Source of the DNA: a virus
IMG/VR virus record: IMGVR_UViG_3300017742_004322
Location: 10,939 to 74,938 of that record
Length of the DNA stretch: 64,000 bases
Strand: one strand, 5' to 3'
Shown: piece by piece, positions 1 to 64,000 of the stretch
Numbering within the stretch: position 1 is the stretch's first letter
How the letters are laid out: each line of letters begins with the position of its first letter
Program-made: the position numbers and the translations under genes
The notes under the pieces: generated by a model
The model's database searches: none
Told to the model about the DNA's origin: nothing
Seen by the model: only the letters and a program-made list of their open reading frames with translations

Positions 1-214
1 CTGTACTTTCTACACTATTATGTTTTTGTGAAATCCCATTTTGATACCAAATTCTTTTAGGATCTTTTACGAATAAAGAATCAACTTTAAGATTTTTTAC
101 TGATGAGTTAAATTCAAACATAGACATACCCATCTTTTGATGGAGCCCTCCAAAAGATACTAATAAGGTTTTATTTCCTTTTGGATTATACTGTATATTT
201 TCGTCTTCAATCAC
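1..214 (-). CDS. Partial (3'-truncated by window) alpha/beta-hydrolase-like protein
   Basis: Not in ORF track. GTG at 214, open to window start: VIEDENIQYNPKGNKTLLVSFGGLHQKMGMSMFEF...DSLFVKDPKRIWYQNGIS; LLVSFGG/WYQNG pattern resembles hydrolase-fold proteins of glycan loci. Confidence 0.5.
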   Translation of the reverse strand, partial: MIEDENIQYNPKGNKTLLVSFGGLHQKMGMSMFEFNSSVKNLKVDSLFVKDPKRIWYQNGISQKHNSVEST

Positions 215-217
215 AAT

Positions 218-811
218 TTATGATATATTCCATGAGATAGCTATCCTAGATTCCGTACTATCATTTGGTAATACTGCATGCCTCACATAAGGTGGGAAAA
301 CGGTGTAATAACCTGTAGCCGGGTAAAGATATGTGTTAGTCCAATTTAAAGGATTTGTACTATCTTTTTTAGGGATTTGAGTTAATAAAGCTGGAAATAC
401 TGGAGTTTCAAATTCTAATGGAGAACTATTTTCTGGTACTTGAAGATACCAAACACCTGAAAGTAAACAATTATAATGAGTATGGGATTTATGAAAACTA
501 CCTTTTTCTAAAGCATTTGCAATTAAAAATATCTCACCCTTTAAGAAATCTGAATCATAACCCAATTGATCAAGATATTGTTTGCTTACATTAAAAACAA
601 ACTCTTTCATCAAGTCCATTTCTGGGTGTTCTGCTAATCTAAAGTCATCTTGGTTATGAGTTGTTTTACCTTTCCAAAAAAACTCAGTATCTGCTTGTTC
701 TTCTAAAATTTTATTAATGATAGGTAAGTAATGATTTGCTAATTCTGTGTTCCATCCATAACCCATTGATGTTGGGAAATATGATTCAATTTTTACGTCT
801 GTCTCTACCAT
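218..811 (-). CDS. Putative 2OG-Fe(II) oxygenase (TIGR02466-like)
   Basis: HxH (HKSHTH), LSGVWYL, FPPYVRHAV, RIAISWN motifs. Confidence 0.85.
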   Translation of the reverse strand: MVETDVKIESYFPTSMGYGWNTELANHYLPIINKILEEQADTEFFWKGKTTHNQDDFRLAEHPEMDLMKEFVFNVSKQYLDQLGYDSDFLKGEIFLIANALEKGSFHKSHTHYNCLLSGVWYLQVPENSSPLEFETPVFPALLTQIPKKDSTNPLNWTNTYLYPATGYYTVFPPYVRHAVLPNDSTESRIAISWNIS

Positions 812-813
812 AA

Positions 814-1752
814 TTACTTATACCAACCTGTATAGCTGATCCTTTTATTATTTATTCCTTGTGCTACTTCACTTACTAAATGTGGCGCACCTTCTTTATT
901 TTCCCATTTTGTATCAAAAATAGATAAAGTATTAAATGGAGGTGATATTGTTTTGTTTATAGTTTTCCAATCCCAATCCATTCTCATAAACAAACCTCCC
1001 ATTTCAGGTTTCCAACCTTTTGACATGTGAAAAACAAATGCAATTCTTCCATTTGAACCATCAGTATGAGGACCATTATAATGACCTGGACCATAATTAG
1101 AAATAAAGGTACTACCTTCACTGTATTCTAAATTTTCATATCCAGTAATGCTGGACAAGTAGTCTAGAAATCTTTTATCTTGAAATATTTTTAAATATGA
1201 ATGTAGTTGAACACTTAAATCACTAGTTCTTCTATAAATGTAACTAAAAATACCTTGATTATTTAAATCATGGCAATGGGCTATTCTTTGAGGTATACTA
1301 GGATCATTAGATTTAGCCCTATACATATGGTAATATGAAGGATTATCTATAGCAGATTGTTCATAATCAAAATCAGGATCGGGGTATAAGATTAAATCCC
1401 ACCAATCATCAGGTTGGTTAAAATAATAATTATGAAGTGTATTTATTTGAGTCTCAGGGAATAAATTAGTAATATTTACTGCTTGATTTTTATTCCATTG
1501 TTGTTTATAATCCTCTAGATTATTTAACTGTAAATTAAAGTTACCAGTATCAGTATCAGGATTCATTCCAAGGTCCATACGTTGCCTACTATCTGAAGGG
1601 ATTTCAGGATGAATTTGGTTGGTTTGAGGGTGAAATTGAGATGTAGTTTTATCTATAGATTGAACAGGTGTTGATACTAAACCTGCTTGTTCATCTATTG
1701 TTTGTTGATAACCATTTTGGGAGAAATCACCTCCCTGTTGTCCTTTGATCAT
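814..1752 (-). CDS. 2OG-Fe(II) oxygenase (prolyl-hydroxylase-like) with Q-rich N-terminal extension
   Basis: HTD, GG, PHLVS, RISYTGW motifs. Confidence 0.85.
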   Translation of the reverse strand: MIKGQQGGDFSQNGYQQTIDEQAGLVSTPVQSIDKTTSQFHPQTNQIHPEIPSDSRQRMDLGMNPDTDTGNFNLQLNNLEDYKQQWNKNQAVNITNLFPETQINTLHNYYFNQPDDWWDLILYPDPDFDYEQSAIDNPSYYHMYRAKSNDPSIPQRIAHCHDLNNQGIFSYIYRRTSDLSVQLHSYLKIFQDKRFLDYLSSITGYENLEYSEGSTFISNYGPGHYNGPHTDGSNGRIAFVFHMSKGWKPEMGGLFMRMDWDWKTINKTISPPFNTLSIFDTKWENKEGAPHLVSEVAQGINNKRISYTGWYK

Positions 1753-1771
1753 AACTAATTAGTTTTTTTTA

Positions 1772-2440
1772 TCAAATATCTGTGTTGTCAAAAAATTCGA
1801 AAAATTCATTTTCCCAATTCGAAGAATTATCAACTGTCATTTCCATATCATCATCTCTTGATGCATCTATAAATGAATCGCTTTTTAGATAAGTTTCAAT
1901 TTCATCATCTGAGTATTTATCTCCTAATATAGTATTAAAGAAATTAAATTCAGTTTCATCAACTACGTTTTCACTTAGGAAATTTTTCCATTTAGTTGTA
2001 TACCCTTCTTCCATACTATCAATTGAATCCATATCTGCTAAATCGTCTTCATCTTGAAAATCTATACCTAAAGCAAAATTATCTACAAAATCTTCCATTT
2101 TCATAGAAGGTCTTGCATACATCCAATCTCCAGTTTGTGGAGCCCAAAGATAAGCATAATCAGTTCCATCCGCTGAATCTCTAAAATATTGTAAGGAAGA
2201 AACTAAATCACTATCACCAACTGTTCTTGGTGCTTCTTGATTATTAGCTTCTATATCTCCTGTTTCTGGGTCAACAAATGAAACATATCCCATATTAGCT
2301 ATTTCTTTAGCTTTTTCATCTGTAGAATAGTGTTTATTTAATGCAACTCCTAAATTTTCAGGGTAACCATCATAATGGTTATATGTTGTAGTAATTGTAT
2401 TGTCTGGATTTAGATAACCAATAAGTGCTCTTGTAGCCAT
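1772..2440 (-). CDS. Conserved phage protein (MATR...HYDGYP family) with acidic C-terminus
   Basis: ORF track; N-terminal ATRALIG and YNHYDGYP motifs. Confidence 0.7.
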   Translation of the reverse strand: MATRALIGYLNPDNTITTTYNHYDGYPENLGVALNKHYSTDEKAKEIANMGYVSFVDPETGDIEANNQEAPRTVGDSDLVSSLQYFRDSADGTDYAYLWAPQTGDWMYARPSMKMEDFVDNFALGIDFQDEDDLADMDSIDSMEEGYTTKWKNFLSENVVDETEFNFFNTILGDKYSDDEIETYLKSDSFIDASRDDDMEMTVDNSSNWENEFFEFFDNTDI

Positions 2441-2464
2441 AATCTAATTTTATTTATATGTTAT

Positions 2465-2495
2465 AAATATACGAAAAATAACTTAGGAAAACAAA
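2465..2495 (-). promoter_or_regulatory. Phage promoter, Bacteroidota -33/-7 type
   Basis: TTTGT-N15-TTCG-TATATTT on minus strand. Confidence 0.7.
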
Positions 2496-2496
2496 T

Positions 2497-3039
2497 CTAT
2501 TGCCATTTTTCTGCATTAAAATCTTTAGAAGATATTGTTAATTCTTCAGCTCTAAATCTAGGATCTACTCTTTCTATTGTTTCCAAAATGTCTGGTATTG
2601 AGTTCCAAAATATAGAATTTTCAGATTCTTTATTATATTCATTATCTACAAAATATTGAATTATAGTATTAGTATCTAAAGTAATAAAACCATGAGCATA
2701 ACCAACAGGACAGTAAACTGCATTACCAGCTTCAATAGCATAATAATGCATTTTACCATACTCTTTACTTTCAGGTTTTATGTTAACCATAAAATCAATA
2801 ATAGCCCCTTGTATTACTTGAATGAATTTTGATTGTTGGTATGGTTGTTTTTGGTAATGTAAACCTCTTAAAGTCCATTTTTTTGGATTAATGCTAATAT
2901 TAGATTGAATCCATTTTTTATTTAATACACCTTCACCTTCAGTTAATTGGGATGGATAAAATATACCTCTTTCATCTGTAAAAACATCTGTATAAAAATG
3001 TTGAGGGTTTTCCTTTTCTAAACAAGGTATACAAGCCAT
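2497..3039 (-). CDS. rfbC: dTDP-4-dehydrorhamnose 3,5-epimerase
   Basis: DERG, TLRGLHYQ, GYAHGF, QYFVDNEY, SSKD motifs. Confidence 0.9.
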   Translation of the reverse strand: MACIPCLEKENPQHFYTDVFTDERGIFYPSQLTEGEGVLNKKWIQSNISINPKKWTLRGLHYQKQPYQQSKFIQVIQGAIIDFMVNIKPESKEYGKMHYYAIEAGNAVYCPVGYAHGFITLDTNTIIQYFVDNEYNKESENSIFWNSIPDILETIERVDPRFRAEELTISSKDFNAEKWQ

Positions 3040-3068
3040 AATAGTAGGTTTTTTATCTTAAATAAATA

Positions 3069-3479
3069 TTATAAATTATACTTAGACTTATATTTTTCTA
3101 TAAATGAAGATCCAACACTTAATTCTAATATTTCTGCAGTACTAGGAACTCCAGCAAGTTTATCTTGAGTTATAATCCAGTCAATACTTTCGTTTCTCCA
3201 AACTTTCATTTTAGTTTTAGCATTTGAACGATTTGACGTTTTAAAGACCATTACTACTGGTTGTTTATTGTATGCTTTACCTTTTTCAGGTTTAACAACT
3301 GGGAATTTTTCACCTTTAGCTGGGAAATGGTCTACTCTATATGCACCATTAGGGTATTTATCAAGATCAAAATGATAAACTAATTTATAACCTAATTCTG
3401 GTTTGGTTGGTGTTTCATAACACGTTTGAACATATTTAGTTCTCCTTACTGCTTCTTCTGATGGTCTACCTCTACTCAT
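3069..3479 (-). CDS. Hypothetical protein with N-terminal AT-hook-like RGRP
   Basis: ORF track; MSRGRPS. Confidence 0.6.
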   Translation of the reverse strand: MSRGRPSEEAVRRTKYVQTCYETPTKPELGYKLVYHFDLDKYPNGAYRVDHFPAKGEKFPVVKPEKGKAYNKQPVVMVFKTSNRSNAKTKMKVWRNESIDWIITQDKLAGVPSTAEILELSVGSSFIEKYKSKYNL

Positions 3480-3655
3480 AGATCATTAATTAAATCGTTA
3501 ATATCACTTACTGCTAACTCACATTCGTGATCTTCGCTTTCACCATCTTCAACTTCCATATTGGCTAAAGCGTAAAATTCCATAATTTCACTTCCTAATG
3601 AAGGGTGTTTTTCAACTACTTCTTGACAGTACTGGTATAAATCTCTTAGTGTCAT
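3476..3655 (-). CDS. Small acidic hypothetical protein (59 aa, not in ORF track)
   Basis: MTLRDLYQYCQEVVEKHPSLGSEIMEFYALANMEVEDGESEDHECELAVSDINDLINDL; ATGA overlaps with both neighbours. Confidence 0.75.
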   Translation of the reverse strand: MTLRDLYQYCQEVVEKHPSLGSEIMEFYALANMEVEDGESEDHECELAVSDINDLINDL

Positions 3656-3822
3656 AGCTTACCTGTTTCAAATGGATCAAAATTAACATCTTCCTCAATT
3701 GCGATTTGAGTATCTAAGTACTCTGTAATTCGCTCTTGAGTTGACTCATTTAATACCTCAAACTCATTTGATATTTCAGTAAGCCTTTTTAACATTTTTA
3801 GCACATCAATATTATCTAACAT
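3652..3822 (-). CDS. Small hypothetical protein (56 aa; start corrected to ATG 3822)
   Basis: Track start (3891) lies in the promoter; ATG at 3822 follows the conserved leader AAAATAAGAGTTATG. Confidence 0.65.
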   Translation of the reverse strand: MLDNIDVLKMLKRLTEISNEFEVLNESTQERITEYLDTQIAIEEDVNFDPFETGKL

Positions 3823-3872
3823 AACTCTTATTTTACGGCTTCTTGCCTTATTCAACACCGTGAATATACGAA
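3820..3872 (-). repeat. 53-nt promoter/leader repeat, copy 1 (copy 2 at 41824-41876)
   Basis: 48/53 identical by manual alignment. Confidence 0.9.
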
Positions 3873-3892
3873 CCCTATCTTGGGTAACCAAG
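3862..3892 (-). promoter_or_regulatory. Phage promoter with short ACCC/GGGT stem in spacer
   Basis: CTTGG-N15-TTCG-TATATTC. Confidence 0.8.
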
Positions 3893-3903
3893 CATTTTAT
3901 TGA

Positions 3904-4230
3904 TTATTTATATCTTTTATATTTAATAGATGAGCGTACAGGGTTTTTATCTATGTTATATAGTGGGGTTAATTCATTGATAAATGCTCCCTCAATTGTT
4001 TCAATTGTTTTTTTATCACAATTAAAAGGTTTTATAACCCACTTAAATGTCCAATTGCTACCTTCTTCTCTTAGGGTTTTTCTAAATACACTTTCGTATC
4101 CATTTTCATATTTGAAATAATTTCTATGATTGGATTCTAATCTATCTATAGTAACACCTGATGAACCTATGTAGGCTATTTCTCCGTTTTCAGTAATACA
4201 CTTGTAGATACCATTCATATTATACTGCAA
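3904..4230 (-). CDS. GIY-YIG nuclease-like protein
   Basis: GIY...YIGSS...R...H, terminal E and YN. Confidence 0.75.
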   Translation of the reverse strand: MQYNMNGIYKCITENGEIAYIGSSGVTIDRLESNHRNYFKYENGYESVFRKTLREEGSNWTFKWVIKPFNCDKKTIETIEGAFINELTPLYNIDKNPVRSSIKYKRYK

Positions 4231-4588
4231 ATATTTTATTTAAACGAGCACTACCTACAAAACCATATGTTTGTAGTTTTTCATGTAAATCAAAATCAAG
4301 ATATGAATTCCATTCATCTACCATCCGTTTGCTTAAATTGGCATTATTAATAGCATCAATAACAGCACCTCTAATTTCAATTGGTAAGTGATGATTTTCA
4401 CGTTCGTGTTCTGTTGAATTTAACCATTTAGCGTATTCTTCTTGACTCATACCACTATTTAATATTTTAGCTAATACATCAATTTCATCAATATAATGAT
4501 CTCCAGTAACTTCATCACCATCATCAAATGCTTGATTCATTAATACTCTTAAACGTTTGATTTCTATTTCTAATTCTAATCTATGCAT
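4220..4588 (-). CDS. Hypothetical protein
   Basis: ORF track, coupled to neighbours. Confidence 0.6.
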   Translation of the reverse strand: MHRLELEIEIKRLRVLMNQAFDDGDEVTGDHYIDEIDVLAKILNSGMSQEEYAKWLNSTEHERENHHLPIEIRGAVIDAINNANLSKRMVDEWNSYLDFDLHEKLQTYGFVGSARLNKIFAV

Positions 4589-4591
4589 AAT

Positions 4592-5056
4592 TTATTTAAT
4601 ATTTAATTCTTCCATCACTTCTTTCATGTGACGGCATTTACGGTCTTTTGCTCTATATTGACCCATACAATTACAAGTTACTTTAAATTCACTAACCTGC
4701 TTTACTACATACCAGCTATCTGGATCTGATTTTGATTCAAATTTCCATTCTCTTGGATTTTCAATTTTAGTACTACCTTTTTTTCTCCCACGAGTTTCCT
4801 CTTCAGCTACCTTAATATCAGCAAGAGTAGTTTGTGGTAATACTTCAATCCAATCTGGTGTAAGATATGTTTTACCATCTGCTGGAGATGTCATTAAGCC
4901 ATGATATGGGGTTCTTGATTCATAATGGAATCTACTTACACCTACAAATGAACCTAATCCTTTAGGCTTGTATGTAAATTGTGAATCTTCAGTGTACATA
5001 ATACGGGTTCTAAGATGACCGTATTTATTTAAATTTTTAAATTTCCAAAGTGGCAT
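4592..5056 (-). CDS. SWIM zinc-finger protein
   Basis: CxC-x9-CxH (CNCMGQYRAKDRKCRH). Confidence 0.75.
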   Translation of the reverse strand: MPLWKFKNLNKYGHLRTRIMYTEDSQFTYKPKGLGSFVGVSRFHYESRTPYHGLMTSPADGKTYLTPDWIEVLPQTTLADIKVAEEETRGRKKGSTKIENPREWKFESKSDPDSWYVVKQVSEFKVTCNCMGQYRAKDRKCRHMKEVMEELNIK

Positions 5057-5080
5057 ATGTATAACCTTTATTTATAATGT

Positions 5081-5111
5081 AAATATACGAACAATTTTTG
5101 GAATAACCAAA
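5081..5111 (-). promoter_or_regulatory. Phage promoter
   Basis: TTTGG-N15-TTCG-TATATTT. Confidence 0.8.
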
Positions 5112-5113
5112 TA

Positions 5114-6100
5114 TTATGGCATATTTCTTATTTTAAATACTCCCCAATATAAATCCGTAAATTCAGGATCTAATACTTCATTAATAACCTCACCATTAAT
5201 TTCAACTATTTCACATTTAGTAGGTTTATAATCTAAGTTAAATTCAAAGGTTGAAGCTTTATCTAATATTATATGTTTATTATTTCCAAAATTAAATGTT
5301 ATACTATAGATATGTTGTTTTAATTCCCAAATAAATACGTTAACATTATTATTATCTTCGTCCCAACCAATATTACAATATGTTATATATTGTAAAGTTT
5401 TTGGAAAATCTTTTGGTATATCACCATGTTTTCTTAACCCTGTTGATGTTAAGGTAGCTGGTAGGTTGGGTTTGGTTTTTAAGATATGATAGTTTAATTC
5501 ACTTACTTTAAAACATTCTTGCATAAAATCTTCAGAAATAAAATTATCACGCCTAGTAATTAAGTCACGATAAAAAGTTTCTGTCATTACACCCTTTAAT
5601 TTGGTAAAACTAGGATTAATTTTAAAACCTATAGAAGTTCCATCAAGCCCTTTTTCAGGTTGATGTTTAACAGGAGTAAATTTATGACATATTACTTCGT
5701 GGTCAATTAATTTATCTAAACATACTTCTCTAAATGGTTGAAAATTAGTTAAATCTACATCATAAACTAACCAATAAGCTATTTCATAACCTAAATTTCT
5801 AACAAAACCTAATGATTTTACTATTTGTTCTAAAGCAGCATACCCATAATCAGGAAACCAATTTGAAATATATTTCCCTTCAGCTATTGACCAATGATTT
5901 AATGTTCGTTCTTGTATAATTGGGTTTGATTTATCATAAATCCAATAATCACACATTTTTTGTGTTGACTCTGGGATAGGATATCTACCAAATACTAAAA
6001 CATCTAATCCTAATTTTTTTGCTTTTTTAATACTAGTTTCTAAAGCATTTAATTTAGCTTTTGTATTACAATATGAACCAAATATAACTATTTCTTTCAT
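5114..6100 (-). CDS. Divergent GT-A-fold-like protein (paralog of 16409-17341)
   Basis: Shared N-terminus and NLGY...YD motif with 16409-17341; YDVD DxD-like. Confidence 0.45.
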   Translation of the reverse strand: MKEIVIFGSYCNTKAKLNALETSIKKAKKLGLDVLVFGRYPIPESTQKMCDYWIYDKSNPIIQERTLNHWSIAEGKYISNWFPDYGYAALEQIVKSLGFVRNLGYEIAYWLVYDVDLTNFQPFREVCLDKLIDHEVICHKFTPVKHQPEKGLDGTSIGFKINPSFTKLKGVMTETFYRDLITRRDNFISEDFMQECFKVSELNYHILKTKPNLPATLTSTGLRKHGDIPKDFPKTLQYITYCNIGWDEDNNNVNVFIWELKQHIYSITFNFGNNKHIILDKASTFEFNLDYKPTKCEIVEINGEVINEVLDPEFTDLYWGVFKIRNMP

Positions 6101-6840
6101 TCGAATTCTGGGGTTACTACACCTCTTTGTGAGACTACTTCTGAGGACTTACGATTAGCAAATTTAATTGCTGCGCTTTCATCTTTTAATTGATAGTATT
6201 TTACTATAAAAGCAGCTGTAAATGTATCACCAGCACCTGAAACATCAATAGTATCTTGGGGGTTAGGTGATTCAAATAATATATTTTTATATTCAGCACC
6301 TTTTTTACCTAAAGTAGTAATAATATTATCTTTAGTTAAATTTGGGTTATTTAATTTTTCAGATTCGTTTAATTTAACAAATGTAAAACCTTCAATAATA
6401 TCATCAGTTAACTTACGTTTACTATCTAGAATAGATAAAGTTGATTTACGAGCAATTTCTTTTAAATCAGCGTTTGATAAAAACCCCTTATTATAATCAC
6501 TAACTATTACAATATCAGCTTCAGCAATAGAAGAATCAATAAACATACTCCATTGGAGATGGTCATCAAATTTTTCACCCTTATCTACTCTAAGAAACAT
6601 ATGATTTGATTTTTCTTCTACGTAGCGTGTTTTAACAATTTTTTTCTTTTGAGTAATATTAGCCATTATAGCTTCAGGTGATAATGCTTTCACATTAGCA
6701 AATGTATTACCTGCCATTCCTGGGTTTTCAGTCGATTTAATTGGGTTTAAAACAGGTACTGGTGCCTCTGGTGATAATCGTTTAGCATCGCAGTAAACGA
6801 ATTCATCAACACAAGTTTCTCCTATTACTAATACTTTCAT
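6097..6840 (-). CDS. PfkB-family kinase, RfaE/HldA-like (heptose-7-phosphate kinase domain)
   Basis: VLVIGE, RLSPEAPVPV, SDYNKG, DVSGAGDTF; start likely MKVLV at 6840. Confidence 0.85.
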   Translation of the reverse strand: MKVLVIGETCVDEFVYCDAKRLSPEAPVPVLNPIKSTENPGMAGNTFANVKALSPEAIMANITQKKKIVKTRYVEEKSNHMFLRVDKGEKFDDHLQWSMFIDSSIAEADIVIVSDYNKGFLSNADLKEIARKSTLSILDSKRKLTDDIIEGFTFVKLNESEKLNNPNLTKDNIITTLGKKGAEYKNILFESPNPQDTIDVSGAGDTFTAAFIVKYYQLKDESAAIKFANRKSSEVVSQRGVVTPEFE

Positions 6841-6979
6841 TTTCTTTTGATTCTTGAAGTTCAATACTTAAAGCATTACATAATGATATTATAGTACCAG
6901 GTTCATACTCCATCATATAAACAAAGTCATTATCTGACATAATCTGCATTACTTGTAGGACAGATAATTTACTTACCAT
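6806..6979 (-). CDS. Small hypothetical protein (start likely MVSKL)
   Basis: ORF track, start adjusted because an upstream ORF occupies 6969-7109. Confidence 0.55.
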   Translation of the reverse strand: MVSKLSVLQVMQIMSDNDFVYMMEYEPGTIISLCNALSIELQESKENESISNRRNLC

Positions 6980-7109
6980 AGTCACTAAAACGTGGCTGTG
7001 AGGGTTTTTTCTTTTTAACAGCATTTTTAAAGTTTGGATAGTTAGATTTAGCCCAACTATGCCATTCCATAAATGTTTCGTAACGTTGTTTTGCGCTTGT
7101 ATTACTCAT
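6969..7109 (-). CDS. Small basic hypothetical protein (46 aa, not in track)
   Basis: MSNTSAKQRYETFMEWHSWAKSNYPNFKNAVKKKKPSQPRFSDYGK fills the gap. Confidence 0.6.
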   Translation of the reverse strand: MSNTSAKQRYETFMEWHSWAKSNYPNFKNAVKKKKPSQPRFSDYGK

Positions 7110-7587
7110 TATTTAATTGTTTTTCTATTTTATTCCAATATTTTTCGGTTCTTTTTATTTTATAACCTTTAGGACCACCATTCCAATTACGAGCAATAAC
7201 TTCATTATTACTATCTTTATGATGGAAATTTTTCCAAACCATAAACATACGTATTGATTGTTGACGATCAAACCTATCTTTTAAATTGAATAGGTTTGTT
7301 TTACCTTGAATTTTTAAGATTCTATTAACTTCTCTAACCATTATAGGTCTAATTTGTAATACACCTATGGCTTCATTTCCTATAAGATGCCTGTCGCCAA
7401 TAGCAGAATCATCACCATTAGACTCAACAAAAATAAGGGCATTGAGAAGGTCTCCATCTGTAATAACAGGTTGAATGTTCTTAGGCTTAATTTCGATAAT
7501 AGTTTCTTCATAACATACTTCTAATGTTTCTATATTACCACTATTAATAAATAATGGTAAGAGACTTAATAACATAACCTTTTTCAT
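7102..7587 (-). CDS. Lysozyme-fold / lytic transglycosylase (destabilase-like) with signal peptide
   Basis: ALIFVES, AIGD, GVLQI, ARNWNGGP; hydrophobic N-terminus. Confidence 0.75.
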   Translation of the reverse strand: MKKVMLLSLLPLFINSGNIETLEVCYEETIIEIKPKNIQPVITDGDLLNALIFVESNGDDSAIGDRHLIGNEAIGVLQIRPIMVREVNRILKIQGKTNLFNLKDRFDRQQSIRMFMVWKNFHHKDSNNEVIARNWNGGPKGYKIKRTEKYWNKIEKQLNNE

Positions 7588-7591
7588 ACAA

Positions 7592-7888
7592 TTATTTTTT
7601 TAATTCTTGTATTGCTTTAGCAATTCGAGCACAACCTTCATAATCTTCGTTACGCTCATGAATTTCTAAATTCTGCTGTAATGTACTAAGAATATCTCGC
7701 CTATCCAAGGTTATATCAAAAATTTGTCCTTCTTCTTCAACATGAATTTCTAAAACAGGTATAAAACGTTTTTTACTTTTTAAATTTTTTAATGCCACTT
7801 CAGTTATAGCTTTGGAAATTTTAAGATCTTGATCTTGAAGCATCATTTCAAATTCTTCTATACTTTTTATTCTAATTCGTTTTACCAT
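7592..7888 (-). CDS. Hypothetical protein with C-terminal UVR-like motif
   Basis: EDYEGCARI. Confidence 0.6.
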   Translation of the reverse strand: MVKRIRIKSIEEFEMMLQDQDLKISKAITEVALKNLKSKKRFIPVLEIHVEEEGQIFDITLDRRDILSTLQQNLEIHERNEDYEGCARIAKAIQELKK

Positions 7889-8071
7889 TTAAAATAGGTC
7901 TAAAAATTTACCGTCTGATTTCTTATCCCGTAATTTACTAAGTTTTTCTTGGTCTTCCAACATTTTATCAGCTAGTTTTTCTAAATGTTTAGACTTTTGA
8001 TTGTCATAATCATTAACTAACTTATCATGTTTACGTTTTTTACGTGCTAATTTACTTTTACGTTTTTTCAT
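7889..8071 (-). CDS. Small basic hypothetical protein
   Basis: ORF track, coupled. Confidence 0.55.
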   Translation of the reverse strand: MKKRKSKLARKKRKHDKLVNDYDNQKSKHLEKLADKMLEDQEKLSKLRDKKSDGKFLDLF

Positions 8072-8706
8072 CGTCTGGATACTAAGGAATAAGGGTCATC
8101 GCTTTCATCTTGATCGCTTAAACCTAGTTTTTCTAATTGTTGTTTTTGGTAATCATCTAATTCCCATTCTACCTCACTTTGATATGTTGGGACATGGTCT
8201 TCTATACCCTTAATCTGTTTGTCGCTAAATATATCTCCTACTTGTAGGAAATAATGATTGTAACAAAGTAATTCTATGTTTTCTTTTCGATAATTATTTT
8301 TATTATTATCTTTAAAATTAAGTAATAATGGTATCTTATAATCGTTTACTCTACGTTCATGAAAACCACATACTGAACATTCTTCTTTTAAATATCCCTC
8401 AGTTATTAATCTATATTTTAATTTATCAGGACTAAATGATGAAGCATCTATTCTGCCTTCAATAATATCTAATAAAGCAGGTTCGGGTCCATCTGCTCTT
8501 AAAAATTTAGGTATACCTTTACCTGCCTGATTTAAATGTTGGTCAAATAAATTACTGTAACCCTTTTCCGTTGCATCATATGTTTTAGCCCATTTTTTAT
8601 AGTGTGTATAAGAAACATGCAAATAGCGAGCAGCAGCTTTATTACTCAATGTTTGAGACATAGCTGCCAATATTAATTCTTTATTAAGTGGTTTCGCGCT
8701 TGGCAT
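8068..8706 (-). CDS. HTH plus degenerate HNH/zinc-ribbon protein
   Basis: KAAARYLHVSY HTH-like; CSVCG...KDNNKNN...ENIELLCYNH. Confidence 0.6.
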   Translation of the reverse strand: MPSAKPLNKELILAAMSQTLSNKAAARYLHVSYTHYKKWAKTYDATEKGYSNLFDQHLNQAGKGIPKFLRADGPEPALLDIIEGRIDASSFSPDKLKYRLITEGYLKEECSVCGFHERRVNDYKIPLLLNFKDNNKNNYRKENIELLCYNHYFLQVGDIFSDKQIKGIEDHVPTYQSEVEWELDDYQKQQLEKLGLSDQDESDDPYSLVSRR

Positions 8707-8888
8707 TAATCTTCAATAAATACTATTTCATTAAATGTGTGATCACCTTCTCCAAATTGAGCATTAATTGCTTTTTTAGGTTTAGTTTCACTACAGTTAA
8801 CACAAAAACTATAATTAAACTTAGTTAGTCTAAGTTCAGGCATTGGTTCTTGACAAACCGAACAATTTATATATTTTATGTCTTTCAT
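8706..8888 (-). CDS. DksA/TraR-type C4 zinc-finger protein
   Basis: CSVC-x4-PELRL-x7-CVNC. Confidence 0.65.
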   Translation of the reverse strand: MKDIKYINCSVCQEPMPELRLTKFNYSFCVNCSETKPKKAINAQFGEGDHTFNEIVFIED

Positions 8889-8917
8889 ATCGAGTTTTAT
8901 TGGTTACTCAATACATA

Positions 8918-9286
8918 TCACAATTTTTGTAAAAACTTCCACAAATCTAGAGGGGTTTTTAATGTATAAACTTTTCCATTTTTATCTTCTACTCCTAATA
9001 ACTTACCATCTTCAGCAAATCTGTCTAAAACCCACCACCAAATTATATCAGCTTTATTATAACCATATTTAGCTATAATTAAATTTTCTATTGCATGATA
9101 ATAATATTGACTAAAACTAATTAAATCAACTCCATAATCATTATTCAATTCATGCTCAGCATGCCAAATATGTTCTAACGTTTCTATTGTGTCAATAAAT
9201 AATGTTATTTCACGTTCAGCTTCGGTTTTAGGTGATTCTTTTATATTTAAACCATTTCCATATTTATTTTGAAGGATTTTTTTCAT
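8918..9286 (-). CDS. Hypothetical protein
   Basis: ORF track. Confidence 0.6.
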   Translation of the reverse strand: MKKILQNKYGNGLNIKESPKTEAEREITLFIDTIETLEHIWHAEHELNNDYGVDLISFSQYYYHAIENLIIAKYGYNKADIIWWWVLDRFAEDGKLLGVEDKNGKVYTLKTPLDLWKFLQKL

Positions 9287-10056
9287 TTAAATTTAGTTAA
9301 TAATTTAGAATTGGTTTGTGGATCATGTTCTATTGTTTGACCCCATTTATTTGAAAAAAAGTAATGTGCTTGTTTTTCTTTTTCACTACTAATTTGATTC
9401 ATTAAAGGATCTCTTCTAGTTGCTATACTACCAAAATGATATAAATGTAAATCATAAACTCTAACCATTTCAAAACCTACATATTCACACTTTAACATAA
9501 AATCCCAATCAACAACATGAGGTGAAGGATAATAAACATCTAACCCCCCAACAGCCATATAATCAGGTTTATACATTAAGAAAGGCCATTGTGATCCTGA
9601 TTTTTCATGAGGTGGGATAGGAAGTGATGCTTCGTATTCCCAGAAAGTTTTTAAATTGAAAGATTCTGGAGTCCCTAAATTTTTAATATGGGTTTGTTTA
9701 AACATTGAAGGTTGAGCTTCAATCTGGTTGATTGTAATTACTTTACCTTTTTGACAATATGGTTTTAATTTTGTATCCCAATGTTCAGGAAAAACATTAT
9801 CATCATTTACTATTAAAATAAAATCATTAGATGCATTATAAACTCCCCAATTTGTGGATGTAATAGCACCCTTATTATCATTAAAATTTACTATTTTAGT
9901 TTTAGGGTATTTATCTAATACTTGTTGGTTTAAATCTTTAAATCCATCAACTACCACAATAATTTCATTATCACCATCTTGACCCTTAAATATTGAATTT
10001 AAACAAATATCAAGTACATCTGGTTCTTTATATGTTGGGATTATAACTGAAATCAT
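9283..10056 (-). CDS. Glycosyltransferase family 2
   Basis: ISVIIPTY, VVVDG, NDD, DWDF, YH. Confidence 0.9.
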   Translation of the reverse strand: MISVIIPTYKEPDVLDICLNSIFKGQDGDNEIIVVVDGFKDLNQQVLDKYPKTKIVNFNDNKGAITSTNWGVYNASNDFILIVNDDNVFPEHWDTKLKPYCQKGKVITINQIEAQPSMFKQTHIKNLGTPESFNLKTFWEYEASLPIPPHEKSGSQWPFLMYKPDYMAVGGLDVYYPSPHVVDWDFMLKCEYVGFEMVRVYDLHLYHFGSIATRRDPLMNQISSEKEKQAHYFFSNKWGQTIEHDPQTNSKLLTKFK

Positions 10057-10679
10057 AAAGTATCGTAGTAAGCATTTTGTTTTTCTTGGCGTTCGATTGT
10101 TTTATTATGAATTAAAGCAAAATCTTCTTTTATAGGTAAAACAGCATGTGTAGCATGCCCAATAATTTTTTCATGTACCTCACCATGCCATCTAATACGT
10201 GGATCATTTCTATATAATCTCCACTGCATATCAGGCCAATTTACTCTACCTTTTTCATCAACTTTCCAACCCCATTTTTGAATATGGGCCTCAGTCAATC
10301 CTTCTACTTTATTAATACGTGGAACTCTCATTAAATCTACCCCTTGATTAATCTCTAACACTTGAGGGATTATCTTTATCATGTATTCATTAAGCATTTC
10401 GTCAGCATCAATCTGGAATATGTAATCGCCTTCACACATTCCATTTAAACGATTTTTCATGTCTGAAAAATTGCCATTGAATTTAAAAGGTTTCCATCTA
10501 AATAAGGTCCTTTCAACATTCATTTTACGTAAATAAGTTTCTACTCCAGGATCTCCATTTTTTGAATCATATAATACTACAATTTCATCTTCGGGGCGTT
10601 TGTTATCTAGTAAAAATTTAATTAAATGTTGAATTTCTACTAATTCATTACAAACAGGGATTGCATAACTTAATTTCAT
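10053..10679 (-). CDS. Glycosyltransferase family 2 (KdtX/WaaE-like)
   Basis: LSYAIPVCNE, IFQIDADE, RLYRN, VHE. Confidence 0.9.
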   Translation of the reverse strand: MKLSYAIPVCNELVEIQHLIKFLLDNKRPEDEIVVLYDSKNGDPGVETYLRKMNVERTLFRWKPFKFNGNFSDMKNRLNGMCEGDYIFQIDADEMLNEYMIKIIPQVLEINQGVDLMRVPRINKVEGLTEAHIQKWGWKVDEKGRVNWPDMQWRLYRNDPRIRWHGEVHEKIIGHATHAVLPIKEDFALIHNKTIERQEKQNAYYDTL

Positions 10680-10682
10680 ATT

Positions 10683-11138
10683 TTAATTTTCAAAAACACC
10701 AATATATTCTAAAGCATCCATAAAATCACTTTCAGGATAATATTTTATAGTAGTCATATCCATTTTAAATTCATAATCTTTACCTTTAGCTTTAAATGAT
10801 TCTTTCTCTTCTTTAGGCATAGGAACTGCTTTTACAGCGGACCACATCCACTTTTCAGCACTTTGACCCTCAGCAAATACCATTCCCTTATTTGGGATAT
10901 TTACAGTATTGGGCATCCAAATTAAACCTGTTTTTTCATCTTCACCTGATATTTCTTTATAAAGTTTAGGTAAAAGAGCAAATTGTTCTTCAAAAAATTG
11001 TTCATCTTTTTTCATTAATGAATTTGTAATGAAACCACAACCATAACACATATAGTTTTTAATCTCATTATTTACTTCTTGTACATAGCATGCGTCACTT
11101 CCACATCTATCACATATTGTTAAATTATCTACACTCAT
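10683..11138 (-). CDS. Zinc-ribbon hypothetical protein
   Basis: CDRC...CYGCG. Confidence 0.6.
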   Translation of the reverse strand: MSVDNLTICDRCGSDACYVQEVNNEIKNYMCYGCGFITNSLMKKDEQFFEEQFALLPKLYKEISGEDEKTGLIWMPNTVNIPNKGMVFAEGQSAEKWMWSAVKAVPMPKEEKESFKAKGKDYEFKMDMTTIKYYPESDFMDALEYIGVFEN

Positions 11139-12394
11139 AATGTTGGTAAGGTTAATTCTGGGATTGCTAATTCGATTTGTTTTGGGAATTCTGGGGCAAA
11201 AGCAGTAAGAAGATTATCTAATTTATCTTTCATACTTTCCCAATCAAAATTTGTTTTACTATAATGGGCCTGACGTTTTGCTAGTTCAGAATATTTTTTA
11301 TAATTTTCAAATACAGATTTTAATGATTTTGAAATATCCTTGTGGTCTGGGGAGAACCATTGGCTTTCTTTTAATAACATTGGGTTAGCAGCACTAGGAT
11401 GGACATTTTCTAGTTTACCATTAATTAATGTAGTAAATTTAGGATTAAGAAAATCCATATGACCACTCCATTTTGTTGCAATTAATGGTTTTTTAGTTAA
11501 AGTAAATTCTAATAAAGGTCTACCGAATCCCTCACCTTTAGTTAAACTAACCATAGCTTTAACTTTAGAATGATTATAAAGAGAATTCATTTCTTTATCT
11601 GTAAAATCACCGTGAAGTAAATATATGTTAGGAAGATTTCCCTTACAACTCTGTTTAATTACATGAATTTTTCTAAGAATCTCATTTTTATCCATGTAAG
11701 AACTATTAGCACCCGATGTTTTAAGAATTAATGCTGGTTGTTTAGATTTATTTTTAAAAGTCTCTAAAAAGGCCTTAACTAATAACCCAACATTTTTTCT
11801 ATCTTGGCCTATTTCCCCTTGTAACCAATGACCTACAAATAAGAAAGCAAATGATTCCTTAATATCAAAATCAATCATACATGGTTTATTATCTGGGAAG
11901 TAGGTGTCTAAATTAACTCCTTCAAATAACACTTCAATAGGTTTTTCAAGGCGAATAGAACTTATAGTTTTACCTGCTTTATCTTTCTTTTCCCAAACGG
12001 CATTCTTAAATGAGGTTTTAGAGTGTTCTGATGATACCAAATTTAAATTCATTCTGTTCATACCTTCAACCCATGCTCCATTTGCTAATGTAGTTTCAAT
12101 ACCTGCTGTAATTCCAATATTAAATTTTCCCATAGGTTGAAATTCATTAGGTACGGTTATCTGAGCCCAAAATTCAGGTTTATCGATTAATTCTTCATTT
12201 AAAATATGGTTATTTAAAAATTCCCATTCTGGATGATCATCGCAAAATCCAAATCTAGTGTTTCCCCAAGGTTGGGAAATTAATTTAACTTTATATTTAT
12301 CTGTTTTAATAATAGCTTTAACAACATCTCTACTACGAGCTCCATAACCAGAGTAAGTATCAAAAGGACAACTAATTAAAAATAAGGGTTTCAT
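11135..12394 (-). CDS. Glycosyltransferase, GT-B/GT4-like
   Basis: SGYG, RKN, GEGFGRPLLE. Confidence 0.9.
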   Translation of the reverse strand: MKPLFLISCPFDTYSGYGARSRDVVKAIIKTDKYKVKLISQPWGNTRFGFCDDHPEWEFLNNHILNEELIDKPEFWAQITVPNEFQPMGKFNIGITAGIETTLANGAWVEGMNRMNLNLVSSEHSKTSFKNAVWEKKDKAGKTISSIRLEKPIEVLFEGVNLDTYFPDNKPCMIDFDIKESFAFLFVGHWLQGEIGQDRKNVGLLVKAFLETFKNKSKQPALILKTSGANSSYMDKNEILRKIHVIKQSCKGNLPNIYLLHGDFTDKEMNSLYNHSKVKAMVSLTKGEGFGRPLLEFTLTKKPLIATKWSGHMDFLNPKFTTLINGKLENVHPSAANPMLLKESQWFSPDHKDISKSLKSVFENYKKYSELAKRQAHYSKTNFDWESMKDKLDNLLTAFAPEFPKQIELAIPELTLPTL

Positions 12395-13821
12395 TAATAT
12401 AATAATTTATGTGGAACAGTTTCTATTTTATACTCATTAGTATTAATAAATTCAAATTTTTCTCTTGGTTGGAAATCTTCAAATGTTTTATCAATACTTT
12501 TGATTACACGTTGAGCTTGATGTTTAGCAGTAAAACCTGCTTCATCTCCTATTGCCCATTTATAACCTTTCATCCCTGATTTTTTTCGTTGTTCAGGGGA
12601 CATTTTATAAAGCTTCATAATTTGTTTAGAAGCATCTTCGGGATCACAAGTATCATCCCAAATATAAGGAGTTTTAGGAGAACCTTTTAAAGAACGTGAT
12701 GAGGGGTAAACAGGATAAGCCCATTTACCATGTTTTTTATAAGTACCTCTATGATTAGAAGGAAAATTAGAATCAAAGTCAATCCAATTTCCATTTTTAT
12801 CTTCAAATCTCATTTGATCTTGCATACCACCTGTTACATTAGCAATTATAGGAGTGCCTGTTAGTAAGGCTTCAGTAAGAGATAAACCCCAACCTTCGTT
12901 TGAGGTTAATAAAATCTGAGCATCTGCTAAATTATATAGGTAATTTAGATGTTGAGCTGATAATTTATTAGTAGAAAATCTAATATGAGGGCTATTCTCT
13001 CCAAAAATTAAGTTAGCTATTGCAGAAAGATCTGTACCATGATCACTAACTAATTCTGTATGAAGTATGAATACACATTTATCTGCTTTTTCTTTAGGTA
13101 ATTCATCTAAAAAATACTTCCAAGATAACATTGTATCTGGGATGTTTTTACGTCTGATGTTTCTAGAATTAAAGAATAAAATAAAATCTTTATCTTCAAC
13201 ATTTAATTGTTTTTTAAATGTAGTAAATTCTAAATCTTCTACTATAATAGGATGAAAAACTTCGGTATTCATACCATGAGGTACATAATCAATAATTTTA
13301 GTTTTAGCTTTATCCCCCAAAACCATTTTATTGATGTTAACTGTTTGCTTAGAAATACCTAATAGTGTATCAACGGATTCATAAAATCCCTTATTATACA
13401 TAGGAGCAGGTAAATCATCCCAAATATTTAAATAGATAATAGGAATTTCATTTCTAACCTCATTTTCAATTTGGAACAACCACTCAAAGTAACGTGGATC
13501 TGTAATTAAAAATATAGCATCAATTTTATGTTGCTTTCTTAAGTTACGTAAAATTTTAGGATCCCCATAACCATCATTTGGTTGAATTTTAACACTAGCA
13601 TCTTTAATTCCTGCTAATTTATTAGTTTCTTCCGAAATATCAATTATTTTACCTTTATCAGGGTGATTCATTGCTGCCCCTAAGTTAAACCAATTATAAC
13701 GGTGGGATGTATGTAAAACTATTTCTTTACCTACATTGCCTACACCTGATGGGAATCTGATATCATCAGTAAGCAACAAAATATTTTTCCGTTGCTCTTT
13801 AGGAATATAACCTTCTTTCAT
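12394..13821 (-). CDS. Glycosyltransferase, GT-B/GT4-like
   Basis: SGVG, VPHG, RNIRRK, EGWGLSLTEA. Confidence 0.9.
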   Translation of the reverse strand: MKEGYIPKEQRKNILLLTDDIRFPSGVGNVGKEIVLHTSHRYNWFNLGAAMNHPDKGKIIDISEETNKLAGIKDASVKIQPNDGYGDPKILRNLRKQHKIDAIFLITDPRYFEWLFQIENEVRNEIPIIYLNIWDDLPAPMYNKGFYESVDTLLGISKQTVNINKMVLGDKAKTKIIDYVPHGMNTEVFHPIIVEDLEFTTFKKQLNVEDKDFILFFNSRNIRRKNIPDTMLSWKYFLDELPKEKADKCVFILHTELVSDHGTDLSAIANLIFGENSPHIRFSTNKLSAQHLNYLYNLADAQILLTSNEGWGLSLTEALLTGTPIIANVTGGMQDQMRFEDKNGNWIDFDSNFPSNHRGTYKKHGKWAYPVYPSSRSLKGSPKTPYIWDDTCDPEDASKQIMKLYKMSPEQRKKSGMKGYKWAIGDEAGFTAKHQAQRVIKSIDKTFEDFQPREKFEFINTNEYKIETVPHKLLY

Positions 13822-13825
13822 TTAC

Positions 13826-14014
13826 TTAAAGTTCTAAGTTGTTGTGATTATTTATTTTTTTTCTAAAATCTTCATTTGTAAGATATAAATGAATAGCGCG
13901 GTCGGCAAGTTTCTGGAAAGAGAACTTACGTTTTACACACTCAATTTTAAATTCGTTGAATAAATCACTTTTGATTTTAACACTTGTAAGTGTTTTTTTA
14001 TCTGTACTAGCCAT
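13826..14014 (-). CDS. Ribbon-helix-helix-like small DNA-binding protein
   Basis: LTSVKI strand followed by two helices. Confidence 0.55.
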   Translation of the reverse strand: MASTDKKTLTSVKIKSDLFNEFKIECVKRKFSFQKLADRAIHLYLTNEDFRKKINNHNNLEL

Positions 14015-14049
14015 AACGTTATTTATTATATTTTTATATACGTATATTA

Positions 14050-14994
14050 TTATCCTTCAAAAGTCGCAGAACATAAATGTGTTTTGAAGTAAGAACACCA
14101 TTTACAATTATTATTAATTAGAGCAGGCATATTCTTCTCATTATACCCCTCAGATGTAAAACAATTATCTAAAAATTCATTTAGTGATTTTGTTGCTCTA
14201 TTAATTGAAGTTTTACCTGAGGGGGGTCTGAATTGTTGGATACGTTTTATTACAAAATCTTGTGATTCATATAACTTACGTTTTACAATAAAGAACTCAA
14301 TATCAATATCATCTATTGGGATATTATATTGTTGAGAAAAGAATTTTTTATATAGAACTAACTGATGTTGCTTTGATTTGTCTTTTTTAGCTTTATCATT
14401 CCACCCTCGTGTCGAGGTTTTTATATCGATTATAATGAATTTATTTGTATTTTCATTATACATCACGACATCAAGGAAGCCCATGTATTTAACGCGTGGT
14501 AAATGCGGATTTGGCGCCAATACAATTGGTATTTCACAACCTACTAACCACCAACCACGTTTAGAAAAATAATTTCTTCTATTTTTTCTAATATAATTTA
14601 TAATTTCAACACCGTCGGAATAGAATTCTCGAAGTGTTTGGGCGTCAGTAAAATGCTCTCCTTTATTTTGTTTATAAGCTTCTGCATAACAATCTCTTAA
14701 TCGGGTTTCAAAATCTGTTTCTAAATCTAACTCATCAGCTTTTACTGCACTTTGATTATACATAACATCAAGGTACATTTGCAATGTCTCATGTAATGCA
14801 GTCCCAAAAGTCATATGAATGCTTTGTTCCTTTATTTTATGACCATCTCTATATTGTAGAGCCCATTTTTTAGGACACTGTGTATACATTGATAGCTGGG
14901 AGTATGAGATATTTTTCTCATAAGCAAAATCAACCGGTTTAGGTGGATTATTTTTTATATTCCTAACTATTTGAGGAGCTTTTTTCTTAGCCAT
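14050..14994 (-). CDS. PD-(D/E)XK (RecB/Cas4-like) nuclease
   Basis: SYSQL..C, GTALH, E..GFLD, IIDIKT, QLxLY, CKWC...C. Confidence 0.9.
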   Translation of the reverse strand: MAKKKAPQIVRNIKNNPPKPVDFAYEKNISYSQLSMYTQCPKKWALQYRDGHKIKEQSIHMTFGTALHETLQMYLDVMYNQSAVKADELDLETDFETRLRDCYAEAYKQNKGEHFTDAQTLREFYSDGVEIINYIRKNRRNYFSKRGWWLVGCEIPIVLAPNPHLPRVKYMGFLDVVMYNENTNKFIIIDIKTSTRGWNDKAKKDKSKQHQLVLYKKFFSQQYNIPIDDIDIEFFIVKRKLYESQDFVIKRIQQFRPPSGKTSINRATKSLNEFLDNCFTSEGYNEKNMPALINNNCKWCSYFKTHLCSATFEG

Positions 14995-15823
14995 TATCTT
15001 TAATTACTAAATAAGACACTGGGTCTTCGTTATAAAGAGTATAATTTAGATCAGTAAAATATTTTTCTATACTTGTTTTATCTTTATTAGATAAGTTGTT
15101 ATGTTCAAATATAATAAAATTAGGTAATAACTCCACGTTTATTGCTTTAAGTATTTCAGCATCATACCCTTCAATATCTAAATGTAGCCAATCTAATTTT
15201 TTATTTGGGGTAATTTGATTTATTAAATCATTAATTGAAATAGAGTCACGTAAATTGGAATTAATTTCTTCTTTTTCCCAACTTCTAATTACATTTTCTT
15301 TAACAGAATTAGTATAACCCTTACCTCCTTCAAAAAATTCTACTTTAGAACCATCTGTAGTAACTAGATTTTGAATCAAATTTACGTTAGAGAGATTTTG
15401 GTAATTTTTTTTAAGTTTTTTAAATTGAGGGGTTGATGCTTCTACTAAAGTTGTTTTAGTAAAATTACCTAAAGTAGGTAAAACCCATTCTCCAAACTCA
15501 CCATCATGAGAGCCTATTGCTAAACCTTGGGGGTTATTTAAGTTTTGGCAGTACATCTGTAGTGCTTTGTCTAAATAACTTCCATCTTCTAAAATATTAA
15601 ATTCCCTATTAATAACAATTTTACCTTTAGAATCCTTTATTTCAATATCAAAAATAGAATCATTAGAAAAAGTTGCCCAGCTGTAGTCCCCCAATTGACA
15701 GTTCCATGTAGTTTCTTTACTAACATGAGATTTAACATTTAAAGTTAAAGGTAAATTATGTAGCATAGAAACTTGTTTAGTTTCTACTCTTATATTTGGG
15801 TGATTATATTGAATATTAATCAT
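14987..15823 (-). CDS. FkbM-family methyltransferase with N-terminal extension
   Basis: IGSHDG, LVEA, LHLDIEGYD, IIFE. Confidence 0.8.
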   Translation of the reverse strand: MINIQYNHPNIRVETKQVSMLHNLPLTLNVKSHVSKETTWNCQLGDYSWATFSNDSIFDIEIKDSKGKIVINREFNILEDGSYLDKALQMYCQNLNNPQGLAIGSHDGEFGEWVLPTLGNFTKTTLVEASTPQFKKLKKNYQNLSNVNLIQNLVTTDGSKVEFFEGGKGYTNSVKENVIRSWEKEEINSNLRDSISINDLINQITPNKKLDWLHLDIEGYDAEILKAINVELLPNFIIFEHNNLSNKDKTSIEKYFTDLNYTLYNEDPVSYLVIKDNG

Positions 15824-15840
15824 TAAATTATTTAATCGGT

Positions 15841-15871
15841 AAATATACGAAAGGATTCTCGGGTAACCAAA
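15841..15871 (-). promoter_or_regulatory. Phage promoter
   Basis: TTTGG-N15-TTCG-TATATTT. Confidence 0.8.
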
Positions 15872-15872
15872 T

Positions 15873-16412
15873 TTATAATTGTATTTGTTTTACTCCAAAA
15901 TCTTTTCTTTGAGTTTTTGAAATAAAACCTTTTGTTTCTTTTAAAATAGAGTATGGAATATCTAAATAATCTGTTTTTAAATTTTGTTTTTGAATATTCC
16001 AATAATGTTTTTTCATTAATGAATTTCTTTCAAATTTATCAACTTCATCACCATATATAGTTCTGTATTTGTTTTTTTCAACATTAAACCAATGAGGATG
16101 CCAATCAATTCTATCTTCACTTTTAGCAATATCTTTATTATCTCTATCCATCCACAAAATGATAGTATTTTGGGATTGGATTTGGTCTAAAACATGGGAT
16201 ACAGCAGGACATTGTACTACAATATTTTCTTGAGAAAGAACATTTAAAAATCCTTCTGCAGTATGAGTACCAAATTCTTGTTCATCAATATGTTTATATT
16301 CTAAATCTTGAGATAAAGTAAAAGCTGCATAAGTAGTACCTGATCTTTGAGGTCCTGAGACTATTATTCTTGAGTAGGAATGTAATTTGGATATTAAGTC
16401 ATTATAGGTCAT
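15873..16412 (-). CDS. P-loop sulfotransferase/kinase-like protein
   Basis: IIVSGPQRSGTT; R...S second motif. Confidence 0.65.
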   Translation of the reverse strand: MTYNDLISKLHSYSRIIVSGPQRSGTTYAAFTLSQDLEYKHIDEQEFGTHTAEGFLNVLSQENIVVQCPAVSHVLDQIQSQNTIILWMDRDNKDIAKSEDRIDWHPHWFNVEKNKYRTIYGDEVDKFERNSLMKKHYWNIQKQNLKTDYLDIPYSILKETKGFISKTQRKDFGVKQIQL

Positions 16413-17341
16413 AGGTCTTCAAAATAATTTAAATTTCTCCATTCAGGAGTATTAATAAATAAAAGTTCATCATCTACATAATATTTTTCATCTTCTATAG
16501 ATTCAAGTTTATATGCAGTTAATTCTTTAGGAAAATATTCTGATTTAAGATTAGAACTTAAAAAATTATGTGGAATTATATTTGAATTTTTATCTTGAAT
16601 ACTTAAGGTTAAGTTATCTGTGATTATTAGAATATTATTAGAAGATTTATCAAACCCTAAATAGTAGTTTCCAGATTTAAATTTATAGTTAGAACTAGCA
16701 CTATCAAATGTAGTAGGGATTGCATCAGATTTAGGGAGGATTTGGACTTGCTTTAAATATAGAGATAAAGATGAGTACCAATACTGTTCACATAGTGTAG
16801 GAAGTTCTCTTTTTAAATATAATTCTAAACTATTTTCAAATACTTCTATAAAGAAGTCTATTTCACTAGCACAATTAGTACTACTTAAAGAATCTTCCCA
16901 CCCTAACTCATACTCAGTAAATGTAGCTTTTTTATCTTTTAATATTGATAAACTTTTATCTATATAATTTTTAATAAGATCATAATCTGGGAGAGAATCA
17001 TATCCTAAATAGATAAAATGGGTATAACCTAAATTTTTTAAGTTTTTAACACCGTTTAATAATAATAACATAAAGGAATAAGTCCAATTTGGGATAATTT
17101 GATGATGTGTCTTTCTAATTGGGGGAAAGGTTAGCCATACGTTACCTAAAAAAGGACCAGGTGGATTATTATTATAAAAAAATGAACCTTTAAACTTTTT
17201 TTGAGTATCTGATTTAGGAGGATAGTTAGTAACTAAGTAATGGTCTATTTTATACTGAGAAATAAAGTTTCCAAAATTTTGTAAAATTTGTTCTTTTTCA
17301 TCTGTATTAGGATGAGATGTAATTAAAATTGCTGGTTTCAT
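16409..17341 (-). CDS. Divergent GT-A-fold-like protein (paralog of 5114-6100)
   Basis: AILITSHPNT..., NLGYTHFIYLGYD. Confidence 0.45.
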   Translation of the reverse strand: MKPAILITSHPNTDEKEQILQNFGNFISQYKIDHYLVTNYPPKSDTQKKFKGSFFYNNNPPGPFLGNVWLTFPPIRKTHHQIIPNWTYSFMLLLLNGVKNLKNLGYTHFIYLGYDSLPDYDLIKNYIDKSLSILKDKKATFTEYELGWEDSLSSTNCASEIDFFIEVFENSLELYLKRELPTLCEQYWYSSLSLYLKQVQILPKSDAIPTTFDSASSNYKFKSGNYYLGFDKSSNNILIITDNLTLSIQDKNSNIIPHNFLSSNLKSEYFPKELTAYKLESIEDEKYYVDDELLFINTPEWRNLNYFEDL

Positions 17342-18123
17342 TATGTGTTAGTTTTACTATACCCTTCATCTATATTAGCACACGTAATATGGTCTATAAA
17401 TAAAGCAGGTTTATATTTACCTTCTATCATTTCTTCTCTAATTCTTAACCACCAATCAGCATCTCCCACAGAACTTTTTCCAGTTTCTTCTAAACAATCT
17501 CTCATTCTTAACTTAATTAACCTACAATCTAAACAAACTGAGGTTTTAAGGAAAATACATTCATAAGGAAAGCAAGCATACCCGTTAAAACCATAATTTA
17601 ATTTAATAGGATTATCTACATTAACACGTAATTGTTCGAATTTTTCAGATTCATACCCATGGTAAGGTATACCTACACTTATTCCATTAGAAACTTCATA
17701 AAATCCTCTAGTAAAGATAAATGGGGATTTAGTTTTTTTAATTCCTTCATTTATTAATTGTAAATGGTCAGGATACCAAAGATCATCATGATCTAATAGA
17801 GCTATATAATCAAAACCTTCTTCTAAAGCACGTTCTATACCTATGTTTACAGGGGTAATTCCACTAACATGCCATCTATCAGTGCCTGGAGGGTATTTTT
17901 CACGTTCTATACTTACTGGGAGGTTTTCTGTATAAATTTTATTAGAAGGTAGAAGATTAGAAAAAGAATTAAATTCATTTTGATCTGCATAAGCATCTCC
18001 TATAAGGAAAAACTTCCAATCAGTGTGGGCTTGTTTTTTTAAAGATTCAATAGCTCGAGTTAATACTAATGGGGTATTACCGTCACCTCGTTGATAAGTA
18101 GCTGTTACAACTGCTATTTTCAT
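17341..18123 (-). CDS. Glycosyltransferase family 2
   Basis: VVTATY, IGD, ALLDHDDLW.PDHL, DADWW. Confidence 0.85.
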   Translation of the reverse strand: MKIAVVTATYQRGDGNTPLVLTRAIESLKKQAHTDWKFFLIGDAYADQNEFNSFSNLLPSNKIYTENLPVSIEREKYPPGTDRWHVSGITPVNIGIERALEEGFDYIALLDHDDLWYPDHLQLINEGIKKTKSPFIFTRGFYEVSNGISVGIPYHGYESEKFEQLRVNVDNPIKLNYGFNGYACFPYECIFLKTSVCLDCRLIKLRMRDCLEETGKSSVGDADWWLRIREEMIEGKYKPALFIDHITCANIDEGYSKTNT

Positions 18124-18731
18124 ATCATATCGTAATTAAACCTTTTAAAATCTTCTTCATATAACGTATTAATTAGATTAATATTTTTCGAAGATAAATT
18201 ATTTAAAATTTGGTTACTATTAGTTTTATTATCATGTTGGCCTTTATATTTTATAGCAATATTATATTTAGTTAGAAAGTTAGTAAAATCTTCTTTAAAG
18301 TTTTCTACTTTACCTATAAAGTCATAATCACAATCAAAATAAAAACTTTGAGGTAATTTATGTGATGAGTCTAGTTTTGAGATAAAACTTACTAAAAAAT
18401 TTTCAAATTCTCTATTAGTAAATTTATTATCAAATTTAGGTTTATAATAATTCTGTTTTAAATTCCAATTAAATAAAGAAATAGTTCTAGAATAAGGATT
18501 TCTAACAAAGGTAAACTTAATCATTTTAGAAAAGTCTATATTAGTATAATACTTATTAAGTAAACTATAATTTAAATGTTGGGGGGCAAAATTACCCTCA
18601 TCTAAAACTAATTCACTTCCTGACCATAAGCTGCTAGGATTACTATACATAGAGAAAATATTTTCAATAGTTGTACCAGCATTTTTAGGAATATGGATAA
18701 ATAGTAAATTATATTTTTGGTTTATAGGCAT
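18120..18731 (-). CDS. Sulfotransferase family 2 protein
   Basis: FIHIPKNAGTTI, FVRNPYSR..S, YEEDFKRFNY. Confidence 0.9.
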   Translation of the reverse strand: MPINQKYNLLFIHIPKNAGTTIENIFSMYSNPSSLWSGSELVLDEGNFAPQHLNYSLLNKYYTNIDFSKMIKFTFVRNPYSRTISLFNWNLKQNYYKPKFDNKFTNREFENFLVSFISKLDSSHKLPQSFYFDCDYDFIGKVENFKEDFTNFLTKYNIAIKYKGQHDNKTNSNQILNNLSSKNINLINTLYEEDFKRFNYDMI

Positions 18732-19171
18732 TATTTATAGTTTACTACATAATCGCTACAAACCCCAAATGTTTTTTCATTTGGTTCTTGATTAAAGGTT
18801 TCAGGCATTACTAAAACCGCTCGTTCACATTGGTTTGTTGACCAAATATACCCTTTTGAAGTTAAAACTCCAAGGTCACCTTCATGAAAAAAATAATTTA
18901 ATTTAGAGCCATTACTATCTAAGTTATTTAATTGAGAAAGAGATTCTAAGTTTTTACAATGAATCCAGAGTTTAGTATAAAAATTACTAAATAAATCAAA
19001 AGGAAAATCATATTGAGGTTCATCATGACCCAATTTAAATTTCCCATCTACAAACCAAATATCAATTTCTACGTCATACCCAGCTTGGATAGCTTCATAA
19101 ATATAATCTGGGTGGTTTTCTCTTTCTGGATTAGGACCTTCTAGGTTTCCTCTATGTGATATTAATTTCAT
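18731..19171 (-). CDS. GDPD/PI-PLC-like phosphodiesterase
   Basis: ISHRGN, EN, VEID, GHD, WIHCKN, CSD. Confidence 0.8.
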   Translation of the reverse strand: MKLISHRGNLEGPNPERENHPDYIYEAIQAGYDVEIDIWFVDGKFKLGHDEPQYDFPFDLFSNFYTKLWIHCKNLESLSQLNNLDSNGSKLNYFFHEGDLGVLTSKGYIWSTNQCERAVLVMPETFNQEPNEKTFGVCSDYVVNYK

Positions 19172-20253
19172 AATTCTATATTTTTAAAACCTTCGTTGGT
19201 TATAACGTTGATTCCTATTGCTCTATCAGTATGTGCTACATTTAATTTATCGTTAATTAAAACGCGTTGTCCACTAGTAACTCCCATAATTAATATGTCC
19301 CAACATAACCCTAACATTTGTAAATGGGATTCAGTCATTTCACGAGCAGATTCTTTACGAGCAGTACACAAAATAATTTTATGGCCTTGAGAATCCCATT
19401 GATTAAATTTCTCTCTAACATCTGGAAGTAATACAGGTTTAGTATCTTTTAAATCACTAAATCTATGAGCGTGTTTTACTAAGGTACCATCTATATCACA
19501 GAATATAGTTTTAGGTTTTTCAGTATGGAATTCTTTTACTTTACCCTCATAAATTTTTAGATCATAGGGAGTACCTAATGGAATATATTCATTAGCTGAG
19601 ATATGATAGTTTTTAATATTAGCTCCTTTATAAAGTAAGTAGTTATATGTTTCTGATATATAACATTCAGGTCTGCCTTCTTCTTCAAAATCCCCTAAGA
19701 GCATTTCAGCTGTTTCTACAAACATATACCCTTCTCTCCAATAGTGGACTCCAATTAAAGCTATATCTGATACTGCTTTCTTTTCAACTAGTTTTACAAC
19801 TTGATCATCTTCTACTATAGCAAAACTATTTTTAGGATTAGTAGAAGGGTAGGTAACTATTACTCCTTCAATAGTAGGGTTAGAAATAAATTCATTAAAT
19901 TTAGAAGCATCCCAATCTGTAATTTGGTCACAATTAGTAATAATAAGAGGTTCATTATTATTAATATATTGTTTAGCTGCTAAAGCAGTTTCAGTAGCAC
20001 CCTTAGTAGGTTCGTTTAATTGGATTTCAATACTATTAGGTTGAATTTCATTTAAACGTTTAGTTAAAAGTACATTATGCTCAGGGTTATCATATTTACG
20101 AGTTATAAAAATATATTTTCCTTGAACCCCTAATGTTGAAATTGAATGTTCAATAAGTGTTTTACCATTAGTTTCAATTAATGGTTTAGGTAATGTAAAA
20201 CCTTCATTAAAAAATCGAGTTCCTAAACCCGCCATTGGTATAACTATATTCAT
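19168..20253 (-). CDS. NTP-transferase fused to C-terminal HAD domain
   Basis: IPMAGLGTRF...PKPLI, NCD, LGTP; DIDGT, TAR, IND. Confidence 0.85.
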   Translation of the reverse strand: MNIVIPMAGLGTRFFNEGFTLPKPLIETNGKTLIEHSISTLGVQGKYIFITRKYDNPEHNVLLTKRLNEIQPNSIEIQLNEPTKGATETALAAKQYINNNEPLIITNCDQITDWDASKFNEFISNPTIEGVIVTYPSTNPKNSFAIVEDDQVVKLVEKKAVSDIALIGVHYWREGYMFVETAEMLLGDFEEEGRPECYISETYNYLLYKGANIKNYHISANEYIPLGTPYDLKIYEGKVKEFHTEKPKTIFCDIDGTLVKHAHRFSDLKDTKPVLLPDVREKFNQWDSQGHKIILCTARKESAREMTESHLQMLGLCWDILIMGVTSGQRVLINDKLNVAHTDRAIGINVITNEGFKNIEL

Positions 20254-20573
20254 TCTACTATATATTTATCTCCTTTTACACTTGCTGTTTTAACACAGAC
20301 TATTTCACAATCTGTTAAGAATTCAGGAACAGCTATTTCCTCTGGGTGTAGTATGAATATATCACCTTCTTTTAGGTGAGTCCCACTTAGATTCATATTA
20401 CCGCGAACTAGATAGTTAATTTCTGTAGCTATTTTATGATAATGATTATCCCATACTTCTCCTTTAGGGTGGGTTTTATAACTTACTTCAAAATCTTTAG
20501 TTTTATAAGCTGTAGGTTCAAAATCACCTACAAACCAACCACCAACCATATCTTTTAGTTTTAAAATATCCAT
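20250..20573 (-). CDS. Cupin-domain protein
   Basis: GWFVGDF, HYHK..E. Confidence 0.8.
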   Translation of the reverse strand: MDILKLKDMVGGWFVGDFEPTAYKTKDFEVSYKTHPKGEVWDNHYHKIATEINYLVRGNMNLSGTHLKEGDIFILHPEEIAVPEFLTDCEIVCVKTASVKGDKYIVE

Positions 20574-21940
20574 TATTTATAATTTTCTAAAAAATACTTT
20601 AAATCTTCAGGAGTACCTAATCCCCGCATTTTGGGAATATTAAAGGTTATAATTTTTTTGTTGTCTTGAATAGCTTCATTATATACGGGGCAAACGTAAA
20701 ATTCACCATTTACTCTAATATTATTATTAATCATTTGTTCAGCATATTTAACAAAATCAGAACCATGTTTCCAATAATAAAAACCTACTGTTGCTAAATC
20801 AGATATAGGGTTTTTTTCTGCAACTTCTGTTACAAATCCTTGATCATCAGTTTTGGCAAATGACCATTTTGGATGAGTTGATTTAAATGTAACAATTCCC
20901 CCATCAACTTCAGTTTCATTCATTTTATAAAAAAATTCATTTGAATCCCATTCTACAAATTGATCTGAGTTAGCAAAGAATAAGGGTGAATTGTTATCAA
21001 TAAAATTTTTAGCTAATAATGCGGTACACGCTGCTCCCTCAGTTAATTCATCAACTTCTACAACTTTACAATTTGGTGTAACTAAATTAAGTAAAGTATC
21101 TAAATTATATTTTAATCTATGTTCTTTTTGTACTATGTAAATAAAGTTAGCTTTAATATTTAAATTTTCAGCTACTACTTGGATCATTGGTTTTCCTTGA
21201 ACATCAATAAGAGGTTTTGGGAAGGTATACCCTGCTTGCGTAAATCTAGAACCAGCACCCGCCATTGGAATTAATACATTTAGTTTATTATCTCTCCATG
21301 CTGGGGATTTCATAATTTGGCCTTTTTCTATTTCTGTTAATTTATTAAAAATATTATCATAAGTAACATCCTGAGGTTTAGTAACTCTTAATACATGAGA
21401 TTTAGAACGAGATGCTGCTAACAAACCATAAGGTGAATCTTCTACGATTAATGTCTCCTCAGGTAAACAACTCATCATTGATATTGCTTTCCAGTACATT
21501 TCAGGGTGAGGTTTGGAATTTTTTACATCTTCATTAGATATAACTAAATCCATAAACTCCATTATCCCTAATTTAGATAGAACTGTTAATACAGTTTTTC
21601 GTATTGAATTAGAACATACAGCAATTTTATAACCACACTCAACTAGAGAATTCATTACAGATTGTAATGTTTCATCCGGCTGAAGTTCTTTAAGCATTTG
21701 AAGTGTATATTTTTGTTTACTTTCCCAAATTTTAGAATGTAATTCTGTAGGTAAACCCTTACGTTCAGTAAGCATTTCTAATTTTTGGTTAGTCTTTAAC
21801 CCATCATAAACTGATAGATGTTCATTCCAACTAATAGTATAGTCTTTACCTAACGCCTGGTTTAGAGCATCATAATGGATGGTTTTAGCTTCAACTAAAA
21901 CACCATCTAAATCAAATATAACTAATTTTATTTTTTCCAT
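20573..21940 (-). CDS. HAD phosphatase fused to C-terminal NTP-transferase
   Basis: DLDGVL, SN, KPHP, EDS; IPMAGAGSRF...PKPLI, NSD, LGTPED. Confidence 0.9.
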   Translation of the reverse strand: MEKIKLVIFDLDGVLVEAKTIHYDALNQALGKDYTISWNEHLSVYDGLKTNQKLEMLTERKGLPTELHSKIWESKQKYTLQMLKELQPDETLQSVMNSLVECGYKIAVCSNSIRKTVLTVLSKLGIMEFMDLVISNEDVKNSKPHPEMYWKAISMMSCLPEETLIVEDSPYGLLAASRSKSHVLRVTKPQDVTYDNIFNKLTEIEKGQIMKSPAWRDNKLNVLIPMAGAGSRFTQAGYTFPKPLIDVQGKPMIQVVAENLNIKANFIYIVQKEHRLKYNLDTLLNLVTPNCKVVEVDELTEGAACTALLAKNFIDNNSPLFFANSDQFVEWDSNEFFYKMNETEVDGGIVTFKSTHPKWSFAKTDDQGFVTEVAEKNPISDLATVGFYYWKHGSDFVKYAEQMINNNIRVNGEFYVCPVYNEAIQDNKKIITFNIPKMRGLGTPEDLKYFLENYK

Positions 21941-22263
21941 AAACCACGCTCAACTAATTGAGCAATGATACCATAATTTACAATATCTTGGTAAGTATCT
22001 GTTAGAGGTTCGTTATTAATAACTTTATTAGTAATTAATAAATTTTTCCATCTACTAATTTTATCACTTATTCTATACCAAAGTCCTGTAAGAGCAAAAG
22101 CCCTTTCTTCTTTAGTAGAAAGTAAAGTCCCAGCACTGATATTAGCCATACCATAGTCCAGATGTTTTTTACTGAATAACTCCAGCTGCTCTTCCATGAT
22201 ATCCATATAACCATTGTAAATATGAGGATATTCTTTTTTAATAATTTCACTTGATTTCATCAT
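21928..22263 (-). CDS. DUF1599 / nucleotide-modification-associated domain 1 protein
   Basis: KHLDYG, RISDKISR, E...DT..DIVNY. Confidence 0.8.
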   Translation of the reverse strand: MMKSSEIIKKEYPHIYNGYMDIMEEQLELFSKKHLDYGMANISAGTLLSTKEERAFALTGLWYRISDKISRWKNLLITNKVINNEPLTDTYQDIVNYGIIAQLVERGLWKK

Positions 22264-22937
22264 TATCTATTATCTATATAAATTATTACTTCGTTATAAT
22301 ATTCAATAAAATGTTCATTCCATAAATCCCATTTAATGTCTACACCATTAACCGAATTAACCTCATGATTAGGAAATAATCTTAAATATGTATCTCTAAA
22401 AATCCTAAATTTTGATTTTAATTCTGGTGTTGATAGATGCCATTCACCTACTATTTTTTTTATATTTTCTTTTACCCAAAAAATATTTTCAGGTTTAAAA
22501 ATTTCATATTCTCCTCCTTCACAATCAGTTTTTACAAAATCAATTTTATTTAAATGATTAGATTTTAAAAAAGTATCCCAAGTAATATTATTTTTATTAT
22601 CAATACTAGACATAAATTTTTCAATAATAAAACAATTTGGAATTTGAGATGTATTCTCTTTTAAGAGAGGAAGAGATTTTTGAGAATCTGCACCGGGTTC
22701 AAAACAGTATATAGCTTGGGGTTTATTATTTCTAATACTCCAAGTAAAATCACCAATACCAGCACCTAAATCAATAACAATATCTCCTTCTTCAACCTCA
22801 AATATTTTTTCATATAATTTATTTACCCAAACTTCTTGGTATACCTGACGTCTAGCGTTAATATTTTCTATAGAGCCCCAATTAAAGCCTTCTTCTTTAA
22901 CTATTTCCCATCCATTGGGGGTATTTAAATAATTCAT
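22263..22937 (-). CDS. FkbM-family methyltransferase
   Basis: IDLGAGIG, FEP, KTDCEGGE, EWH. Confidence 0.85.
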   Translation of the reverse strand: MNYLNTPNGWEIVKEEGFNWGSIENINARRQVYQEVWVNKLYEKIFEVEEGDIVIDLGAGIGDFTWSIRNNKPQAIYCFEPGADSQKSLPLLKENTSQIPNCFIIEKFMSSIDNKNNITWDTFLKSNHLNKIDFVKTDCEGGEYEIFKPENIFWVKENIKKIVGEWHLSTPELKSKFRIFRDTYLRLFPNHEVNSVNGVDIKWDLWNEHFIEYYNEVIIYIDNR

Positions 22938-22946
22938 ATAACTTGT

Positions 22947-23378
22947 TTATAATAATGCTTTTTTTATTAATTTTTCAGTTTCATCCTCTTCTACTCCCAT
23001 TTTCCATAAAATACTTCTAACACTAATGCCTAAAATATCAATATAATAATCAGCTTCACCTAAGGAGCATTCATAATAATCAGCAACATATTCAGCTAGT
23101 TCTTGGTAATTTTTTTTATTTTGGTTTTTTACATATTTGAGGTAAACTTTCTTCTTTGGTAACATTTCGCGATAGATGGAATAAATTTGTTTTTTGTTTT
23201 GTGGATTAATCTTTTGAACATAATTTACTATATCAATGTAGCCTATGTTCATAGATACATATCTATGTATCATGTAAGAATTCCATTTATCCCACGATTC
23301 TTGCGAAATTTCTTCAGGAGCTGTTTTATAGAGAGTTATCTCATTCAACCACTCGAAGAGGGTTGTCACCTGTTTCAT
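22947..23378 (-). CDS. Clamp-loader accessory subunit (T4 gp62-like)
   Basis: LFEWLNEI, YMIHRYVS, KKVYLKY; synteny with clamp loader. Confidence 0.65.
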   Translation of the reverse strand: MKQVTTLFEWLNEITLYKTAPEEISQESWDKWNSYMIHRYVSMNIGYIDIVNYVQKINPQNKKQIYSIYREMLPKKKVYLKYVKNQNKKNYQELAEYVADYYECSLGEADYYIDILGISVRSILWKMGVEEDETEKLIKKALL

Positions 23379-23589
23379 CTCTTAATTCTTTTGGTAGGGT
23401 TTCTTGAAAAATTTCACCATCAGCTGGGTTATAAAAGACTGGGATAGGCATAAAAGCGTCTTCAGGAGTACCTGCTACGAATTTAGAGATTTTCCTAATA
23501 ACGAACCCTTGAGCCCATACTTTTCCATTTTTGTGTTCTACTGACTCTGTATTTTTAAGGTCAATATTTGGCATTTGTTGTTGATCCAT
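23341..23589 (-). CDS. Conserved phage hypothetical protein
   Basis: ORF track; RKISKF...PIPVF. Confidence 0.6.
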   Translation of the reverse strand: MDQQQMPNIDLKNTESVEHKNGKVWAQGFVIRKISKFVAGTPEDAFMPIPVFYNPADGEIFQETLPKELRDETGDNPLRVVE

Positions 23590-23591
23590 GA

Positions 23592-23777
23592 CTATTTGTT
23601 TTGTTTATAATCTAAATAAAATCCAATCGCTACTAAAATATTCATCCCTACACTAGCGATTATCTCGTGTAAGTCTTGATATATATTTAAACTTAAATGA
23701 ACGTGTCCTATCATCCAAAAAGGTATAGCCATATTTTGACTAATCCAAATTATAAGAAATTTTAGGAATTTTTTCAT
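23592..23777 (-). CDS. Small membrane protein
   Basis: Two hydrophobic segments. Confidence 0.6.
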   Translation of the reverse strand: MKKFLKFLIIWISQNMAIPFWMIGHVHLSLNIYQDLHEIIASVGMNILVAIGFYLDYKQNK

Positions 23778-24694
23778 TTTAATTCAACTAATTTTTGTAT
23801 GAGTGCCATACAGTTGATTTCTTTATCAATACGGAAGTTGGATTGGTAACTATATTCGTTGATATAAATTGCAACCATTCCTTCACGACCACTTGCATAT
23901 ACATTAGCGTTATCATAAAGATAACGATAAAGCTCTTCAAAATCACTAACGTTTGCGTTAGCAATGATTTGACGAATTTCACGCCATTTTGGTTTTGCAT
24001 TACTTAATTCTTTAAGTATTGATGTCATGTAATTAGATGACACTAATACTGATTTATCTATAACTAATTTTTGGTTTTGGGTCGATAACTGTATTGTGTT
24101 AAGACATTTACGTAGATCTGGGTAGTATTGGTTTACAATGGTTTTTAGATCTTCCATTTCATACGCTGTATCTTCAGTTGTCATTACACTAGCGAGGTGT
24201 ACTGCTACCTCTTTTTTACTAGGAGGGATAACTTTAAGTACTTGACAACGTGATTGAAGTGGATCAATAATACGCTCAACATAATTACACGTCATAATAA
24301 AACGTGTAGTACGTGAAAATGTCTCAATTACATTTCGAAGTGAAGCTTGTGCCTGTATCGTAAGAAAATCTGCCTCATCCAAAATAACCACTTTGAGTGG
24401 TTTAAATGAAGCTGTTGAAGCAAACCCGGAAACCTTGTCTCTAATAGTTTCGATACCCCTTTCATCACTTGCGTTGATATAAAGGTAATCACAATCAAGG
24501 TTATTAACAATAAGCTTAGCCAGAGTCGTTTTACCTGTACCAGCGGGACCGTAGAAAATAAGGTTTTGGATATCATTTTGACCGAGATATTGTTTAATGG
24601 TCTTTTTGATGTGTTCATTTCCAACATAACTATCTAAATCTTTAGAACGATACTTTTCAACTAATAAAGTGTGATCTTTAGTCGCGGTCACCAT
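23774..24694 (-). CDS. Clamp loader AAA+ subunit (RFC-S / T4 gp44-like)
   Basis: VEKYR, GPAGTGKT, NASDERG, DEAD, SRC. Confidence 0.95.
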   Translation of the reverse strand: MVTATKDHTLLVEKYRSKDLDSYVGNEHIKKTIKQYLGQNDIQNLIFYGPAGTGKTTLAKLIVNNLDCDYLYINASDERGIETIRDKVSGFASTASFKPLKVVILDEADFLTIQAQASLRNVIETFSRTTRFIMTCNYVERIIDPLQSRCQVLKVIPPSKKEVAVHLASVMTTEDTAYEMEDLKTIVNQYYPDLRKCLNTIQLSTQNQKLVIDKSVLVSSNYMTSILKELSNAKPKWREIRQIIANANVSDFEELYRYLYDNANVYASGREGMVAIYINEYSYQSNFRIDKEINCMALIQKLVELK

Positions 24695-24934
24695 ATAGGT
24701 TATATTTTTTAACTGGAGGTGGTTTAATTTCTACCTCTTTATTACGTATAACATACAACTTACTTTCTAGAGGAGCAAGTCTAAACTCAGCTTTTTCACC
24801 AGTTTTAGCAAACCAAGCTTCTAAAGCATCTGTAATTGTTTTATGGACTGTTGAATCATCAACTAGAGACCACCTGTCACCAGGTGGAACTCTAATTGCG
24901 ATTAGCTCATTATGTTCTTTGATTTCTTTTTTCA

Positions 24935-24935
<1 letters not shown>
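24678..24935 (-). CDS. Hypothetical protein
   Basis: ORF track. Confidence 0.55.
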
Positions 24936-26843
<1,908 letters not shown>

Positions 26844-26847
<4 letters not shown>

Positions 26848-27125
26848 AATTTAATAATATTTTTAAGTTCGTGTGATTTTGCCTCAAAACGTTCTATAAA
26901 TTCTCTTAATGAATCATAACTTTTGGATTTAACACTATCACGAGCAATTGCTTCAAGACATGCTCCTAATCTACCATAATGGCCAATAGTGTTTTGATAT
27001 TCCTTACCTGACTCAGAAAATGAGGATTTTTGAGCAATGTAACAATGATCATCTAATTGAATATAATAAGGAGCTAATGCTGGATCCTTAATAAAACGTA
27101 AATTTGATTTGCTGGGTTTAGCCAT
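26844..27125 (-). CDS. Hypothetical protein
   Basis: ORF track. Confidence 0.6.
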
Positions 27126-27150
27126 AACTATTTTTTTATTTATTTAATGT

Positions 27151-27181
27151 AAATATACGAATAAAATTGCGCTAGGACACG
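27151..27181 (-). promoter_or_regulatory. Promoter for groES/groEL/clamp-loader operon (degenerate -33)
   Basis: CGTGT-N15-TTCG-TATATTT; overlaps the 3' arm of the Hsp20-flanking inverted repeat. Confidence 0.65.
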
Positions 27182-27690
27182 CTTATTTTATATAACTTTT
27201 ATTTGATTTTTATTGCTTTTGGTTTTGATTCTTCTGAAATTGGGATTAAAAGGTTTAATAACCCATTCTCCATTTCCGCACTTATTTTAGTTAAGTTGTA
27301 TTTTGGAGAGATTTTATATCCTAAATCAAATGATTTTTTTGATAAACCATGATAAATATAACCTGAAAGATCTATATCTTCTTTTGGTTTTTCATAACTA
27401 ATTTTAAGTAAATCTCCTTCAACACTAATATCAAGATCTTCTTTAGTAAGTCCTGTACAAGCGACTTCAAAGTGTAAACCTTCGTCGTTGTAATAAATGT
27501 TTAAAGGATGTGGTTGTTTTGAATTTAACGCCGGAGCGAATTGATCTTCAGAATTGAAGAAATTCCTAAATAGGATGTCGAACGGTGAACGTTCTAAGTG
27601 TTCTAATGTACTCATATCATTTATTTTGTGAGTGCCTAAGCTACTCGATTAATTAAAAATATAACAGCGCGCCCTAGCTACAATGTTATT
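27160..27690 (-). repeat. Imperfect inverted repeat flanking Hsp20 (arms 27160-27183 and 27666-27690)
   Basis: mRNA arms AAUAACAUUGUAGCUAGGGCGCGCU and AGCGUGUCCUAGCGCAAUUUUAUU pair over 23 bp including 3 G-U. Confidence 0.8.
27199..27615 (-). CDS. Small heat-shock protein Hsp20 (IbpA-like)
   Basis: PLNI, EVACTG...EDLDI, YIYHGLS, AEMENGLL, KAIKIK. Confidence 0.92.
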   Translation of the reverse strand: MSTLEHLERSPFDILFRNFFNSEDQFAPALNSKQPHPLNIYYNDEGLHFEVACTGLTKEDLDISVEGDLLKISYEKPKEDIDLSGYIYHGLSKKSFDLGYKISPKYNLTKISAEMENGLLNLLIPISEESKPKAIKIK

Positions 27691-27704
27691 TTAGTATACA
27701 TATA

Positions 27705-28445
27705 TTAAATATCTGCCTTCCGCACAACATAATAATAACTGCTCCAATTTTCACCTTCAAATTCAAATTTTACATACCCTTTAGTATTAACTTTCATAGT
27801 TGCTTTGGTAGCATCTTTATTATTATTAAGGATAGTTTTAAACATTGATGAATTGAAGGGTAATTCAGTTCCATAAGGAACATCTTTTAATGTTGTATTA
27901 GGTACTTGATAATCGATTTTATTTGTGTGATTAGAGACATCACCAAATGATAAAACTAACACATCTTGTAAATCTAAATCTTTATCAATATTAATTATTA
28001 CATTATCGCTTTCAAGTGCGTTATGGGCTTTAATAATAGCATTAATACTTTCTGAGTCTAATTCACTAATAATTTCATATTCACCTGATTCTGTAATTTC
28101 ACCTACACTTGAGATAAGTAATAAATCTGTTAGTGAAAAATTCAGAGTATAATTCATATCTGAGATGATGAGTTTAGTAAACACTTTTTGTGTTTTTTCT
28201 AACTCTAAAAATAATTCACCACTAGTAACCCCTAATAATTTATTTAATTTTGAGGTATCATATACCGCCATTTCGCCATTTTCTAACGGGAAATTTGCGT
28301 GATTAACGCGTCCAATCATATCCTTATTAGGTGATTGGAAATCAATATTTAATGCGTTATTTTCAATAGTCCATTTAACAGATTCTACTAATCCATTTAA
28401 ATGATATTTTCCAATAACTGATTGTAAGTCGTGTTTATTTATCAT
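27705..28445 (-). CDS. Sliding clamp (T4 gp45/PCNA-like)
   Basis: 246 aa, AVYDTSKL motif, C-terminal YYVV; between polymerase and clamp loader. Confidence 0.7.
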   Translation of the reverse strand: MINKHDLQSVIGKYHLNGLVESVKWTIENNALNIDFQSPNKDMIGRVNHANFPLENGEMAVYDTSKLNKLLGVTSGELFLELEKTQKVFTKLIISDMNYTLNFSLTDLLLISSVGEITESGEYEIISELDSESINAIIKAHNALESDNVIINIDKDLDLQDVLVLSFGDVSNHTNKIDYQVPNTTLKDVPYGTELPFNSSMFKTILNNNKDATKATMKVNTKGYVKFEFEGENWSSYYYVVRKADI

Positions 28446-28446
28446 A

Positions 28447-29373
28447 TTAAAAACTAAAAATTAGATTTCGGTAGGGGTTCATATTTAATTCCCATTCTAA
28501 ATCGTTATAAAACCCTTGTAATTTACTTTCTAAAATAGACTCAAATGCTCTATTTTTATCAGCATATTTATCCAGTAATGTAATAATTTTTTCTGGGAGA
28601 TCAAAATCTAAAAATGCAAGTGCATCAATTTTGTATGGATTTTCTTTAAAATAAATCCATTTAACTTTATCACCTTGAGTAATTTTAGAATGTTGTTTAT
28701 CTAACTTCCAAAATGTAAGTAAATCATTATATTTAATTGCTGCTTTTACAGGAGCAGGAGCACCTTGGTTGATTGAAGAAAACATTTCTCCGGGACGAGG
28801 AGATGATGCTAAATATTTATCTAATGTTTTTACACGAGTAGGGTTACCTAATATAGTAATATTAGTATCTATAAGGATTTTAGTCCTAAAGTTTTTTAGT
28901 AGGGTATCTATTTCGTTTTGGGGAGCTCCTTTAATAACTCTTTGCAACACATCTTTAAAAAAGTCTCCAAATATTTTAGGATAATTGGATTTCATAAATT
29001 CTAATCCTTTAATATCTAAATCATCTGTTGGTACACCTTCTTTTTTAGTAATCCATTGAGCATACCTACGGGTAGCTCTAAAATACCCAGCACGAATCAT
29101 ACACTCTGTTTTCATCTCAAGTCTATGTTTAGGGACATTAAATGCTTCTAATGCTAACGTATCGTAAGACTTAGTAATTAAATCCTGATATTTAAGAGCA
29201 ATATCCTCTAACTTTTCATCTCTTTCTTCCTCTGACATATTATCAAAGTTGGGATAGAGTTTTCTAAGCATAGGTTCTGCATTGTAATAATTAGAATCTG
29301 TATCTACATAAACGCAGTAATTTTCATCTTCTTTATCACAGATAAACCAAGGTGTACTTTCTAATTGCTTCAT
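28447..29373 (-). CDS. polB: Family B DNA polymerase, C-terminal subunit (motif C, thumb)
   Basis: YVDTDS motif C, RRYA, IKGLE. Confidence 0.9.
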   Translation of the reverse strand: MKQLESTPWFICDKEDENYCVYVDTDSNYYNAEPMLRKLYPNFDNMSEEERDEKLEDIALKYQDLITKSYDTLALEAFNVPKHRLEMKTECMIRAGYFRATRRYAQWITKKEGVPTDDLDIKGLEFMKSNYPKIFGDFFKDVLQRVIKGAPQNEIDTLLKNFRTKILIDTNITILGNPTRVKTLDKYLASSPRPGEMFSSINQGAPAPVKAAIKYNDLLTFWKLDKQHSKITQGDKVKWIYFKENPYKIDALAFLDFDLPEKIITLLDKYADKNRAFESILESKLQGFYNDLEWELNMNPYRNLIFSF

Positions 29374-29741
29374 ACTTTAATCCACTTTTGTTCACTATTT
29401 AATTTAAATGAACCAATATGTTCTTTATTCCATTCATTTGGTGCTATTAAAGATAAGAAAGGATTTCCATCCTTCCCAAGGTAAAGGTGATAAGTTTCAC
29501 CTATTATAGGTTCATAACTAAATTTAGATTGATATACAAGTTCATTCCATTGATATTCTTTTAAAAGTTGTTTGAATTCTTCTTTTAATTCATCAAACTT
29601 AGTTTTAAATTGTTTGTTTACTTTATCAACTCCTCTAAGTTTCCAATCATCTATATTTTCAGGACGAATTACAGGAGCAGCAACACTATCCCCATAAGGA
29701 AGTAATGCTTTATTTTCTGCAAAATTGTCCGGTTTTTTCAT
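29370..29741 (-). CDS. DUF2452-like protein (Bacteroidota family)
   Basis: LLPYG...AP, FSYEPIIGETYHLY, FLSLIAPNEW. Confidence 0.7.
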   Translation of the reverse strand: MKKPDNFAENKALLPYGDSVAAPVIRPENIDDWKLRGVDKVNKQFKTKFDELKEEFKQLLKEYQWNELVYQSKFSYEPIIGETYHLYLGKDGNPFLSLIAPNEWNKEHIGSFKLNSEQKWIKV

Positions 29742-29953
29742 TCGCTTACTTGTATTTCACCTAAATTATGGGATGGTATAAAATAATTATATTCATATTT
29801 ATTGAGCCATTCAAATACTATACCTTTCATTTTAGTAGAATTTCCAGTAATAATAGTATATTGTTTATGTCCTGGTTGTTCCCAGAAAAAATAACTAGTT
29901 AATTTTTCTTCTACCTCAGCATGTTTGACCCCATGTAAATCTAAAGTGCTCAT
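29738..29953 (-). CDS. Stand-alone Smr-domain protein
   Basis: LDLHG, IITG, NLG. Confidence 0.8.
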   Translation of the reverse strand: MSTLDLHGVKHAEVEEKLTSYFFWEQPGHKQYTIITGNSTKMKGIVFEWLNKYEYNYFIPSHNLGEIQVSE

Positions 29954-30198
29954 TCTTCATCATTAGTAGATAAGGTGGTTTCAATTTCTCCTTTATTATT
30001 ATAAATTAAGTCTGGAGTGGTGATATGAAAATTTTGTTTTTTTAAAGTAAATCTTCCACCTTGTTTTAGCATTTTTCTAAAAAACATTTCTTGGTTTTCA
30101 TTCCAATTTTCACTTAATGCTATAATTTCTTCTTTAGATAGTAGTTCACCTTCACATTTAATTACTACTCCCCTTCTTAGTGTTTGTTTTTTTATCAT
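29950..30198 (-). CDS. Hypothetical protein
   Basis: ORF track; ATGA overlaps both sides. Confidence 0.6.
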   Translation of the reverse strand: MIKKQTLRRGVVIKCEGELLSKEEIIALSENWNENQEMFFRKMLKQGGRFTLKKQNFHITTPDLIYNNKGEIETTLSTNDEE

Positions 30199-31985
30199 AA
30201 TTCTATTTCTCCTCTCATTACTTGGTTCATATGTTTGTTGGCAAAAGCCGCTGATTCTTGGATAATACGTTGACCTGTAAGGGTAATACTTTCACTTAGG
30301 ATTACATTACCATACCTAAATGAACCTAATGCTGTAGCACCGTAAAGTGAATTAAGAAGGATCTTCATTGTATGTTGTTTTAAATGCATTAATTCTCCTA
30401 ATTCCTTATTACCAGCTTTATAAGCTTCTTTCATTTTATTTTTAAATACAAGCCTTTCTTGAAACCATTTATTCAAAATAGTAGATAGTACTGAATCAAA
30501 ATCAGTTCTATACATTACACCATTAGCTGAAATTGCTAGATTTTCACTTTCAATTAGCTCAATTAAATCTTTAATTTTAATTTCAGTAGTTTGACGTTTA
30601 GCATTTTGAACCGAAACTGGTAGGTTTTGATCCATTTTTTTTAGATCATTTAAAGCATATCTACAATTAAATATTTCTTTTCCTTCAACATTTATTTTTT
30701 CATCCGAAAATAGTATTTTTCCTACTAAAGTTTCTTTACCAATATTAAGAGACATAATAATTGATGGGTAGAGTGATGTTAAATCTTCATCAAACATATA
30801 ATTAAAAATACCTGCTGTAGGACAAAATAAATATCCCCCAGCATAATTTTTCTTATTAATTGGGTTGGGGTCACGAGCAGGAGGAGCAATTCCTTGACTT
30901 AATAAATAAGCTGAGATAGCACCATCTTGGGTTTTAGTATTAGCATATACTTCACTGTAGTTATGTTTACCTTTATGTGATAAGTTTTTAGTAAGAGCTA
31001 AATAGTCTAGTTTTTCATCTAATAATTTAAGAATTTCGACATCACGAAAATTATATTGAATAAATTTATGAATATCATCTTCAAACAATCGATCTAAATT
31101 ACCATCATATTCAATCTTTGCTAACCCCGTATATTTTTCACCAATAACATCTAGTTTATATGAAGGTTCATCTCTAAAGCTAAACTTTTTATGTAAGCGC
31201 ATATAATCTAAAGATTCTACACCTATAATATCTACATACATATCTTGTTTATACCATCTAGCTTTTACTTCACCTGTAACTTGATCTTTATATTTAGCAG
31301 ATTTACGTGTTTTAACAATCCCAAGAGGAGATAAACTAGTAGCAATTTTTTTAGATAATACTCTTTCAATTCTGTAGTAAAGATAAGGAATATCGAAATA
31401 ATCACTATTCCACCCAACTATAATATCAGGATTTAATTCTTTAAAACGTTTTACAAAAGTTTGTAATAATTCTACTTCAGTTTTAACAGGAATTATTTCT
31501 TTGTTTTTAGCTTTAGTATGATTTAATTGACCTTTTTTATCTAAAATAATGATTGCCCAGAGATCTGTTTGTTTATCCCACCAAGCAATAGAAGTTATTG
31601 GTTTAGGAGCATCTTCAATATATTCTTCAGTAAGTGCACCTCCCATTTCACACTCTATATCAAAAAATATTTCCTTATGTCCTGTAGAGGGGTCATCATT
31701 AATTCCATATCTTTCAATAAGAAATTTTTGATAAGGGGGCATATCGTGAAAATGGAGACCTAAAGTATTTTTATATTTATATTCAGCATTCTTAGTAAAA
31801 TACCAATTTGTAATAGGTTTTACAAATTCACCATTTAGACCTTTTAAAGTGTGTTCTTTTTTGGGGCAGTTAACATAAGCTGTGTTTTTATATTCTGCAA
31901 CTTGATGTTTACCATCGCTTTCCCATAAATGCATTTCAAAATGGTTTGGGCCTAATTTTTCACCTTGATAACATTTTTTATACAT
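30195..31985 (-). CDS. polB: Family B DNA polymerase, N-terminal subunit (3'-5' exonuclease, motifs A and B)
   Basis: FDIE, GWNSDYFD, YNFRD, DLTSLYPS, KILLNSLYG; ends before motif C. Confidence 0.92.
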   Translation of the reverse strand: MYKKCYQGEKLGPNHFEMHLWESDGKHQVAEYKNTAYVNCPKKEHTLKGLNGEFVKPITNWYFTKNAEYKYKNTLGLHFHDMPPYQKFLIERYGINDDPSTGHKEIFFDIECEMGGALTEEYIEDAPKPITSIAWWDKQTDLWAIIILDKKGQLNHTKAKNKEIIPVKTEVELLQTFVKRFKELNPDIIVGWNSDYFDIPYLYYRIERVLSKKIATSLSPLGIVKTRKSAKYKDQVTGEVKARWYKQDMYVDIIGVESLDYMRLHKKFSFRDEPSYKLDVIGEKYTGLAKIEYDGNLDRLFEDDIHKFIQYNFRDVEILKLLDEKLDYLALTKNLSHKGKHNYSEVYANTKTQDGAISAYLLSQGIAPPARDPNPINKKNYAGGYLFCPTAGIFNYMFDEDLTSLYPSIIMSLNIGKETLVGKILFSDEKINVEGKEIFNCRYALNDLKKMDQNLPVSVQNAKRQTTEIKIKDLIELIESENLAISANGVMYRTDFDSVLSTILNKWFQERLVFKNKMKEAYKAGNKELGELMHLKQHTMKILLNSLYGATALGSFRYGNVILSESITLTGQRIIQESAAFANKHMNQVMRGEIEL

Positions 31986-32599
31986 TAAAAGAATTGTTTT
32001 AGATCAGGTCTGAAATAATTAATATTCTTCATTACTTTTTTGTCACGACTTCTATAGACAATATAATAGTCTCCAACCTTTTCGTAGTGACATGGTTCAT
32101 TTTGCTCTTTGGAACGAACTTTAACCGTTTCTTGTGCTTCTTCTTCACTTGAGCAAGCTTTAGACATATTCGACGCTTGTACTTCTTGATAGGCATCCCA
32201 TAATTTATCCTTAAGACCATGAAGCATAGTTCCGTTACCAATCGAGACGTAGGCAATGTCACATAAAGCATCAAGTACCTCAACAATATCACCTGCTTCG
32301 CAGGCAGCTTTGTATTCTTCAAGTTCTTCGAGAATGAAGTCATAAACAAACATCCATTCAGCTTTGTTTTCAGGTATATTAGGCTCATAATTATTAGGTT
32401 TTCCCATTGTTGCATTAAATTCTTCTACTTCGCTTACAAAAGGAACGTACCTACCCTTAAATTTATCAGCTATACGCTGTGCTGTTAACTCAGCCCATTC
32501 ATGTTCTGGGGTCATTGATAATTGGTCTCGGTCTCTAAGTGAATTTAGCAAACCTAAACTATTACGTAGTTCTAATTCTACTTCTTCTTTAAAATTCAT
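31985..32599 (-). CDS. MazG-like NTP pyrophosphohydrolase (PRA-PH family)
   Basis: EELEE, EVLDALCD, EVQASNMSK, KVMK. Confidence 0.85.
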   Translation of the reverse strand: MNFKEEVELELRNSLGLLNSLRDRDQLSMTPEHEWAELTAQRIADKFKGRYVPFVSEVEEFNATMGKPNNYEPNIPENKAEWMFVYDFILEELEEYKAACEAGDIVEVLDALCDIAYVSIGNGTMLHGLKDKLWDAYQEVQASNMSKACSSEEEAQETVKVRSKEQNEPCHYEKVGDYYIVYRSRDKKVMKNINYFRPDLKQFF

Positions 32600-32602
32600 A
32601 AA

Positions 32603-33298
32603 TTAAATGTTATGTCCTCCGTTATTAATTTTTAAACTATCAAAAAACTCTTTACGAGCATTATTTTGATCATCTCTAAATGCTCCTGATGCTTTAGTGG
32701 TAACCATTGCTGCTCCTTGATGTTTTACTCCGCGACACGAAACACAATTATGAGTTCCGACAATAGTAACAATTACACCTAAATTACCTTCTGTAATTTT
32801 AGATACAGCATTGTGTATTGCTGATGTTAATTGTTCTTGGATAGCACCTCTACGTCCAAATAATTCTACAATTCTATTTAGTTTTGATAAACCAATTACT
32901 TGACCATCTTCTCCAGCAATATAACCAATATGAACAACTCCTCCAATTGTTTGGTGGTGGTGAGAACACATTGATGTTAGAGGAATATTTCTTTCAATAA
33001 CTACTCCATCATAACCATCTGAGGGGAATGAAGTAATAGGAGACATTGCTGTATAACGACCTGACCATAAATCATTTACATATGCTTTAGATACTCGACG
33101 AGGAGTTTCCATTGAATTTGGATCATTTCTCCAATCACATTTTAAAGCATCTAAAAACTTACCATAAGCTTCAGTAGCTTCATCTATCATTTCTTGTTTT
33201 TGATCTATATTAAGAGGGAAACCAGGAGCTACTCCATTAGCAAACCCTTCTTGTACCACTTCTAGTTCTTCGTGGATTTTTCTACGTTTGTTTTCCAT
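32603..33298 (-). CDS. folE: GTP cyclohydrolase I
   Basis: TPRRV, SMCSHH, GLSKL, QE, HNCVSCRG. Confidence 0.97.
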   Translation of the reverse strand: MENKRRKIHEELEVVQEGFANGVAPGFPLNIDQKQEMIDEATEAYGKFLDALKCDWRNDPNSMETPRRVSKAYVNDLWSGRYTAMSPITSFPSDGYDGVVIERNIPLTSMCSHHHQTIGGVVHIGYIAGEDGQVIGLSKLNRIVELFGRRGAIQEQLTSAIHNAVSKITEGNLGVIVTIVGTHNCVSCRGVKHQGAAMVTTKASGAFRDDQNNARKEFFDSLKINNGGHNI

Positions 33299-33319
33299 GT
33301 ATTATAACTTATTTTATGT

Positions 33320-33351
33320 GAATATACAAAACTAATTTTACAAAGCCCAAA
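33320..33351 (-). promoter_or_regulatory. Phage promoter upstream of folE-mazG-polB
   Basis: TTTGG-N16-TTTG-TATATTC (spacer 1 nt longer than consensus). Confidence 0.55.
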
Positions 33352-33841
33352 TTGAATTTAAATTTCTCATATGACCTTTTTCATTATCCATTCCCATTCC
33401 AACTACCCATTCATCATCAATAGTAAATGCATGATATGATTTTTGTTTTGGGATTGGGGATGTTGCTCTAGTAACTAAAGACACAATTGAAATTGAAGCT
33501 GGTTTTTTGACTTCTAAATATTCAATAACTGCTTTCATAGTATTTCCAGTATCGTAAATATCATCTACAATATAAACATGTTTTCCTTTAACACGTGTTT
33601 CTAAGTCCTTAGTGATTTGTATATCACCTTGTTTACGGTTTACATACGATTTAACGCGCATAAAATCACATTCCACGTCAATTGGCATAGATCGTACTAG
33701 ATCGCTGTAGAACGCAAAAGCACCATTTAATAAACCAACCATTACAATTGGAGTTTTATCTCCTCTATGGTCATCAGTAATTTGTTTACCAATTATTTTT
33801 GTTTGAAATTGGATATCTTTAGCTGAAATTAGTTCTTTCAT
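33338..33841 (-). CDS. hpt: Purine phosphoribosyltransferase (HPRT-like)
   Basis: LLNGAF, VKSY, IVDDIYDTGNT PRPP loop, VVGMGMD, RNL. Confidence 0.88.
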   Translation of the reverse strand: MKELISAKDIQFQTKIIGKQITDDHRGDKTPIVMVGLLNGAFAFYSDLVRSMPIDVECDFMRVKSYVNRKQGDIQITKDLETRVKGKHVYIVDDIYDTGNTMKAVIEYLEVKKPASISIVSLVTRATSPIPKQKSYHAFTIDDEWVVGMGMDNEKGHMRNLNSIWAL

Positions 33842-34215
33842 CGTTTTCCTCCGTAATATTCTTTAGCATGACCTTCATTAATCAAAATTCGATTAACACT
33901 AATTTCTGGGGTGTTTGGGTTATTAGAGTGTAGAGTATTTTCAACATATATTTCCCCTAAACAACGACCATATTTTCCTACTCCATGAGACACTAAAATA
34001 AATTTATTTTCGTTTTCTTCTAGAATTTCTATTAAACGAGCTTTAGCAGCTAATCCTTTTTTCTTTTCTTCTTTATTTCGAGTTCTGGATTCCCAAGCAT
34101 CCATCCCCATCATTCGGATTCTTACTTTTTTTAAAGTATTAAATCCTAAATCAATTAGAGCATCTATTGTGTCTCCGTCTACTACTCTATCTAATGTTGC
34201 GTGATAAGTATACAT
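33838..34215 (-). CDS. Thermonuclease (SNase) family protein
   Basis: VVDGDT, RIR..G.DA.E, KYGR.LG. Confidence 0.88.
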   Translation of the reverse strand: MYTYHATLDRVVDGDTIDALIDLGFNTLKKVRIRMMGMDAWESRTRNKEEKKKGLAAKARLIEILEENENKFILVSHGVGKYGRCLGEIYVENTLHSNNPNTPEISVNRILINEGHAKEYYGGKR

Positions 34216-34610
34216 TATTTGTTTTTGAATTTATAATAAATTTGTTTTTCCCATCCTAGCTTTTCAAATACCTTTTGAGAAGCTATATTATCGGTTTTTA
34301 CATAAGCATCAACCTCAGCCCAACGAGGAGTATATTCTTGAATCATAAATGTTCCTATACCTTTACCATGGAATTTAGATGATACACAATAGGTTATTTC
34401 ATGCCCTTTTAATAAACCTATATAACCTGCAGGTTCTCCATCTACTAAACAAATTTTATAATCCCATTGATGTTCTGACATAAAGTCTTTTTGTTGTTCA
34501 GGAGTGATGTTAACTTGAGTAAAGAAACCTCCTTGATTATCGGGGTTAGTTCTTAATTGACGGACAAATTCCCAATATTGTTCTAGACAATTTACTAGTT
34601 CCATTTTCAT
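34215..34610 (-). CDS. GNAT N-acetyltransferase
   Basis: FHGKGIG, NIASQKVFEKLGW. Confidence 0.85.
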   Translation of the reverse strand: MKMELVNCLEQYWEFVRQLRTNPDNQGGFFTQVNITPEQQKDFMSEHQWDYKICLVDGEPAGYIGLLKGHEITYCVSSKFHGKGIGTFMIQEYTPRWAEVDAYVKTDNIASQKVFEKLGWEKQIYYKFKNK

Positions 34611-35764
34611 CGTTTTATAGCTTTAATAACAGTTTTAACTACTTTTTTAGCATCTTCTTCTGTTAAAAACATATGAAGAGGGAGTGAAATTATTTCTTCA
34701 CTTAGCTTATGAGCATTGGGACAAGTACCTTTTGCTTCTGAATATAAATCATATTGTGTATTGTCTTTGTAATGTACTCCAGGGAATATATCATTAGCGT
34801 TTAAATATTCCATTACTTCGTTTCTATTAGAAACTTTAATTTGATATAAATGACGAGAAGATTCACATTTACTATTATGAAGAATAGGTTGAATTAATTT
34901 TTCATTTTTAAATCCTTCATCATATAATTTACAAATTTCTCTCCTACGACTATTATCTTCATCTAAATAACGTAATGCTACTAATCCCATTGCAGCCATA
35001 ATAGAGTTACCATGAGCTTTAAATCCTAAATCAATTACATCATAATCCCATTTATAACTGCCTTTAGAATTGGTACGATTAAAAGTATCTTTACTGATAC
35101 CTAACCACGAAAGTTTACGAGCTAAAGCATCATAATCTTTATTTTGAAAACAAATCATACCTCCATCAGCAGTAGGCATATTTTTAACTGATTGGAAGCT
35201 AAAGATGGAAACATCAGCGTCCCATCCTACATGAGATTTAGAAACTGCCACTCCATGAAATACTCTATCTACCTTAGTTCCTGCCATATGAGCAGCATCT
35301 AAAATAAGTTTTAAACCATGTTTATCACATAATTTTTTAACTTCATTATATTGTCCAATATTACCTCCAATACCAACAAACATTACTGCTTTGGTTTTAC
35401 GTGTAATTTTAGATTCAATACTTTTAACGTCTAAACAAAGTTGATCATCGACATCAGCAAATATTGGTTTTAAATCATTATATAAAATAGCGTGATTTGA
35501 AGAAACAAAAGTAAGAGGGGTAGTAATTACTTCATCTCCATCTTTCCATTTATTAACATCTTTAAGGACTTTAAGAGCAATTTGAAGCCCAACTGTATTA
35601 GAAGCTATAAAATGTGCATGGTTAAAATTAGTATATTTTTTCCATTCTTCTTCTAATTTTTCAGTCTTAAAACCCATTCCTGTCCATCCAATTTCTAGAC
35701 ATTCTGTAATTTCTTTTAAGATTTCTTCTGTACGATACTTTGGTTTAAAAACTTGAATTGACAT
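34607..35764 (-). CDS. DegT/DnrJ/EryC1/StrS PLP-dependent aminotransferase
   Basis: TFVSS, DAAH, FSFQSVKN (PLP Lys), DGG, SLPLH; start likely MSIQV at 35764. Confidence 0.92.
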   Translation of the reverse strand: MSIQVFKPKYRTEEILKEITECLEIGWTGMGFKTEKLEEEWKKYTNFNHAHFIASNTVGLQIALKVLKDVNKWKDGDEVITTPLTFVSSNHAILYNDLKPIFADVDDQLCLDVKSIESKITRKTKAVMFVGIGGNIGQYNEVKKLCDKHGLKLILDAAHMAGTKVDRVFHGVAVSKSHVGWDADVSIFSFQSVKNMPTADGGMICFQNKDYDALARKLSWLGISKDTFNRTNSKGSYKWDYDVIDLGFKAHGNSIMAAMGLVALRYLDEDNSRRREICKLYDEGFKNEKLIQPILHNSKCESSRHLYQIKVSNRNEVMEYLNANDIFPGVHYKDNTQYDLYSEAKGTCPNAHKLSEEIISLPLHMFLTEEDAKKVVKTVIKAIKR

Positions 35765-35789
35765 TTTTTTTTTATTTAAACAATTTTTA

Positions 35790-36626
35790 TTATACTCCTC
35801 TTTTAGTGTCAAACGCTATAATATGATCTCTACCAGTCATGTTATATCCTTTTTCGGCACACATTTCAAATACTAAAGGATACATTTCAACTAAAGTTTC
35901 TCGAGTATCACCCGCAGGCATTATAAATGTTTTATCTTTAGGAACATTAATTTCTAGTCTATAAGCTTCAATTTCAGCAAGACCTTCATCTGTACCATCC
36001 CAAACAGGTTTAAAGTGGTAATCATTATGATAACTAAGAGTTTTCTTAATTGCTTCAGTATTAAGACGAAGACGATTATGAGTTTTAACCATTTTTTCAT
36101 TTGTAACTGACCCATTAGGGGTAGCAGCTCCAACAACAGGAACACTATTACTAAATTTTGGAGAAAGAGAAATAAGACCTAGTGGATAATCTGTTTCGAG
36201 AAAATGAGAACCTTCAGTTTCAATTGTAATTAAGATACCTCTTTCATTTGCAAAATGTGTTATTTCATTTACTAAAGCAGGGTGCATAGTAGGACTACCA
36301 CCTGTTAACATCATTTCTTTAACATGAGGATTTTCATCATAAATTTTAATAATGTCGTTAAATGTAAAGGTACCTTTTTCAGGGTGGACTGAAGTATACC
36401 AAGAATCGCACCACCCACCTTCACCAAAATAACATCGATGAGTACAGCCAGTAGTACGAACAGCAATAGTAGGTCTTCCAAATCTAGACCCTTCAGATTG
36501 GACACACCTATAGATCTCAAGAATAGGTAATACTTTGTCATAATCTTTAATACGACCTAAAGGGGCCGTTTTATTCCATAATTTAGGATTCAACATAGTA
36601 GGCTGCATTTTTACCATGTTCAGCAA
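35790..36626 (-). CDS. queE: 7-carboxy-7-deazaguanine synthase (radical SAM)
   Basis: QSEG, R..GCTHRC-x7-WCDS, TGG.P, IETEG, SPK; start uncertain (36596 possible). Confidence 0.93.
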   Translation of the reverse strand: MLNMVKMQPTMLNPKLWNKTAPLGRIKDYDKVLPILEIYRCVQSEGSRFGRPTIAVRTTGCTHRCYFGEGGWCDSWYTSVHPEKGTFTFNDIIKIYDENPHVKEMMLTGGSPTMHPALVNEITHFANERGILITIETEGSHFLETDYPLGLISLSPKFSNSVPVVGAATPNGSVTNEKMVKTHNRLRLNTEAIKKTLSYHNDYHFKPVWDGTDEGLAEIEAYRLEINVPKDKTFIMPAGDTRETLVEMYPLVFEMCAEKGYNMTGRDHIIAFDTKRGV

Positions 36627-37050
36627 ATTTAACTTTAGTAACTTTTACTCTACCTTCAGTTTCTTCGAGAACAAAATTATTAATTTTATTAAAAATATAC
36701 TCAGCAAATTTTTCGGCTCCTGTAGCTTCAACAACTCTTAATTGAATTATACCTTCCTTATCTAGTCTTTCCCATTCTGGTAGGGCAGGATCGTCTTCAG
36801 CACAAACTAAAGTATGGTCAAACATATAATCCATCCATGCTTTAGGGGACATACCATCAATTTGAGTTTTAGCACGTTTCATACCACCAAAATCCCAAAC
36901 CCAATTTCTATGATCTAAATCACCTTCAAAATAAACTTTAAACGAAACTCCATAACCATGAAGAAATCGACAATGAGTTGTATTTGCCTTCCACTGACGG
37001 AACACAGTTGAGAATCCATCAAATACTTTACTTGACTGAAATTTACCCAT
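36583..37050 (-). CDS. queD: 6-carboxy-tetrahydropterin synthase
   Basis: HCRFLHGY, WDFG, FDH, AE, E..KN.A. Confidence 0.9.
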   Translation of the reverse strand: MGKFQSSKVFDGFSTVFRQWKANTTHCRFLHGYGVSFKVYFEGDLDHRNWVWDFGGMKRAKTQIDGMSPKAWMDYMFDHTLVCAEDDPALPEWERLDKEGIIQLRVVEATGAEKFAEYIFNKINNFVLEETEGRVKVTKVKFAEHGKNAAYYVES

Positions 37051-37291
37051 TATAGAATTGTTTTACAAAGTTAATATCTTTTACACCTACAAACATATCT
37101 ATTTTATTCCCACTATCATCTACTTTAATAACCGAAGGGACACTTCTAATTCCATATTGAGCTGTGATTTCGTTTTCAACATCAATATTAATTTTTTGAA
37201 TGTTCATACCTTCAGATGATAATCGATCCATCAAGGGTCCAAACATTTTACACGGTCCACACCAAGGTGCAGAAAAATATAATAATTTCAT
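37043..37291 (-). CDS. trxA: Thioredoxin
   Basis: WCGPC, IRSVP. Confidence 0.93.
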   Translation of the reverse strand: MKLLYFSAPWCGPCKMFGPLMDRLSSEGMNIQKINIDVENEITAQYGIRSVPSVIKVDDSGNKIDMFVGVKDINFVKQFYNG

Positions 37292-37302
37292 ATCTTTATA
37301 AT

Positions 37303-37524
37303 TTAAACTAATTCTTCTATAATTCCTATTATTTCACTAAATATAAGAACCCCTACTGCAAGTGGCAAATTTACAATCAAAAGTCCATATCCTAAAATAC
37401 GAAATCCTGATTTAATAAATGAAATTATTTGATGTTTACGAGCATCAGGTAATTCTTGTTTTTTAGGTTCAGGTATATGAACTCTACCAAACCCTTTTGC
37501 GTCCATTATTTCTCTATCACTCAT
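37303..37524 (-). CDS. Small membrane protein
   Basis: HQIISFIKS.FRI, EIIGIIEELV. Confidence 0.6.
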   Translation of the reverse strand: MSDREIMDAKGFGRVHIPEPKKQELPDARKHQIISFIKSGFRILGYGLLIVNLPLAVGVLIFSEIIGIIEELV

Positions 37525-38371
37525 GTTCTGCTAAGATTTTGGATACGTGCTCTTTAACTTTTTCCCAAGAAGCCAATCCTTCATCATCTTCATATTGTAT
37601 TGGATCAGGCCTCCCAAGATTAATAAAGGCCTCAACACGCTCCACACTACTTGCAGACTTATAATCGCTATTACCACTAGGATAAGGCTTATAGCTTGTA
37701 TTAGTTCTTTTATAAACTTCATCAAAGTCAATATTTAATTTTTGACAGAGACTTTCTCCATCTTGTAAAATTGTAAACTTATCTCCTTCAAGATAAGGCG
37801 TCCAATAATCTACTAATTCACTATCCCAATTACCTAATCTAAAAGCAGCATCATCTGCATCTCTAAATTCTTGACGACAGTCAGGATAAATTGCATGGTC
37901 ACCTGCATGGATTCCTAAAGCAATATTAGTAATTTCTTTTTTAGTAGTTGCTATTGATAAAGCAACTGCCTGAGTTATTGAAGCAAATATTTTGTTTCTA
38001 TTAGGAACAACAGTTGCTTTCATATTATCTTCAGCATAATGCCCTTCAGGCACTTCATCTCCACCTTCAACTAAGGCTGAGTTGAGTAAATCAACTAAGC
38101 CATCAAGTTTAATAACTCGATAATTAATAGGGGAATATTTACCAAAATCATCTCCCCTATGATTAGTTTCATAAAAGTTATCATTTAAATAATCTACTAG
38201 TGATTGAGCTCTTTCTAACTCTACTCTATGTTTTTGACCATAGTCAAAAGATAAAGCTGTTACTGTTTCATACTCATCTAAAGCTTTAAGCAATAGTGTT
38301 GAGCTGTCCATACCACCTGAAAGTGATACTACTACGTGTTTTCCTTGTTCAAAAATCATTTTTAATTGCAT
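37517..38371 (-). CDS. queC: 7-cyano-7-deazaguanine synthase
   Basis: SLSGGMDS, FDYGQKH, VPNRN, HAGD..YPDCR; start likely ATG 38371 or 38359. Confidence 0.95.
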   Translation of the reverse strand: MQLKMIFEQGKHVVVSLSGGMDSSTLLLKALDEYETVTALSFDYGQKHRVELERAQSLVDYLNDNFYETNHRGDDFGKYSPINYRVIKLDGLVDLLNSALVEGGDEVPEGHYAEDNMKATVVPNRNKIFASITQAVALSIATTKKEITNIALGIHAGDHAIYPDCRQEFRDADDAAFRLGNWDSELVDYWTPYLEGDKFTILQDGESLCQKLNIDFDEVYKRTNTSYKPYPSGNSDYKSASSVERVEAFINLGRPDPIQYEDDEGLASWEKVKEHVSKILAEHE

Positions 38372-38376
38372 TTTAT

Positions 38377-38410
38377 AAGCCAGGTATTTTAAGCGTATAG
38401 GCAAACGCTG
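38377..38410 (-). promoter_or_regulatory. Hairpin/pseudoknot-like element in queC leader
   Basis: AGCGU/ACGCU stem, loop UUGCCUAU, A-rich linker, GGC able to pair with loop GCC. Confidence 0.45.
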
Positions 38411-38426
38411 TATTCTTTTATTTAAC

Positions 38427-38621
38427 TTAGTCTTCTACAAATTCTACATCTCCGTAATCATCAATTGGTTTATCTCTTACTAGATCCCAATCGGCATCAT
38501 CTATGATTTCTTGTTGAATATCTTCATCACCTGTTTTCCACTGTGCTAATTCTTCTTCTGTTAGCACATATTCTTCCCATCTGAAGTCTGAGTAATTTAC
38601 TGTTCTTGTTAATTTTGCCAT
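38427..38621 (-). CDS. Small acidic hypothetical protein
   Basis: ORF track. Confidence 0.6.
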   Translation of the reverse strand: MAKLTRTVNYSDFRWEEYVLTEEELAQWKTGDEDIQQEIIDDADWDLVRDKPIDDYGDVEFVED

Positions 38622-38622
38622 T

Positions 38623-38802
38623 TTACATTAATTTTGGTATTCTAAATTTTAAAATAGGACTTCCATTTACTGTAGGTTGTCCTAAATCATCTATTTCTAC
38701 TGTTTTGACTTTAATAGGCTTATTTCTAAACCTTCCAGTTAACATAATATCTCCCTTTTCTATAGGAATAATTAATTTCCCATTTTTATATTCAGTTTTC
38801 AT
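38623..38802 (-). CDS. Small hypothetical protein (59 aa, not in track)
   Basis: MKTEYKNGKLIIPIEKGDIMLTGRFRNKPIKVKTVEIDDLGQPTVNGSPILKFRIPKLM fills the gap exactly. Confidence 0.75.
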   Translation of the reverse strand: MKTEYKNGKLIIPIEKGDIMLTGRFRNKPIKVKTVEIDDLGQPTVNGSPILKFRIPKLM

Positions 38803-38805
38803 AAT

Positions 38806-39594
38806 TTATAAATCATTAATTTCACCAAATTTAGAAACATTATGTATTAAACAATCATAATCTACCTCATTGCTCAACATAAAAAAATAATCATTTATAT
38901 TTGCTTTTGGTTTTTTATCTAAACCAGAATTAGTATACCTAATACCTTCTAAAGCAGCCATTACAGGATTTGAAGTATCAATTGATTCAATACAATCAAA
39001 TCCTTTATACCAACCAAATTCTTGTGGTACAGCACACCCTAATAAATGAATCCTATCATTTTGAGAGATAACTTTAGTTTTGTATAAAGCTGAAATTACT
39101 GAAAGGCGTCCTAAAGCTTTACCGATATCTTTATTTGGATGAGGGACTACATCGTTATAATAAGAAGCACCATATGAAAATGCTATTTTCCTGTATCCTA
39201 AATCTTTATATGTTTGATAACAAGTTGCAGCTTCATGAATAGTTTGTGCTTGAACTACTGCTACTTTAGTAGTATTTTCAGGAAGTATAGTTTGAGACCA
39301 TTTACGAGCATTTACTACAGAAGCATCTCGTTGTTCCCATACATCAGGAACAATAAACTCATCTGGTTTTAATTCATTAACCCAGTGTAATAAACGATCA
39401 GTATTGTATGCTTTACCTAATTCATGGAGTGAATTATCCATAATAATATATCTTTCTTGAGCTTTTGCATCAAGGAAATATTCTAGATAACCTTCTTCTT
39501 GATCTAGTAAGTGAGGAAGACAATAATCATAATCATTAAAGTGACGACTATCTTCTAATAAACACAAGGGGGTTTCATGGCTAACCTTTATCAT
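38806..39594 (-). CDS. dpdA: TGT-fold DNA 7-deazaguanine transglycosylase (DpdA-like)
   Basis: MDNSLHE, VPD, IHLLG, SIDTS TGT-type motifs; near queC. Confidence 0.75.
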   Translation of the reverse strand: MIKVSHETPLCLLEDSRHFNDYDYCLPHLLDQEEGYLEYFLDAKAQERYIIMDNSLHELGKAYNTDRLLHWVNELKPDEFIVPDVWEQRDASVVNARKWSQTILPENTTKVAVVQAQTIHEAATCYQTYKDLGYRKIAFSYGASYYNDVVPHPNKDIGKALGRLSVISALYKTKVISQNDRIHLLGCAVPQEFGWYKGFDCIESIDTSNPVMAALEGIRYTNSGLDKKPKANINDYFFMLSNEVDYDCLIHNVSKFGEINDL

Positions 39595-39727
39595 TGTAAC
39601 TTTTTACTTTATAATAAATATAATTAAAAGCAGGTGTTACTCCAAGTCCACCTAAAATAACTGTAAAAATATTTGGGTGCCAATGCTCTCCACAAAAGCC
39701 TAATGCATGTTTTAAAAATTCAATCAT
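39581..39727 (-). CDS. Small His/Cys-containing membrane peptide (48 aa, not in track)
   Basis: MIEFLKHALGFCGEHWHPNIFTVILGGLGVTPAFNYIYYKVKSYNDKG. Confidence 0.6.
   Translation of the reverse strand: MIEFLKHALGFCGEHWHPNIFTVILGGLGVTPAFNYIYYKVKSYNDKG
39616..39646 (-). promoter_or_regulatory. Phage promoter upstream of dpdA-que cluster
   Basis: CTTGG-N15-TAAT-TATATTT, same spacing as consensus. Confidence 0.6.
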
Positions 39728-39730
39728 AAT

Positions 39731-40525
39731 TTAATTACTTAATGGTGCTTTAATTGTGGGTTGATATTTGTAGCCTTTAATCTCATAATCCCATTCTCCA
39801 TTTAAGATATCTACATTAGATAACTTAATAGTAGGTAAATCAAACCCATCTCTACTAATTTGTTCTTTTGCTTGTTCAATATGATTTAAATATAAGTGGG
39901 TATCACCTAAATTCCCAATTAAATTTCCTGGTTTGTAACCAGTTTCTTCACATAATAACATTAACAATAATCCATAACTGGCAATGTTAAAAGGTAAACC
40001 TAAAAATGTATCTACTGAACGTTGGTTCCACATTAAAGATAGTTCATCATCAGCTACATAACACTGAAATCCATAATGACAAGGGGGTAAGGTCATTTGA
40101 TTTAATTCATCTACATTCCATGCTGATACCATTAATCTTCTGCTGTTTGGATTAGATTTAAGTTCAGTAATTAGATTAGCTATTTGATCATTACCACTCC
40201 AATTTCTCCATTGTTTACCATAAATAGGACCTAATTCACCATCTGTTCTACCAGATTTTTTATAATCACCATCCCATATCTTACAATTATTATCTTGAAG
40301 ATATTTTATGTTAGTATCTCCCTTTAAAAACCACTTTAACTCAGTCACCATTGTTTTGACTGCCATTTTTTTAGTAGTAAGTAATGGAAAACCATCTGAC
40401 ATTTTATGTCTAATTTGCATTCCAAATTTAGATAGAGTTCCAGTGCCTGTTCTATCACCTTTTTCTTTACCATTATGCAGGAGTTCAGCTAAAATGCCTC
40501 TATACTGTTCATCTAATTTATTCAT
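39731..40525 (-). CDS. thyA: Thymidylate synthase
   Basis: DRTGTG, LGPIYG.QW, SRR, LPPCH, QRS.D.FLG.PFN, HLY.NH. Confidence 0.97.
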   Translation of the reverse strand: MNKLDEQYRGILAELLHNGKEKGDRTGTGTLSKFGMQIRHKMSDGFPLLTTKKMAVKTMVTELKWFLKGDTNIKYLQDNNCKIWDGDYKKSGRTDGELGPIYGKQWRNWSGNDQIANLITELKSNPNSRRLMVSAWNVDELNQMTLPPCHYGFQCYVADDELSLMWNQRSVDTFLGLPFNIASYGLLLMLLCEETGYKPGNLIGNLGDTHLYLNHIEQAKEQISRDGFDLPTIKLSNVDILNGEWDYEIKGYKYQPTIKAPLSN

Positions 40526-40529
40526 ATTA

Positions 40530-41060
40530 TTATTTCACTTTTTTAGGTCTTCCTCGTTTTGATTTTTTAACTGAGTATGGGGTTTCGTATTTAAATTCCA
40601 TACAATATTTGTAATAAGATAATAACTCTCCAGGCCAATTGCAAAGTTCTTCTTCAAGCTCTAAACGGGTTATGTTGAATGTTGTTGTAAATGCATCATA
40701 TAATGCCTCTAAACGAGTGGTTTCTTCTTTCCAATAATCCTCCATTAGACGTTTATAGCGAGCAAGATCAACAGCTAATATCTCTAATTGGTCTGAATGA
40801 TTGTGTTTATTAAGGTTAACTTTGTCCTTAGCATTATGTAATGATAGTTGGGCTTGCATAAAATATGATGATTCATTAAAATCACCATTAACAATACGCT
40901 CTTTTAAAGTCGCGCGTTTACCCAATGGCTTAATTCCATCCGTATGACTGCGCCACCACATAAAGCGATTGTAATTTAGCGGTTGATATCGCGCTAAATT
41001 CTTATAGACTACATCGAGTGGTTGGGTTAAAGCTTCTTCTCTAATAAATCTAAAAGGCAT
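40530..41060 (-). CDS. Hypothetical protein with C-terminal AT-hook
   Basis: KRGRPKK at C-terminus. Confidence 0.6.
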   Translation of the reverse strand: MPFRFIREEALTQPLDVVYKNLARYQPLNYNRFMWWRSHTDGIKPLGKRATLKERIVNGDFNESSYFMQAQLSLHNAKDKVNLNKHNHSDQLEILAVDLARYKRLMEDYWKEETTRLEALYDAFTTTFNITRLELEEELCNWPGELLSYYKYCMEFKYETPYSVKKSKRGRPKKVK

Positions 41061-41277
41061 CTTCTGGTTTTCCTGGGTTGCGTAATAATGTCTGTTGTAA
41101 ATCCTTTAATGAACGAAAATCGGTAATTTCATCTAGGTATCCAAATTCATCTTTTGGGGGAGTTGATTTAGGGATAAGATTAGGAGCATTTTGTCTAGCC
41201 CATCTTATATAGCCTGGATCGTTTAATTCAACATCAGCTAAAGTATAACCTTTATATTTTCCGAATTTAAACGTCAT
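41050..41277 (-). CDS. ExoX-C/DUF3820-like small protein
   Basis: FKFGKYKG...V...PGYIRW. Confidence 0.65.
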   Translation of the reverse strand: MTFKFGKYKGYTLADVELNDPGYIRWARQNAPNLIPKSTPPKDEFGYLDEITDFRSLKDLQQTLLRNPGKPEDAF

Positions 41278-41459
41278 TTCGATAAATCTAGTCTACTTAA
41301 AATCATTTCATCCGAAGCACCTTCCATATAAAATACAAAACGATGACATTGTGCTTTAGTCCCAGTATGTACTACTTTATCTTGAAAGATTACTACGTGT
41401 TTAGGAACTACTTTATCCTTTAATTGGATTGATTCAGTTGGAATTTTAACTATTTTCAT
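41274..41459 (-). CDS. Small hypothetical protein
   Basis: ORF track; directly behind promoter. Confidence 0.6.
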   Translation of the reverse strand: MKIVKIPTESIQLKDKVVPKHVVIFQDKVVHTGTKAQCHRFVFYMEGASDEMILSRLDLSK

Positions 41460-41477
41460 TTATCTAATGTATTACTT

Positions 41478-41508
41478 AAATATACGAAATTACTATTGGG
41501 CATCCAAA
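41478..41508 (-). promoter_or_regulatory. Phage promoter
   Basis: TTTGG-N15-TTCG-TATATTT. Confidence 0.8.
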
Positions 41509-41600
41509 TCATACATACAGTAATGTTGAAAGTCGGGACCTTCAACTATCATTAACTTGTCTCCTGTTAACTCACACGTAAATCTTCTAACTACATTCAT
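41493..41600 (-). CDS. 35-aa protein, paralog of 41659-41826 (not in track)
   Basis: MNVVRRFTCELTGDKLMIVEGPDFQHYCMYDLDAQ shares F.CELTGDKL. Confidence 0.75.
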   Translation of the reverse strand: MNVVRRFTCELTGDKLMIVEGPDFQHYCMYDLDAQ

Positions 41601-41623
41601 AACTTTTATTTTTATTAACACGT

Positions 41624-41654
41624 AAATATACGAAGACCCTTTCGGGTCTCCAAA
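41624..41654 (-). promoter_or_regulatory. Phage promoter with GAAA-tetraloop hairpin as spacer
   Basis: TTTGG-AGACCC GAAA GGGTC-TTCG-TATATTT. Confidence 0.85.
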
Positions 41655-41658
41655 TAAA

Positions 41659-41826
41659 TTAATACATTTCGCTTACTAAATGATGGCGATCATATTCAGC
41701 CATTGATAAAGCATATACATCCCATCCTTCACCTTCGGTAACACACTTTTCAACACCATTCTCTCTAATGACTGCTAATTTATCACCTGTTAACTCACAA
41801 TCGAAAAATCTAACTAACTGCTTCAT
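41659..41826 (-). CDS. 55-aa protein (start corrected to ATG 41826)
   Basis: MKQLVRFFDCELTGDKLAVIRENG...; track start lies inside promoter. Confidence 0.75.
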   Translation of the reverse strand: MKQLVRFFDCELTGDKLAVIRENGVEKCVTEGEGWDVYALSMAEYDRHHLVSEMY

Positions 41827-41876
41827 AACCTTTATTTTGTGGCTTCTTGCCTTATTTAACACCGTGAATATACGAA
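41824..41876 (-). repeat. 53-nt promoter/leader repeat, copy 2
   Basis: 48/53 identical to 3820-3872. Confidence 0.9.
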
Positions 41877-41896
41877 GGGGCTTTCGCCCCTCCAAA
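41866..41896 (-). promoter_or_regulatory. Phage promoter with GAAA-tetraloop hairpin as spacer (possible terminator of lysis cassette)
   Basis: TTTGG-AGGGGC GAAA GCCCC-TTCG-TATATTC, 3 nt after stop of 41900-43012. Confidence 0.85.
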
Positions 41897-41899
41897 TAT

Positions 41900-43012
41900 T
41901 TAATATGTTATAGTTAAATCTTCATCTTCTAGATTTTTATAATCATCATGGAATTTTTTTTCTATTCGTCTTCTCCTAAATTCACCTAAAGCAATTTTAT
42001 TTTCTAAGTTATCCATTTTAGTTTTAACATATTCTTCTTCAGTAAGGGTAGGTAGGGTATGTTTTTTTAATAAACCATCCCATCCAGGGATTAAAGCAGG
42101 GTTTATAGGAAAGGAAAGAATTTTTTCTTTTAGGGTTGGTTTTTTAATTATTTCTTCATCATTATCTTCATCTGTAAGTTTTTCCCCATAAATATTTTCT
42201 TTTGGATTTAATTTTTCAAAAGCAAAATTAGCAGCAATTACAAGAGCAATGGCTAAAGGATCAAATACAAATATAATAGTTAAAAGTAACCAATTAATAA
42301 TTTTATCCATTGGTATACCCGTTAATCCTGAGAGATATTTTAAGGGGCCTAATTCACCTGCTATGTCATTATTAGTTTTTACTTCTACTATCTCAGTTTC
42401 ATATTTAAATAATTGTTCATTTAAATTATCTACTTTAGTATTAATTTCAGTTTGACGAGCTATAGCTTGGTCTAATTGTCTTTCTAATGCCCTACGAGTT
42501 GAACTAGAAGTTGTGTTGATAATCTGACCAGTTTCCTTGTCTTTATACTGGATTTTATTGTTAGATAAGCCAGACCTCAAATCAGATACTGCCCCGTTAA
42601 TGGTGCTTTTTTCCGCGTTGTATACCGCTAATTGTTCCCTAATATTATCTCGTTTAGTTTCAATTAAAGCAATTTGAGAATCTATACTTCCTGCTTTAGC
42701 TGCTGTTTCTTGATAGGCAGCTGAAAGGAAACCATAAATACCCATACTAGTAATTAATACTAGAACAAAAGCAGCTATTGTTAAATAGTATTTTAATAAT
42801 TTAGGGATTGATTTACGATACTGGTAGAGTAGGGATGCAATGACTAATTTAGCTACTTCTAATGAAGTAGCCATAATTATTACAGCTAAAGTAGCCCCAG
42901 CAAAAAGTTTGCTAAGACCGCTAACTGAATAGAAAGCGGCCGAAGCAGAAACTGACAGGGCAGAGGATGCGATTATAAAAGGAAATATCCTTTTTTGGAT
43001 TTTTTTCCACAT
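41900..43012 (-). CDS. Membrane protein: 3 N-terminal TM, long coiled coil, further TM (DUF4407-like architecture)
   Basis: Hydrophobic segments, LEVAKL, GIYGFLS, GELGPL, IFVFDPLA. Confidence 0.7.
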   Translation of the reverse strand: MWKKIQKRIFPFIIASSALSVSASAAFYSVSGLSKLFAGATLAVIIMATSLEVAKLVIASLLYQYRKSIPKLLKYYLTIAAFVLVLITSMGIYGFLSAAYQETAAKAGSIDSQIALIETKRDNIREQLAVYNAEKSTINGAVSDLRSGLSNNKIQYKDKETGQIINTTSSSTRRALERQLDQAIARQTEINTKVDNLNEQLFKYETEIVEVKTNNDIAGELGPLKYLSGLTGIPMDKIINWLLLTIIFVFDPLAIALVIAANFAFEKLNPKENIYGEKLTDEDNDEEIIKKPTLKEKILSFPINPALIPGWDGLLKKHTLPTLTEEEYVKTKMDNLENKIALGEFRRRRIEKKFHDDYKNLEDEDLTITY

Positions 43013-43018
43013 GGGGGT

Positions 43019-43438
43019 TTACTTTCTAAAGCCCTTGTGGTTATCTATGCGATCTAATAATTTATTTAATTCTTCAGCTTTTATAAATCCAGCCATAGAT
43101 GCATTTTTAAGGGCACTGATTATTTGTAATATAATGAACGGTATGATAACTGCTTCGCTAAGCCAAGCTGTTCCTGTAAAACCTTTTTCTACCATTAATA
43201 CTACTGTTAAAAACATAACCCAACCTATAGCACGTTGTAATACACGAACTGCTTTTCTTGTTTGAAAACCTTCACGTTTAATTCCAGCTACTATACCAAA
43301 AAAACCATCTATAAAGACAACAGCTATTAAGCCAAGATATTGTTCAGCGTTACTCATAGTAAGCTCCATAAAATAAGAGCATAAAAAAGATAGTGTCAAA
43401 ATAGGGACGGTTAAGAAAGTTATAGTGGAAGTTTTCAT
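43019..43438 (-). CDS. Phage holin family 4-like protein
   Basis: Multiple TM, D.FFG...G, IISALKNA; coupled to endolysin. Confidence 0.7.
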   Translation of the reverse strand: MKTSTITFLTVPILTLSFLCSYFMELTMSNAEQYLGLIAVVFIDGFFGIVAGIKREGFQTRKAVRVLQRAIGWVMFLTVVLMVEKGFTGTAWLSEAVIIPFIILQIISALKNASMAGFIKAEELNKLLDRIDNHKGFRK

Positions 43439-43905
43439 ATTGACCAGTTTTCGTAATAAGTCTTTCCTTTGGAATTTCTTTTAGCTGATAGGATTTGGCC
43501 TCTTTGTTCTCCATCACTATTATATGAAACATGAACCCAATCAGGTCTTTCGTTAGTTCCAAATTCCCAGATTAATTGGTCAAATGGTAAATTTTCTCTA
43601 ATATAATGAAATATTTCTTCATTTTCTGGGCCATTTCGATAATCCATATCAATATCAATAGCTTCACCTTTTGAATGTTGTGAAGTCTTGGAGCCACCAA
43701 TTGCTTCATTTAAAGCTTGGCTTCTATATCCTGAAGAAATGAAAATAGGTTTAGCGAAGTGTTCTCTAATTGGTTGAAATATTTTTTCAGCTAATAATTT
43801 AGCTGCCTCTAGATGTTTGCCTTTAGGAGTATTATCTAAACCTCTACGTTTTGCAGTTGAAGATCTAGTAAATTCACCTAAAGATAAGTTTTTAGATAAT
43901 TTCAT
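43435..43905 (-). CDS. Peptidase M15A Zn-dependent endolysin (start ATG 43905)
   Basis: LSKNLSLGEF, SSGYR, SQHSKGEAID, WVHVS. Confidence 0.88.
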   Translation of the reverse strand: MKLSKNLSLGEFTRSSTAKRRGLDNTPKGKHLEAAKLLAEKIFQPIREHFAKPIFISSGYRSQALNEAIGGSKTSQHSKGEAIDIDMDYRNGPENEEIFHYIRENLPFDQLIWEFGTNERPDWVHVSYNSDGEQRGQILSAKRNSKGKTYYENWSI

Positions 43906-43912
43906 AAGTTTA

Positions 43913-43987
43913 CTAATTACAATTACAGCATGAACATCCACAGGTAAAGTGACAATTACATACTATACAATTACAGCTATTTTTCAT
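43913..43987 (-). CDS. Metallothionein-like 24-aa Cys-rich peptide (not in track)
   Basis: MKNSCNCIVCNCHFTCGCSCCNCN, 9 Cys + 1 His; ATGA overlap with upstream stop, stop 7 nt before endolysin ATG. Confidence 0.75.
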   Translation of the reverse strand: MKNSCNCIVCNCHFTCGCSCCNCN

Positions 43988-44232
43988 TTTTTAGCAAATT
44001 TTTCTAATCCTGCGATACCAAATGAACCTAATGTGATAAATACAAATGAGTTATAAATGAATTCTTGAATTACTAAGTCTTTACCAAAGTAACCTGTTAC
44101 TAAGTCTACTATAGCAAATATTACCATTACAGCAAACGCCATAAATCCAATAACATTCTTTTCATTTACGTTATTATCATCTTTAAAAATATCTTTAAAG
44201 GCCATGATTTTATTTTTTATATTATTAGGCAT
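43984..44232 (-). CDS. Small 2-TM membrane protein (holin/antiholin-like)
   Basis: Two TM segments, basic C-terminus; start may be MAFKD. Confidence 0.6.
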   Translation of the reverse strand: MPNNIKNKIMAFKDIFKDDNNVNEKNVIGFMAFAVMVIFAIVDLVTGYFGKDLVIQEFIYNSFVFITLGSFGIAGLEKFAKK

Positions 44233-44273
44233 ATAAAAACCATTAAGTATAACAAATTATATGCTTATACATA

Positions 44274-44813
44274 TTATTTATTTTTATAGAAAAACTCTAA
44301 AATTTCTTTTTCTAACACAGTATCCATAACAAAATTATCGCCATATTGAATACTTGTAAAAGTTCCATCATTTTCATTAACAATTTCAATAATATAATCT
44401 ATTTCATCATATATTAAACTATAACTTTCACTTTTTTTAACTAAATTAATGCTTTTGTTTTTATCTTCTTGAATCCCAGTAAATGTAATTTCTTTATTAC
44501 TTAAATCCGGAACATTAGTAAGCTTAGTTACACACTGGGCATAATTTGAGTGAAGAGTATCAATTAGATATGTATTATCTAATTCACTCATTAAATATAA
44601 TCTTTGTTTTGAGTCTAATCCACCAGCTTTGAAATCACCAGTATATTGCACCATTGGTAATGATAATAAAACTAATTTTAATTCCGGGGCAAGCTTATTA
44701 AAATTTACTACAGAAGTTATTTGATTACTATTATTAATATCTCTATTAAAAGGTAAAGATAGAAGATCATAAAAAGTCTTTGTGCTAAGATTATCTAATA
44801 TCTGAGGGCTCAT
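44274..44813 (-). CDS. Hypothetical protein in two-component operon
   Basis: ORF track; 1 nt from upstream stop. Confidence 0.6.
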   Translation of the reverse strand: MSPQILDNLSTKTFYDLLSLPFNRDINNSNQITSVVNFNKLAPELKLVLLSLPMVQYTGDFKAGGLDSKQRLYLMSELDNTYLIDTLHSNYAQCVTKLTNVPDLSNKEITFTGIQEDKNKSINLVKKSESYSLIYDEIDYIIEIVNENDGTFTSIQYGDNFVMDTVLEKEILEFFYKNK

Positions 44814-44814
44814 T

Positions 44815-45387
44815 TTATTCTTTTTCTGTTGCGTATTTAACTCCCATAATTGTGCCTACAATAGAAAATGCATTTGTAAGTAAAATACCAAACATATTAC
44901 TCCAGGTTGATCCTATAATTTGAGTATCTGCTCCTGAAGTTAGTGCGATAGCATACATAATTGTAGTAATTATACCCACACCAACTATTACTACTAAAGC
45001 AACTTTCACAATTGTACTAATTAGTTCAAATTGGGTTTTCTTTTGCATTACTTCTAAATCTTCTAATGCTTTATCCTTACCCTTTTCTGCTTTTTCTCTT
45101 AATTGATTTGATGATTCTAATGCTACTTGAAGCTCCTTCATTAGAGTATCATTTTCTTTTTGTTTTTCAACAAGTTCTCCATTTTGTTTTTGAACTTGTT
45201 TCGTAACCTCTAAACGTTTTTTACGTCTAGTAGTATCTTTTTCTTTACAGAGTTCAAGATATTTCTCAAATTCATTATCACCTTTTGGGGCTTTAAGAAG
45301 TTTAAGGAAATTTCCTTCTACATAGATTTTTCTTTTTTTAGCAACCTCTAGTAGAACATTTCTTACATGCTCTGTTATTTCTATCAT
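44815..45387 (-). CDS. Coiled-coil protein with two C-terminal TM helices
   Basis: Heptad-rich region then VALVVIVGVGII... and MFGILLTNAFSIVGTIMG. Confidence 0.75.
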   Translation of the reverse strand: MIEITEHVRNVLLEVAKKRKIYVEGNFLKLLKAPKGDNEFEKYLELCKEKDTTRRKKRLEVTKQVQKQNGELVEKQKENDTLMKELQVALESSNQLREKAEKGKDKALEDLEVMQKKTQFELISTIVKVALVVIVGVGIITTIMYAIALTSGADTQIIGSTWSNMFGILLTNAFSIVGTIMGVKYATEKE

Positions 45388-45824
45388 TACCTATAAACTT
45401 TAAATTCAGCTGATCTATCTTTATAAGCATCATAATCTGTCATAAATTCTTCTAATCGAGGTTCAATATCATCTGATTTAATAATCCAAAATTGAGCTCC
45501 AGCGGCTTTTGCTTTTTCAATTTCTTGATTGTCATCTGATGATGATATAATTCCTATTACACATCCATTACCATACTCAAAATTAATTTTACGAATTAAC
45601 TCAATTCCATCAAAAGATGAACCAAGTATATTTAAATCAACAAATACACATTCGGGGCGTTCTTCATTAGGGTCATCGGGCCACCATTCTTTAAATTTAA
45701 GATTAGCTTCATCTGAAGAATTAAGGGCTTCTAGAGATAAAGTTATATCTAAGATGCTACAGGCATCTTCAAATACCAAGTGGAATAGATCCTCATCGTC
45801 TATAAGTAATATAGAATTTATCAT
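45387..45824 (-). CDS. Stand-alone response regulator (receiver domain only)
   Basis: LLIDDE, FVDLN (phospho-Asp), IISSS, IIK. Confidence 0.9.
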   Translation of the reverse strand: MINSILLIDDEDLFHLVFEDACSILDITLSLEALNSSDEANLKFKEWWPDDPNEERPECVFVDLNILGSSFDGIELIRKINFEYGNGCVIGIISSSDDNQEIEKAKAAGAQFWIIKSDDIEPRLEEFMTDYDAYKDRSAEFKVYR

Positions 45825-47059
45825 GTTGTTTTAATTTTTATTTTTAATATAGTTCCTGTTTTTGTTTTTTCAGAGGTTATAGCAAAACCATGTTCTTTTA
45901 ATATTGCGATACATATATTTAATCCTAACCCTGATCCTCCTTCTTTTTGCCCTGCTTTTCTAGTATATGGTTTTGATAATTGAAGGAATTCTTCATTAGT
46001 CATTCCTCTTCCATTATCTTCTATACATAAAGTAGAATCATTACCCATATAAATAGATACTAATTTAGTAGAACTATCATTATATTTTAACCCATTTCTA
46101 ATTAAATTGTCTATTGCTGTACAAAATAAAGGTTCATTTACATTTACTACAGGTAAACTTTTAATTTTAACTTGCTTAATATAAGATGTAGCAGATAAAT
46201 AATTATTTAGTATAACTGCTAAATTATGATCTTCCATATCTAATTGAGCATCTTCTTTTACTAAGTTAGTAAATTCTTTAACTCCAGCATAAACTCTTTG
46301 TGTATGTTTTAAACCTTCTTCTAACATTTTTAAAGGAGCTTCTATTTTTAATTCTTTAATTTTTTCAGCAGAAACTCTTCTTTTTAAAGAAGTTAACCCC
46401 CTAGGCATATATGTGTTAATTCCACTATGCATATCGTGTCTTAAAATTTTAGCAGCATGTTCTAAATAAGAATTTTTCTGGTTGACTTCAATTTCAGCAT
46501 TGTGTTGTATAGTTGTATCTGTTGCTATTTTTAAAACTTTATTATACCCACCCTTAGGATCTTTTATTGGAGTATAATTACCAAATAACCAACGAGAAGT
46601 ACCATCCCTAGCAATTCTTTCAAATTCACCACTAATAGTTTCACCTCTTTGTAGTCTTTTCCAAAATTCATGATAGTCTAAACTATTGCTATACTCTTTA
46701 GGAACCATATATCTATGGTTTTTGTTTTTTAATTCTTTTTCTGTATAACCCATAGTAGTACAAAAGTTGCTATTATGAGATAAAATTTTCCCTTCCATAT
46801 TAAGTACTACTACTATATTTGATTTATCAATTGCATTTAATTGTAAATCAATATTTGCTTCTTTTAATTTAGAAGTACGATTAAAATCCCAAATAATATA
46901 AGAAAAGAAAGGAATTAGGGCAATTATACATCCATACCCAAATTCAGCTAAAAAATAACTAAACTCAAATACTCTAAATACAAGAAAAGTTTCTAATATA
47001 AAGAATATAAGTATAATTCCAACTGATATGCCTAAACATATTTTTGTAGCTTTATTCAT
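45821..47059 (-). CDS. Membrane PAS-domain sensor histidine kinase
   Basis: 2 TM; PAS (N..F...GY...EL, FW..L..G); H-box RHDMH; N-box NLIRNGLKY; G1 EDNGRG; G2 GSGLGL. Confidence 0.92.
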   Translation of the reverse strand: MNKATKICLGISVGIILIFFILETFLVFRVFEFSYFLAEFGYGCIIALIPFFSYIIWDFNRTSKLKEANIDLQLNAIDKSNIVVVLNMEGKILSHNSNFCTTMGYTEKELKNKNHRYMVPKEYSNSLDYHEFWKRLQRGETISGEFERIARDGTSRWLFGNYTPIKDPKGGYNKVLKIATDTTIQHNAEIEVNQKNSYLEHAAKILRHDMHSGINTYMPRGLTSLKRRVSAEKIKELKIEAPLKMLEEGLKHTQRVYAGVKEFTNLVKEDAQLDMEDHNLAVILNNYLSATSYIKQVKIKSLPVVNVNEPLFCTAIDNLIRNGLKYNDSSTKLVSIYMGNDSTLCIEDNGRGMTNEEFLQLSKPYTRKAGQKEGGSGLGLNICIAILKEHGFAITSEKTKTGTILKIKIKTT

Positions 47060-47071
47060 AGTTATAAATAT

Positions 47072-47100
47072 AAAAAAAGGAACGCTAAATTGCGTTCCTT
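47072..47100 (-). terminator. Intrinsic terminator after nrdA operon, upstream of histidine kinase
   Basis: AAGGAACGC-AATTTA-GCGTTCCTT followed by T-run. Confidence 0.85.
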
Positions 47101-47123
47101 CTTGGCATTTTAAATAAAGTAAT

Positions 47124-47336
47124 TTACTTTTTTATTAGCTTAGATACCTTTAATTTTACAATATCCCAATTACGAGTTGCAAATACACCAAAAGCAAACC
47201 CAGCATAAATTTTGTAGCCAAAAGCCCATAAGATAAGACCGGCAATTAAACCTACTACACCTTCAATTCCGTTAGCTATAACCCAATCTTTAATAGTTAT
47301 AAAGATTTTTTTGATAAAGTTTAATACTTTTTTCAT
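47124..47336 (-). CDS. Small membrane protein
   Basis: Hydrophobic GVVGLIAGLILWAFG/YAGFAFG. Confidence 0.6.
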   Translation of the reverse strand: MKKVLNFIKKIFITIKDWVIANGIEGVVGLIAGLILWAFGYKIYAGFAFGVFATRNWDIVKLKVSKLIKK

Positions 47337-47371
47337 AATTAATTATTTTAAAATTACATTAATAAATATTA

Positions 47372-49084
47372 CTACCCATCACAGCTTAAACAATCTTCTG
47401 TAGTACGAGAACCTAAATCACCTTTAATAACTGAATCTGTACGAAGATAATATAGAGTTTTAACACCTAATTTCCAAGCTTCCATATGGACTTGGTTAAT
47501 CCATTTGGGGGAATCTGTTGGGTCAAACGCTAAATTTAATGATTGTGTTTGATCAATGTATTTTTGACGAGTTGCTGCTTGTTGAACTAGAGAAAATTGG
47601 TTGATTTCTGGGAATGTCATGAAGATTTCCTTTTCATCTTCGGTAAGGATATCATTAGATAAACCCATTACAGAACCATTATCACCCATAATTTGATCCC
47701 AAACACGAGTTGTATTATGTTTTTTTTCCTTTAGTAATTTTTCTAATTCAGGGTTTTTAACTATAAAAGTTCCTTTAGCACCATTAAATACATAAATGTT
47801 TGCAGGTTGAGGTTCAATACCTGCTGAACAACTGTTGATTCGAGAATTAGATACTGTAGGGGCAATAGCTAATAAATGAGTATTTCTCATACCTGTACCT
47901 CTACACCAAACAGGTTCTCCATATTCTAAGGCCATTTGACGGGAAGCAGCCTCAGCTTTAGTTTTAATATCACTAAAAATAGTATGAGTCCAAGCTGTGG
48001 CTCCAATTGAGTTAAAAGGTAAATTCTTTTGTTGTAAAAAAGTATGCCACCCCATTACTCCTAAACCTAATGCTCTACCTTTTTTAGCACTTCTATGGGT
48101 ACGAACCATAGAATCTTTACCATTAGTTTTTTGGATGAATTCTTCCATTACACCATCTAAGAAGTAAGTAGCAACTTCAACTACATCTGTGTTTTTCCAT
48201 TCATCATATTTAGCTAAATTAAGAGAAGATAAACAACAAATAAAGCTATGTTCCTCATCTGTATGGAGTGTAATCTCAGTACAAATATTAGTCATAGAAA
48301 CATCTAAATTATTCATGCGGTATGCTAAAGGATTATCTTTATTAACATTATCCTTAAACATTATGTATGGTTCACCCGTTTCTACACGTGATTTAAGTAT
48401 TTCTAACCACAACGACATAGCCTCGCTGTCTCGATCCTGTAAGCGCTTCATAAACGCATCATCCACCATTACAGCTTGATGTAAGTTTAAACATTGTCTG
48501 TTAGGATCACCTTTAGGTCTGCGAATCTGTAAGAATTCTTTAATATCTTTATGATTAATATCTAAATTTACAGAAGAAGCTCCACGTCTTACTGAACCTT
48601 GATTAGTTGCAATAATAGTTGAATCATAAATTTTAGCCCAAGGGACAATTCCTTCTGAGACTCCATTTCCTGTTATACCTTCTCCTCTTCCTCTAATTCT
48701 ACTAAGGGATATTCCCACGCCTCCCCCATAGGAAGTAAGTCGCATAAGTTCTGCGTTAGTGAGACCAATACCACGTATCGAATCCGGAGTATCAACACCA
48801 AAACAACTAATAGGCAAACCCCGATCAGTACCGGTATTGCTGAGAACAGGGCTAGCGAGACCAATCCATCCATTCCAAATATATTTAAAAAATTTACTAG
48901 CTAAATCAGGGCGATTTAATCTTTCTGCTACTGCATTAGCTACGCGCCTATACGCTTTACGAGGAGTTTCCCCAGGCATTAAATACCCTTTTGATATTGT
49001 AGATAAAGCTACATCATCAAAAAATTCAGGGTAGTCTTTACCTCTTTCCCATTGGGAGTAATCGGCTATTATATTGTTATCCAT
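47372..49084 (-). CDS. nrdA: Class I ribonucleotide reductase alpha (no ATP cone)
   Basis: ISCF, NICTE, ICC, APT, LYYLR, C-terminal CLSC. Confidence 0.95.
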   Translation of the reverse strand: MDNNIIADYSQWERGKDYPEFFDDVALSTISKGYLMPGETPRKAYRRVANAVAERLNRPDLASKFFKYIWNGWIGLASPVLSNTGTDRGLPISCFGVDTPDSIRGIGLTNAELMRLTSYGGGVGISLSRIRGRGEGITGNGVSEGIVPWAKIYDSTIIATNQGSVRRGASSVNLDINHKDIKEFLQIRRPKGDPNRQCLNLHQAVMVDDAFMKRLQDRDSEAMSLWLEILKSRVETGEPYIMFKDNVNKDNPLAYRMNNLDVSMTNICTEITLHTDEEHSFICCLSSLNLAKYDEWKNTDVVEVATYFLDGVMEEFIQKTNGKDSMVRTHRSAKKGRALGLGVMGWHTFLQQKNLPFNSIGATAWTHTIFSDIKTKAEAASRQMALEYGEPVWCRGTGMRNTHLLAIAPTVSNSRINSCSAGIEPQPANIYVFNGAKGTFIVKNPELEKLLKEKKHNTTRVWDQIMGDNGSVMGLSNDILTEDEKEIFMTFPEINQFSLVQQAATRQKYIDQTQSLNLAFDPTDSPKWINQVHMEAWKLGVKTLYYLRTDSVIKGDLGSRTTEDCLSCDG

Positions 49085-49090
49085 AATTAA

Positions 49091-50074
49091 TTAAAATATA
49101 CTTTCATCCCACTCCATGTGGCCTTTTGAGTAATTAGTTACTCGGTTTGCAAAAAAGTCAGTATGTTGTTTACCTCCAGAAAGAGCACCAAACCAACTCA
49201 TTCTTTCTACGGCTGTTAAATCAACACCTTCAATAATAGGATCATATCCTAAATCACCTAATTTTACATTAACTCTATTTTTAATAAAGTTTATTAAATC
49301 TTGTTTTGGACAACCCTCTAAATCACCTAATTCATAAACCTTATTTATAAAATCTAATTCAAGTTGTAAAGATAATAAAGCTGCTTCATTTATAGCTGCT
49401 TGTAGTTCTGGGGTTTTGATTTCTGGGTTTTCATTAATAAGTGTTCTGAATAACCAGCATCCGGCTTCTGAGTGAAGGGATTCGTCTCTAATAGACCATT
49501 CAACAATTTGACCCACTCCTTTAAGCTTATTTCGCATCTTAAAAGATAAGAGTATGGCAAAGGAAGAGAATAAGTTAACTCCTTCGGTAAATGCGGAGAA
49601 TACAGCGAGTGATTTAGCAATTTCGTGGAGATCTTTTTTACCATTAAAACTATCCCTAACAGTAGTAAGATTTTCAATTTTAGCCATCGTAGCCTCATCT
49701 TCCAAAAATTCATCGAAGTTTTCAAGTCCAAGTGTTTCATTTAATAGTGAATATGCTTCAGCATGTATTGTTTCAAACGCACCGAAGGTTGTAGCCATCA
49801 TTATAACCTCTGGTTTTCTAAACCATTTAGTTACTAATCCTGACCAATAATCATTTACAACTGTTTCTGTTTGAGCAAAACCCTTAAGGATAGATCCTAT
49901 AATGTTTTTTTCTGTTTCATTTAAATTTGAGCTCCAATCTGTAATATCACTCATCATGGGAACTTCTGTATGTAACCAGTGGGCTTGTTGTTGTTTTAAC
50001 CAATAATCGGCTGCTTCTTGATATTCAAAAGGTTTGTAAACGATGCGTTCTTGCAAAAGATCTTTTTTTGCCAT
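49091..50074 (-). CDS. nrdB: Class I ribonucleotide reductase beta
   Basis: ETIHAEAY, TEG..LFSSF, RDESLH, DFF...VTNY. Confidence 0.95.
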   Translation of the reverse strand: MAKKDLLQERIVYKPFEYQEAADYWLKQQQAHWLHTEVPMMSDITDWSSNLNETEKNIIGSILKGFAQTETVVNDYWSGLVTKWFRKPEVIMMATTFGAFETIHAEAYSLLNETLGLENFDEFLEDEATMAKIENLTTVRDSFNGKKDLHEIAKSLAVFSAFTEGVNLFSSFAILLSFKMRNKLKGVGQIVEWSIRDESLHSEAGCWLFRTLINENPEIKTPELQAAINEAALLSLQLELDFINKVYELGDLEGCPKQDLINFIKNRVNVKLGDLGYDPIIEGVDLTAVERMSWFGALSGGKQHTDFFANRVTNYSKGHMEWDESIF

Positions 50075-50095
50075 TGTAATTTGTTAATTAAAAAG

Positions 50096-51463
50096 TTATG
50101 AATTGAGAAAATTACGTAACTGATCTTTTTCAGATAAACTGAAATTATCTTTTATAGTAGAACTTTCATTTGAATTTAATTCAGGGGAACCAGATAATTC
50201 TTCAAACTCTGCATCACTAATGATTCTATAATCACCAATAGCAATATTAATAGCAGCGTTATAAGTAAGTCCATCCATTCCGTATCTATTCTTCATTATA
50301 TGGAGTTTACCAACTCCGGTTTGTTTATCTTTTGCACGACGACTAATAGAAGCAGCAAAATCTGTTATCATCATTTTGTCATAAGAGCCCGCTGCTTTAT
50401 GTCCTTCAATTACTTCATCTAAAGCTCCTTGTCTGTTAACTTGAGAAGCTGACCAAATTGGGATATTAAGCTCGCGGGCTAATCCTTTCGTGCTTATATA
50501 AATATCATCAATTTCTTCCTTCCGCTCCTTACTTATTTTCTTTGATCGAAGAAGGTCAACATAATCAATAACTACTAAATCTATCTTAGTACCTAAATCT
50601 TCACATTTCTGGATGTGTGACTCAATTGTTGACATAGATGCCTTATTTGGGGGGAATTCTTTAATAATAAGTTTACCAGGTAACTTAGACATTATATCTA
50701 CAACTTTATCTTTATGCATTGCAATTTCATTAGAAGGAATACCTGTAAAATGAGCATCAAATCTCCTACCTACATATTCTTCACCTAACTCTAATGTATA
50801 ATATACTACATTAAATCCTTTTTTAACAGCACCACCTGCTATAGCAACTAATGACCAAGATTTACCAGCACCAGGACCACCAAATATCAAACCAAAATCA
50901 CCATTACCTAAACCACCTTGTAAAATATCATTAAATTGAGGCCAAGGAGTTGGTATAGTAATTCTTTGTTCTACTCTAAAACGTGATTCAATATCTTTCA
51001 TGTACTCATGTCCAATATTTTTATCCATACCTGCTTTAAGAGCATTATCAATTAATCCTCTAATTGAGTCATAATCTTCCGCTTTAAGTAAATCAACACT
51101 GCCTAATAGTGCTTTTTTAAGTTGTTGGTTTTTACAAAATGCTGAAAATTCAGATTCAATATATTCTGAATCTGTAGCTCCTATTTTATATGCATCTCTA
51201 AGCTGTTCTCTAATAGATACTTTTAAAACATCATTAGTAACTTTTTCATATTCAGATTTTAGTACCTCAGGTGTAGGTGTTGTATGATAATCATTATAAT
51301 ATTTAAGAATATTATCAATTATCCATTTATGAGCTTGGTTATCAAAATAAGATGAATCTAGTATATCATGAATATTAGTTAAAAACTCTTTACGACTAAG
51401 TAAGGAATGAATAACCTTAATTTGAAATGCTGAACCATACTTATTTAAATCACTTAGAGTCAT
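50096..51463 (-). CDS. Replicative helicase (DnaB/T4 gp41-like)
   Basis: GGPGAGKS, TLE, IDYVD, SQVNR, KNRYG. Confidence 0.93.
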   Translation of the reverse strand: MTLSDLNKYGSAFQIKVIHSLLSRKEFLTNIHDILDSSYFDNQAHKWIIDNILKYYNDYHTTPTPEVLKSEYEKVTNDVLKVSIREQLRDAYKIGATDSEYIESEFSAFCKNQQLKKALLGSVDLLKAEDYDSIRGLIDNALKAGMDKNIGHEYMKDIESRFRVEQRITIPTPWPQFNDILQGGLGNGDFGLIFGGPGAGKSWSLVAIAGGAVKKGFNVVYYTLELGEEYVGRRFDAHFTGIPSNEIAMHKDKVVDIMSKLPGKLIIKEFPPNKASMSTIESHIQKCEDLGTKIDLVVIDYVDLLRSKKISKERKEEIDDIYISTKGLARELNIPIWSASQVNRQGALDEVIEGHKAAGSYDKMMITDFAASISRRAKDKQTGVGKLHIMKNRYGMDGLTYNAAINIAIGDYRIISDAEFEELSGSPELNSNESSTIKDNFSLSEKDQLRNFLNS

Positions 51464-52499
51464 CTATAAAACTATTTAATGTTTGAAACTGGTTATTTAC
51501 CCAAAATTCAGGATTTTTAATTAAATGGCGTAACCCATCTTCTTGGTAAAATCTAAGAAAGGCTTTTGCATTTAGCACGGGTGGATTAACATCTATTTGT
51601 TCTTCTAAATACGTTTTTTCTAATTCATCTACCATCGGATTATGTAAATCCATGATTTTGTAATTTTTACGAAGGTTATCTTCTTCAAATACAATACGAG
51701 AATATATAAGATGTTCCTTATGCTTTTCTCCGGCTATTTCAATAATATCATCTAAAGTTAATTTACGTTCATTTAATTCAGGGAATAATTTACGTAACTT
51801 TTTCTCTCCTAAACCTTTTATACCAGGAACCTTATCTGAAGCATCACCCATAAGTACTTTATATAAAATAAAATTCTCAGGTAAAACATTAAATTTATTT
51901 ACTACAGTTTCAGGGGTATAAAAATCTTTTTCAATAGGACGGTACACACAAATTTTATTACTTGTTAATTGAATAAAATCTTTATCACTTGAAACAATAA
52001 ACGCACGGGAGTTGTTATTATTATTGGTGATAGTTGTTGCTAAATGTGCGATAATATCATCGGCCTCTACTTTATCGAGCGCTATGGTTTTTACAGGGAG
52101 ACACTTTAAATAATCGATTAATCTTACAATTTGATCTAGTTTAGCATCATGTTCATCCCCCACATTTTCAAATATCTCCCAGTTTGTAATACGAGACTGA
52201 TGACGGCCTGCCTTGTATTCTGAAAGAACATTTTTACGATTCATTGATGAATTTTCTCCATCAAATATAATATACATAGATGTGGGTTGAATGGCATTTA
52301 TTAGAGTCCCCAATGATCGAACAAATCCGCCTAGTCCACCTACATGAACACCATGCTCATTTACAATATTAAGCATTGCGAAGTTTCTAAAAAATAGATT
52401 TAGACCGTCAATAAATAAAACTCTTTCATGTGGTGAGGAGGGTGTCTCCGGCTCCTTATCCATGTTATTGAGGAGCTCTAATAAATCCTTATTTGCCAT
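51450..52499 (-). CDS. 5'-3' exonuclease / flap endonuclease (T4 RNase H-like)
   Basis: IDGLN, FDG, YKAGR, EADD, SSDKDF, GDASDKVPG. Confidence 0.93.
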   Translation of the reverse strand: MANKDLLELLNNMDKEPETPSSPHERVLFIDGLNLFFRNFAMLNIVNEHGVHVGGLGGFVRSLGTLINAIQPTSMYIIFDGENSSMNRKNVLSEYKAGRHQSRITNWEIFENVGDEHDAKLDQIVRLIDYLKCLPVKTIALDKVEADDIIAHLATTITNNNNNSRAFIVSSDKDFIQLTSNKICVYRPIEKDFYTPETVVNKFNVLPENFILYKVLMGDASDKVPGIKGLGEKKLRKLFPELNERKLTLDDIIEIAGEKHKEHLIYSRIVFEEDNLRKNYKIMDLHNPMVDELEKTYLEEQIDVNPPVLNAKAFLRFYQEDGLRHLIKNPEFWVNNQFQTLNSFIDDSK

Positions 52500-52502
52500 A
52501 AT

Positions 52503-53585
52503 TTAACTTGGTTCTTGTTCTGTGAATACCTGTGGTGTAGGTTCTTCATAAACTTCCTCAATAATATCAAAATCACCTCCACCTAGGATTTTACTCCATT
52601 CTTTAGTATGGTCATCTTTATATTTCTTAAGATCCTTATCTGAGTCATTAATAAAACCATGTGGGGTCATAATAATTTTACCTCTAGTAGTAAGACCATT
52701 AATATGGTTTTTATCAATTTGAAGATTAGTACGTTTAGCAAATTCAACTTGCTTTTTATCTTTAATTGCTTTAATCTTAGATGTTCCAGCATTAGCAATA
52801 TTACCAAATGTTACTACAAATGTAGCGTCAAACCACATAGCAAACCCACCTTTATTCATCAACTTTGGTTTACCCATAGGTGATTCAGGTTTTGCTGTCC
52901 ATACTTTATTAATACAAACTAATGTATTAGTATATGCTGAACTTTCCTTACGTGATAATGTAATTCTTTGGTTAACACTATTACCAAATTGGGTTGACAT
53001 AGCACCCGCATTCCATTCGTTATTATTCTTATTAGAACGTACTGATAACTCACAAGGTACTGAACCAATAGAATCCCAGAGGAACATTAGATCAAAAGGT
53101 AGATTACCTTTTTTCTGCTCATCTAGTAGATCAAGAATAAAAGCAGCAACATCTTCAATTGTATGAATAGTTTCACGATCAGCATAGATAAAATTACCTT
53201 GATAATCTATTAATTCACCAGTTTCTTCGTCAAATACTTCTTCAATATCTAAACCCATTTGCATAGCATGTTCCCAATTCCACTTCATTTCAGTAATAAT
53301 GAATACTGGGAGGATACCTGTTTTTTGAGCTGATACAGCGGCTTCAATAAGTGCTGTTGTTTTACCTGTATCTGAATGACCTCTTAGTAGACAGATGTGT
53401 CCAGTAGGTATTCCAGGTACTGAAGTAACTTCTTGGAAGGCGTTGCTTAGTGGGACCCACTGTTGGGGTTTAAACTTAACGTTCCCACTAAGACCTTTCT
53501 TATCTTTGAAATTACCTAGATCAAATTTACTTTTAATCTCAGCAGACACAGCTGCTGTTAGTGATTTACTTGCTTTTCTAGCCAT
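52503..53585 (-). CDS. uvsX: RecA/UvsX-like recombinase
   Basis: GHSDTGKT Walker A, WDS, GG, KNH. Confidence 0.85.
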   Translation of the reverse strand: MARKASKSLTAAVSAEIKSKFDLGNFKDKKGLSGNVKFKPQQWVPLSNAFQEVTSVPGIPTGHICLLRGHSDTGKTTALIEAAVSAQKTGILPVFIITEMKWNWEHAMQMGLDIEEVFDEETGELIDYQGNFIYADRETIHTIEDVAAFILDLLDEQKKGNLPFDLMFLWDSIGSVPCELSVRSNKNNNEWNAGAMSTQFGNSVNQRITLSRKESSAYTNTLVCINKVWTAKPESPMGKPKLMNKGGFAMWFDATFVVTFGNIANAGTSKIKAIKDKKQVEFAKRTNLQIDKNHINGLTTRGKIIMTPHGFINDSDKDLKKYKDDHTKEWSKILGGGDFDIIEEVYEEPTPQVFTEQEPS

Positions 53586-53587
53586 AA

Positions 53588-54418
53588 TTAAAAGGGTAGA
53601 TCATCTACTTTACTACTGCTATCATCATCAAATAAACTATCAAACTTATCTAATTTAGTTTGTTTAACATTATTTGTAGAGGTATTAAGCGAATAATTAG
53701 TTTGTGGAGTTTCTACTTCCTTTTCATCATCAATAATATCACCTTCTTGGTGATTATCTTCTGGAGATAACCAACTTTCAAGATTAGTTTTCATTTCCTC
53801 ATAAGGAACTTTTTTAAATACTCCTTGTGGGTCTACTTGGTTAGTTAAGAAAGATTCTACTTTAGAAGCATCATCATCTAGTGAGGTTTGCTTCATTGAT
53901 GGAGTAGCAGTAGTTTTATTGTACTTAGTACCTGTAACTTCTGGTCCTACAGTAGTTAACTTAATATCACGTCCTGAAGCCACATCAGTAAAATCACCTA
54001 CTTCCTCATCTACTGCCATTTGTAAGAATGAAGAATATAATTCTTTACCAAATTGCCAAATTTTAACACCTTCATCTTCCATACCACGAACGATAACAGG
54101 AGCAAAATAACGAACTTTTGGTTCGAGTTTTTTAGCTAATTTCCAGTTCTCAGGTTGGTCTGTTTGACGGAGTTTTTTGGAAAACTCTACTAGTGGATCT
54201 TTTTCCTCAAAATTAATTGGAGAAATCATTACTGGTTTCCCAATACCATAATGGAAATATAATTCACTAAATGGAGTTGATTTGTTAAACTTAGAAGGAA
54301 CAATACGAATAGTTTGTTTACCTACTGACGGTTTCCAAAACAATGATTTACCATTGTTATTGTTAGAGGCAGGTTTTTCCAGCGCCTCTAGTCGCTGCTT
54401 GATTACGTCTAAATCCAT
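53588..54418 (-). CDS. ssDNA-binding protein (gp32-like)
   Basis: FWKP, IRIVP, FHY, GRD, acidic DDLPF tail. Confidence 0.8.
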   Translation of the reverse strand: MDLDVIKQRLEALEKPASNNNNGKSLFWKPSVGKQTIRIVPSKFNKSTPFSELYFHYGIGKPVMISPINFEEKDPLVEFSKKLRQTDQPENWKLAKKLEPKVRYFAPVIVRGMEDEGVKIWQFGKELYSSFLQMAVDEEVGDFTDVASGRDIKLTTVGPEVTGTKYNKTTATPSMKQTSLDDDASKVESFLTNQVDPQGVFKKVPYEEMKTNLESWLSPEDNHQEGDIIDDEKEVETPQTNYSLNTSTNNVKQTKLDKFDSLFDDDSSSKVDDLPF

Positions 54419-54445
54419 GTTTATAACTTATTTTAATTAATAACT

Positions 54446-54476
54446 AAATATACGAAACGTTTTGGATAAATCCAAA
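54446..54476 (-). promoter_or_regulatory. Phage promoter for replication operon
   Basis: TTTGG-N15-TTCG-TATATTT. Confidence 0.8.
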
Positions 54477-54941
54477 TTAAAGTTCAATAATTGTGTGAAT
54501 TTTTGTTTTTAGTTCTTTAAGCTCATTTTGTTGAGTTAATAGAATTGTATTACGATAGTGTTGCCAGTCTATTCTAAAACGAGAGTCTACTACACCACCA
54601 TTTAAACGTTTAATTAACTCGTTTAAAGCATTAATAGTATAAAGAGTATTACTATCTTTTTTACGATGAACTAAAATTGTGTTATCTGGAATGGAAGATA
54701 CATTACCCTGATCAACATTGTAAGTAACAACATATTCGTTATTACTTTTTATATGCAGTACAAACATTTTGTTGTACATGATCGTATATTGAGATTGCAA
54801 ATTATTTACTAACCCATCAAGGTTTTCAAGACTAGTAAATGTGCAAAATAACTTATTATTCAAATCTATATTATTTGGGGATGAATGTATATCTGTCCCA
54901 TAAATATAGTCGTATTTAGGCAAAATCGTAGTTGATACCAT
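54477..54941 (-). CDS. Conserved phage hypothetical protein
   Basis: LFCTF, VHRKK..NTLYTINALN. Confidence 0.65.
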   Translation of the reverse strand: MVSTTILPKYDYIYGTDIHSSPNNIDLNNKLFCTFTSLENLDGLVNNLQSQYTIMYNKMFVLHIKSNNEYVVTYNVDQGNVSSIPDNTILVHRKKDSNTLYTINALNELIKRLNGGVVDSRFRIDWQHYRNTILLTQQNELKELKTKIHTIIEL

Positions 54942-56175
54942 TTTTTTCTTTTATTTGTAGTTTTAATTTATAAAAAACCTCTTTAATTTGCTTTAATATA
55001 TCTAATTCACTTTTATCTACATCAAGTAGAAATGAATCATATGTGTAAAGAACTAATTTAGTTTTCTTACCTTTTAATAGCTTAAATATACGATATAATA
55101 TTTCGATATTCAAGCTCGTTTCCATATTTTGTAAAATATAGTTAAATAATTTTTGTGGATTCATATTCTCTAATATATCACGTTTGTATTCGTAATTAGA
55201 GATTGGACATGTTATAACACCTTCTGCTTGGAAAGTTTCCCAGGTCGTACGTATATACTCACTTGTAGCTTTAAAAAACGGTAAATCTTTATAATTATCA
55301 AAAACTCCTCCGTATAATTGTTTAAATGTTAATTCTTTTGCTTTTGCATAATCCACATTATACATCTTAGCAAAATTTTCGTGTATATCTCCTTTACCAA
55401 AATCATAATCCACAAGCTTAGCACTAAGGGTAGGGTGATAAGCAGAAATATCAAATTCAAAAAAGACATCATTACGCGGTATAAAACTTTTCCTACACCC
55501 ATTATCTTTGGGGAGAGCAGCGTAGTTAACGCCGTTAAATTTGTTTGAAGGTCTGGTTGTAAGTGTTTTAAAGTTGTATTGTGTGTAGATAAATTCGTCT
55601 TCTGTTTCGTGGAAGTGTTTTTCAAATTCATTCTTATTTATTTTTATTCCATTACGTTCTATTGCATTAAATACTAACGTAACTCGGTCATTATAAAACG
55701 GGTTTACCACGGTATTAATGCGGTGCTCTAAATCATCATATATTTGCTCACAAACTTCATAATGCTTGGTAATTGGCACGATTTGGTTTACCGTTAATAA
55801 ATCCGGAAATCTTCTATATAATGTGGTATGAGCGGTTGTTAGTGGAAGTATATACGGAGGAGATCCTAATGTTATGTCTATAAGAGGATTTAAAATTGTA
55901 TAGTGAAGGAATTCTTTTTTATCCCTAACATATATTTTTTCTAACCCTTTTAAATATAAATAAACCTCATCTTCAAATAAGTTTTCACATTCAGGATGAG
56001 AAACAGGTAAAATATAACCCTTATGTCCTTTAATTGGACGTATATAAAAGGCTATAATTGAGTTTTGTGATGGGTGTTGATAAGGGTTATTTGAAATAAC
56101 CTCTATAAACGCTTCTTTAAAACCACTATTTTTTAAAACCTCGAATTGTTCTTTATTTTCTATTAACCAAAACAC
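54916..56175 (-). CDS. Divergent family A DNA polymerase-like protein
   Basis: TTRPSN, FDISAYHP (motif A), KELTFKQLYG (motif B), YTYDS (motif C variant). Confidence 0.8.
   Translation of the reverse strand: MFWLIENKEQFEVLKNSGFKEAFIEVISNNPYQHPSQNSIIAFYIRPIKGHKGYILPVSHPECENLFEDEVYLYLKGLEKIYVRDKKEFLHYTILNPLIDITLGSPPYILPLTTAHTTLYRRFPDLLTVNQIVPITKHYEVCEQIYDDLEHRINTVVNPFYNDRVTLVFNAIERNGIKINKNEFEKHFHETEDEFIYTQYNFKTLTTRPSNKFNGVNYAALPKDNGCRKSFIPRNDVFFEFDISAYHPTLSAKLVDYDFGKGDIHENFAKMYNVDYAKAKELTFKQLYGGVFDNYKDLPFFKATSEYIRTTWETFQAEGVITCPISNYEYKRDILENMNPQKLFNYILQNMETSLNIEILYRIFKLLKGKKTKLVLYTYDSFLLDVDKSELDILKQIKEVFYKLKLQIKEKNGINYDFA
55084..55114 (-). promoter_or_regulatory. Internal promoter within PolA-like gene
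   Basis: CTTGA-N15-ATCG-TATATTT. Confidence 0.55.
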
Positions 56176-56186
56176 TTAATACCATC

Positions 56187-56768
56187 TTATTTATAGTATT
56201 GAATATAATTAAATTTTAAATAGGCTCCAAGCCCAAATGCTTTAAATTGTTGTTGTTTTAATTCTATTATATTTTTATTAACTTCAAATACTTTATCTTT
56301 ATCTCCTGTTAGTTTCCAAGGTAAAGAAAAACCAATATATAAGGTATTTTTAAAAGGAGCATTAGTTTCATAATAAGCTTCTTCATTTGATTTTTTAGCA
56401 AAATGACGTGTAAATTCTCCAGTTTCGTAATCTTCATTAGTTGGTGAAGGATAAAATGTTATAGGTTGACTTGCAATACCTTGATTATATTGAACCTTTT
56501 TTAAAATACTATAATCTTGATTTCCAGGGAAAAACCTTGGATCTTCAGGGTTATTATCCTCAAATTCTTCTTCAGAAGGATATGTGGGAGTTTGGTTTAA
56601 GCTTATTAGTTGTAGATTTTCCCCATCTCCAGGATAATTACCTGTAAAGAATTTACCATCAAAAGTACTAAAGTATTGTCCTGTATATGGGGCTAGAGTA
56701 TTCTCATATGCTAATTCACCATTAGAATATAAATTAGGGGTTATATGAGATTTTGGGTAGTAGACCAT
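56187..56768 (-). CDS. Hypothetical virion/baseplate-region protein
   Basis: ORF track; synteny. Confidence 0.55.
   Translation of the reverse strand: MVYYPKSHITPNLYSNGELAYENTLAPYTGQYFSTFDGKFFTGNYPGDGENLQLISLNQTPTYPSEEEFEDNNPEDPRFFPGNQDYSILKKVQYNQGIASQPITFYPSPTNEDYETGEFTRHFAKKSNEEAYYETNAPFKNTLYIGFSLPWKLTGDKDKVFEVNKNIIELKQQQFKAFGLGAYLKFNYIQYYK
56201..56231 (-). promoter_or_regulatory. Promoter for PolA-like gene
   Basis: CTTGG-N15-TAAT-TATATTC. Confidence 0.6.
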
Positions 56769-56778
56769 TTTACATTTA

Positions 56779-59700
56779 TTATTCGGTTACAAAAACTACT
56801 TTACCTGTTTTTTCATCTATTTTTTTATTAGGTTGACCTAAAGCAAGAGTAGCATTTTCATTTAGGGTAGGGACCTTTATAGTACTATAATTAAACCTAA
56901 CCTCTGTTATAGAGTTTTGTCTAAGTGTTTTTCCAGGTTTACCCCAAAATTCCCAGTGCCAGGATTCATCTTGACCAACACCATCTCTTAATCTAAGAGG
57001 GTTATACCAACCAAATTTAGGGGCATGTTCCTCCCAAATAGCATAATCTTCTGAGGTTATTCTTGTAGTTTGGTTTGCTGTAGGATTACTAGTATTATTA
57101 TTTCCGTTCTTTGTAGCTAATTGCCTTATGTCTATAGCACCACCCCAACCATGAGCACTACCTCCTGCCTTAGCAGTAATAGTTTCTGAAGAAGGGTCTG
57201 TTGGTTGCATACCTTCTTGGTGAGCATAACTTCTATAAGCAGAAGTAATAGTATATGTTTTTTCAGGATAGTTTGCTTCTAAAAATTTGCCAAATTTTAA
57301 AAGTGCTTTAGCTGCAGATTCTGCTAAATAATAATTACCTTCATAATAAGTTTTATTAGTTTCTTGAATTTTAAAATCAAAGGCGGAAGTTTTAGAAGTA
57401 GGTAGAATATTAAAAGATGTTCCACTTTTAGCAAACTCTTGAAGGGCAAATGTAGGTTGTTTCTGTATGCTACCATTTGGTAACCCAGTTACATTAGCTA
57501 TGGATACTAATGGAGATCGTTGGAAACTTCTACCTGTAGCATCATTTCCTTGGGTGCGAAGGAAATCGGGTTGGTTTAAATTACCATTTGTTGAAAAAAT
57601 TTTTTGTTTGTCTTGGGCATAAGTTAAAGTTCTTCTAAGTAAAGTAGCTAAAGCACTATATCTGTAAGAATAACTTCCTATTAAGCTATCAAACCCAGTT
57701 GTTACTGGGGGTAATGAGTTTAATATAGTCTCTAAGTCTAATTCTAATTTATCAAATAATTTAGGAACAGACATTGTACCTATTTTAGTATGCCATTTAT
57801 TATTTACTATACTATGATCTAATTTAGTTATAATAAAATCTAAAGTATCTCCATAATTGGCAGGTAAAAATCTACTATCTATTTTTAATCTATCAAATAT
57901 TCTAATACCAGAAAGTCCATCTAAAGTTAAATTAAATCCAACAGGGACAAAGCCTATAAAAGGCGTTGGGACTTTTTTTCCTATTGCCTCTAAAGCATAA
58001 TATTTTTGAAAGAAAGATTTTTGAGTTTCTATAAATCCTGAAAGAGAGGTAGAAGTACTATTTAATGGAGTAATATTACAATTAGGAAAACCATATCCAA
58101 TAGCATTTTCAACAAAATCTACAAATGAAAATCCTACTAAAACATTATTATCTTCCTCAGTATTAACAGCAAAATCTGAAGAGTTTTTAAATGAGTTAAA
58201 ATAATCTCTATAGGCAGAAATTAATCTTAAATATCCAGTAGTAACTTCATCTGATTTTTTTACTTTTTGATCAACATCTAATTTTTGAGGTAATATTCTA
58301 TCTACTAATCCAATATTCCATTTACTAAATAATGTAGCATCTTCACCTACAGCTTGACCATTAGCTTGAGCTCCTACAGATATCATATTACCTAATTTAT
58401 TGGTAATTTCTGTTTTAAATTGGTAATCTGTAACAAAACTACCATCTTTATTACCATTAGTTTCTTCACCAAAACCATATACTACTAAAGAAGGCTCTTC
58501 TTCCTGGGCTTGTCTCAGGTTTTCTACTTCAAAAGGAGAAACTTCATCATAAAATTCAACTACTTGTATAAGTTTGGGATCTTCATAAGTCCCAAAATTT
58601 TTATCTACTAATCTAAAATTAAATTTATTTACTCCACCTAATAAAATATTAGCTTCATTAAGTAAGGATTTTATAAATTTATATAAGTTTAAGGATCCAG
58701 TTTCACTATCAAGACTTGAATTAATTACACTTTCTATAAATTCTTGAGAAAAGTAAAGATTCATGATGTTACATACATCTACTTTTTCTACTATATCATG
58801 AAATTGTTCAATAGTATTAGGATCATCATTAAAAATTTCTATTTCAGTACCTAAATAATCTCCTTGATACCTAACTATTAATTTACTAGGGTCACTAGAG
58901 ATGCTTTTATTATTACTAAACCCATATTGGTTAGTAGATGTATCTAATTTAAAAAGAACGGGTTCACCTTCTTCATCAGTACCATACAGGAGAAATTGTT
59001 GATTCAAAAGACTAAGTAAACTACCAAATCTAAGATATTTTACAAAGTGGGTAGACCCAAAAAGAGCAGCACAAGCATCTATTGTTGTTGATGCTTTTTC
59101 AATCTGGGGGTCAGTAATACTATCCTCTCCAGCATCTTTAAAATATTTAAGTACTATTTGTTCACTTTTTGTTGATTTAAAACTATAAGTAGTTTCTGTT
59201 TCAGCAAAAAAATAAGAAAATAACATATTAGCAGGTAATGCACCAGCGATGTTGTTGAAAATGAATGGAGAAAATGATGTAGGATTTGTGTCAAGATTCT
59301 CTCTAAGAGGATCAACAAGTTGATTTATTAGATTTAATAAAACATTTTCTTTTTGATCTTTTTTTTGAGATGAGTTTTGGTTTCTAGTAAAAAGTCCAGA
59401 GTCTTGAACTATATTTACTTTTAAACTTTCAACTACACTACCTATAGTGATTAACTTTAAAGAAATTAAATAATATCCCTCTTTAGTAAATTCCCAAGAG
59501 AAATTTGTAACTTTACCTAAAAAACCATCATAGTTACCTTGAGATGATTTTCTGTTTTTTTCTATTTCAGTATAGAAAAATTGAGTTCCTTGAGAATTTT
59601 GAGGTGGATTGTTTAAGAATTTACTAGATAAACTAAAATTTGATTTTTCATATACTGTTGAAGAAGTTTCTGTATCTATTGTAGGATATGATGAATTACC

Positions 59701-60261
59701 CCATTCTAATAACATTGTATATCCTAATCTTAGATATAAAGATTCAATATATTCAAATTGTTTAGTACTATTTGCTCTAATTTGAAGATTAGCAAAACGT
59801 AAACTACCTTTATTAGTAGTCTCACTAGTAAATGATGTAATACCCGGCATAGCTTGGGCTCCAAACTTACCGAAACCATAATTTGAGGTATTATCAGGTA
59901 ATAAAGAATTAGTTTCAGAGACTCCAAATTTCTGAGAACCATCTTCATTTAAAACTCCACCCTGGAGTACCATTTGGGATGATAATTCATTACCACTATA
60001 TTCTGGGATTTCTAGAAGTTTAGATCTAAATTCAGCCCCATCATTAGATACAGTCTCCCATTCGCTACTACCTGTATTATATACTGCTATATTTTGATCA
60101 GATATATCAACTCCAGATGTAAGTTTTACCCAAGAAGTTCTTCCGTTCATCCAAGCTATATCCGAAGAAGTTCTAGATTTTTTTCCTAAAATTTCTTGAC
60201 GTAATTTTATTTGATCTTGAACATACTCTAAATGAGGTTTTCCAATGATATTAGAATCCAT
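56779..60261 (-). CDS. Baseplate-hub-like protein with C-terminal M15 (VanY-like) peptidase
   Basis: PGITS, LEWG, YDG..G.V.NFSW; SAYRS..Q, SAHGWGGAID, ESWHWEF. Confidence 0.75.
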   Translation of the reverse strand: MDSNIIGKPHLEYVQDQIKLRQEILGKKSRTSSDIAWMNGRTSWVKLTSGVDISDQNIAVYNTGSSEWETVSNDGAEFRSKLLEIPEYSGNELSSQMVLQGGVLNEDGSQKFGVSETNSLLPDNTSNYGFGKFGAQAMPGITSFTSETTNKGSLRFANLQIRANSTKQFEYIESLYLRLGYTMLLEWGNSSYPTIDTETSSTVYEKSNFSLSSKFLNNPPQNSQGTQFFYTEIEKNRKSSQGNYDGFLGKVTNFSWEFTKEGYYLISLKLITIGSVVESLKVNIVQDSGLFTRNQNSSQKKDQKENVLLNLINQLVDPLRENLDTNPTSFSPFIFNNIAGALPANMLFSYFFAETETTYSFKSTKSEQIVLKYFKDAGEDSITDPQIEKASTTIDACAALFGSTHFVKYLRFGSLLSLLNQQFLLYGTDEEGEPVLFKLDTSTNQYGFSNNKSISSDPSKLIVRYQGDYLGTEIEIFNDDPNTIEQFHDIVEKVDVCNIMNLYFSQEFIESVINSSLDSETGSLNLYKFIKSLLNEANILLGGVNKFNFRLVDKNFGTYEDPKLIQVVEFYDEVSPFEVENLRQAQEEEPSLVVYGFGEETNGNKDGSFVTDYQFKTEITNKLGNMISVGAQANGQAVGEDATLFSKWNIGLVDRILPQKLDVDQKVKKSDEVTTGYLRLISAYRDYFNSFKNSSDFAVNTEEDNNVLVGFSFVDFVENAIGYGFPNCNITPLNSTSTSLSGFIETQKSFFQKYYALEAIGKKVPTPFIGFVPVGFNLTLDGLSGIRIFDRLKIDSRFLPANYGDTLDFIITKLDHSIVNNKWHTKIGTMSVPKLFDKLELDLETILNSLPPVTTGFDSLIGSYSYRYSALATLLRRTLTYAQDKQKIFSTNGNLNQPDFLRTQGNDATGRSFQRSPLVSIANVTGLPNGSIQKQPTFALQEFAKSGTSFNILPTSKTSAFDFKIQETNKTYYEGNYYLAESAAKALLKFGKFLEANYPEKTYTITSAYRSYAHQEGMQPTDPSSETITAKAGGSAHGWGGAIDIRQLATKNGNNNTSNPTANQTTRITSEDYAIWEEHAPKFGWYNPLRLRDGVGQDESWHWEFWGKPGKTLRQNSITEVRFNYSTIKVPTLNENATLALGQPNKKIDEKTGKVVFVTE

Positions 60262-60266
60262 AAAAC

Positions 60267-60566
60267 TTATTGATTTAAATTATTGTACGCTAATAATATT
60301 GAATCTAAATTACCAGGAATTCTTATTTGAACTCCTACTGGGGGTGAAATTGAATTTTGTGGGTATTCAGCATTTGCTGAGGATATAACCCACCATAATG
60401 AAGAATCGTTAAAATAATTAGATGCTAACACGTCGTATCTATCACCCTCAGTAGTAATAACATATATATCGTTATCAGTACGAGGAATCTCAGGGTACTT
60501 GGTTGTTGTATACATCCTAGTACCTTCTAAATCACGAGTTATTTTTATATTTCTATAACGATTCAT
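60267..60566 (-). CDS. LysM / tail-X-like baseplate protein
   Basis: GDRYD.LA..YF.D..LWWVI..AN...G..IRIP. Confidence 0.8.
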   Translation of the reverse strand: MNRYRNIKITRDLEGTRMYTTTKYPEIPRTDNDIYVITTEGDRYDVLASNYFNDSSLWWVISSANAEYPQNSISPPVGVQIRIPGNLDSILLAYNNLNQ

Positions 60567-62417
60567 TTATTCTGGAAGTTGGTTTTGTCTTATTATAGGA
60601 GGAGTTGTATTTGTTAAATTTTTTCTAGGAACAACAGTTGCTTCTTCTGCTTCTACTATATAATGGTCATCTGCTCTAAATAAATTAGATGGGGTTGTAT
60701 CATATAAACTATTGTTTGATAAATTATCCTCTAATGATATGAATCTTTGTTTAATATTCCCAGCTCCATTTATATCTTTTACTTTTTCTGGGAGGAATTT
60801 GAATATAGGCTTAAACTCCATAGAAACATCTATTCTATGAGGTAATTCTTTAACTTCTGGGTTTCTAAAAGTAATACCACCTTCAGATTCAATATCTTTG
60901 CTGTTTGAAGGAATTCCAATTTCCCAAGGAGTATCATTAGGAATTGTGTATGTTAATGCAGTAATTATACCTGGGGTTTCATAGAAATAACCACCTAAAG
61001 TAAGTTGGTGAATACTACCTCTCATATAACCTTCTGTAGAATAATCAGGAGCTAATGTAGATTTTAAAAAGTTTAGTTTTTGATACATTATAGATAATTC
61101 CTGTATGGATTGGGCTACTACTGTAAAACCCATTGAAATATTATTTTCGTATCCTTGATAATTATAAAAATTTTCTCCTCTACCTATATATTTAAAATTA
61201 TTCCATTGAGCATTCATGCTATCAGTAAAATTATTGATATAAGCTCTAAAATGAGAAAATACTTTTTGTGAAGGATCATCATTATCAATAGTAGCTATTC
61301 TAAATTTACATATATCATTTTTACGTTTATCTGTAGTAACTGCACTACTTTTGTATAAATAAAGAGAATTGATTTGATCCATTCCTCTTTCATTATCAGG
61401 TCTTCCTTGAGAATAATCTTTTCTATCAGCAAAACGAGCTCCAGGATTACCTTGGTTTAATCGTTGTTCTATATTTTTAGTACGATAATTAGGGGAATCA
61501 GAGATAAAAGAGGTTGTAGTATTATTTGATAATTCTTTTCTAAAGTCTTGAACTAATGTTGAACCCCCACTACCAACATAGGTTACTTCAGTAGCTAAAT
61601 TTCTATTATTATCTGAAACTGATTGGATTTGGTTGGGGTTAAAAGAAGAATAGTGTATAGCACCTATAGTACCTATACCACTAAATAAAGTTCTTTTAGA
61701 AGCGGTTTTAATAACAGTATCACCTATACCTAAAACTGAACCTGGACCTCCACTGTAGGTAAAAAGTTCAGTATCATTAGAACCGTTTTTAGATGTTATT
61801 TTACCTTGATATAAATTAACTAAACGGTTATTACTAAATTGAACCCTACCTAATTCATTAACTCTAACAGCACCTAAACCCTTATTAACAGCACCTAAAG
61901 GTGCTATCATAGTTTCATATTTAGGACCTCCTGTAAGTGGGTTTATACCTTGTTTAAATAAATGGATTCCACCAGCATTAACTAAAGCTTGACCTAAAGT
62001 AGATAATGGGGTATAAATACCTTGATTTAAAGGACCTCCTAAGGGTTTTAATAAAGAAGAAAAAGTATTACCTGCTGTAAAAGTTGTATACCCTCCATCC
62101 ATATCTGTACCAATACGAGATAATAAATTTTGTTTAAGGGTAAAAAAGGTTCCAACGGGAGTTTGCGTATATAATTGAAATAAACGCGAGGCATCCTGTA
62201 CTGAACGGACTGGGGCGAGTAAACCACCTCTCACGAGAAAATCCGGTCCTCCAGTTTTTCTTAATTGTTCAGTTTTTACTTTAGTATGGTCTTTTACCAC
62301 AAAAGGTTGTCCTAAGGTACCATTATTGGCACCCTTACCTGGTCTATCATAACCATAAGGAAGGTTTTTGAATCTAGTTTGAAATGCTAGTTCATTTTGT
62401 GGTGTTACTAAAGGCAT
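60567..62417 (-). CDS. Baseplate / tail-tube-initiator-like structural protein
   Basis: FRAYI, W....Y.GR.E..Y.Y.G, LTLG, PWEI. Confidence 0.65.
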   Translation of the reverse strand: MPLVTPQNELAFQTRFKNLPYGYDRPGKGANNGTLGQPFVVKDHTKVKTEQLRKTGGPDFLVRGGLLAPVRSVQDASRLFQLYTQTPVGTFFTLKQNLLSRIGTDMDGGYTTFTAGNTFSSLLKPLGGPLNQGIYTPLSTLGQALVNAGGIHLFKQGINPLTGGPKYETMIAPLGAVNKGLGAVRVNELGRVQFSNNRLVNLYQGKITSKNGSNDTELFTYSGGPGSVLGIGDTVIKTASKRTLFSGIGTIGAIHYSSFNPNQIQSVSDNNRNLATEVTYVGSGGSTLVQDFRKELSNNTTTSFISDSPNYRTKNIEQRLNQGNPGARFADRKDYSQGRPDNERGMDQINSLYLYKSSAVTTDKRKNDICKFRIATIDNDDPSQKVFSHFRAYINNFTDSMNAQWNNFKYIGRGENFYNYQGYENNISMGFTVVAQSIQELSIMYQKLNFLKSTLAPDYSTEGYMRGSIHQLTLGGYFYETPGIITALTYTIPNDTPWEIGIPSNSKDIESEGGITFRNPEVKELPHRIDVSMEFKPIFKFLPEKVKDINGAGNIKQRFISLEDNLSNNSLYDTTPSNLFRADDHYIVEAEEATVVPRKNLTNTTPPIIRQNQLPE

Positions 62418-62420
62418 ATC

Positions 62421-62636
62421 TTACTTAGGTAAGTTATCCAAGTATTTAGGTGGTGTTAACCCATCTAAATCTAATGTAGAAGGTGGGACTTGACCTGGAT
62501 GATCTGGCACCCCATTAATAGAATATGTATCCTGAAGGGTTGATTGGGGACTAGCACCTTTCATATCAGGTGGAGTTGACCCATCGAATCGAGTAAGGTT
62601 TGAACCGTTTTGTGTTAATTTATCTAATATTCCCAT
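62421..62636 (-). CDS. Small structural-region protein
   Basis: LDLDG.TP..YLDNLP. Confidence 0.6.
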   Translation of the reverse strand: MGILDKLTQNGSNLTRFDGSTPPDMKGASPQSTLQDTYSINGVPDHPGQVPPSTLDLDGLTPPKYLDNLPK

Positions 62637-62675
62637 AATTATTATTTTATTATAAATATTGTAATTTTAATTTAT

Positions 62676-64000
62676 TTAAGAACCCATAGCATATGTTACA
62701 TTTGAAGTATTCATTGCATCATTTAGTTTTGAATCATTCATATATAAGTTAGTATCTTTTGCTAATAATTTTTCTAGTAATTCATCTGTTCTTGACCCAC
62801 CACCTGATGAATTTCCTGATTTGGATTGACCGGGTCTAGATCCTTCGGATGAAGCTGAGGCTCCACTATTACCACTTCCAAAAGATGTAAATTGATCTGC
62901 TAGTGAGGTTGCTGAAGCTACAGTAGCTGAGAAATCAAAATCACCTTTGAATAAAGCTAATAAATCTGTTACTACACCTACTAAAAGACCTACAAGACTT
63001 AAAGCTAAACCTAAAACTTCTATTACAGGCATAAATGCTGTACCTAAGTTAGTCATTACTGCTTGAAGTTTTTCAACAGTTTGAGCCATTTTATCGGATG
63101 CTGATTGTTGTTCTAACATTCTAGCTAAGTCGTCTTCTCCAGCTGCTCTTAATTCTTTAGCACTTCTACCCATCACCTGTTGTTTAAATAACATATCAGA
63201 TAATTTATCAGAAGATAAACCAAAGGCAGCAGCTGTTGCTTCCTGTTGGATAACATTCATTTTACTAAATTCAGTAAATGTACCTAATTGATCAGCAATT
63301 TCTCTTTCTAAACCTACTATATCTCCAGTTAAAGCAGCTTGTCTTGCTTTTTCTAAATTTAATTCTTTACCTGTTAAAAGTTCAGCTTCTAATTCTTTAG
63401 CGATTGAATCTTCAAAATTTAAAATAGATTTTGAAATAGTTTGAACATCTGAAAGTTCACCTCCTAATTCACCTGCTAGAGTAACAGCTTTAGCAATCTC
63501 AACTGTATTTGCTCCTAAATTAGCTCTTAATTGACCCGAAGTACTAGCTACTTTTTCTATAATACCTTTTAAATCTTGCTGTATGCCTGATTGTCTTTGG
63601 AGCTCATAACTTGCTCCTAAAGTTGCCTTGTAATCCCTTTCAGCATTTGTACCTCTAGCTTCAGAGAGGGTTACTAAACCACCTGCTGCTTCTTTACTTA
63701 ATTTAACTTGTTCTGTTAACTTAGTCATAGTGACTAAACTATCAGTAGTAAAATTATTTATAAAACCTAATTGTTGATTTAAAGCAGTAAAGTTTTCTAC
63801 TAGTTTAGTACCTGTAACTGCCATGTTACCACTATCATTAGCAGCGGCTTCTAAGTTAGATCTAAAGGCAGCAGATTCTGACTTAGTCATAGACATAGAT
63901 TTGCCTAATTTAGTAGTCTCTTCATCTGCTCTTATAATCCCATTAATTAATTCACTAATTAAAAAGACGGGACCCAGGGATTTCATTAAATTTTTCCCTA
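62676..64000 (-). CDS. Tail tape measure protein (5'-truncated by window)
   Basis: Ala/Leu helical repeats, hydrophobic segment, LLNFEDSI..ELEA.LLTG; frame open to window end. Confidence 0.8.
   Translation of the reverse strand, partial: GKNLMKSLGPVFLISELINGIIRADEETTKLGKSMSMTKSESAAFRSNLEAAANDSGNMAVTGTKLVENFTALNQQLGFINNFTTDSLVTMTKLTEQVKLSKEAAGGLVTLSEARGTNAERDYKATLGASYELQRQSGIQQDLKGIIEKVASTSGQLRANLGANTVEIAKAVTLAGELGGELSDVQTISKSILNFEDSIAKELEAELLTGKELNLEKARQAALTGDIVGLEREIADQLGTFTEFSKMNVIQQEATAAAFGLSSDKLSDMLFKQQVMGRSAKELRAAGEDDLARMLEQQSASDKMAQTVEKLQAVMTNLGTAFMPVIEVLGLALSLVGLLVGVVTDLLALFKGDFDFSATVASATSLADQFTSFGSGNSGASASSEGSRPGQSKSGNSSGGGSRTDELLEKLLAKDTNLYMNDSKLNDAMNTSNVTYAMGS

Follow-up and report, generated by a model that had tools for sequence, protein, structure and literature searches.

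The hsp20 gene of this phage is enclosed by two complementary arms which, judged by comparison of sequences, very probably pair in the sense-strand RNA as a helix of ~20-24 bp with a bulge of 1-3 nt, closing a loop of ~480 nt that holds a leader hairpin and the whole hsp20 ORF. Complementarity of the arms is found in about a hundred distinct relatives, and this is almost certainly a matter of RNA pairing. The helix most likely decides where transcripts crossing hsp20 end.

The gene (27199-27615, minus strand) encodes a protein of 138 aa that matches Pfam HSP20 (E = 2.7e-12), and is part of a minus-strand array with a 93-aa ORF (26844-27125), groES (26560-26847), and groEL (24935-26560), in which all flanking genes are co-directional. 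The G+C content of the window, that is, the whole 64-kb stretch of DNA analyzed, is ~30%. The source is a marine flavobacterial phage, kin of Flavobacterium phage immuto, and hundreds of contigs from marine flavobacterial phages conserve the element. Phage immuto itself, a cultured relative, has groES/EL in a different context and no hsp20, and was set aside as giving no usable comparison. The edges of the hsp20 module are sharp and the neighboring gene upstream varies among relatives. Two syntenic relatives (L198 and L202) have empty sites without the module; a deletion variant (L178) has lost the 5′ arm and most of hsp20 and retains the 3′ arm hairpin before TTCGTATATT; two others without hsp20 (L207 and L208) have at this junction a U-tract and a local hairpin whose loop measures 25 nt.

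On the minus strand, positions 27690-27666 are complementary to 27183-27160, with ~480 bases between the arms. The 5′ arm is composed of an outer strand, AAUAACAUUG (27681-27690), and a core strand, GCUAGGGCGCGCU (27666-27678), which pair with the outer strand CAAUUUUAUU (27160-27169) and the core strand AGCGUGUCCUAGC (27171-27183) of the 3′ arm, respectively, in the layout AAUAACAUUG-UA-GCUAGGGCGCGCU opposite AGCGUGUCCUAGC-G-CAAUUUUAUU. The core helix is GC-rich and consists of 13 bp, including two G.U pairs, and the A/U-rich outer helix of nine pairs and one C.U mismatch, giving 22-23 bp in total with one bulge. When the 551 nt from 27700 to 27150 are folded, the long-range helix is present in both the MFE and the centroid structure (z = −5.4), and none of 100 shuffles folds equally well. 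Over 50 distinct relatives, the duplex energy is lower than with shuffled 3′ arms by 3.8-8.6 sd (mean 6.3). The 13-mer core is unique in the window when searched at 0-1 mismatch, and no comparable gene-flanking inverted repeat was found elsewhere in it, most candidates being AT-rich chance pairs. In the 75-kb record its only recurrences are chance hits within coding sequence. Two further copies of the arm motif, at 23700-23712 (within a 61-aa ORF) and at G000:C1:5130 (within a small ORF), were treated as chance. An Rfam search of 26000-29000 at a permissive threshold returned chance-level matches only (E ≥ 0.35, far under the gathering scores).

Both arms were found in every examined relative with a full hsp20 module (93-99 distinct flank pairs), and these relatives comprise 81 arm haplotypes at hsp20 identities of 58-99%. 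Their helices have a median length of 20 bp, with a core of 11-13 bp plus the outer helix, and a mean duplex energy at 37°C of −28.1 kcal/mol (99 relatives, range −21 to −33). The size of the bulge varies between 1 and 4 nt, and the place of the interruption is conserved. Cognate arm pairs reach −27.9 kcal/mol vs −20.3 kcal/mol for non-cognate ones. A cross-partner rank test, first tried on all 50 arm pairs, was uninformative because many pairs share one arm type, and was replaced by a test on 17 arm-type representatives. Here each 5′ arm, set against all 3′ arms (rows), has its cognate partner at ranks 0-2; by column the ranks are 0-6, with the cognate among the top two in 14 of the 17 cases; none of 100,000 permutations reaches the observed mean rank.

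Pair counts were made on a subset of 33 sequences, since MAFFT alignment of all 54 puts the 3′ arms of two arm types out of register, and the remaining relatives were covered by alignment-free duplex tests. In the aligned subset 88.6% of cells are paired vs 35-47% in slid registers, and the covariation score is reached by none of 500 shuffles. For the core strands alone (33 aligned relatives) the paired fraction is 97.7%, with two-sided changes at three pairs. Across arm types, compensations in the core include CUAAGGGCGC/GCGCCCUUAG, CUUUAGGGAGC/GCUCCCUAAAG, CUUCAGGACA/UGUCCUGAAG, AAGGCGCGCU/AGCGCGCCUU, CUUGGGCGCG/CGUGUCCAAG, and CUAGAGCAC/GUGCUCUAG. Two-sided changes in the outer helix of relatives are AUUG/CAAU, AACAU/AUGUU, AAUGU/ACAUU, GAUAG/CUAUU, AAUCGC/GCGAUU, UAAUAUUGC/GCAAUAUUA, AACAC/GUGUU, and GAUG/CAUC.

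We also noticed a pronounced strand bias: almost all mismatches between the arms are G.U on the sense strand. The sense duplex is stronger than the antisense one in 46 of 50 cases (Wilcoxon p = 2.5e-9) and, in a separate comparison, in 50 of 55. Counted as DNA-level transitions between the arms, 88 are sense-strand wobbles vs 8 antisense. Common descent and a C-to-T mutation bias on one strand could exaggerate this asymmetry, as could, for the second arm type, the TTG boxes that occur in its two arms. Single positions in the aligned subset take the states G-C, G.U, and A-U, and never A.C. The earlier note, made from the letters of the window, had proposed a long-range duplex enclosing hsp20 with one bulge and one C-U mismatch, and had read its G-U substitutions as a sign of selection on RNA. 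The duplex and its geometry are borne out at 22-23 bp, both arms are clearly conserved and covary in relatives, and the wobble counts agree with selection at the RNA level. It had also seen the 3′ arm doubling as the spacer of the groES/EL promoter, and the 3′ arm does overlap the upstream part of the next operon's promoter.

That promoter, for the 93-aa ORF, groES, and groEL, is marked by the −7-type box TTCGTATATT (27152-27161, minus strand), of which the last two bases of the 3′ arm outer strand form the start. The window contains nine exact coding-strand copies of TTCGTATATT, all upstream of genes and most in the layout TTGG-N15-TTCGTATATT, and the box is kept after the 3′ arm in nearly all relatives. 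The spacers of other promoters of the window, at 41876 and 41634, likewise hold GC hairpins (TTGG-hairpin-TTCGTATATT). By itself the 3′ arm folds into a terminator-like shape of A-tract, short GC stem, and U-tract, the last being supplied by its outer strand. In the arm type of the window, this local hairpin, GCGU-GUCCUA-GCGC (27169-27182, minus strand, taking in 27172-27182 of the core), has four to five GC pairs followed by AAUUUUAUU; it does not outperform shuffles or slid registers (mean z = −0.8), and relatives are compatible with it at a covariation not above controls. The second arm type has a 10-bp local hairpin with an energy of −11.7 kcal/mol (z = −2.1). The long-range helix takes up 62% of the nucleotides that the local hairpin pairs, so the two structures are mutually exclusive.

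Directly 5′ of the 5′ arm lies a near-palindrome, ATAYGTATAA (block 1; 27694-27703, minus strand), which is the best-conserved non-coding block among 54 aligned relatives. It is kept whatever the upstream gene, of which there are at least five different ones, and similar motifs near 14045 and 44274 precede two other genes. We regard block 1 as a candidate non-canonical promoter box at the left edge of the hsp20 module. Between the 5′ arm and the leader hairpin is an AU-rich linker, GUUAUAUUUUUAAUUAAU (27648-27665, minus strand), holding a Bacteroidota-type −7-like box, TATATTTT (27656-27663), followed by TTAAT. A TAnnTTT box between core and hairpin is present in 83 of 101 distinct relatives, about half of which have TTG 16-18 nt upstream of it, and the layout TATATT-N4-7-TTAA of the linker matches the repeated promoters of the window. 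The linker is either a predicted second promoter (P2) or a cleavage site. Its box has neither the TTCG nor the TTGG element of the canonical phage promoters, and a canonical-promoter PWM scores neither of the two candidate hsp20 promoters, a result that is not decisive for a matrix built from eight sites and dominated by invariant bases. The T4-type late-promoter words TATAAATA and TATAATAAA gave no informative pattern.

The leader hairpin GAGUAGC-UUAG-GCACUC (27630-27646, minus strand) ends 14 nt ahead of the AUG and has a fold energy of −6.4 kcal/mol (z = −2.5). It covaries among relatives, with 96.6% of cells paired, two-sided changes at three of six pairs, and the loops UUAG, UUCG, and GAAA, and the second hairpin that had been noted before the start codon is real. 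The local AUAACA/UGUUAU fold once suggested as an alternative for the 5′ arm is present here, but it scores z = +0.8 against shuffles and its covariation is no better than in slid registers.

Four metatranscriptomes were examined as contigs, which cannot show true RNA ends. Contig 5′ stops fall at 27653 in two studies and at 27658, joined to adapter, in a third, and contig 3′ ends at 27159, 27168, and 27130. In three of the four runs, all contigs fall short of 27683; in run X5, a loose end from a relative runs 25 nt upstream of 27646 into 5′-arm-like sequence. Contig depth is higher over hsp20 than over both neighboring genes, a weak hint given that contig depth cannot rank genes. As a weak hint, since they come from contigs, these data would place the start of the abundant hsp20 RNA at ~27653-27658, downstream of the 5′ arm, and its end at ~27159-27168, and it is doubtful that the 5′ arm belongs to the 5′ UTR of the main hsp20 mRNA. 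By the same limitation of contigs, the RNA may be cleaved at 27653-27658 and not begin there.

As to function, we lean, at somewhat less than even confidence, toward the helix being a switch that is set by the start point of the transcript and acts on the end of the hsp20 unit. The 3′ arm would serve as the terminator or 3′-end hairpin of hsp20, placed directly before the next promoter box. A predicted inner promoter between the arms (the TAnnTTT box at 27656-27663, with a 5′ end near 27653) would yield the abundant short hsp20 mRNA, which would not contain the 5′ arm, so that the 3′ arm would fold locally and the RNA would end at ~27160. Transcripts started further upstream, by read-through from the preceding gene or at ATAYGTATAA, would carry the 5′ arm single-stranded, and this arm may capture the emerging 3′ arm, including stem, loop, and U-tract. 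Capture would block the local hairpin, and the long transcripts would run on into the 93-aa ORF, groES, and groEL. The outcome would be a strongly expressed, self-terminating hsp20 cassette in a co-directional array whose downstream genes are still transcribed. Put in full, this would be a polarity bypass, with an antiterminator strand located upstream of the promoter of the cassette and ~480 nt from its terminator, in which incoming transcripts ignore the terminator of the cassette and the cassette's own transcripts obey it, free of protein, dependent on the promoter of origin and mediated by a long-range helix across a translated ORF; in that complete form we propose it more guardedly still. 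One finding that speaks against it comes from the second arm type, where pairing by the 5′ arm engages the loop and 3′ strand of the local hairpin and not its 5′ strand, which is made first; antiterminators are less usually built in this way. Covariation in the long-range stem moreover stops exactly at the start of the U-rich tract, which equally fits a rival in which that stem is itself the terminator.

In this rival, block 1 would be the promoter, with the primary hsp20 transcript starting a few bases ahead of the 5′ arm, and the long-range stem and U-tract would terminate transcription with the whole gene in the loop; after release, the stem would join the 5′ and 3′ ends of the mRNA end to end and shield both from nucleases, and the ends at 27653-27658 would be later cleavages in the exposed AU-rich linker. 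We consider such a panhandle, or split terminator, unlikely on balance, and it does account for several features. Block 1 leads the non-coding sequence in conservation and travels with the module behind at least five upstream genes, and the spacing between it and the inner box shifts by several bases from one arm type to another, which speaks for an independent promoter and against a role as activator site. The supported pairing begins 4-10 nt after block 1 and stops at the U-rich tract, and with the contig 3′ ends at 27159-27168 this would set the helix flush with both transcript ends. The anatomy, an A-rich strand and GC stem followed by a GC stem and U-tract, is that of a terminator, one relative's RNA contig does enter 5′-arm-like sequence, and the genomes L207 and L208 have a hairpin and U-tract at the junction where hsp20 is missing. 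However, in two studies the longest contigs go no further than 27653, and in three of the four runs none extends to 27683, so that the abundant RNA seemingly does not include the 5′ arm and the model needs an additional processing event. There is also no known precedent for an intrinsic terminator whose 480-nt loop is translated, and block 1 matches the Bacteroidota −7 consensus poorly.

It is improbable that the helix is a processing stem, in which host RNase III would cut the bulged duplex of ~22 bp in long polycistronic transcripts and so separate the hsp20 segment. The length of the helix is steady at about two helical turns despite the turnover of its sequence, in keeping with the ~20 bp or more of RNase III stems, the flanking genes are all co-directional, and sharp RNA ends could be processing products. 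The 5′ contig end at 27653-27658, however, lies between core and ORF, and the 3′ contig ends at 27159-27168 lie within the 3′ strand of the outer helix or immediately after it, with the core between them and the ORF. Ends that do not face each other in the helix are a poor fit to a staggered double cut, and the conserved U-tract is given no role.

Still less probable is an inverted repeat that acts at the DNA level and has no RNA function, left either by an ancestral promoter-embedded terminator split by insertion of hsp20 or by cassette boundaries matched through recombination or gene conversion. The sharp boundaries of the module, the differing upstream genes, the empty sites, and the deletion variant would suit this origin, as would the repeated composite promoter/terminator motifs of the window, which resemble the PeSLs of T4-like phages (PMC4122927, PMC2839356), and complementarity by itself is strand-neutral. 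Against it, the arms are homologous in all lineages and differ by point changes that preserve pairing, so they do not come from independent insertions. Homogenization by gene conversion is made less likely by G.U positions that persist across lineages of 58-99% hsp20 identity, and the strong sense/antisense asymmetry and the tolerance of variable bulges of 1-4 nt also count against a DNA-level repeat. An inverted segment, as expected from recombination between inverted repeats, was found in none of the ~160 hsp20-query loci examined. Leaders of sHsp mRNAs often carry RNA thermometers, and hsp20 encodes an sHsp and has a conserved leader hairpin, but the thermosensor that the earlier note had in mind, in which heat would melt the structure and turn hsp20 translation on, is hardly credible, since the helix (~−28 kcal/mol on average, −21 to −33 among relatives) greatly exceeds known RNA thermometers in stability and lies too distant from the start codon, both that codon and the A-rich stretch ahead of it are left uncovered by the helix and the leader hairpin alike (AUG 27613-27615 and the preceding 14 nt are unpaired in the local fold and in the full-fold centroid), and leader hairpins of relatives have stable UUCG and GAAA loops.

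Several known systems share parts of this arrangement. In lambda sib retroregulation, duplex formation depends on where transcription started or stopped, and RNase III stems flank rRNAs and T7 early mRNAs, where long-range stems can enclose a whole functional RNA; at hsp20, the ends seen in RNA contigs are not opposite one another in the helix. In phage T4, the genes e, soc, 49, and I-TevI have a promoter inside the region encoding the 5′ strand of a helix, such that only longer transcripts form it (PMC3014915). The hsp20 element would resemble them in that formation of the helix depends on the transcript and gives a phage temporal logic without a protein switch. The T4 helix as described there is local and hides the ribosome-binding site (PMC3014915), whereas the partner strand in hsp20 is ~480 nt away, behind the ORF, and its 3′ arm overlaps a terminator-like element and the next promoter; the inner promoter is here a predicted one. 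The icaR mRNA of Staphylococcus aureus is similar in that sequences flanking one ORF pair within one mRNA (PMC3868564), its 3′ UTR pairing with the Shine-Dalgarno region, which blocks translation and creates an RNase III site. The 3′ arm of hsp20, in contrast, pairs 51-75 nt upstream of the AUG and leaves the start region free. In hok mRNA (reviewed in PMC9841398), pairing of the 5′ and 3′ ends closes the full-length message and competes with local folds, as in hsp20, but hok is a toxin mRNA under the control of 3′ trimming and an antisense RNA, neither of which is seen at hsp20, and the 5′ arm is possibly not at the 5′ end of the main hsp20 RNA.

The PeSLs of T4-like phages are direct repeats that form local hairpins, with a proposed role in DNA recombination (PMC2839356, PMC4122927). 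The window likewise repeats a stem-loop with an early-type promoter motif (TTGG-hairpin-TTCGTATATT; nine boxes, several with GC hairpins in the spacer), and the hsp20 module is bounded by such motifs and is present or absent in syntenic relatives, a likeness of motif layout. The hsp20 stem differs in being split across a gene and kept by RNA-type covariation.

Comparative support for long-range pairing across a whole bacterial or phage ORF is rare. With about a hundred natural variants at hand, the structure can be taken as given and its function becomes the question. Three signals, namely a promoter, a terminator-like hairpin, and the next promoter, meet at the element, a compact natural system in which to ask how RNA that folds over hundreds of nucleotides, across a translated region, can decide the fate of a transcript. 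If the polarity bypass is true, it would explain how strongly expressed, self-contained phage cassettes can sit in co-directional arrays without starving the downstream genes, and synthetic operons could be designed on this simple principle. Were the panhandle true, hsp20 would be a phage example of end-to-end mRNA closure. On either reading, the helix is an undescribed and widespread RNA element of uncultured marine phages akin to Flavobacterium phage immuto.

Genes in this region are all encoded on the minus strand. The hsp20 gene (27199-27615; Pfam HSP20, E = 2.7e-12) follows a 246-aa gene ending at 27705 and precedes a 93-aa ORF (26844-27125), groES (26560-26847), and groEL (24935-26560). 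It is enclosed by two arms: in the RNA sense, the 5′ arm AAUAACAUUG-UA-GCUAGGGCGCGCU (27690-27666) is opposite the 3′ arm AGCGUGUCCUAGC-G-CAAUUUUAUU (27183-27160), giving a 13-bp core helix with two G.U pairs included, then a small bulge and an outer helix of nine pairs and one C.U mismatch. The 551-nt fold of 27700-27150 (z = −5.4) has the long-range helix in its MFE structure and also in its centroid. The earlier note had described the sequence accurately. Window G+C is ~30%, and no second copy of the GC-rich core exists in the window at 0-1 mismatch; in the 75-kb record, similar words occur only within coding sequence. Rfam holds no family for the arm element.

Two scans of viral contigs with the hsp20 protein as query gave 372 and 387 related stretches, of which the best 80 each were read. 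They come from marine metagenomes, on contigs as long as 164 kb, and their hsp20 is 58-99% identical to that of the window; the nearest cultured phage by groEL, Flavobacterium phage immuto, is without this hsp20. Among these best 80 of 372 and of 387, both arms are found in every locus with sufficient flank. The helix has a median of 20 bp and a mean duplex energy of −28.1 kcal/mol across distinct relatives. All statistics omit contig IMGVR_UViG_3300002144_000634 (loci L068 and L135), in which a ~150-nt duplicate of the hsp20 N-terminal coding sequence, a true rearrangement or else an artefact of assembly, replaces the 5′ arm ahead of the leader hairpin.

The arms change in concert among relatives. 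Core pairs include CUAGGGCGCGC/GCGUGUCCUAG, CCUAAGGGCGC/GCGCCCUUAGG, CUUAGGGCACAAU/AUUGUGCCCUUAAG, CUUUAGGGAGC/GCUCCCUAAAG, CUUCAGGACA/UGUCCUGAAG, AAGGCGCGCU/AGCGCGCCUU, CUUGGGCGCG/CGUGUCCAAG, and CUAGAGCAC/GUGCUCUAG, and outer-helix variants include AUUG/CAAU, AACAU/AUGUU, AAUGU/ACAUU, GAUAG/CUAUU, AAUCGC/GCGAUU, UAAUAUUGC/GCAAUAUUA, AACAC/GUGUU, and GAUG/CAUC. Cognate arms pair at −27.9 kcal/mol vs −20.3 kcal/mol for non-cognate ones, and the cognate duplex averages 6.3 sd below shuffled 3′ arms. For 17 arm-type representatives the rank of the cognate partner is 0-2 within rows and 0-6 within columns (top two in 14/17), a mean rank reached by 0 of 100,000 permutations. With 33 sequences of the window's arm type aligned, 88.6% of cells are paired, against 35-47% with the partner slid by 1-3 columns, and 97.7% within the core helix. 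The earlier note had proposed arm conservation and covariation in related phages as a check; both are present, in a deduplicated set of 93-99 distinct flank pairs (81 distinct arm haplotypes) and with a covariation score that 0 of 500 shuffles of this alignment reach.

Complementarity by itself is also compatible with a DNA repeat. Of the sense and antisense duplexes, the sense form is the stabler in 46 of 50 cases in one set and 50 of 55 in the other. With the 5′ arm aligned at the DNA level to the reverse-complemented 3′ arm, transition differences give 88 sense G.U/U.G against 8 antisense; the counts are phylogenetically non-independent, and a strand-specific C-to-T bias would push their asymmetry in the same direction. 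Single positions take the states G-C, G.U, and A-U, with A.C absent. Together, sense stability, wobble asymmetry and the missing A.C state point to coding-strand RNA. As a further caveat, three wobbles of the second arm type lie within TTG words, possibly −33 promoter boxes in both arms. Bulges of 1-4 nt are tolerated, and none of the ~160 hsp20-query loci printed or aligned carries an inverted hsp20 segment. Judged from sequence, the arms very probably pair as a coding-strand RNA helix.

The gene preceding hsp20 is of at least five unrelated kinds among relatives. Whatever that gene is, the near-palindrome ATAYGTATAA (block 1, 27694-27703), both arms, the leader hairpin and hsp20 are kept together, so the hsp20 unit behaves as a module. 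The leader hairpin (GAGUAGC-UUAG-GCACUC, 27646-27630), the earlier note's second hairpin before the start codon, is conserved. In loci L041 and L042, compared with L040, one lineage's hsp20 N-terminal sequence is joined to arms of the other type; the module is thus mosaic, though both arms are inherited as a matched pair. For an empty-site comparison, relatives with the 93-aa ORF but without hsp20 were retrieved: L198, L202, L207, and L208 are syntenic, and L178 is a deletion. At the L198 junction the upstream stop codon leads directly into TTTGG-N15-TTCGTATATT, a canonical promoter only, with no arms; in L207 and L208 the junction carries a local hairpin (25-nt loop) and a U-tract. The ~480-nt deletion of L178 removes the 5′ arm but spares block 1, the final codons of hsp20 and the hairpin of the 3′ arm.

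A promoter-like motif, TTGG-N15-TTCGTATATT-yAC...TTAA, is repeated in the window and agrees with the Bacteroidota −33/−7 pattern. Its TTCGTATATT box has nine exact copies, each upstream of a gene and on the coding strand. Composite copies, likewise coding-strand and upstream of genes, are at 2466-2475, 3863-3872, 5082-5091, 15842-15851, 41479-41488, 41625-41634, 41867-41876, and 54447-54456. Several have a GC hairpin in the spacer (e.g., GGGGCGAAAGCCCC at 41876; those at 41876 and 41634 have GNRA loops), which marks them as putative composite terminator/promoter units. They look like PeSL-style units of a Bacteroidota-infecting phage, akin to the PeSLs of T4-like phages (PMC2839356, PMC4122927). 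A 20-nt inverted repeat (4804-4823/5441-5460; 90% complementary, moderately GC-rich), in two adjacent CDSs flanking the promoter at 5091, may be chance.

The 3′ arm ends inside the TTCGTATATT box at 27152-27161, which bears out an earlier suspicion that it overlaps the next promoter. Alone, it folds locally as AUAAAAU-AA-GCGU-GUCCUA-GCGC-A-AUUUUAU (~−7 kcal/mol), a GC stem with an A-tract before it and a U-tract after it; the second arm type has a 10-bp local hairpin including the stop codon (−11.7 kcal/mol, z = −2.1). Since the long-range helix draws on 62% of the nucleotides paired in these local hairpins, the two folds are mutually exclusive. Covariation support for the local 3′ hairpin is absent in the window's arm type. 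A local hairpin proposed around the 5′ arm finds no backing in covariation or fold statistics (flanks z = +0.2 to +2.0; shorter window with mononucleotide shuffles, mean z = −1.5). The conserved sense-strand helix thus shares sequence both with a terminator-like element and with the next promoter.

The AU-rich linker contains a TAnnTTT box, TATATTTT (27656-27663), followed by TTAAT, a layout as downstream of canonical boxes. Of 101 distinct relatives, 83 have such a box, roughly half of these with TTG 16-18 nt upstream. It is a possible inner promoter, a candidate that a small PWM of canonical promoters leaves unscored. We also noticed intergenic block-1-like near-palindromes at ~14030-14050 and 44265-44274 (minus strand; AUAUACGUAUAU; AUAUGUAUAA), 20-40 nt upstream of start codons, which hints at a second class of promoter or RNA motif outside the canonical one. 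At the hsp20 start, the 18 consecutive bases of AAUGAUAUGAGUACAUUA (27610-27627, minus strand) are invariant in 54 of 54 aligned relatives, synonymous sites included. Within them lies the mini-ORF AUG AUA UGA, two codons long, with a stop that overlaps the AUG of hsp20; the stretch may act as a start-region signal in a host group independent of Shine-Dalgarno pairing.

Four seawater metatranscriptomes, each from a different study, supplied RNA-derived contigs that were mapped to 24900-28500. Contig depth is 15-120 over hsp20 vs 0-2 over the upstream gene. The longest perfect contigs end at 27653 (two studies), an Illumina adapter occurs at 27658 in a relative's contig, and 3′ ends are at 27159, 27168, and 27130. 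In three of the four runs, no contig extends as far as 27683; a contig from one relative continues 25 nt upstream of 27646, into 5′-arm-like sequence. Because contigs cannot map ends, this is a weak hint, suggesting that abundant hsp20 RNA begins in the linker that separates the 5′ arm from the leader hairpin, and that it stops within the U-tract.

The 5′ arm would then lie upstream of the main hsp20 mRNA start and be carried by longer transcripts only. In these, the single-stranded 5′ arm would capture the nascent 3′ arm and block the local 3′ hairpin, so that they would read on into the 93-aa ORF, groES, and groEL, while transcripts initiated in the cassette would stop at ~27160. As a whole this origin-dependent mechanism is the favored reading but tentative, plausible rather than probable. 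A precedent for start-dependent helix logic is available from T4 e, soc, 49, and I-TevI, where a promoter inside the helix-coding region gives transcripts unable to form the helix (PMC3014915). An end-to-end panhandle or split terminator, with the transcript starting at block 1, is unlikely: it fits the strong block 1 conservation and a covarying stem that stops exactly at the U-tract, but requires extra cleavage for the 27653 ends. RNase III processing is improbable, for although the helix is about two helical turns long, the observed RNA ends are not opposite one another in it, which argues against a simple staggered cut. A purely DNA-level repeat fits the modular context but neither the strand asymmetry nor the persistent wobble positions, and is very improbable. 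The thermosensor favored by the earlier note is hardly credible, the helix being wrong for an RNA thermometer in position and stability.

Pairing of 5′ and 3′ regions inside one mRNA likewise occurs in icaR (PMC3868564) and in the hok fold-back (PMC9841398). However, the phage helix is not at the ribosome-binding site as in icaR-type pairing, no toxin or antisense RNA was seen as for hok, and, compared with the T4 helices, the logic is similar but the helix is not local. In its defining features the element therefore matches none of these systems. It appears to be a long-range cis-acting mRNA helix with unusually strong comparative support; L198, L202, L207, L208, and L178 provide useful natural "mutants" of the hsp20 module, and the function of the helix is directly testable.

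Follow-up and report, generated by a model that had tools for sequence, protein, structure and literature searches.

An uncultured marine phage carries, just upstream of its lysis genes, an intact histidine kinase, an intact receiver and a membrane hairpin protein, here called CCTM190. On balance, and with only slightly better than even credence, we read these genes as a phage signalling module that works through a virus-only membrane hairpin, itself a component of the lysis cassette, to act on holin-mediated lysis. Since sensor-fused forms of the same hairpin reside in the lysis cassettes of relatives, these genes probably make the timing of lysis depend on a sensed signal.

In the window, the whole 64,000-nucleotide stretch that was analysed, all genes of the signalling and lysis block are encoded on the minus strand in the order kinase, receiver, CCTM190, orf179, tm82, 9-Cys ORF, endolysin, holin and CC370, forming a single block bracketed by two terminators (Table 1). 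A TATATTTA motif directly follows the upstream terminator. The kinase and receiver genes share an ATGA overlap, receiver and CCTM190 a TAATG overlap, and CCTM190 is separated from orf179 by a 1-nt spacer. Together with the 12-bp stem and its T-run, these junctions agree with the first-pass annotation, which had described a tightly coupled module after a strong terminator, and the ORFs and family matches bear out its downstream gene list (2-TM protein, Cys-rich peptide, M15 endolysin, holin, TM/coiled-coil protein). As expected of a lysis cassette, both a holin family and a peptidoglycan hydrolase family are represented downstream of the trio. The dN/dS ratios of kinase, receiver, CCTM190 and orf179 were in the range of 0.05–0.19, indicating purifying selection on all four. 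Where the window has the 70-aa membrane protein, a small TM gene of cluster c5 or c16 is found in relatives, often overlapping the kinase start.

Table 1. Features of the signalling and lysis block, in window coordinates.
Feature	Positions	Strand	Remarks
Small membrane protein, 70 aa	47124..47336	-	Upstream of terminator
Terminator-like hairpin (intrinsic type)	47074..47103	-	12-bp stem, 5 G-C pairs, T-run; ends 14 nt ahead of kinase ATG
Sensor histidine kinase, 412 aa	45821..47059	-	PAS_3 and HATPase_c by Pfam
Kinase, two TM helices	46892-47035	-	N-terminal; residues 9-27 and 38-56
Kinase PAS, cytoplasmic	46490-46828	-	Pfam PAS_3, E 9e-12
Kinase DHp His208	46436-46438	-	H-box RHDMH
Kinase HATPase_c	45830-46474	-	Pfam E 3e-13
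Stand-alone receiver (CheY-like), 145 aa	45387..45824	-	Pfam Response_reg
Receiver phospho-acceptor Asp63	45636-45638	-	Alignment of relatives
CCTM190, 190 aa, virus-only, proposed output protein	44815..45387	-	Coiled coil ending in 2-TM hairpin
CCTM190 N-terminal domain, small	45238-45387	-	Domain layout
CCTM190 coiled-coil stalk	45034-45237	-	Domain layout
CCTM190 2-TM hairpin with invariant TM2	44824-45033	-	Conservation
orf179, soluble alpha/beta protein	44274..44813	-	Orphan gene
tm82, 82-aa 2-TM lysis-cassette protein	43984..44232	-	Candidate class II holin or antiholin
24-aa ORF with 9 Cys	43913..43987	-	Start on ATGA overlap
Endolysin, Peptidase_M15_3, 156 aa	43435..43905	-	PF08291 77.9 bits, E 8e-22
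Holin, Phage_holin_4_1 (phrog_199)	43019..43438	-	PF05105 34.6 bits
CC370, multi-TM coiled-coil protein	41900..43012	-	Conserved with lysis cluster
Next strong terminator	41631..41652	-	9-bp stem

The TM helices of the kinase are joined by a loop of roughly 10 residues, leaving almost no periplasmic loop, and this region is among the least conserved parts of the protein. The HATPase_c domain (PF02518) scored 50.6 bits against a cut-off of 26.4, and residues 196–400 aligned to the DHp-CA region of EnvZ, HprS and 8F71; Pfam HisKA did not reach E 0.01. Among 76 relatives the H-box His208, the N box (317–327), G1 (347–353) and G2 (375–380) are invariant or nearly so, with the segment RHDMHSGINTY including His208, the N box and the DNGRG and GSGLGL motifs showing no variation; across 76–78 relatives the catalytic motifs of kinase and receiver are all invariant. 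A DHp with its H-box histidine and a HATPase_c with N, G1 and G2 boxes point to a class I (HisKA-type) enzyme, and the earlier description as an intact membrane PAS histidine kinase holds.

The PAS domain had been likened to Aer/NifL/BdlA-type redox- or energy-sensing domains. Its best solved relatives are MmoS PAS-A (3EWK, E 3e-15), Aer (8DIK, E 8e-7) and LOV domains (E 1e-5), and among 11 chains of solved structure that matched with E < 0.01, nine are named flavin sensors (MmoS, Aer, phototropin LOVs, blue-light receptors), the remaining two being titled only 'histidine kinase'. The flavin-contact residues of Aer are T18, G28, H53, N85 and R115 (PMC9668731). The equivalents of three of these, S80 (T18), G90 (G28) and H115 (H53), are conserved in 74–76 of the 76 relatives, whereas two of the five positions in that residue list are missing: the flavin-contacting Asn (Aer N85, MmoS N164, the LOV Asn) is Arg148 (Arg in 69/76), and Aer R115, located over flavin N5, is Leu176 (Leu in 67/76). 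Because of these two replacements flavin binding by the kinase PAS cannot be assumed, and it is the similarity to these domains that suggests a redox or energy input.

For the receiver, Response_reg (PF00072) matched residues 5–117 of 145 with 31.2 bits against a cut-off of 30.2, and Pfam found no output domain within the 145 residues. Among solved structures its closest relative is 3ILH, a response regulator from Cytophaga hutchinsonii. In 29 diverse relatives D9, D10, D63, S94–96 and K116 are invariant and the mean column identity is 87%. Fold, acidic pocket, phospho-Asp, Ser/Thr and Lys are all in place for a predicted single-domain, CheY-like protein, confirming the receiver-only regulator that had been proposed. 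Single-domain response regulators acting by protein contact include those of CheA-CheY, DivK, Spo0F and CpdR. The phage receiver resembles CheY-type regulators in lacking an output domain while possessing all phospho-chemistry residues, and its Trp113 aligns with the switch tyrosine of CheY. In contrast to CheA-CheY, the phosphodonor would be a HisKA-type PAS kinase of the membrane rather than CheA and the presumed partner of the receiver is a new membrane protein; unlike these systems generally, the phage operon is devoid of chemotaxis or phosphorelay components.

CCTM190 comprises a small N-terminal domain, a single long helix (38–151) and the TM hairpin. Its TM2 (W162 to K184) is nearly invariant and contains polar and small residues, a conservation that, judged from the alignment, exceeds the needs of a mere anchor. 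We found no match in Pfam or PHROG, including any described holin or antiholin family, and no homology to tm82. The 7,046 relatives obtained at 90% clustering contain no Pfam domain, carry only the automatic source names 'Fe2+ transport system protein B' and 'hypothetical protein', and fall into Atlas clusters that are 100% viral. A profile search of 1.84 billion representatives returned the protein's own family alone (113 representatives).

All 86 distinct viral loci retrieved as relatives have the order kinase-receiver-CCTM190, and the trio was found on phage contigs only, at a GC content of 30–67%. The same order is found in four MAG-binned contigs (39–67% GC), of which two were scanned and both contain phage genes; in a survey of 185,579 species, each represented by one genome, the trio turned up in these four contigs only. 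None of 50,697 GenBank phage records matched it, and no cultured phages carry the module. The view of the module as phage-borne, intact and coupled is supported. It could still be argued that the trio is a host-derived passenger, an ordinary bacterial two-component system kept as a moron with no phage-specific role, as its kinase and receiver consist of domains common in bacteria and the closest solved receiver is a Cytophaga protein. This we regard as very improbable in view of the near-absence from cellular genomes, the retention of the trio in hundreds of viral contigs (>578 kinase matches, besides the CCTM190 relatives) and the purifying selection on all four genes.

The role of CCTM190 is best delineated by fused forms, 808 proteins of 334–380 aa in which a CCTM190-type stalk and hairpin follow PAS-PAS or GAF domains. 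Stalk and hairpin are 69–79% identical among the 120 matches listed, and the fused-form PAS shares 38–40% identity with the kinase PAS; the fetched fused forms were 82–91% identical to one query. Phages bearing a fused form are without kinase and receiver: in three such genomes (95–100% complete) the receiver is absent, while the same search detects it in two trio-bearing records. Of the 47 fused genes, 44 have a holin or peptidoglycan hydrolase no more than three genes away, 42 directly adjoin a lysis gene, and 41 have tm82 or c39 within three genes. Fusion to sensors and residence in lysis cassettes together argue that the hairpin is the output and that the lysis cassette is its usual home. 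The coiled-coil membrane partner, already put forward as output from the initial sequence reading, is therefore very probably just that.

Conversely, CCTM190 might be an input, an accessory membrane protein controlling an intramembrane-sensing kinase, with the free receiver acting on a host protein (motility, metabolism or a host regulator). Intramembrane-sensing kinases such as those of LiaFSR and BceRS depend on accessory membrane proteins, with LiaF controlling LiaS, and the phage kinase resembles them in its two TM helices and nearly missing periplasmic loop. Furthermore, the receiver is the most conserved part of the module in phages of very different GC, which fits a conserved host target. 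However, the fused hairpin occurs in phages with no kinase to regulate and no receiver, the kinase owns a cytoplasmic PAS sensor, and its TM region is poorly conserved, so that we consider an input role improbable.

For the trio form, the linkage to lysis is looser. A recognised lysis gene lies within four genes of the trio in 16–19 of 36 fully flanked loci, a lower bound as only same-strand ORFs were scored, and since the loci are related to each other these counts do not represent independent events. Where trio and lysis genes are adjacent, at least nine different arrangements occur, with the trio upstream or downstream, whereas two large trio clades neighbour baseplate or other structural genes and two scanned MAG-binned loci (L140, L142) showed no recognisable lysis neighbour. 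The synteny proposed as a check in the first-pass annotation is consequently present in about half of the loci but not universal; as a small membrane protein, the hairpin has its place in the lysis cassette in the fused forms and, in the trio form, in about half of the loci. A further alternative is that the module controls another membrane-linked process, such as superinfection exclusion, membrane potential or ion balance during infection, or envelope remodelling, its nearness to lysis genes reflecting a clustering habit of phage membrane-protein or late genes. Expression timing alone may bring such genes together, in about half of its loci the trio has no recognised lysis gene as a neighbour, the hairpin stands outside the known holin and antiholin families, and some relatives have a 3-TM coiled-coil protein (c8) or, in four contigs, a proteorhodopsin-like gene inserted in the operon. 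We judge this alternative unlikely, though the most serious of the three. The endolysins near fused genes are of five types (M15, Amidase_2, GH24, GH19 and c40), which points to a lysis function rather than one shared ancestral neighbour. Moreover, on the backbone of the window, loci L159, L205, L220 and L222 read RNR beta, RNR alpha, fusion/tm82, then endolysin or holin, with L159 and L205 extending on to CC370; the lysis cassette is thus headed by the fusion where the window has the trio.

An effect of the module on lysis timing is inferred, as are phosphotransfer, a receiver-CCTM190 contact, an action on the holin and the direction of any timing effect. In the lysis-control reading, the kinase would be anchored by its two TM helices, which leave hardly any periplasmic loop, and would read an intracellular cue through its cytoplasmic PAS, autophosphorylate at His208 and pass the phosphate to Asp63 of the receiver. 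The phospho-receiver would bind the cytoplasmic N-terminal domain or the stalk of CCTM190 and alter the membrane association of its invariant 2-TM hairpin, which, as an antiholin-like partner or a gated pore, might let the holin system, whether tm82, the Phage_holin_4_1 holin or both, form holes earlier or later. Where the sensor is fused to the hairpin (PAS-hairpin or GAF-hairpin), one protein would suffice for this task. More tentatively, thousands of uncultured aquatic phages, with hosts of widely varying GC, could share an undescribed class of lysis control in which a virus-only hairpin is gated by cytoplasmic sensors, either directly (PAS/GAF-hairpin) or via a kinase-to-receiver phosphorelay, setting burst time from the internal state of the host; in a few phages the proteorhodopsin-like gene inside the operon may contribute a further input, light or membrane energy.

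Burst size and phage fitness are set by the moment of lysis, for which holin clocks, antiholin isoforms and the T4 response to superinfection are the known controls. In T4 lysis inhibition, holin T is controlled by the antiholins RI, a periplasmic sensor, and RIII, which is cytoplasmic (PMC11413866, PMC8385771). The proposed module would share with T4 a phage-encoded sensor adjusting holin-mediated lysis time post-translationally, and in both the regulator genes are accessory to the core holin-endolysin pair. T4 differs in relying on direct protein binding with no phosphorelay and in sensing superinfection in the periplasm, whereas the PAS and GAF sensors here are cytoplasmic; no sequence relation of CCTM190 was found by PHROG or Pfam. 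LytSR with LrgAB/CidAB of Staphylococcus and relatives (PMC5717393, PMC2996381) likewise ties a two-component system to holin- and antiholin-like membrane proteins and to membrane state, but it is cellular and pairs the multi-TM kinase LytS with LytR, a LytTR regulator that binds DNA and acts on transcription, whereas the phage regulator is receiver-only and its partner a virus-only hairpin. Membership in the LytSR-LrgAB type was rejected, as the kinase has two TM helices and a PAS and Pfam found no LytS or LytTR domains. In pelagiphages, histidine kinases adjoin curli (T8SS) genes (PMC9599517), again placing a kinase of uncultured marine phages beside envelope-directed genes; the neighbours there are, however, CsgF/G/A, FecR and adenylate cyclase, outside a holin-endolysin cassette, and no receiver-plus-hairpin trio is described there. 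We found no published system of the trio or hairpin kind in the literature, in agreement with the earlier statement that no characterized lytic-phage system is like it.

If this reading is true, phage-owned signal transduction into lysis would be a new principle, in which the virus gauges a variable inside the cell and chooses the time of its burst. Seawater viromes from many studies contain the module in abundance, and it could therefore shape viral production in the ocean. It would also provide a simple test system of three or four small genes plus the lysis cassette, the one-protein PAS-hairpin being simpler still.

Among the remaining genes, orf179 accompanies the trio in about half of its loci but was never seen alongside fused forms. 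The endolysin also matched phrog_894 (endolysin, E 7e-40) and likely starts at the ATG at 43905, giving 156 aa; the holin start overlaps its stop (ATGA). Two cassette proteins had tblastn matches in Flavobacterium phage immuto, tm82 with 55% identity in the lysis region (~L001:11669, inside gp192) and CC370, possibly a spanin equivalent, with 49% identity overlapping gp185. In the 24-aa ORF, all nine Cys are kept in four close relatives, while 7–8 of the 15 other residues differ.

All genes in this region lie on the minus strand, the ribonucleotide reductase (RNR) genes being followed by a 70-aa membrane protein (tm70), a strong terminator and the PAS histidine kinase. An ATGA overlap couples the kinase gene to that of the receiver-only regulator, a TAATG overlap couples the latter to CCTM190 (a 190-aa coiled-coil protein ending in a two-TM hairpin), and a 1-nt spacer separates CCTM190 from the orphan gene orf179. 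A 41-nt gap then leads to tm82 (an 82-aa two-TM protein), a 24-aa ORF with nine cysteines, the M15 endolysin, the holin and the multi-TM coiled-coil protein CC370. Because strong terminators lie at both ends, signalling genes and lysis cassette form one terminator-bounded block. Seawater metatranscriptome contigs from four studies matched, at 100% identity, stretches of the lysis genes and of the genes for kinase, receiver and orf179, and one contig crossed the receiver/CCTM190 junction; these contigs are compatible with separate transcripts or DNA carry-over, and gaps in their coverage carry no meaning.

Coordinates of features in the window and of related genes at other loci (L-numbers, related loci; c-numbers, protein clusters among them)
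Feature	Position	Strand	Remark
Strong terminator	47074-47103	-	end 14 nt ahead of kinase ATG
Kinase	45821-47059	-	
Receiver	45387-45824	-	
CCTM190	44815-45387	-	
orf179	44274-44813	-	
24-aa ORF, 9 Cys	43913-43987	-	between tm82 and endolysin
CC370	41900-43012	-	three to four TM helices, coiled coil, then further TM helices
Next strong terminator	41631-41652	-	downstream end of block
TATATTTA copies	54452, 41484, 15847, 5087, 2471; also 39622, 27157, 47072	-	
Variant kinase, GAF + PAS	L227:5770-7548; also L228-L234	+ (L227)	592-707 aa
c8 protein	L051:5410-5907; also 35 other loci	+ (L051)	165 aa; three TM helices + C-terminal coiled coil
Small TM genes ahead of kinase	L036:2150-2341, L030:7849-8004	+	
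Lipoprotein-type proteins	L040:4012-4437, L135:4309-4698, L075:10251-10835	+	N-terminal lipoprotein-type signal, C-terminal TM helix
Microbial rhodopsin	L118:6529-7107; also L045:10170-10748, L048:10165-10743, L063:7547-8122	+ (L118)	192-193 aa

The first-pass annotation had described the kinase as intact, and the relatives bear this out for kinase and receiver alike: all 76 kinase relatives share the H, N, G1 and G2 motifs without change, and D9, D10, D63, S94-96 and K116 are present in every receiver relative. The kinase comprises PAS and HATPase_c domains and two TM helices with an intervening loop of ~10 residues, and its DHp-CA region is alignable to EnvZ, CpxA and QseC. The receiver exceeds the Pfam threshold narrowly (31.2 vs 30.2 bits); with a mean column identity of 87%, no other gene of the set is as well conserved. 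Across the kinase, receiver, CCTM190 and orf179, dN/dS was in the range of 0.05-0.19. The predicted model of orf179 (pLDDT 79) gave no Foldseek match at E < 0.001 and a best VIA-align Z of 4.8.

Among solved structures, those nearest to the PAS domain belong to flavin sensors, namely MmoS PAS-A, Aer, LOV domains and YtvA. Compared with the flavin-pocket residues listed for Aer and MmoS (PMC9668731), which include an Asn binding flavin N3/O4 and an Arg over N5, His115, Gly90 and Ser80 match Aer H53, G28 and T18, respectively, whereas the Asn is replaced by Arg148 and the Arg by Leu176, both replacements being conserved. As these two contacts are replaced, the redox or energy input proposed at first pass stands as a resemblance only. 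Furthermore, the sensor in some relatives is GAF, or GAF plus PAS, and the input therefore differs between lineages.

The model of CCTM190 (pLDDT 81) shows a small N-terminal domain, a single helix of ~110 residues and the TM hairpin, whose second helix (W162 to K184) is almost invariant. When the receiver was modelled in complex with residues 1-120 of CCTM190, the scores (0.27 and 0.25) fell below the mark and carry no weight either way. Clustering at 90% yielded 7,046 relatives of CCTM190, none with a Pfam domain and named in the sources only by an automatic 'Fe2+ transport system protein B' label or as 'hypothetical protein'; a cluster look-up of the NCBI-sourced relatives yielded no names. 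Clustering at 50% left 113 representatives, in all of which the hairpin is C-terminal. A paralogous origin of the hairpin and tm82 was rejected (hhalign probability 1%).

A search limited to longer proteins identified 808 fused forms of 334-380 aa, in which two PAS domains or one GAF precede the stalk and hairpin. Among the 120 matches listed, stalk and hairpin are 69-79% identical to CCTM190 residues 105-190. With the kinase PAS, the fused PAS domains share 38-40% identity, and they keep the equivalents of His115 and Arg148. Hairpin representatives of at least 200 aa included PAS and GAF fusions only, with no receiver-hairpin fusion; weak partial matches bearing glycosyltransferase or RNA-polymerase domains were left out of account here. 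Neither kinase nor receiver accompanied the fusions in 91 viral loci, and the receiver was not found in three fusion genomes (120-160 kb, 95-100% complete), the same search detecting it in two trio-bearing records used as positive control. For the 47 distinct fusions having three genes on each side, an endolysin or holin lay at most three genes away in 44, and 42 were in direct contact with a lysis gene. The endolysins near fusions were of five types: M15, Amidase_2 + PG_binding_1, GH24 lysozyme, GH19 and the c40 domain, the last found also together with PG_binding_1. Four fusion loci (L159, L205, L220, L222) have the backbone of the window, with RNR beta, RNR alpha, fusion/tm82 and then endolysin or holin, CC370 coming next in L159 and L205 (fusion gene at L205:6001-7107); the one-protein form thus occupies the site of the window's three-gene form.

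Together, the fused forms and their placement argue, at the level of sequence, that the hairpin is the output under control of cytoplasmic sensors, that the lysis cassette is its usual home and that the kinase-receiver pair is an alternative route of feeding it. The hairpin might instead be an accessory input to an intramembrane-sensing kinase whose receiver has its target in the host; this reading is weakened by the fusions lacking a kinase, and we consider it improbable. We narrowly favor a module acting as a sensor-controlled lysis regulator, in which the hairpin would be either an antiholin-like partner or a gated pore, and lysis could be either delayed or advanced.

For the trio of kinase, receiver and CCTM190, ORFs from 139 loci were clustered. 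Its gene order was invariant in 86 distinct modules and its neighbors variable, including a holin immediately upstream of the kinase; a holin upstream together with an amidase or M15 endolysin; tm82 plus holin downstream; DUF5675 plus tm82 upstream with a spanin-like lipoprotein bearing a C-terminal TM helix downstream; and an amidase right behind a GAF-PAS kinase version of the trio. Within the 36 modules having four same-strand genes on both sides, a holin or Pfam-supported hydrolase lay at most four genes from the trio in 16, rising to 19 with looser lysis markers. Synteny with lysis genes thus holds for about half (~50%) of the modules; the rest are not so placed, and in two large clades the trio adjoins baseplate (gp25-like) or other structural genes. 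The first-pass annotation had named a lack of linkage to lysis genes in relatives as evidence against its reading, and with only 16-19 of 36 linked, this result counts in part against it. That the module serves another membrane process is unlikely, albeit with appreciable probability.

T4 lysis inhibition (PMC11413866, PMC8385771) is one of the two nearest functional analogies and the cellular LytSR-LrgAB system (PMC5717393) the other; both are unrelated in sequence and architecture. The pelagiphage kinases beside curli genes (PMC9599517) have a different arrangement. In agreement with the earlier statement that no lytic-phage precedent was known, full-text literature searches found no phage-encoded two-component system described in connection with lysis, and phrase searches for phage-encoded histidine kinases, two-component systems or response regulators returned nothing relevant. 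The signalling parts are familiar; what is new is their phage-only wiring.

The kinase is encoded by >578 viral contigs and the receiver by >300, and the Atlas clusters are 100% viral. Searching 50,697 GenBank phage records with the kinase, receiver and CCTM190 gave no match except one PAS-only. A scan of 185,579 species, one genome each, found four contigs (L140-L143), all in MAGs and from four phyla, in bins of Bdellovibrionota, Verrucomicrobia, Gemmatimonadota and Alphaproteobacteria (GC 39-67%), with the whole trio in 4/4. Phage genes, among them one for a virion structural protein (phrog_1645) and members of other phage families, are present on L140 and L142, the two scanned, and all four are probably phage contigs caught in MAG bins. 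Given the viral-only matches and the phage genes on both MAG contigs scanned, the module is known only from phage contigs, and it spans hosts of very different base composition. A host-derived passenger trio is very improbable. The window, with a GC content of ~30%, belongs to a 74.9-kb IMG/VR viral contig (~51% complete). Its nearest cultured relative, the 160-kb Flavobacterium phage immuto, shares 71% DNA identity between lysis regions; it encodes an endolysin and a holin and has matches to tm82 and to CC370, whereas kinase and receiver are absent from it. The host is probably a Bacteroidota, as indicated by this isolate, by the best solved relative of the receiver (Cytophaga) and by a −33/−7-like promoter motif.

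A sigma-70 promoter scan scored no better than shuffled sequence. The motif TATATTTA has 21 minus-strand copies in the window, 10 of them within the 3.6% of non-coding sequence and 8 located 5-26 nt ahead of a start codon. Five copies have in common an extended form, TTTG(G), ~19 nt and TTCGTATATTTA, that is similar to the −33/−7 promoter of Bacteroidota; the copy ahead of the kinase, immediately behind the terminator, is without the upstream half.

The 24-aa ORF recurs in four close relatives (L003, L004, L005, L008) with 9/9 Cys kept and 7-8 of 15 other residues changed, the flanking genes being 94-100% identical; more distant relatives yielded no copy. CC370 accompanies the lysis cluster in the window, in many relatives and in phage immuto, where a tblastn match of 49% overlaps gp185; it may be the spanin equivalent of Bacteroidota-type phages of this sort. 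The lipoprotein-type proteins of L040, L135 and L075, without family match, are unimolecular-spanin-like and adjoin the trio in some clades.

In relatives, the gene ahead of the kinase nearly always encodes a small TM protein and often overlaps the kinase start. It belongs to c5 (62-66 aa, with weak sub-threshold likeness to a YgaP-like TM domain) or to c16 (~51 aa); the window has at this site tm70, which is unrelated and has the terminator between itself and the kinase. After the GAF + PAS variant kinase come the receiver and a hairpin protein of 225 aa, and the trio has an Amidase_2-type endolysin as neighbor, immediately behind the hairpin gene in L227-L229 but upstream and on the other strand in L231. 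Many relatives have the c8 gene, without family match, inserted between receiver and hairpin genes. Likewise, a microbial rhodopsin gene lies between receiver/c8 and the hairpin gene on only four viral contigs in IMG/VR, three of them with an amidase endolysin directly upstream of the kinase. The protein matches Pfam Bac_rhodopsin (E 4e-12), has green proteorhodopsin as best solved relative and contains the retinal Lys motif; as helix C reads D-T-Q vs D-T-E in proteorhodopsin, it lacks the carboxylic proton donor.

Follow-up and report, generated by a model that had tools for sequence, protein, structure and literature searches.

The lysis cassette contained in the window studied here (the whole stretch of DNA that was analyzed, 64 kb out of a 74.9-kb IMG/VR record and about half a genome) carries, between a holin-like membrane gene and an endolysin, a reading frame of only 24 codons, nine of which specify cysteine. 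This raises the question as to whether such a short stretch is a gene at all and, if so, what a peptide this rich in thiols may be doing beside a zinc peptidase. Judged from its sequence, the micro-gene belongs to an undescribed family of nine-Cys, metallothionein-like peptides from marine Bacteroidota phages and their hosts, in which it is a divergent member; what is new for the window is that the gene is inserted into the lysis cassette, that its sequence is divergent and that it matches a domain of a plant type-2 metallothionein. The features concerned are the following:

43913..43987, minus strand: micro-gene of 24 codons with 9 Cys, ATG to TAG (stop TAG at 43913-43915)
43984..44232, minus strand: holin-like lysis-cassette partner of 82 aa with two hydrophobic segments (two-TM), whose stop overlaps the micro-gene ATG
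43435..43905, minus strand: Peptidase_M15_3 endolysin of 156 aa (PF08291, E 6e-22), ATG at 43905
43019..43438, minus strand: holin, Phage_holin_4_1 (PF05105, E 2e-8), overlapping the endolysin stop
43906..43987, minus strand: 82-nt insertion relative to sister phages, with a direct repeat ATGAAA at 43982-43987 and 43900-43905

The initial annotation had placed a 24-aa ORF with nine Cys at 43913-43987, and it is found there on the minus strand, running from ATG to TAG. Its description of the two junctions was equally accurate: the ATG of the micro-gene and the TGA of the upstream 82-aa gene form an ATGA overlap with the A in common, and 7 nt (TAAACTT) separate the micro-gene stop from the ATG of the M15 endolysin. 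The endolysin has H77-x6-D84 and H125, the zinc ligands expected for its fold. Across the six frames of the whole window, the micro-gene is the sole stretch with at least seven Cys per 24 residues; in 100 simulated windows (first-order Markov, 64 kb, same dinucleotide make-up), at least nine Cys in 24 codons never occurred (0/100) and the mean count of stretches with at least seven was 0.04 per simulation. The ORF is shorter than the length limits of gene callers, and relatives of its peptide were found in none of the gene-call-based resources searched.

Selection on the cysteine codons and insertion at the junction

Relatives of the window phage were fetched by way of the two flanking proteins and not by way of the peptide, which makes the test for selection free of circularity. 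An orthologous 24-codon ORF, with start and stop kept, is present in five contigs whose flanking proteins are 96-100% identical. The initial annotation had proposed synteny in related phages as a check on the gene, and the outcome is the one it had anticipated, with all nine Cys kept and synonymous TGT/TGC swaps in the five relatives: none of the nine Cys codons changes its residue and four of the nine alternate between TGT and TGC, as against 8 of the 14 non-Cys codons that do change residue (Fisher p 0.007 vs Cys). Within the window clade, the nucleotide identity of the micro-gene is 77-80% versus 92-95% for the flanks, and the identity of the peptide 71% versus 96-97% for the neighboring proteins; in the closest orthologues of the window peptide, His13 is replaced by Gln and Phe14 by Ala. 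The micro-gene is a real coding gene whose cysteines are under purifying selection.

It is hardly credible, given these data, that there is no gene here and merely a TGTAAT-rich spacer or a DNA or RNA element, a case that the initial annotation had itself envisaged in the form of an unconserved spacer. Such an explanation can draw on the presence of TGTAATTGT three times within the 75 nt and on the shortness of the ORF, which escapes gene callers. The repeat, however, is made of the Cys-Asn-Cys codons of the micro-gene, and a DNA-repeat explanation was rejected on this ground. Substitutions fall in codon phase, with only third-position T/C exchanges at the Cys codons and free change elsewhere; the start and stop are conserved, the RNA of the micro-gene folds no better than shuffled sequence (z -0.18) and matches no Rfam family, and homologues exist in many unrelated contexts.

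The next clade out, with endolysins 87-93% identical, lacks the intervening ORF. Membrane gene and endolysin overlap directly in L005 and L138 (ATGA/GTGA; ..AAAAA[A/G]TGAAATTAAGT..), and in L095 and L101 a 9-nt gap lies between the two. As the sister phages lack an ORF at this junction, the micro-gene copy in the window is an insertion of 82 nt, bordered on either side by ATGAAA. The window phage is also distantly related to the Flavobacterium phage Immutovirus (L001), in which a homologous membrane gene directly abuts an endolysin of another type (annotated chitinase/endolysin). Among relatives, the holin-like two-TM gene is found directly upstream of two different endolysin types; the same gene standing before differing endolysins indicates that endolysin modules are swapped at a fixed junction.

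A nine-cysteine family in marine phages and Bacteroidota

IMG/VR was scanned for the codon framework C-x-C-x2-C-x-C-x3-C-x-C-x-C-C-x-C. An initial, unrestricted Cys pattern was abandoned, its matches being mostly poly-TGC/TGT repeats of giant viruses; in the refined pattern, T was barred at the first base of five inter-Cys codons, which excludes poly-Cys repeats. The scan returned at least 118 stretches, and 108 of those listed are free-standing ORFs of 20-24 codons; a scan of metagenomes added, among the matches listed, further members on marine contigs, including TARA and JGI samples. Over IMG/VR, species genomes and metagenomes, at least 188 distinct peptides of 20-24 aa share the framework CxCxxCxCxxxCxCxCCxC, which is also invariant in the orthologues fetched independently of the pattern. 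The carriers are many uncultured marine phages, probably of Bacteroidota, and the family is large, undescribed and widely distributed.

The family consensus reads M-K-C-N-C-K-x-C-x-C-G-T-S-C-x-C-x-C-C-x-C, and several of its properties were not imposed by the pattern. The ATG lies 0-3 codons ahead of the first Cys (up to 4 in the family definition); the stop comes at most two codons past the last Cys, and immediately after it in nearly all members; a G-x-S motif (Gly after the fourth Cys, Ser/Thr before the fifth) is present in the majority of the family. Likewise independent of the pattern is the scarcity of F, W, Y and H, which together account for 5 of 3970 residues across the listed family (F 1, W 0, Y 2, H 2), the window copy accounting for the single Phe and for one of the two His residues among the listed peptides. 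This copy falls within the family definition, at its long end, with a four-residue N-terminus and one residue (Asn) after the last Cys. Where the family usually has G-x-S, it has H-F-T and its orthologues Q-A-T, and it is therefore a divergent member of the family.

No model of Pfam, NCBIfam or PHROGs covers the family peptides. The family profile matched none of 1.84 billion representative proteins, as expected if such ORFs are never called, and a tblastn search with a family peptide against 50,697 GenBank phage records gave no match, the low-complexity filter probably masking the query; a literature search found no paper on the family, nor any on a metallothionein from phages or Bacteroidota. 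The family is plentiful in ocean metagenomes but goes unseen by gene callers and in protein databases; it therefore constitutes a concrete example of functional micro-genes missing from the annotation of marine viruses and their hosts.

Among the matches listed, the commonest viral context places the peptide between a 444-aa and a 163-aa protein, neither of which has an assigned function. The smaller neighbor, encoded at L285:708-1211 and at 17 homologous loci (163-167 aa), opens 9-11 nt beyond the micro-gene and contains a zinc-ribbon-like CxxC..CxxC arrangement; the 163-aa protein has no Pfam match and the ESM Atlas gave no useful lead. The other contexts of the family are variable accessory regions, in which most neighbor proteins are without assigned function. 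Several genes flanking family members open with a near-constant leader, M-D/S-N-F-D/N-L-K/R-K-Y-L-A/T-E-G-K-L (L291:3183-3743, L257:2954-3529 and L281:39-521). Longer variants of the peptide were also encountered (L286:798-905, L373:1054-1143 and L374:7011-7148); one of them has 36 aa, an extra N-terminal CxCxxCxC block and 13 Cys, and the others have N-terminal extensions of 11-12 residues or a basic 15-residue C-terminal tail.

The gene is owned by hosts as well as by phages. Among species-representative genomes, the same ORF is present in at least about 29 MAGs and SAGs of marine Bacteroidota, once on a 1.1-Mb contig. In one marine flavobacterial genus with genomes of 1.0-1.3 Mb it occupies a fixed chromosomal slot, in the order glnII, Na/Ca exchanger (on the other strand), 119-aa gene, peptide, lipoprotein and pirin, with a gap of ~290 nt after the peptide ORF. 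The cellular orthologues were fetched via the upstream 119-aa gene, which provides a second non-circular test for selection. All 15 loci whose 119-aa gene is at least 61% identical carry a 21-codon ORF with the nine Cys; no Cys varies (0/9), eight of the nine Cys codons are synonymously variable, and variation is seen at 10 of the 11 remaining codons (p 1e-4). The ORF is not present at seven more distant loci of the 119-aa gene, and the latter was found only within the genus, with none among 300 genomes sampled at order level and 200 at family level.

At ~21 family loci, among the matches listed, a terminator lies 3' of the micro-gene; this position, together with the lack of any unusual RNA fold in the window, argues that the peptide itself is the product. 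The reverse would hold if the micro-gene were a cis-acting relay of Cys codons, handing ribosomes on to the endolysin and throttling them at scarce Cys-tRNA, with a peptide that has no function of its own. The ATGA overlap and the 7-nt gap do preserve a coupling that sister phages obtain by direct overlap, and 9 of the 24 codons are Cys; a relay, however, needs neither the exact Cys spacing nor the conserved Gly/Ser nor the fixed length observed in the family, and it would be hard to reconcile with a gene that is the last before the terminator at the ~21 listed loci, that is followed by the ~290-nt gap in cells and that offers no alternative RNA structure. The chance that the micro-gene is such a relay appears very slim. 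A leader-peptide attenuator or regulatory upstream ORF was considered as well and rejected, as the fold is ordinary (z as above), the downstream gap is only 7 nt, and spacing and length are fixed in the family.

A conserved hairpin was observed ~8 nt after the micro-gene stop in L296:2612-2730 and about 20 other loci, as follows:

Loci sharing the post-stop hairpin with L296: L228, L257, L283, L288, L290, L294, L308, L309, L311, L313
Loci sharing it, continued: L314, L319, L326, L331, L335, L346, L353, L362, L364

Its stem covaries (GACTG/CAGTC, GTCCG/CGGAC, GCTCG/CGAGC, GTTCG/CGAAC), its loop ATTCATAGC is nearly invariant, being ATTTATAGC in L314 and L331, and no Rfam family matches it. Beyond the hairpin come a GC-rich hairpin with a T-run (intrinsic terminator), a conserved CGTATATTA and then a FAD/NAD(P) dehydrogenase of 430-520 aa (phrog_12409). 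This dehydrogenase, downstream at 21 loci, was examined as a functional partner of the peptide and rejected, as a terminator stands between the two genes and the loci look like one phage lineage; the linkage may be one of descent.

Relationship to known metallothioneins

With 24 aa and nine Cys (37.5%) in the window, and 20-24 aa and nine Cys in the family, these peptides are small and Cys-rich in the manner of metallothioneins, and their conserved framework contains the CxC, CC and CxxC motifs that serve as a criterion for this class. A further criterion, few or no aromatic residues and His, describes the listed family at large, but the window copy has a Phe and a His, both of them replaced in its nearest orthologues. 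The sole non-repetitive match outside Bacteroidota and their phages, among the matches listed, is an 80-aa plant-type metallothionein encoded at L475:186-425 (minus strand) and recognized as a plant type-2 metallothionein by PF01439 (Metallothio_2, E 2.9e-15). A second contig, L446, 331 nt long and part of an Isoptericola croceus assembly, also encodes a plant type-2 metallothionein; short and of low coverage, these contigs in two bacterial assemblies are evidently contamination by plant cDNA or DNA.

The C-terminal 21 residues of the plant protein have a nine-Cys framework identical to that of the family, along with the G-T-S motif; the domain ends in ..CSCCNCN-stop exactly as the window peptide does, with 14 of 21 residues identical. 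An hhalign comparison of the family profile with the 80-aa protein gave a probability of 96.8%, aligning residues 60-80. The plant type-2 protein comprises two Cys-rich domains joined by a spacer of ~35 residues, whereas the phage peptide consists of a single domain only. The gathering threshold of PF01439 (plant types 1-3) is 23 bits, and the best family member stays below it with 9.6 bits (E 2.4); the window peptide has no match to this model. Being pattern-selected and composition-biased, the plant match does not prove homology, and similarity between Cys-rich, low-complexity sequences can be convergent. What it shows is that an accepted metallothionein uses a domain with the Cys arrangement of the family for metal binding; at the sequence level, it therefore supports a metallothionein-like reading of the peptide.

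Other metallothioneins resemble the family more loosely. The beta domain of vertebrate and crustacean metallothioneins contains nine Cys and forms an M(II)3Cys9 cluster. It shares with the phage peptide the number of Cys, their arrangement mostly in CxC pairs (including CxC-x3-CxC) and, taking the family as a whole, the scarcity of aromatic residues, and by this analogy the expected stoichiometry would be three divalent ions or about six Cu(I); the phage peptide differs in being free-standing, ~30% shorter and differently spaced, and has no detectable sequence relationship to the beta domain. Bacterial SmtA/BmtA (family 14, PF02069) are ~55 aa long, fold in the manner of a zinc finger and use His as ligands. 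They are prokaryotic and contain a C-x-C-x2-C-x-C stretch, as does the phage peptide, but their His co-ligands have no counterpart in the family, where His is not conserved; PF02069 gave no Pfam match for the family even at E up to 10, and the literature search found no report of SmtA/BmtA from Bacteroidota or phages. Wheat Ec-1 (PDB 2KAK), with its CxCGxxCxCxxCxC stretches, is the only PDB sequence touched by the family profile; the match is non-significant (E 9), and the Cys count and spacing differ from those of the family. The only Pfam and PDB hints for the family are thus metallothioneins (Metallothio_2 and wheat Ec-1 2KAK), both non-significant, and no metallothionein-family HMM reaches threshold on the family peptides.

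Closest in size are the fungal family-8 Cu-thioneins of Neurospora crassa and Agaricus bisporus, which have 26 aa and 7 Cys in the pattern X2-CXC-X5-CXC-X3-CXC-X2-C-X3 and were long held to be the shortest metallothioneins (PMC4755600). They too are free-standing and built from CxC, and have CXC-X3-CXC in common with the phage peptide; their pattern does not fit it, with nine Cys, another spacing and 20-24 aa. If the peptide binds metal, the family would be the shortest metallothionein-type protein family known, below the 26-residue fungal Cu-thioneins (PMC4755600), and the first such family in phages and Bacteroidota as far as the searched databases and literature show. The metallothionein-like character proposed by the initial annotation is thus backed by the Cys framework, by selection and by the plant-domain match; the histidine that it had counted as part of the motif drops out, as it is not conserved (His13 to Gln).

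Possible roles of the peptide

The ORF is probably the gene for a cytoplasmic mini-protein of the metallothionein type, which would be translated, bind metal and act as a general buffer of metal or thiols, a proposal drawn from sequence comparison. The nine thiolates would enclose a small cluster of metal ions, whose number, by analogy, would be three for Zn(II) or Cd(II) and several for Cu(I). In this phage lineage, the gene arrived with the 82-nt insertion, placed precisely where an ATGA joins the holin-like membrane gene to the M15 endolysin, and transcription and translation therefore probably run through it together with the lysis genes. The role of the peptide would most likely be general, namely the buffering of Zn, Cu, Cd or thiol redox in the infected cell, and a dedicated partnership with the endolysin is improbable. 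The genomic neighbors of family members provide no metal-handling context (in the cellular slot: glnII, Na/Ca exchanger, lipoprotein and pirin). Were a phage to carry a metal buffer, trace-metal handling would join the host processes known to be reprogrammed by marine phages; with a 21-24-mer that can be synthesized chemically, the idea is directly testable, and the plant metallothionein domain provides a natural reference.

The nine thiols could instead serve a role foreign to metallothioneins, as a sacrificial thiol or ROS buffer, as a carrier of Fe-S or persulfide, or as a tight-binding inhibitor of a host protein (anti-defence). Selection on Cys fits any thiol chemistry, the fast turnover of non-Cys residues (71% identity for the peptide versus 96-97% for its neighbors) is of the kind seen in arms-race proteins, and the gene often resides in variable accessory regions, beside the genes that share the constant N-terminal leader. 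On the other side, the exact framework equals that of a known metal-binding domain, fixed spacing with CxC and CC and few or no aromatics is a metallothionein signature, and a 21-residue peptide with 43% Cys offers little surface for the specific recognition of a protein. A role of this kind is considered unlikely.

A dedicated partnership with the M15 endolysin, in which the peptide would deliver zinc to the enzyme or strip it, possibly in a redox-dependent manner, and so set its activity or the timing of lysis, was the model favored by the initial annotation. The location makes it attractive: the micro-gene lies 7 nt upstream of a zinc peptidase with an intact H-x6-D...H, inside a lysis cassette, and a second, independent lineage (L169) has the peptide 11 nt after its endolysin, with relatives of L169 having it after the holin. 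In L169, whose endolysin is 47% identical to that of the window, the order is holin, endolysin, 11 nt, peptide; in its relatives, the peptide directly follows the holin (phrog_3427), and beyond it come a conserved hairpin, then an intrinsic terminator, then a FAD/NAD dehydrogenase with a promoter of its own. It is thus suggestive that placement in or beside lysis cassettes arose at least twice.

The wider distribution of the family points away from such a partnership. An M15 endolysin adjoins only 4 of the 108 viral family loci among the matches listed, representing two independent events, with three of the four loci in the window clade and L169 as the fourth; the dominant contexts are proteins without assigned function. 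In sister phages the same pair of membrane gene and endolysin operates without the peptide, cellular homologues have no endolysin nearby, and the His is not conserved, so that the proposal of a peptide supplying or withholding zinc for the endolysin finds little to sustain it. Regions beside phage lysis cassettes are, moreover, hot spots for accessory genes. As the peptide is a free-standing module, as sister phages lyse without it and as cells lack an endolysin near it, a gate dedicated to the endolysin is therefore judged quite improbable, and a general buffer remains the probable reading. There is only a small chance that a mobile mini-metallothionein was co-opted independently in the window and L169 lineages as a translationally coupled zinc gate of the M15 endolysin; if such a gate were real, apo or Zn-loaded peptide would time endolysin activation, and the metal and thiol status of the cell would become an input to lysis timing.

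The phage itself is widespread, as near-verbatim copies of the segment 43000-45400 of the window occur in at least 14 DNA runs belonging to about 12 marine or viral metagenome studies (2014-2025). In the metatranscriptomes of two studies (X15 and X16), contigs extend without a mismatch across 43630-44152 and join the start of the endolysin to the micro-gene and the membrane gene; they speak to transcription, not translation, and are compatible with one polycistronic RNA, in libraries that may contain carried-over DNA. Metatranscriptome cover is lacking upstream of 44215, which is not interpretable. The strand run to which the lysis cassette belongs also contains, further upstream, a PAS histidine kinase and a receiver-only response regulator (45387-47059). 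Between the PAS kinase at 47059 and the lysis cassette there are no terminator-like sites, and a terminator-like hairpin occurs only ahead of the kinase (47074-47103).
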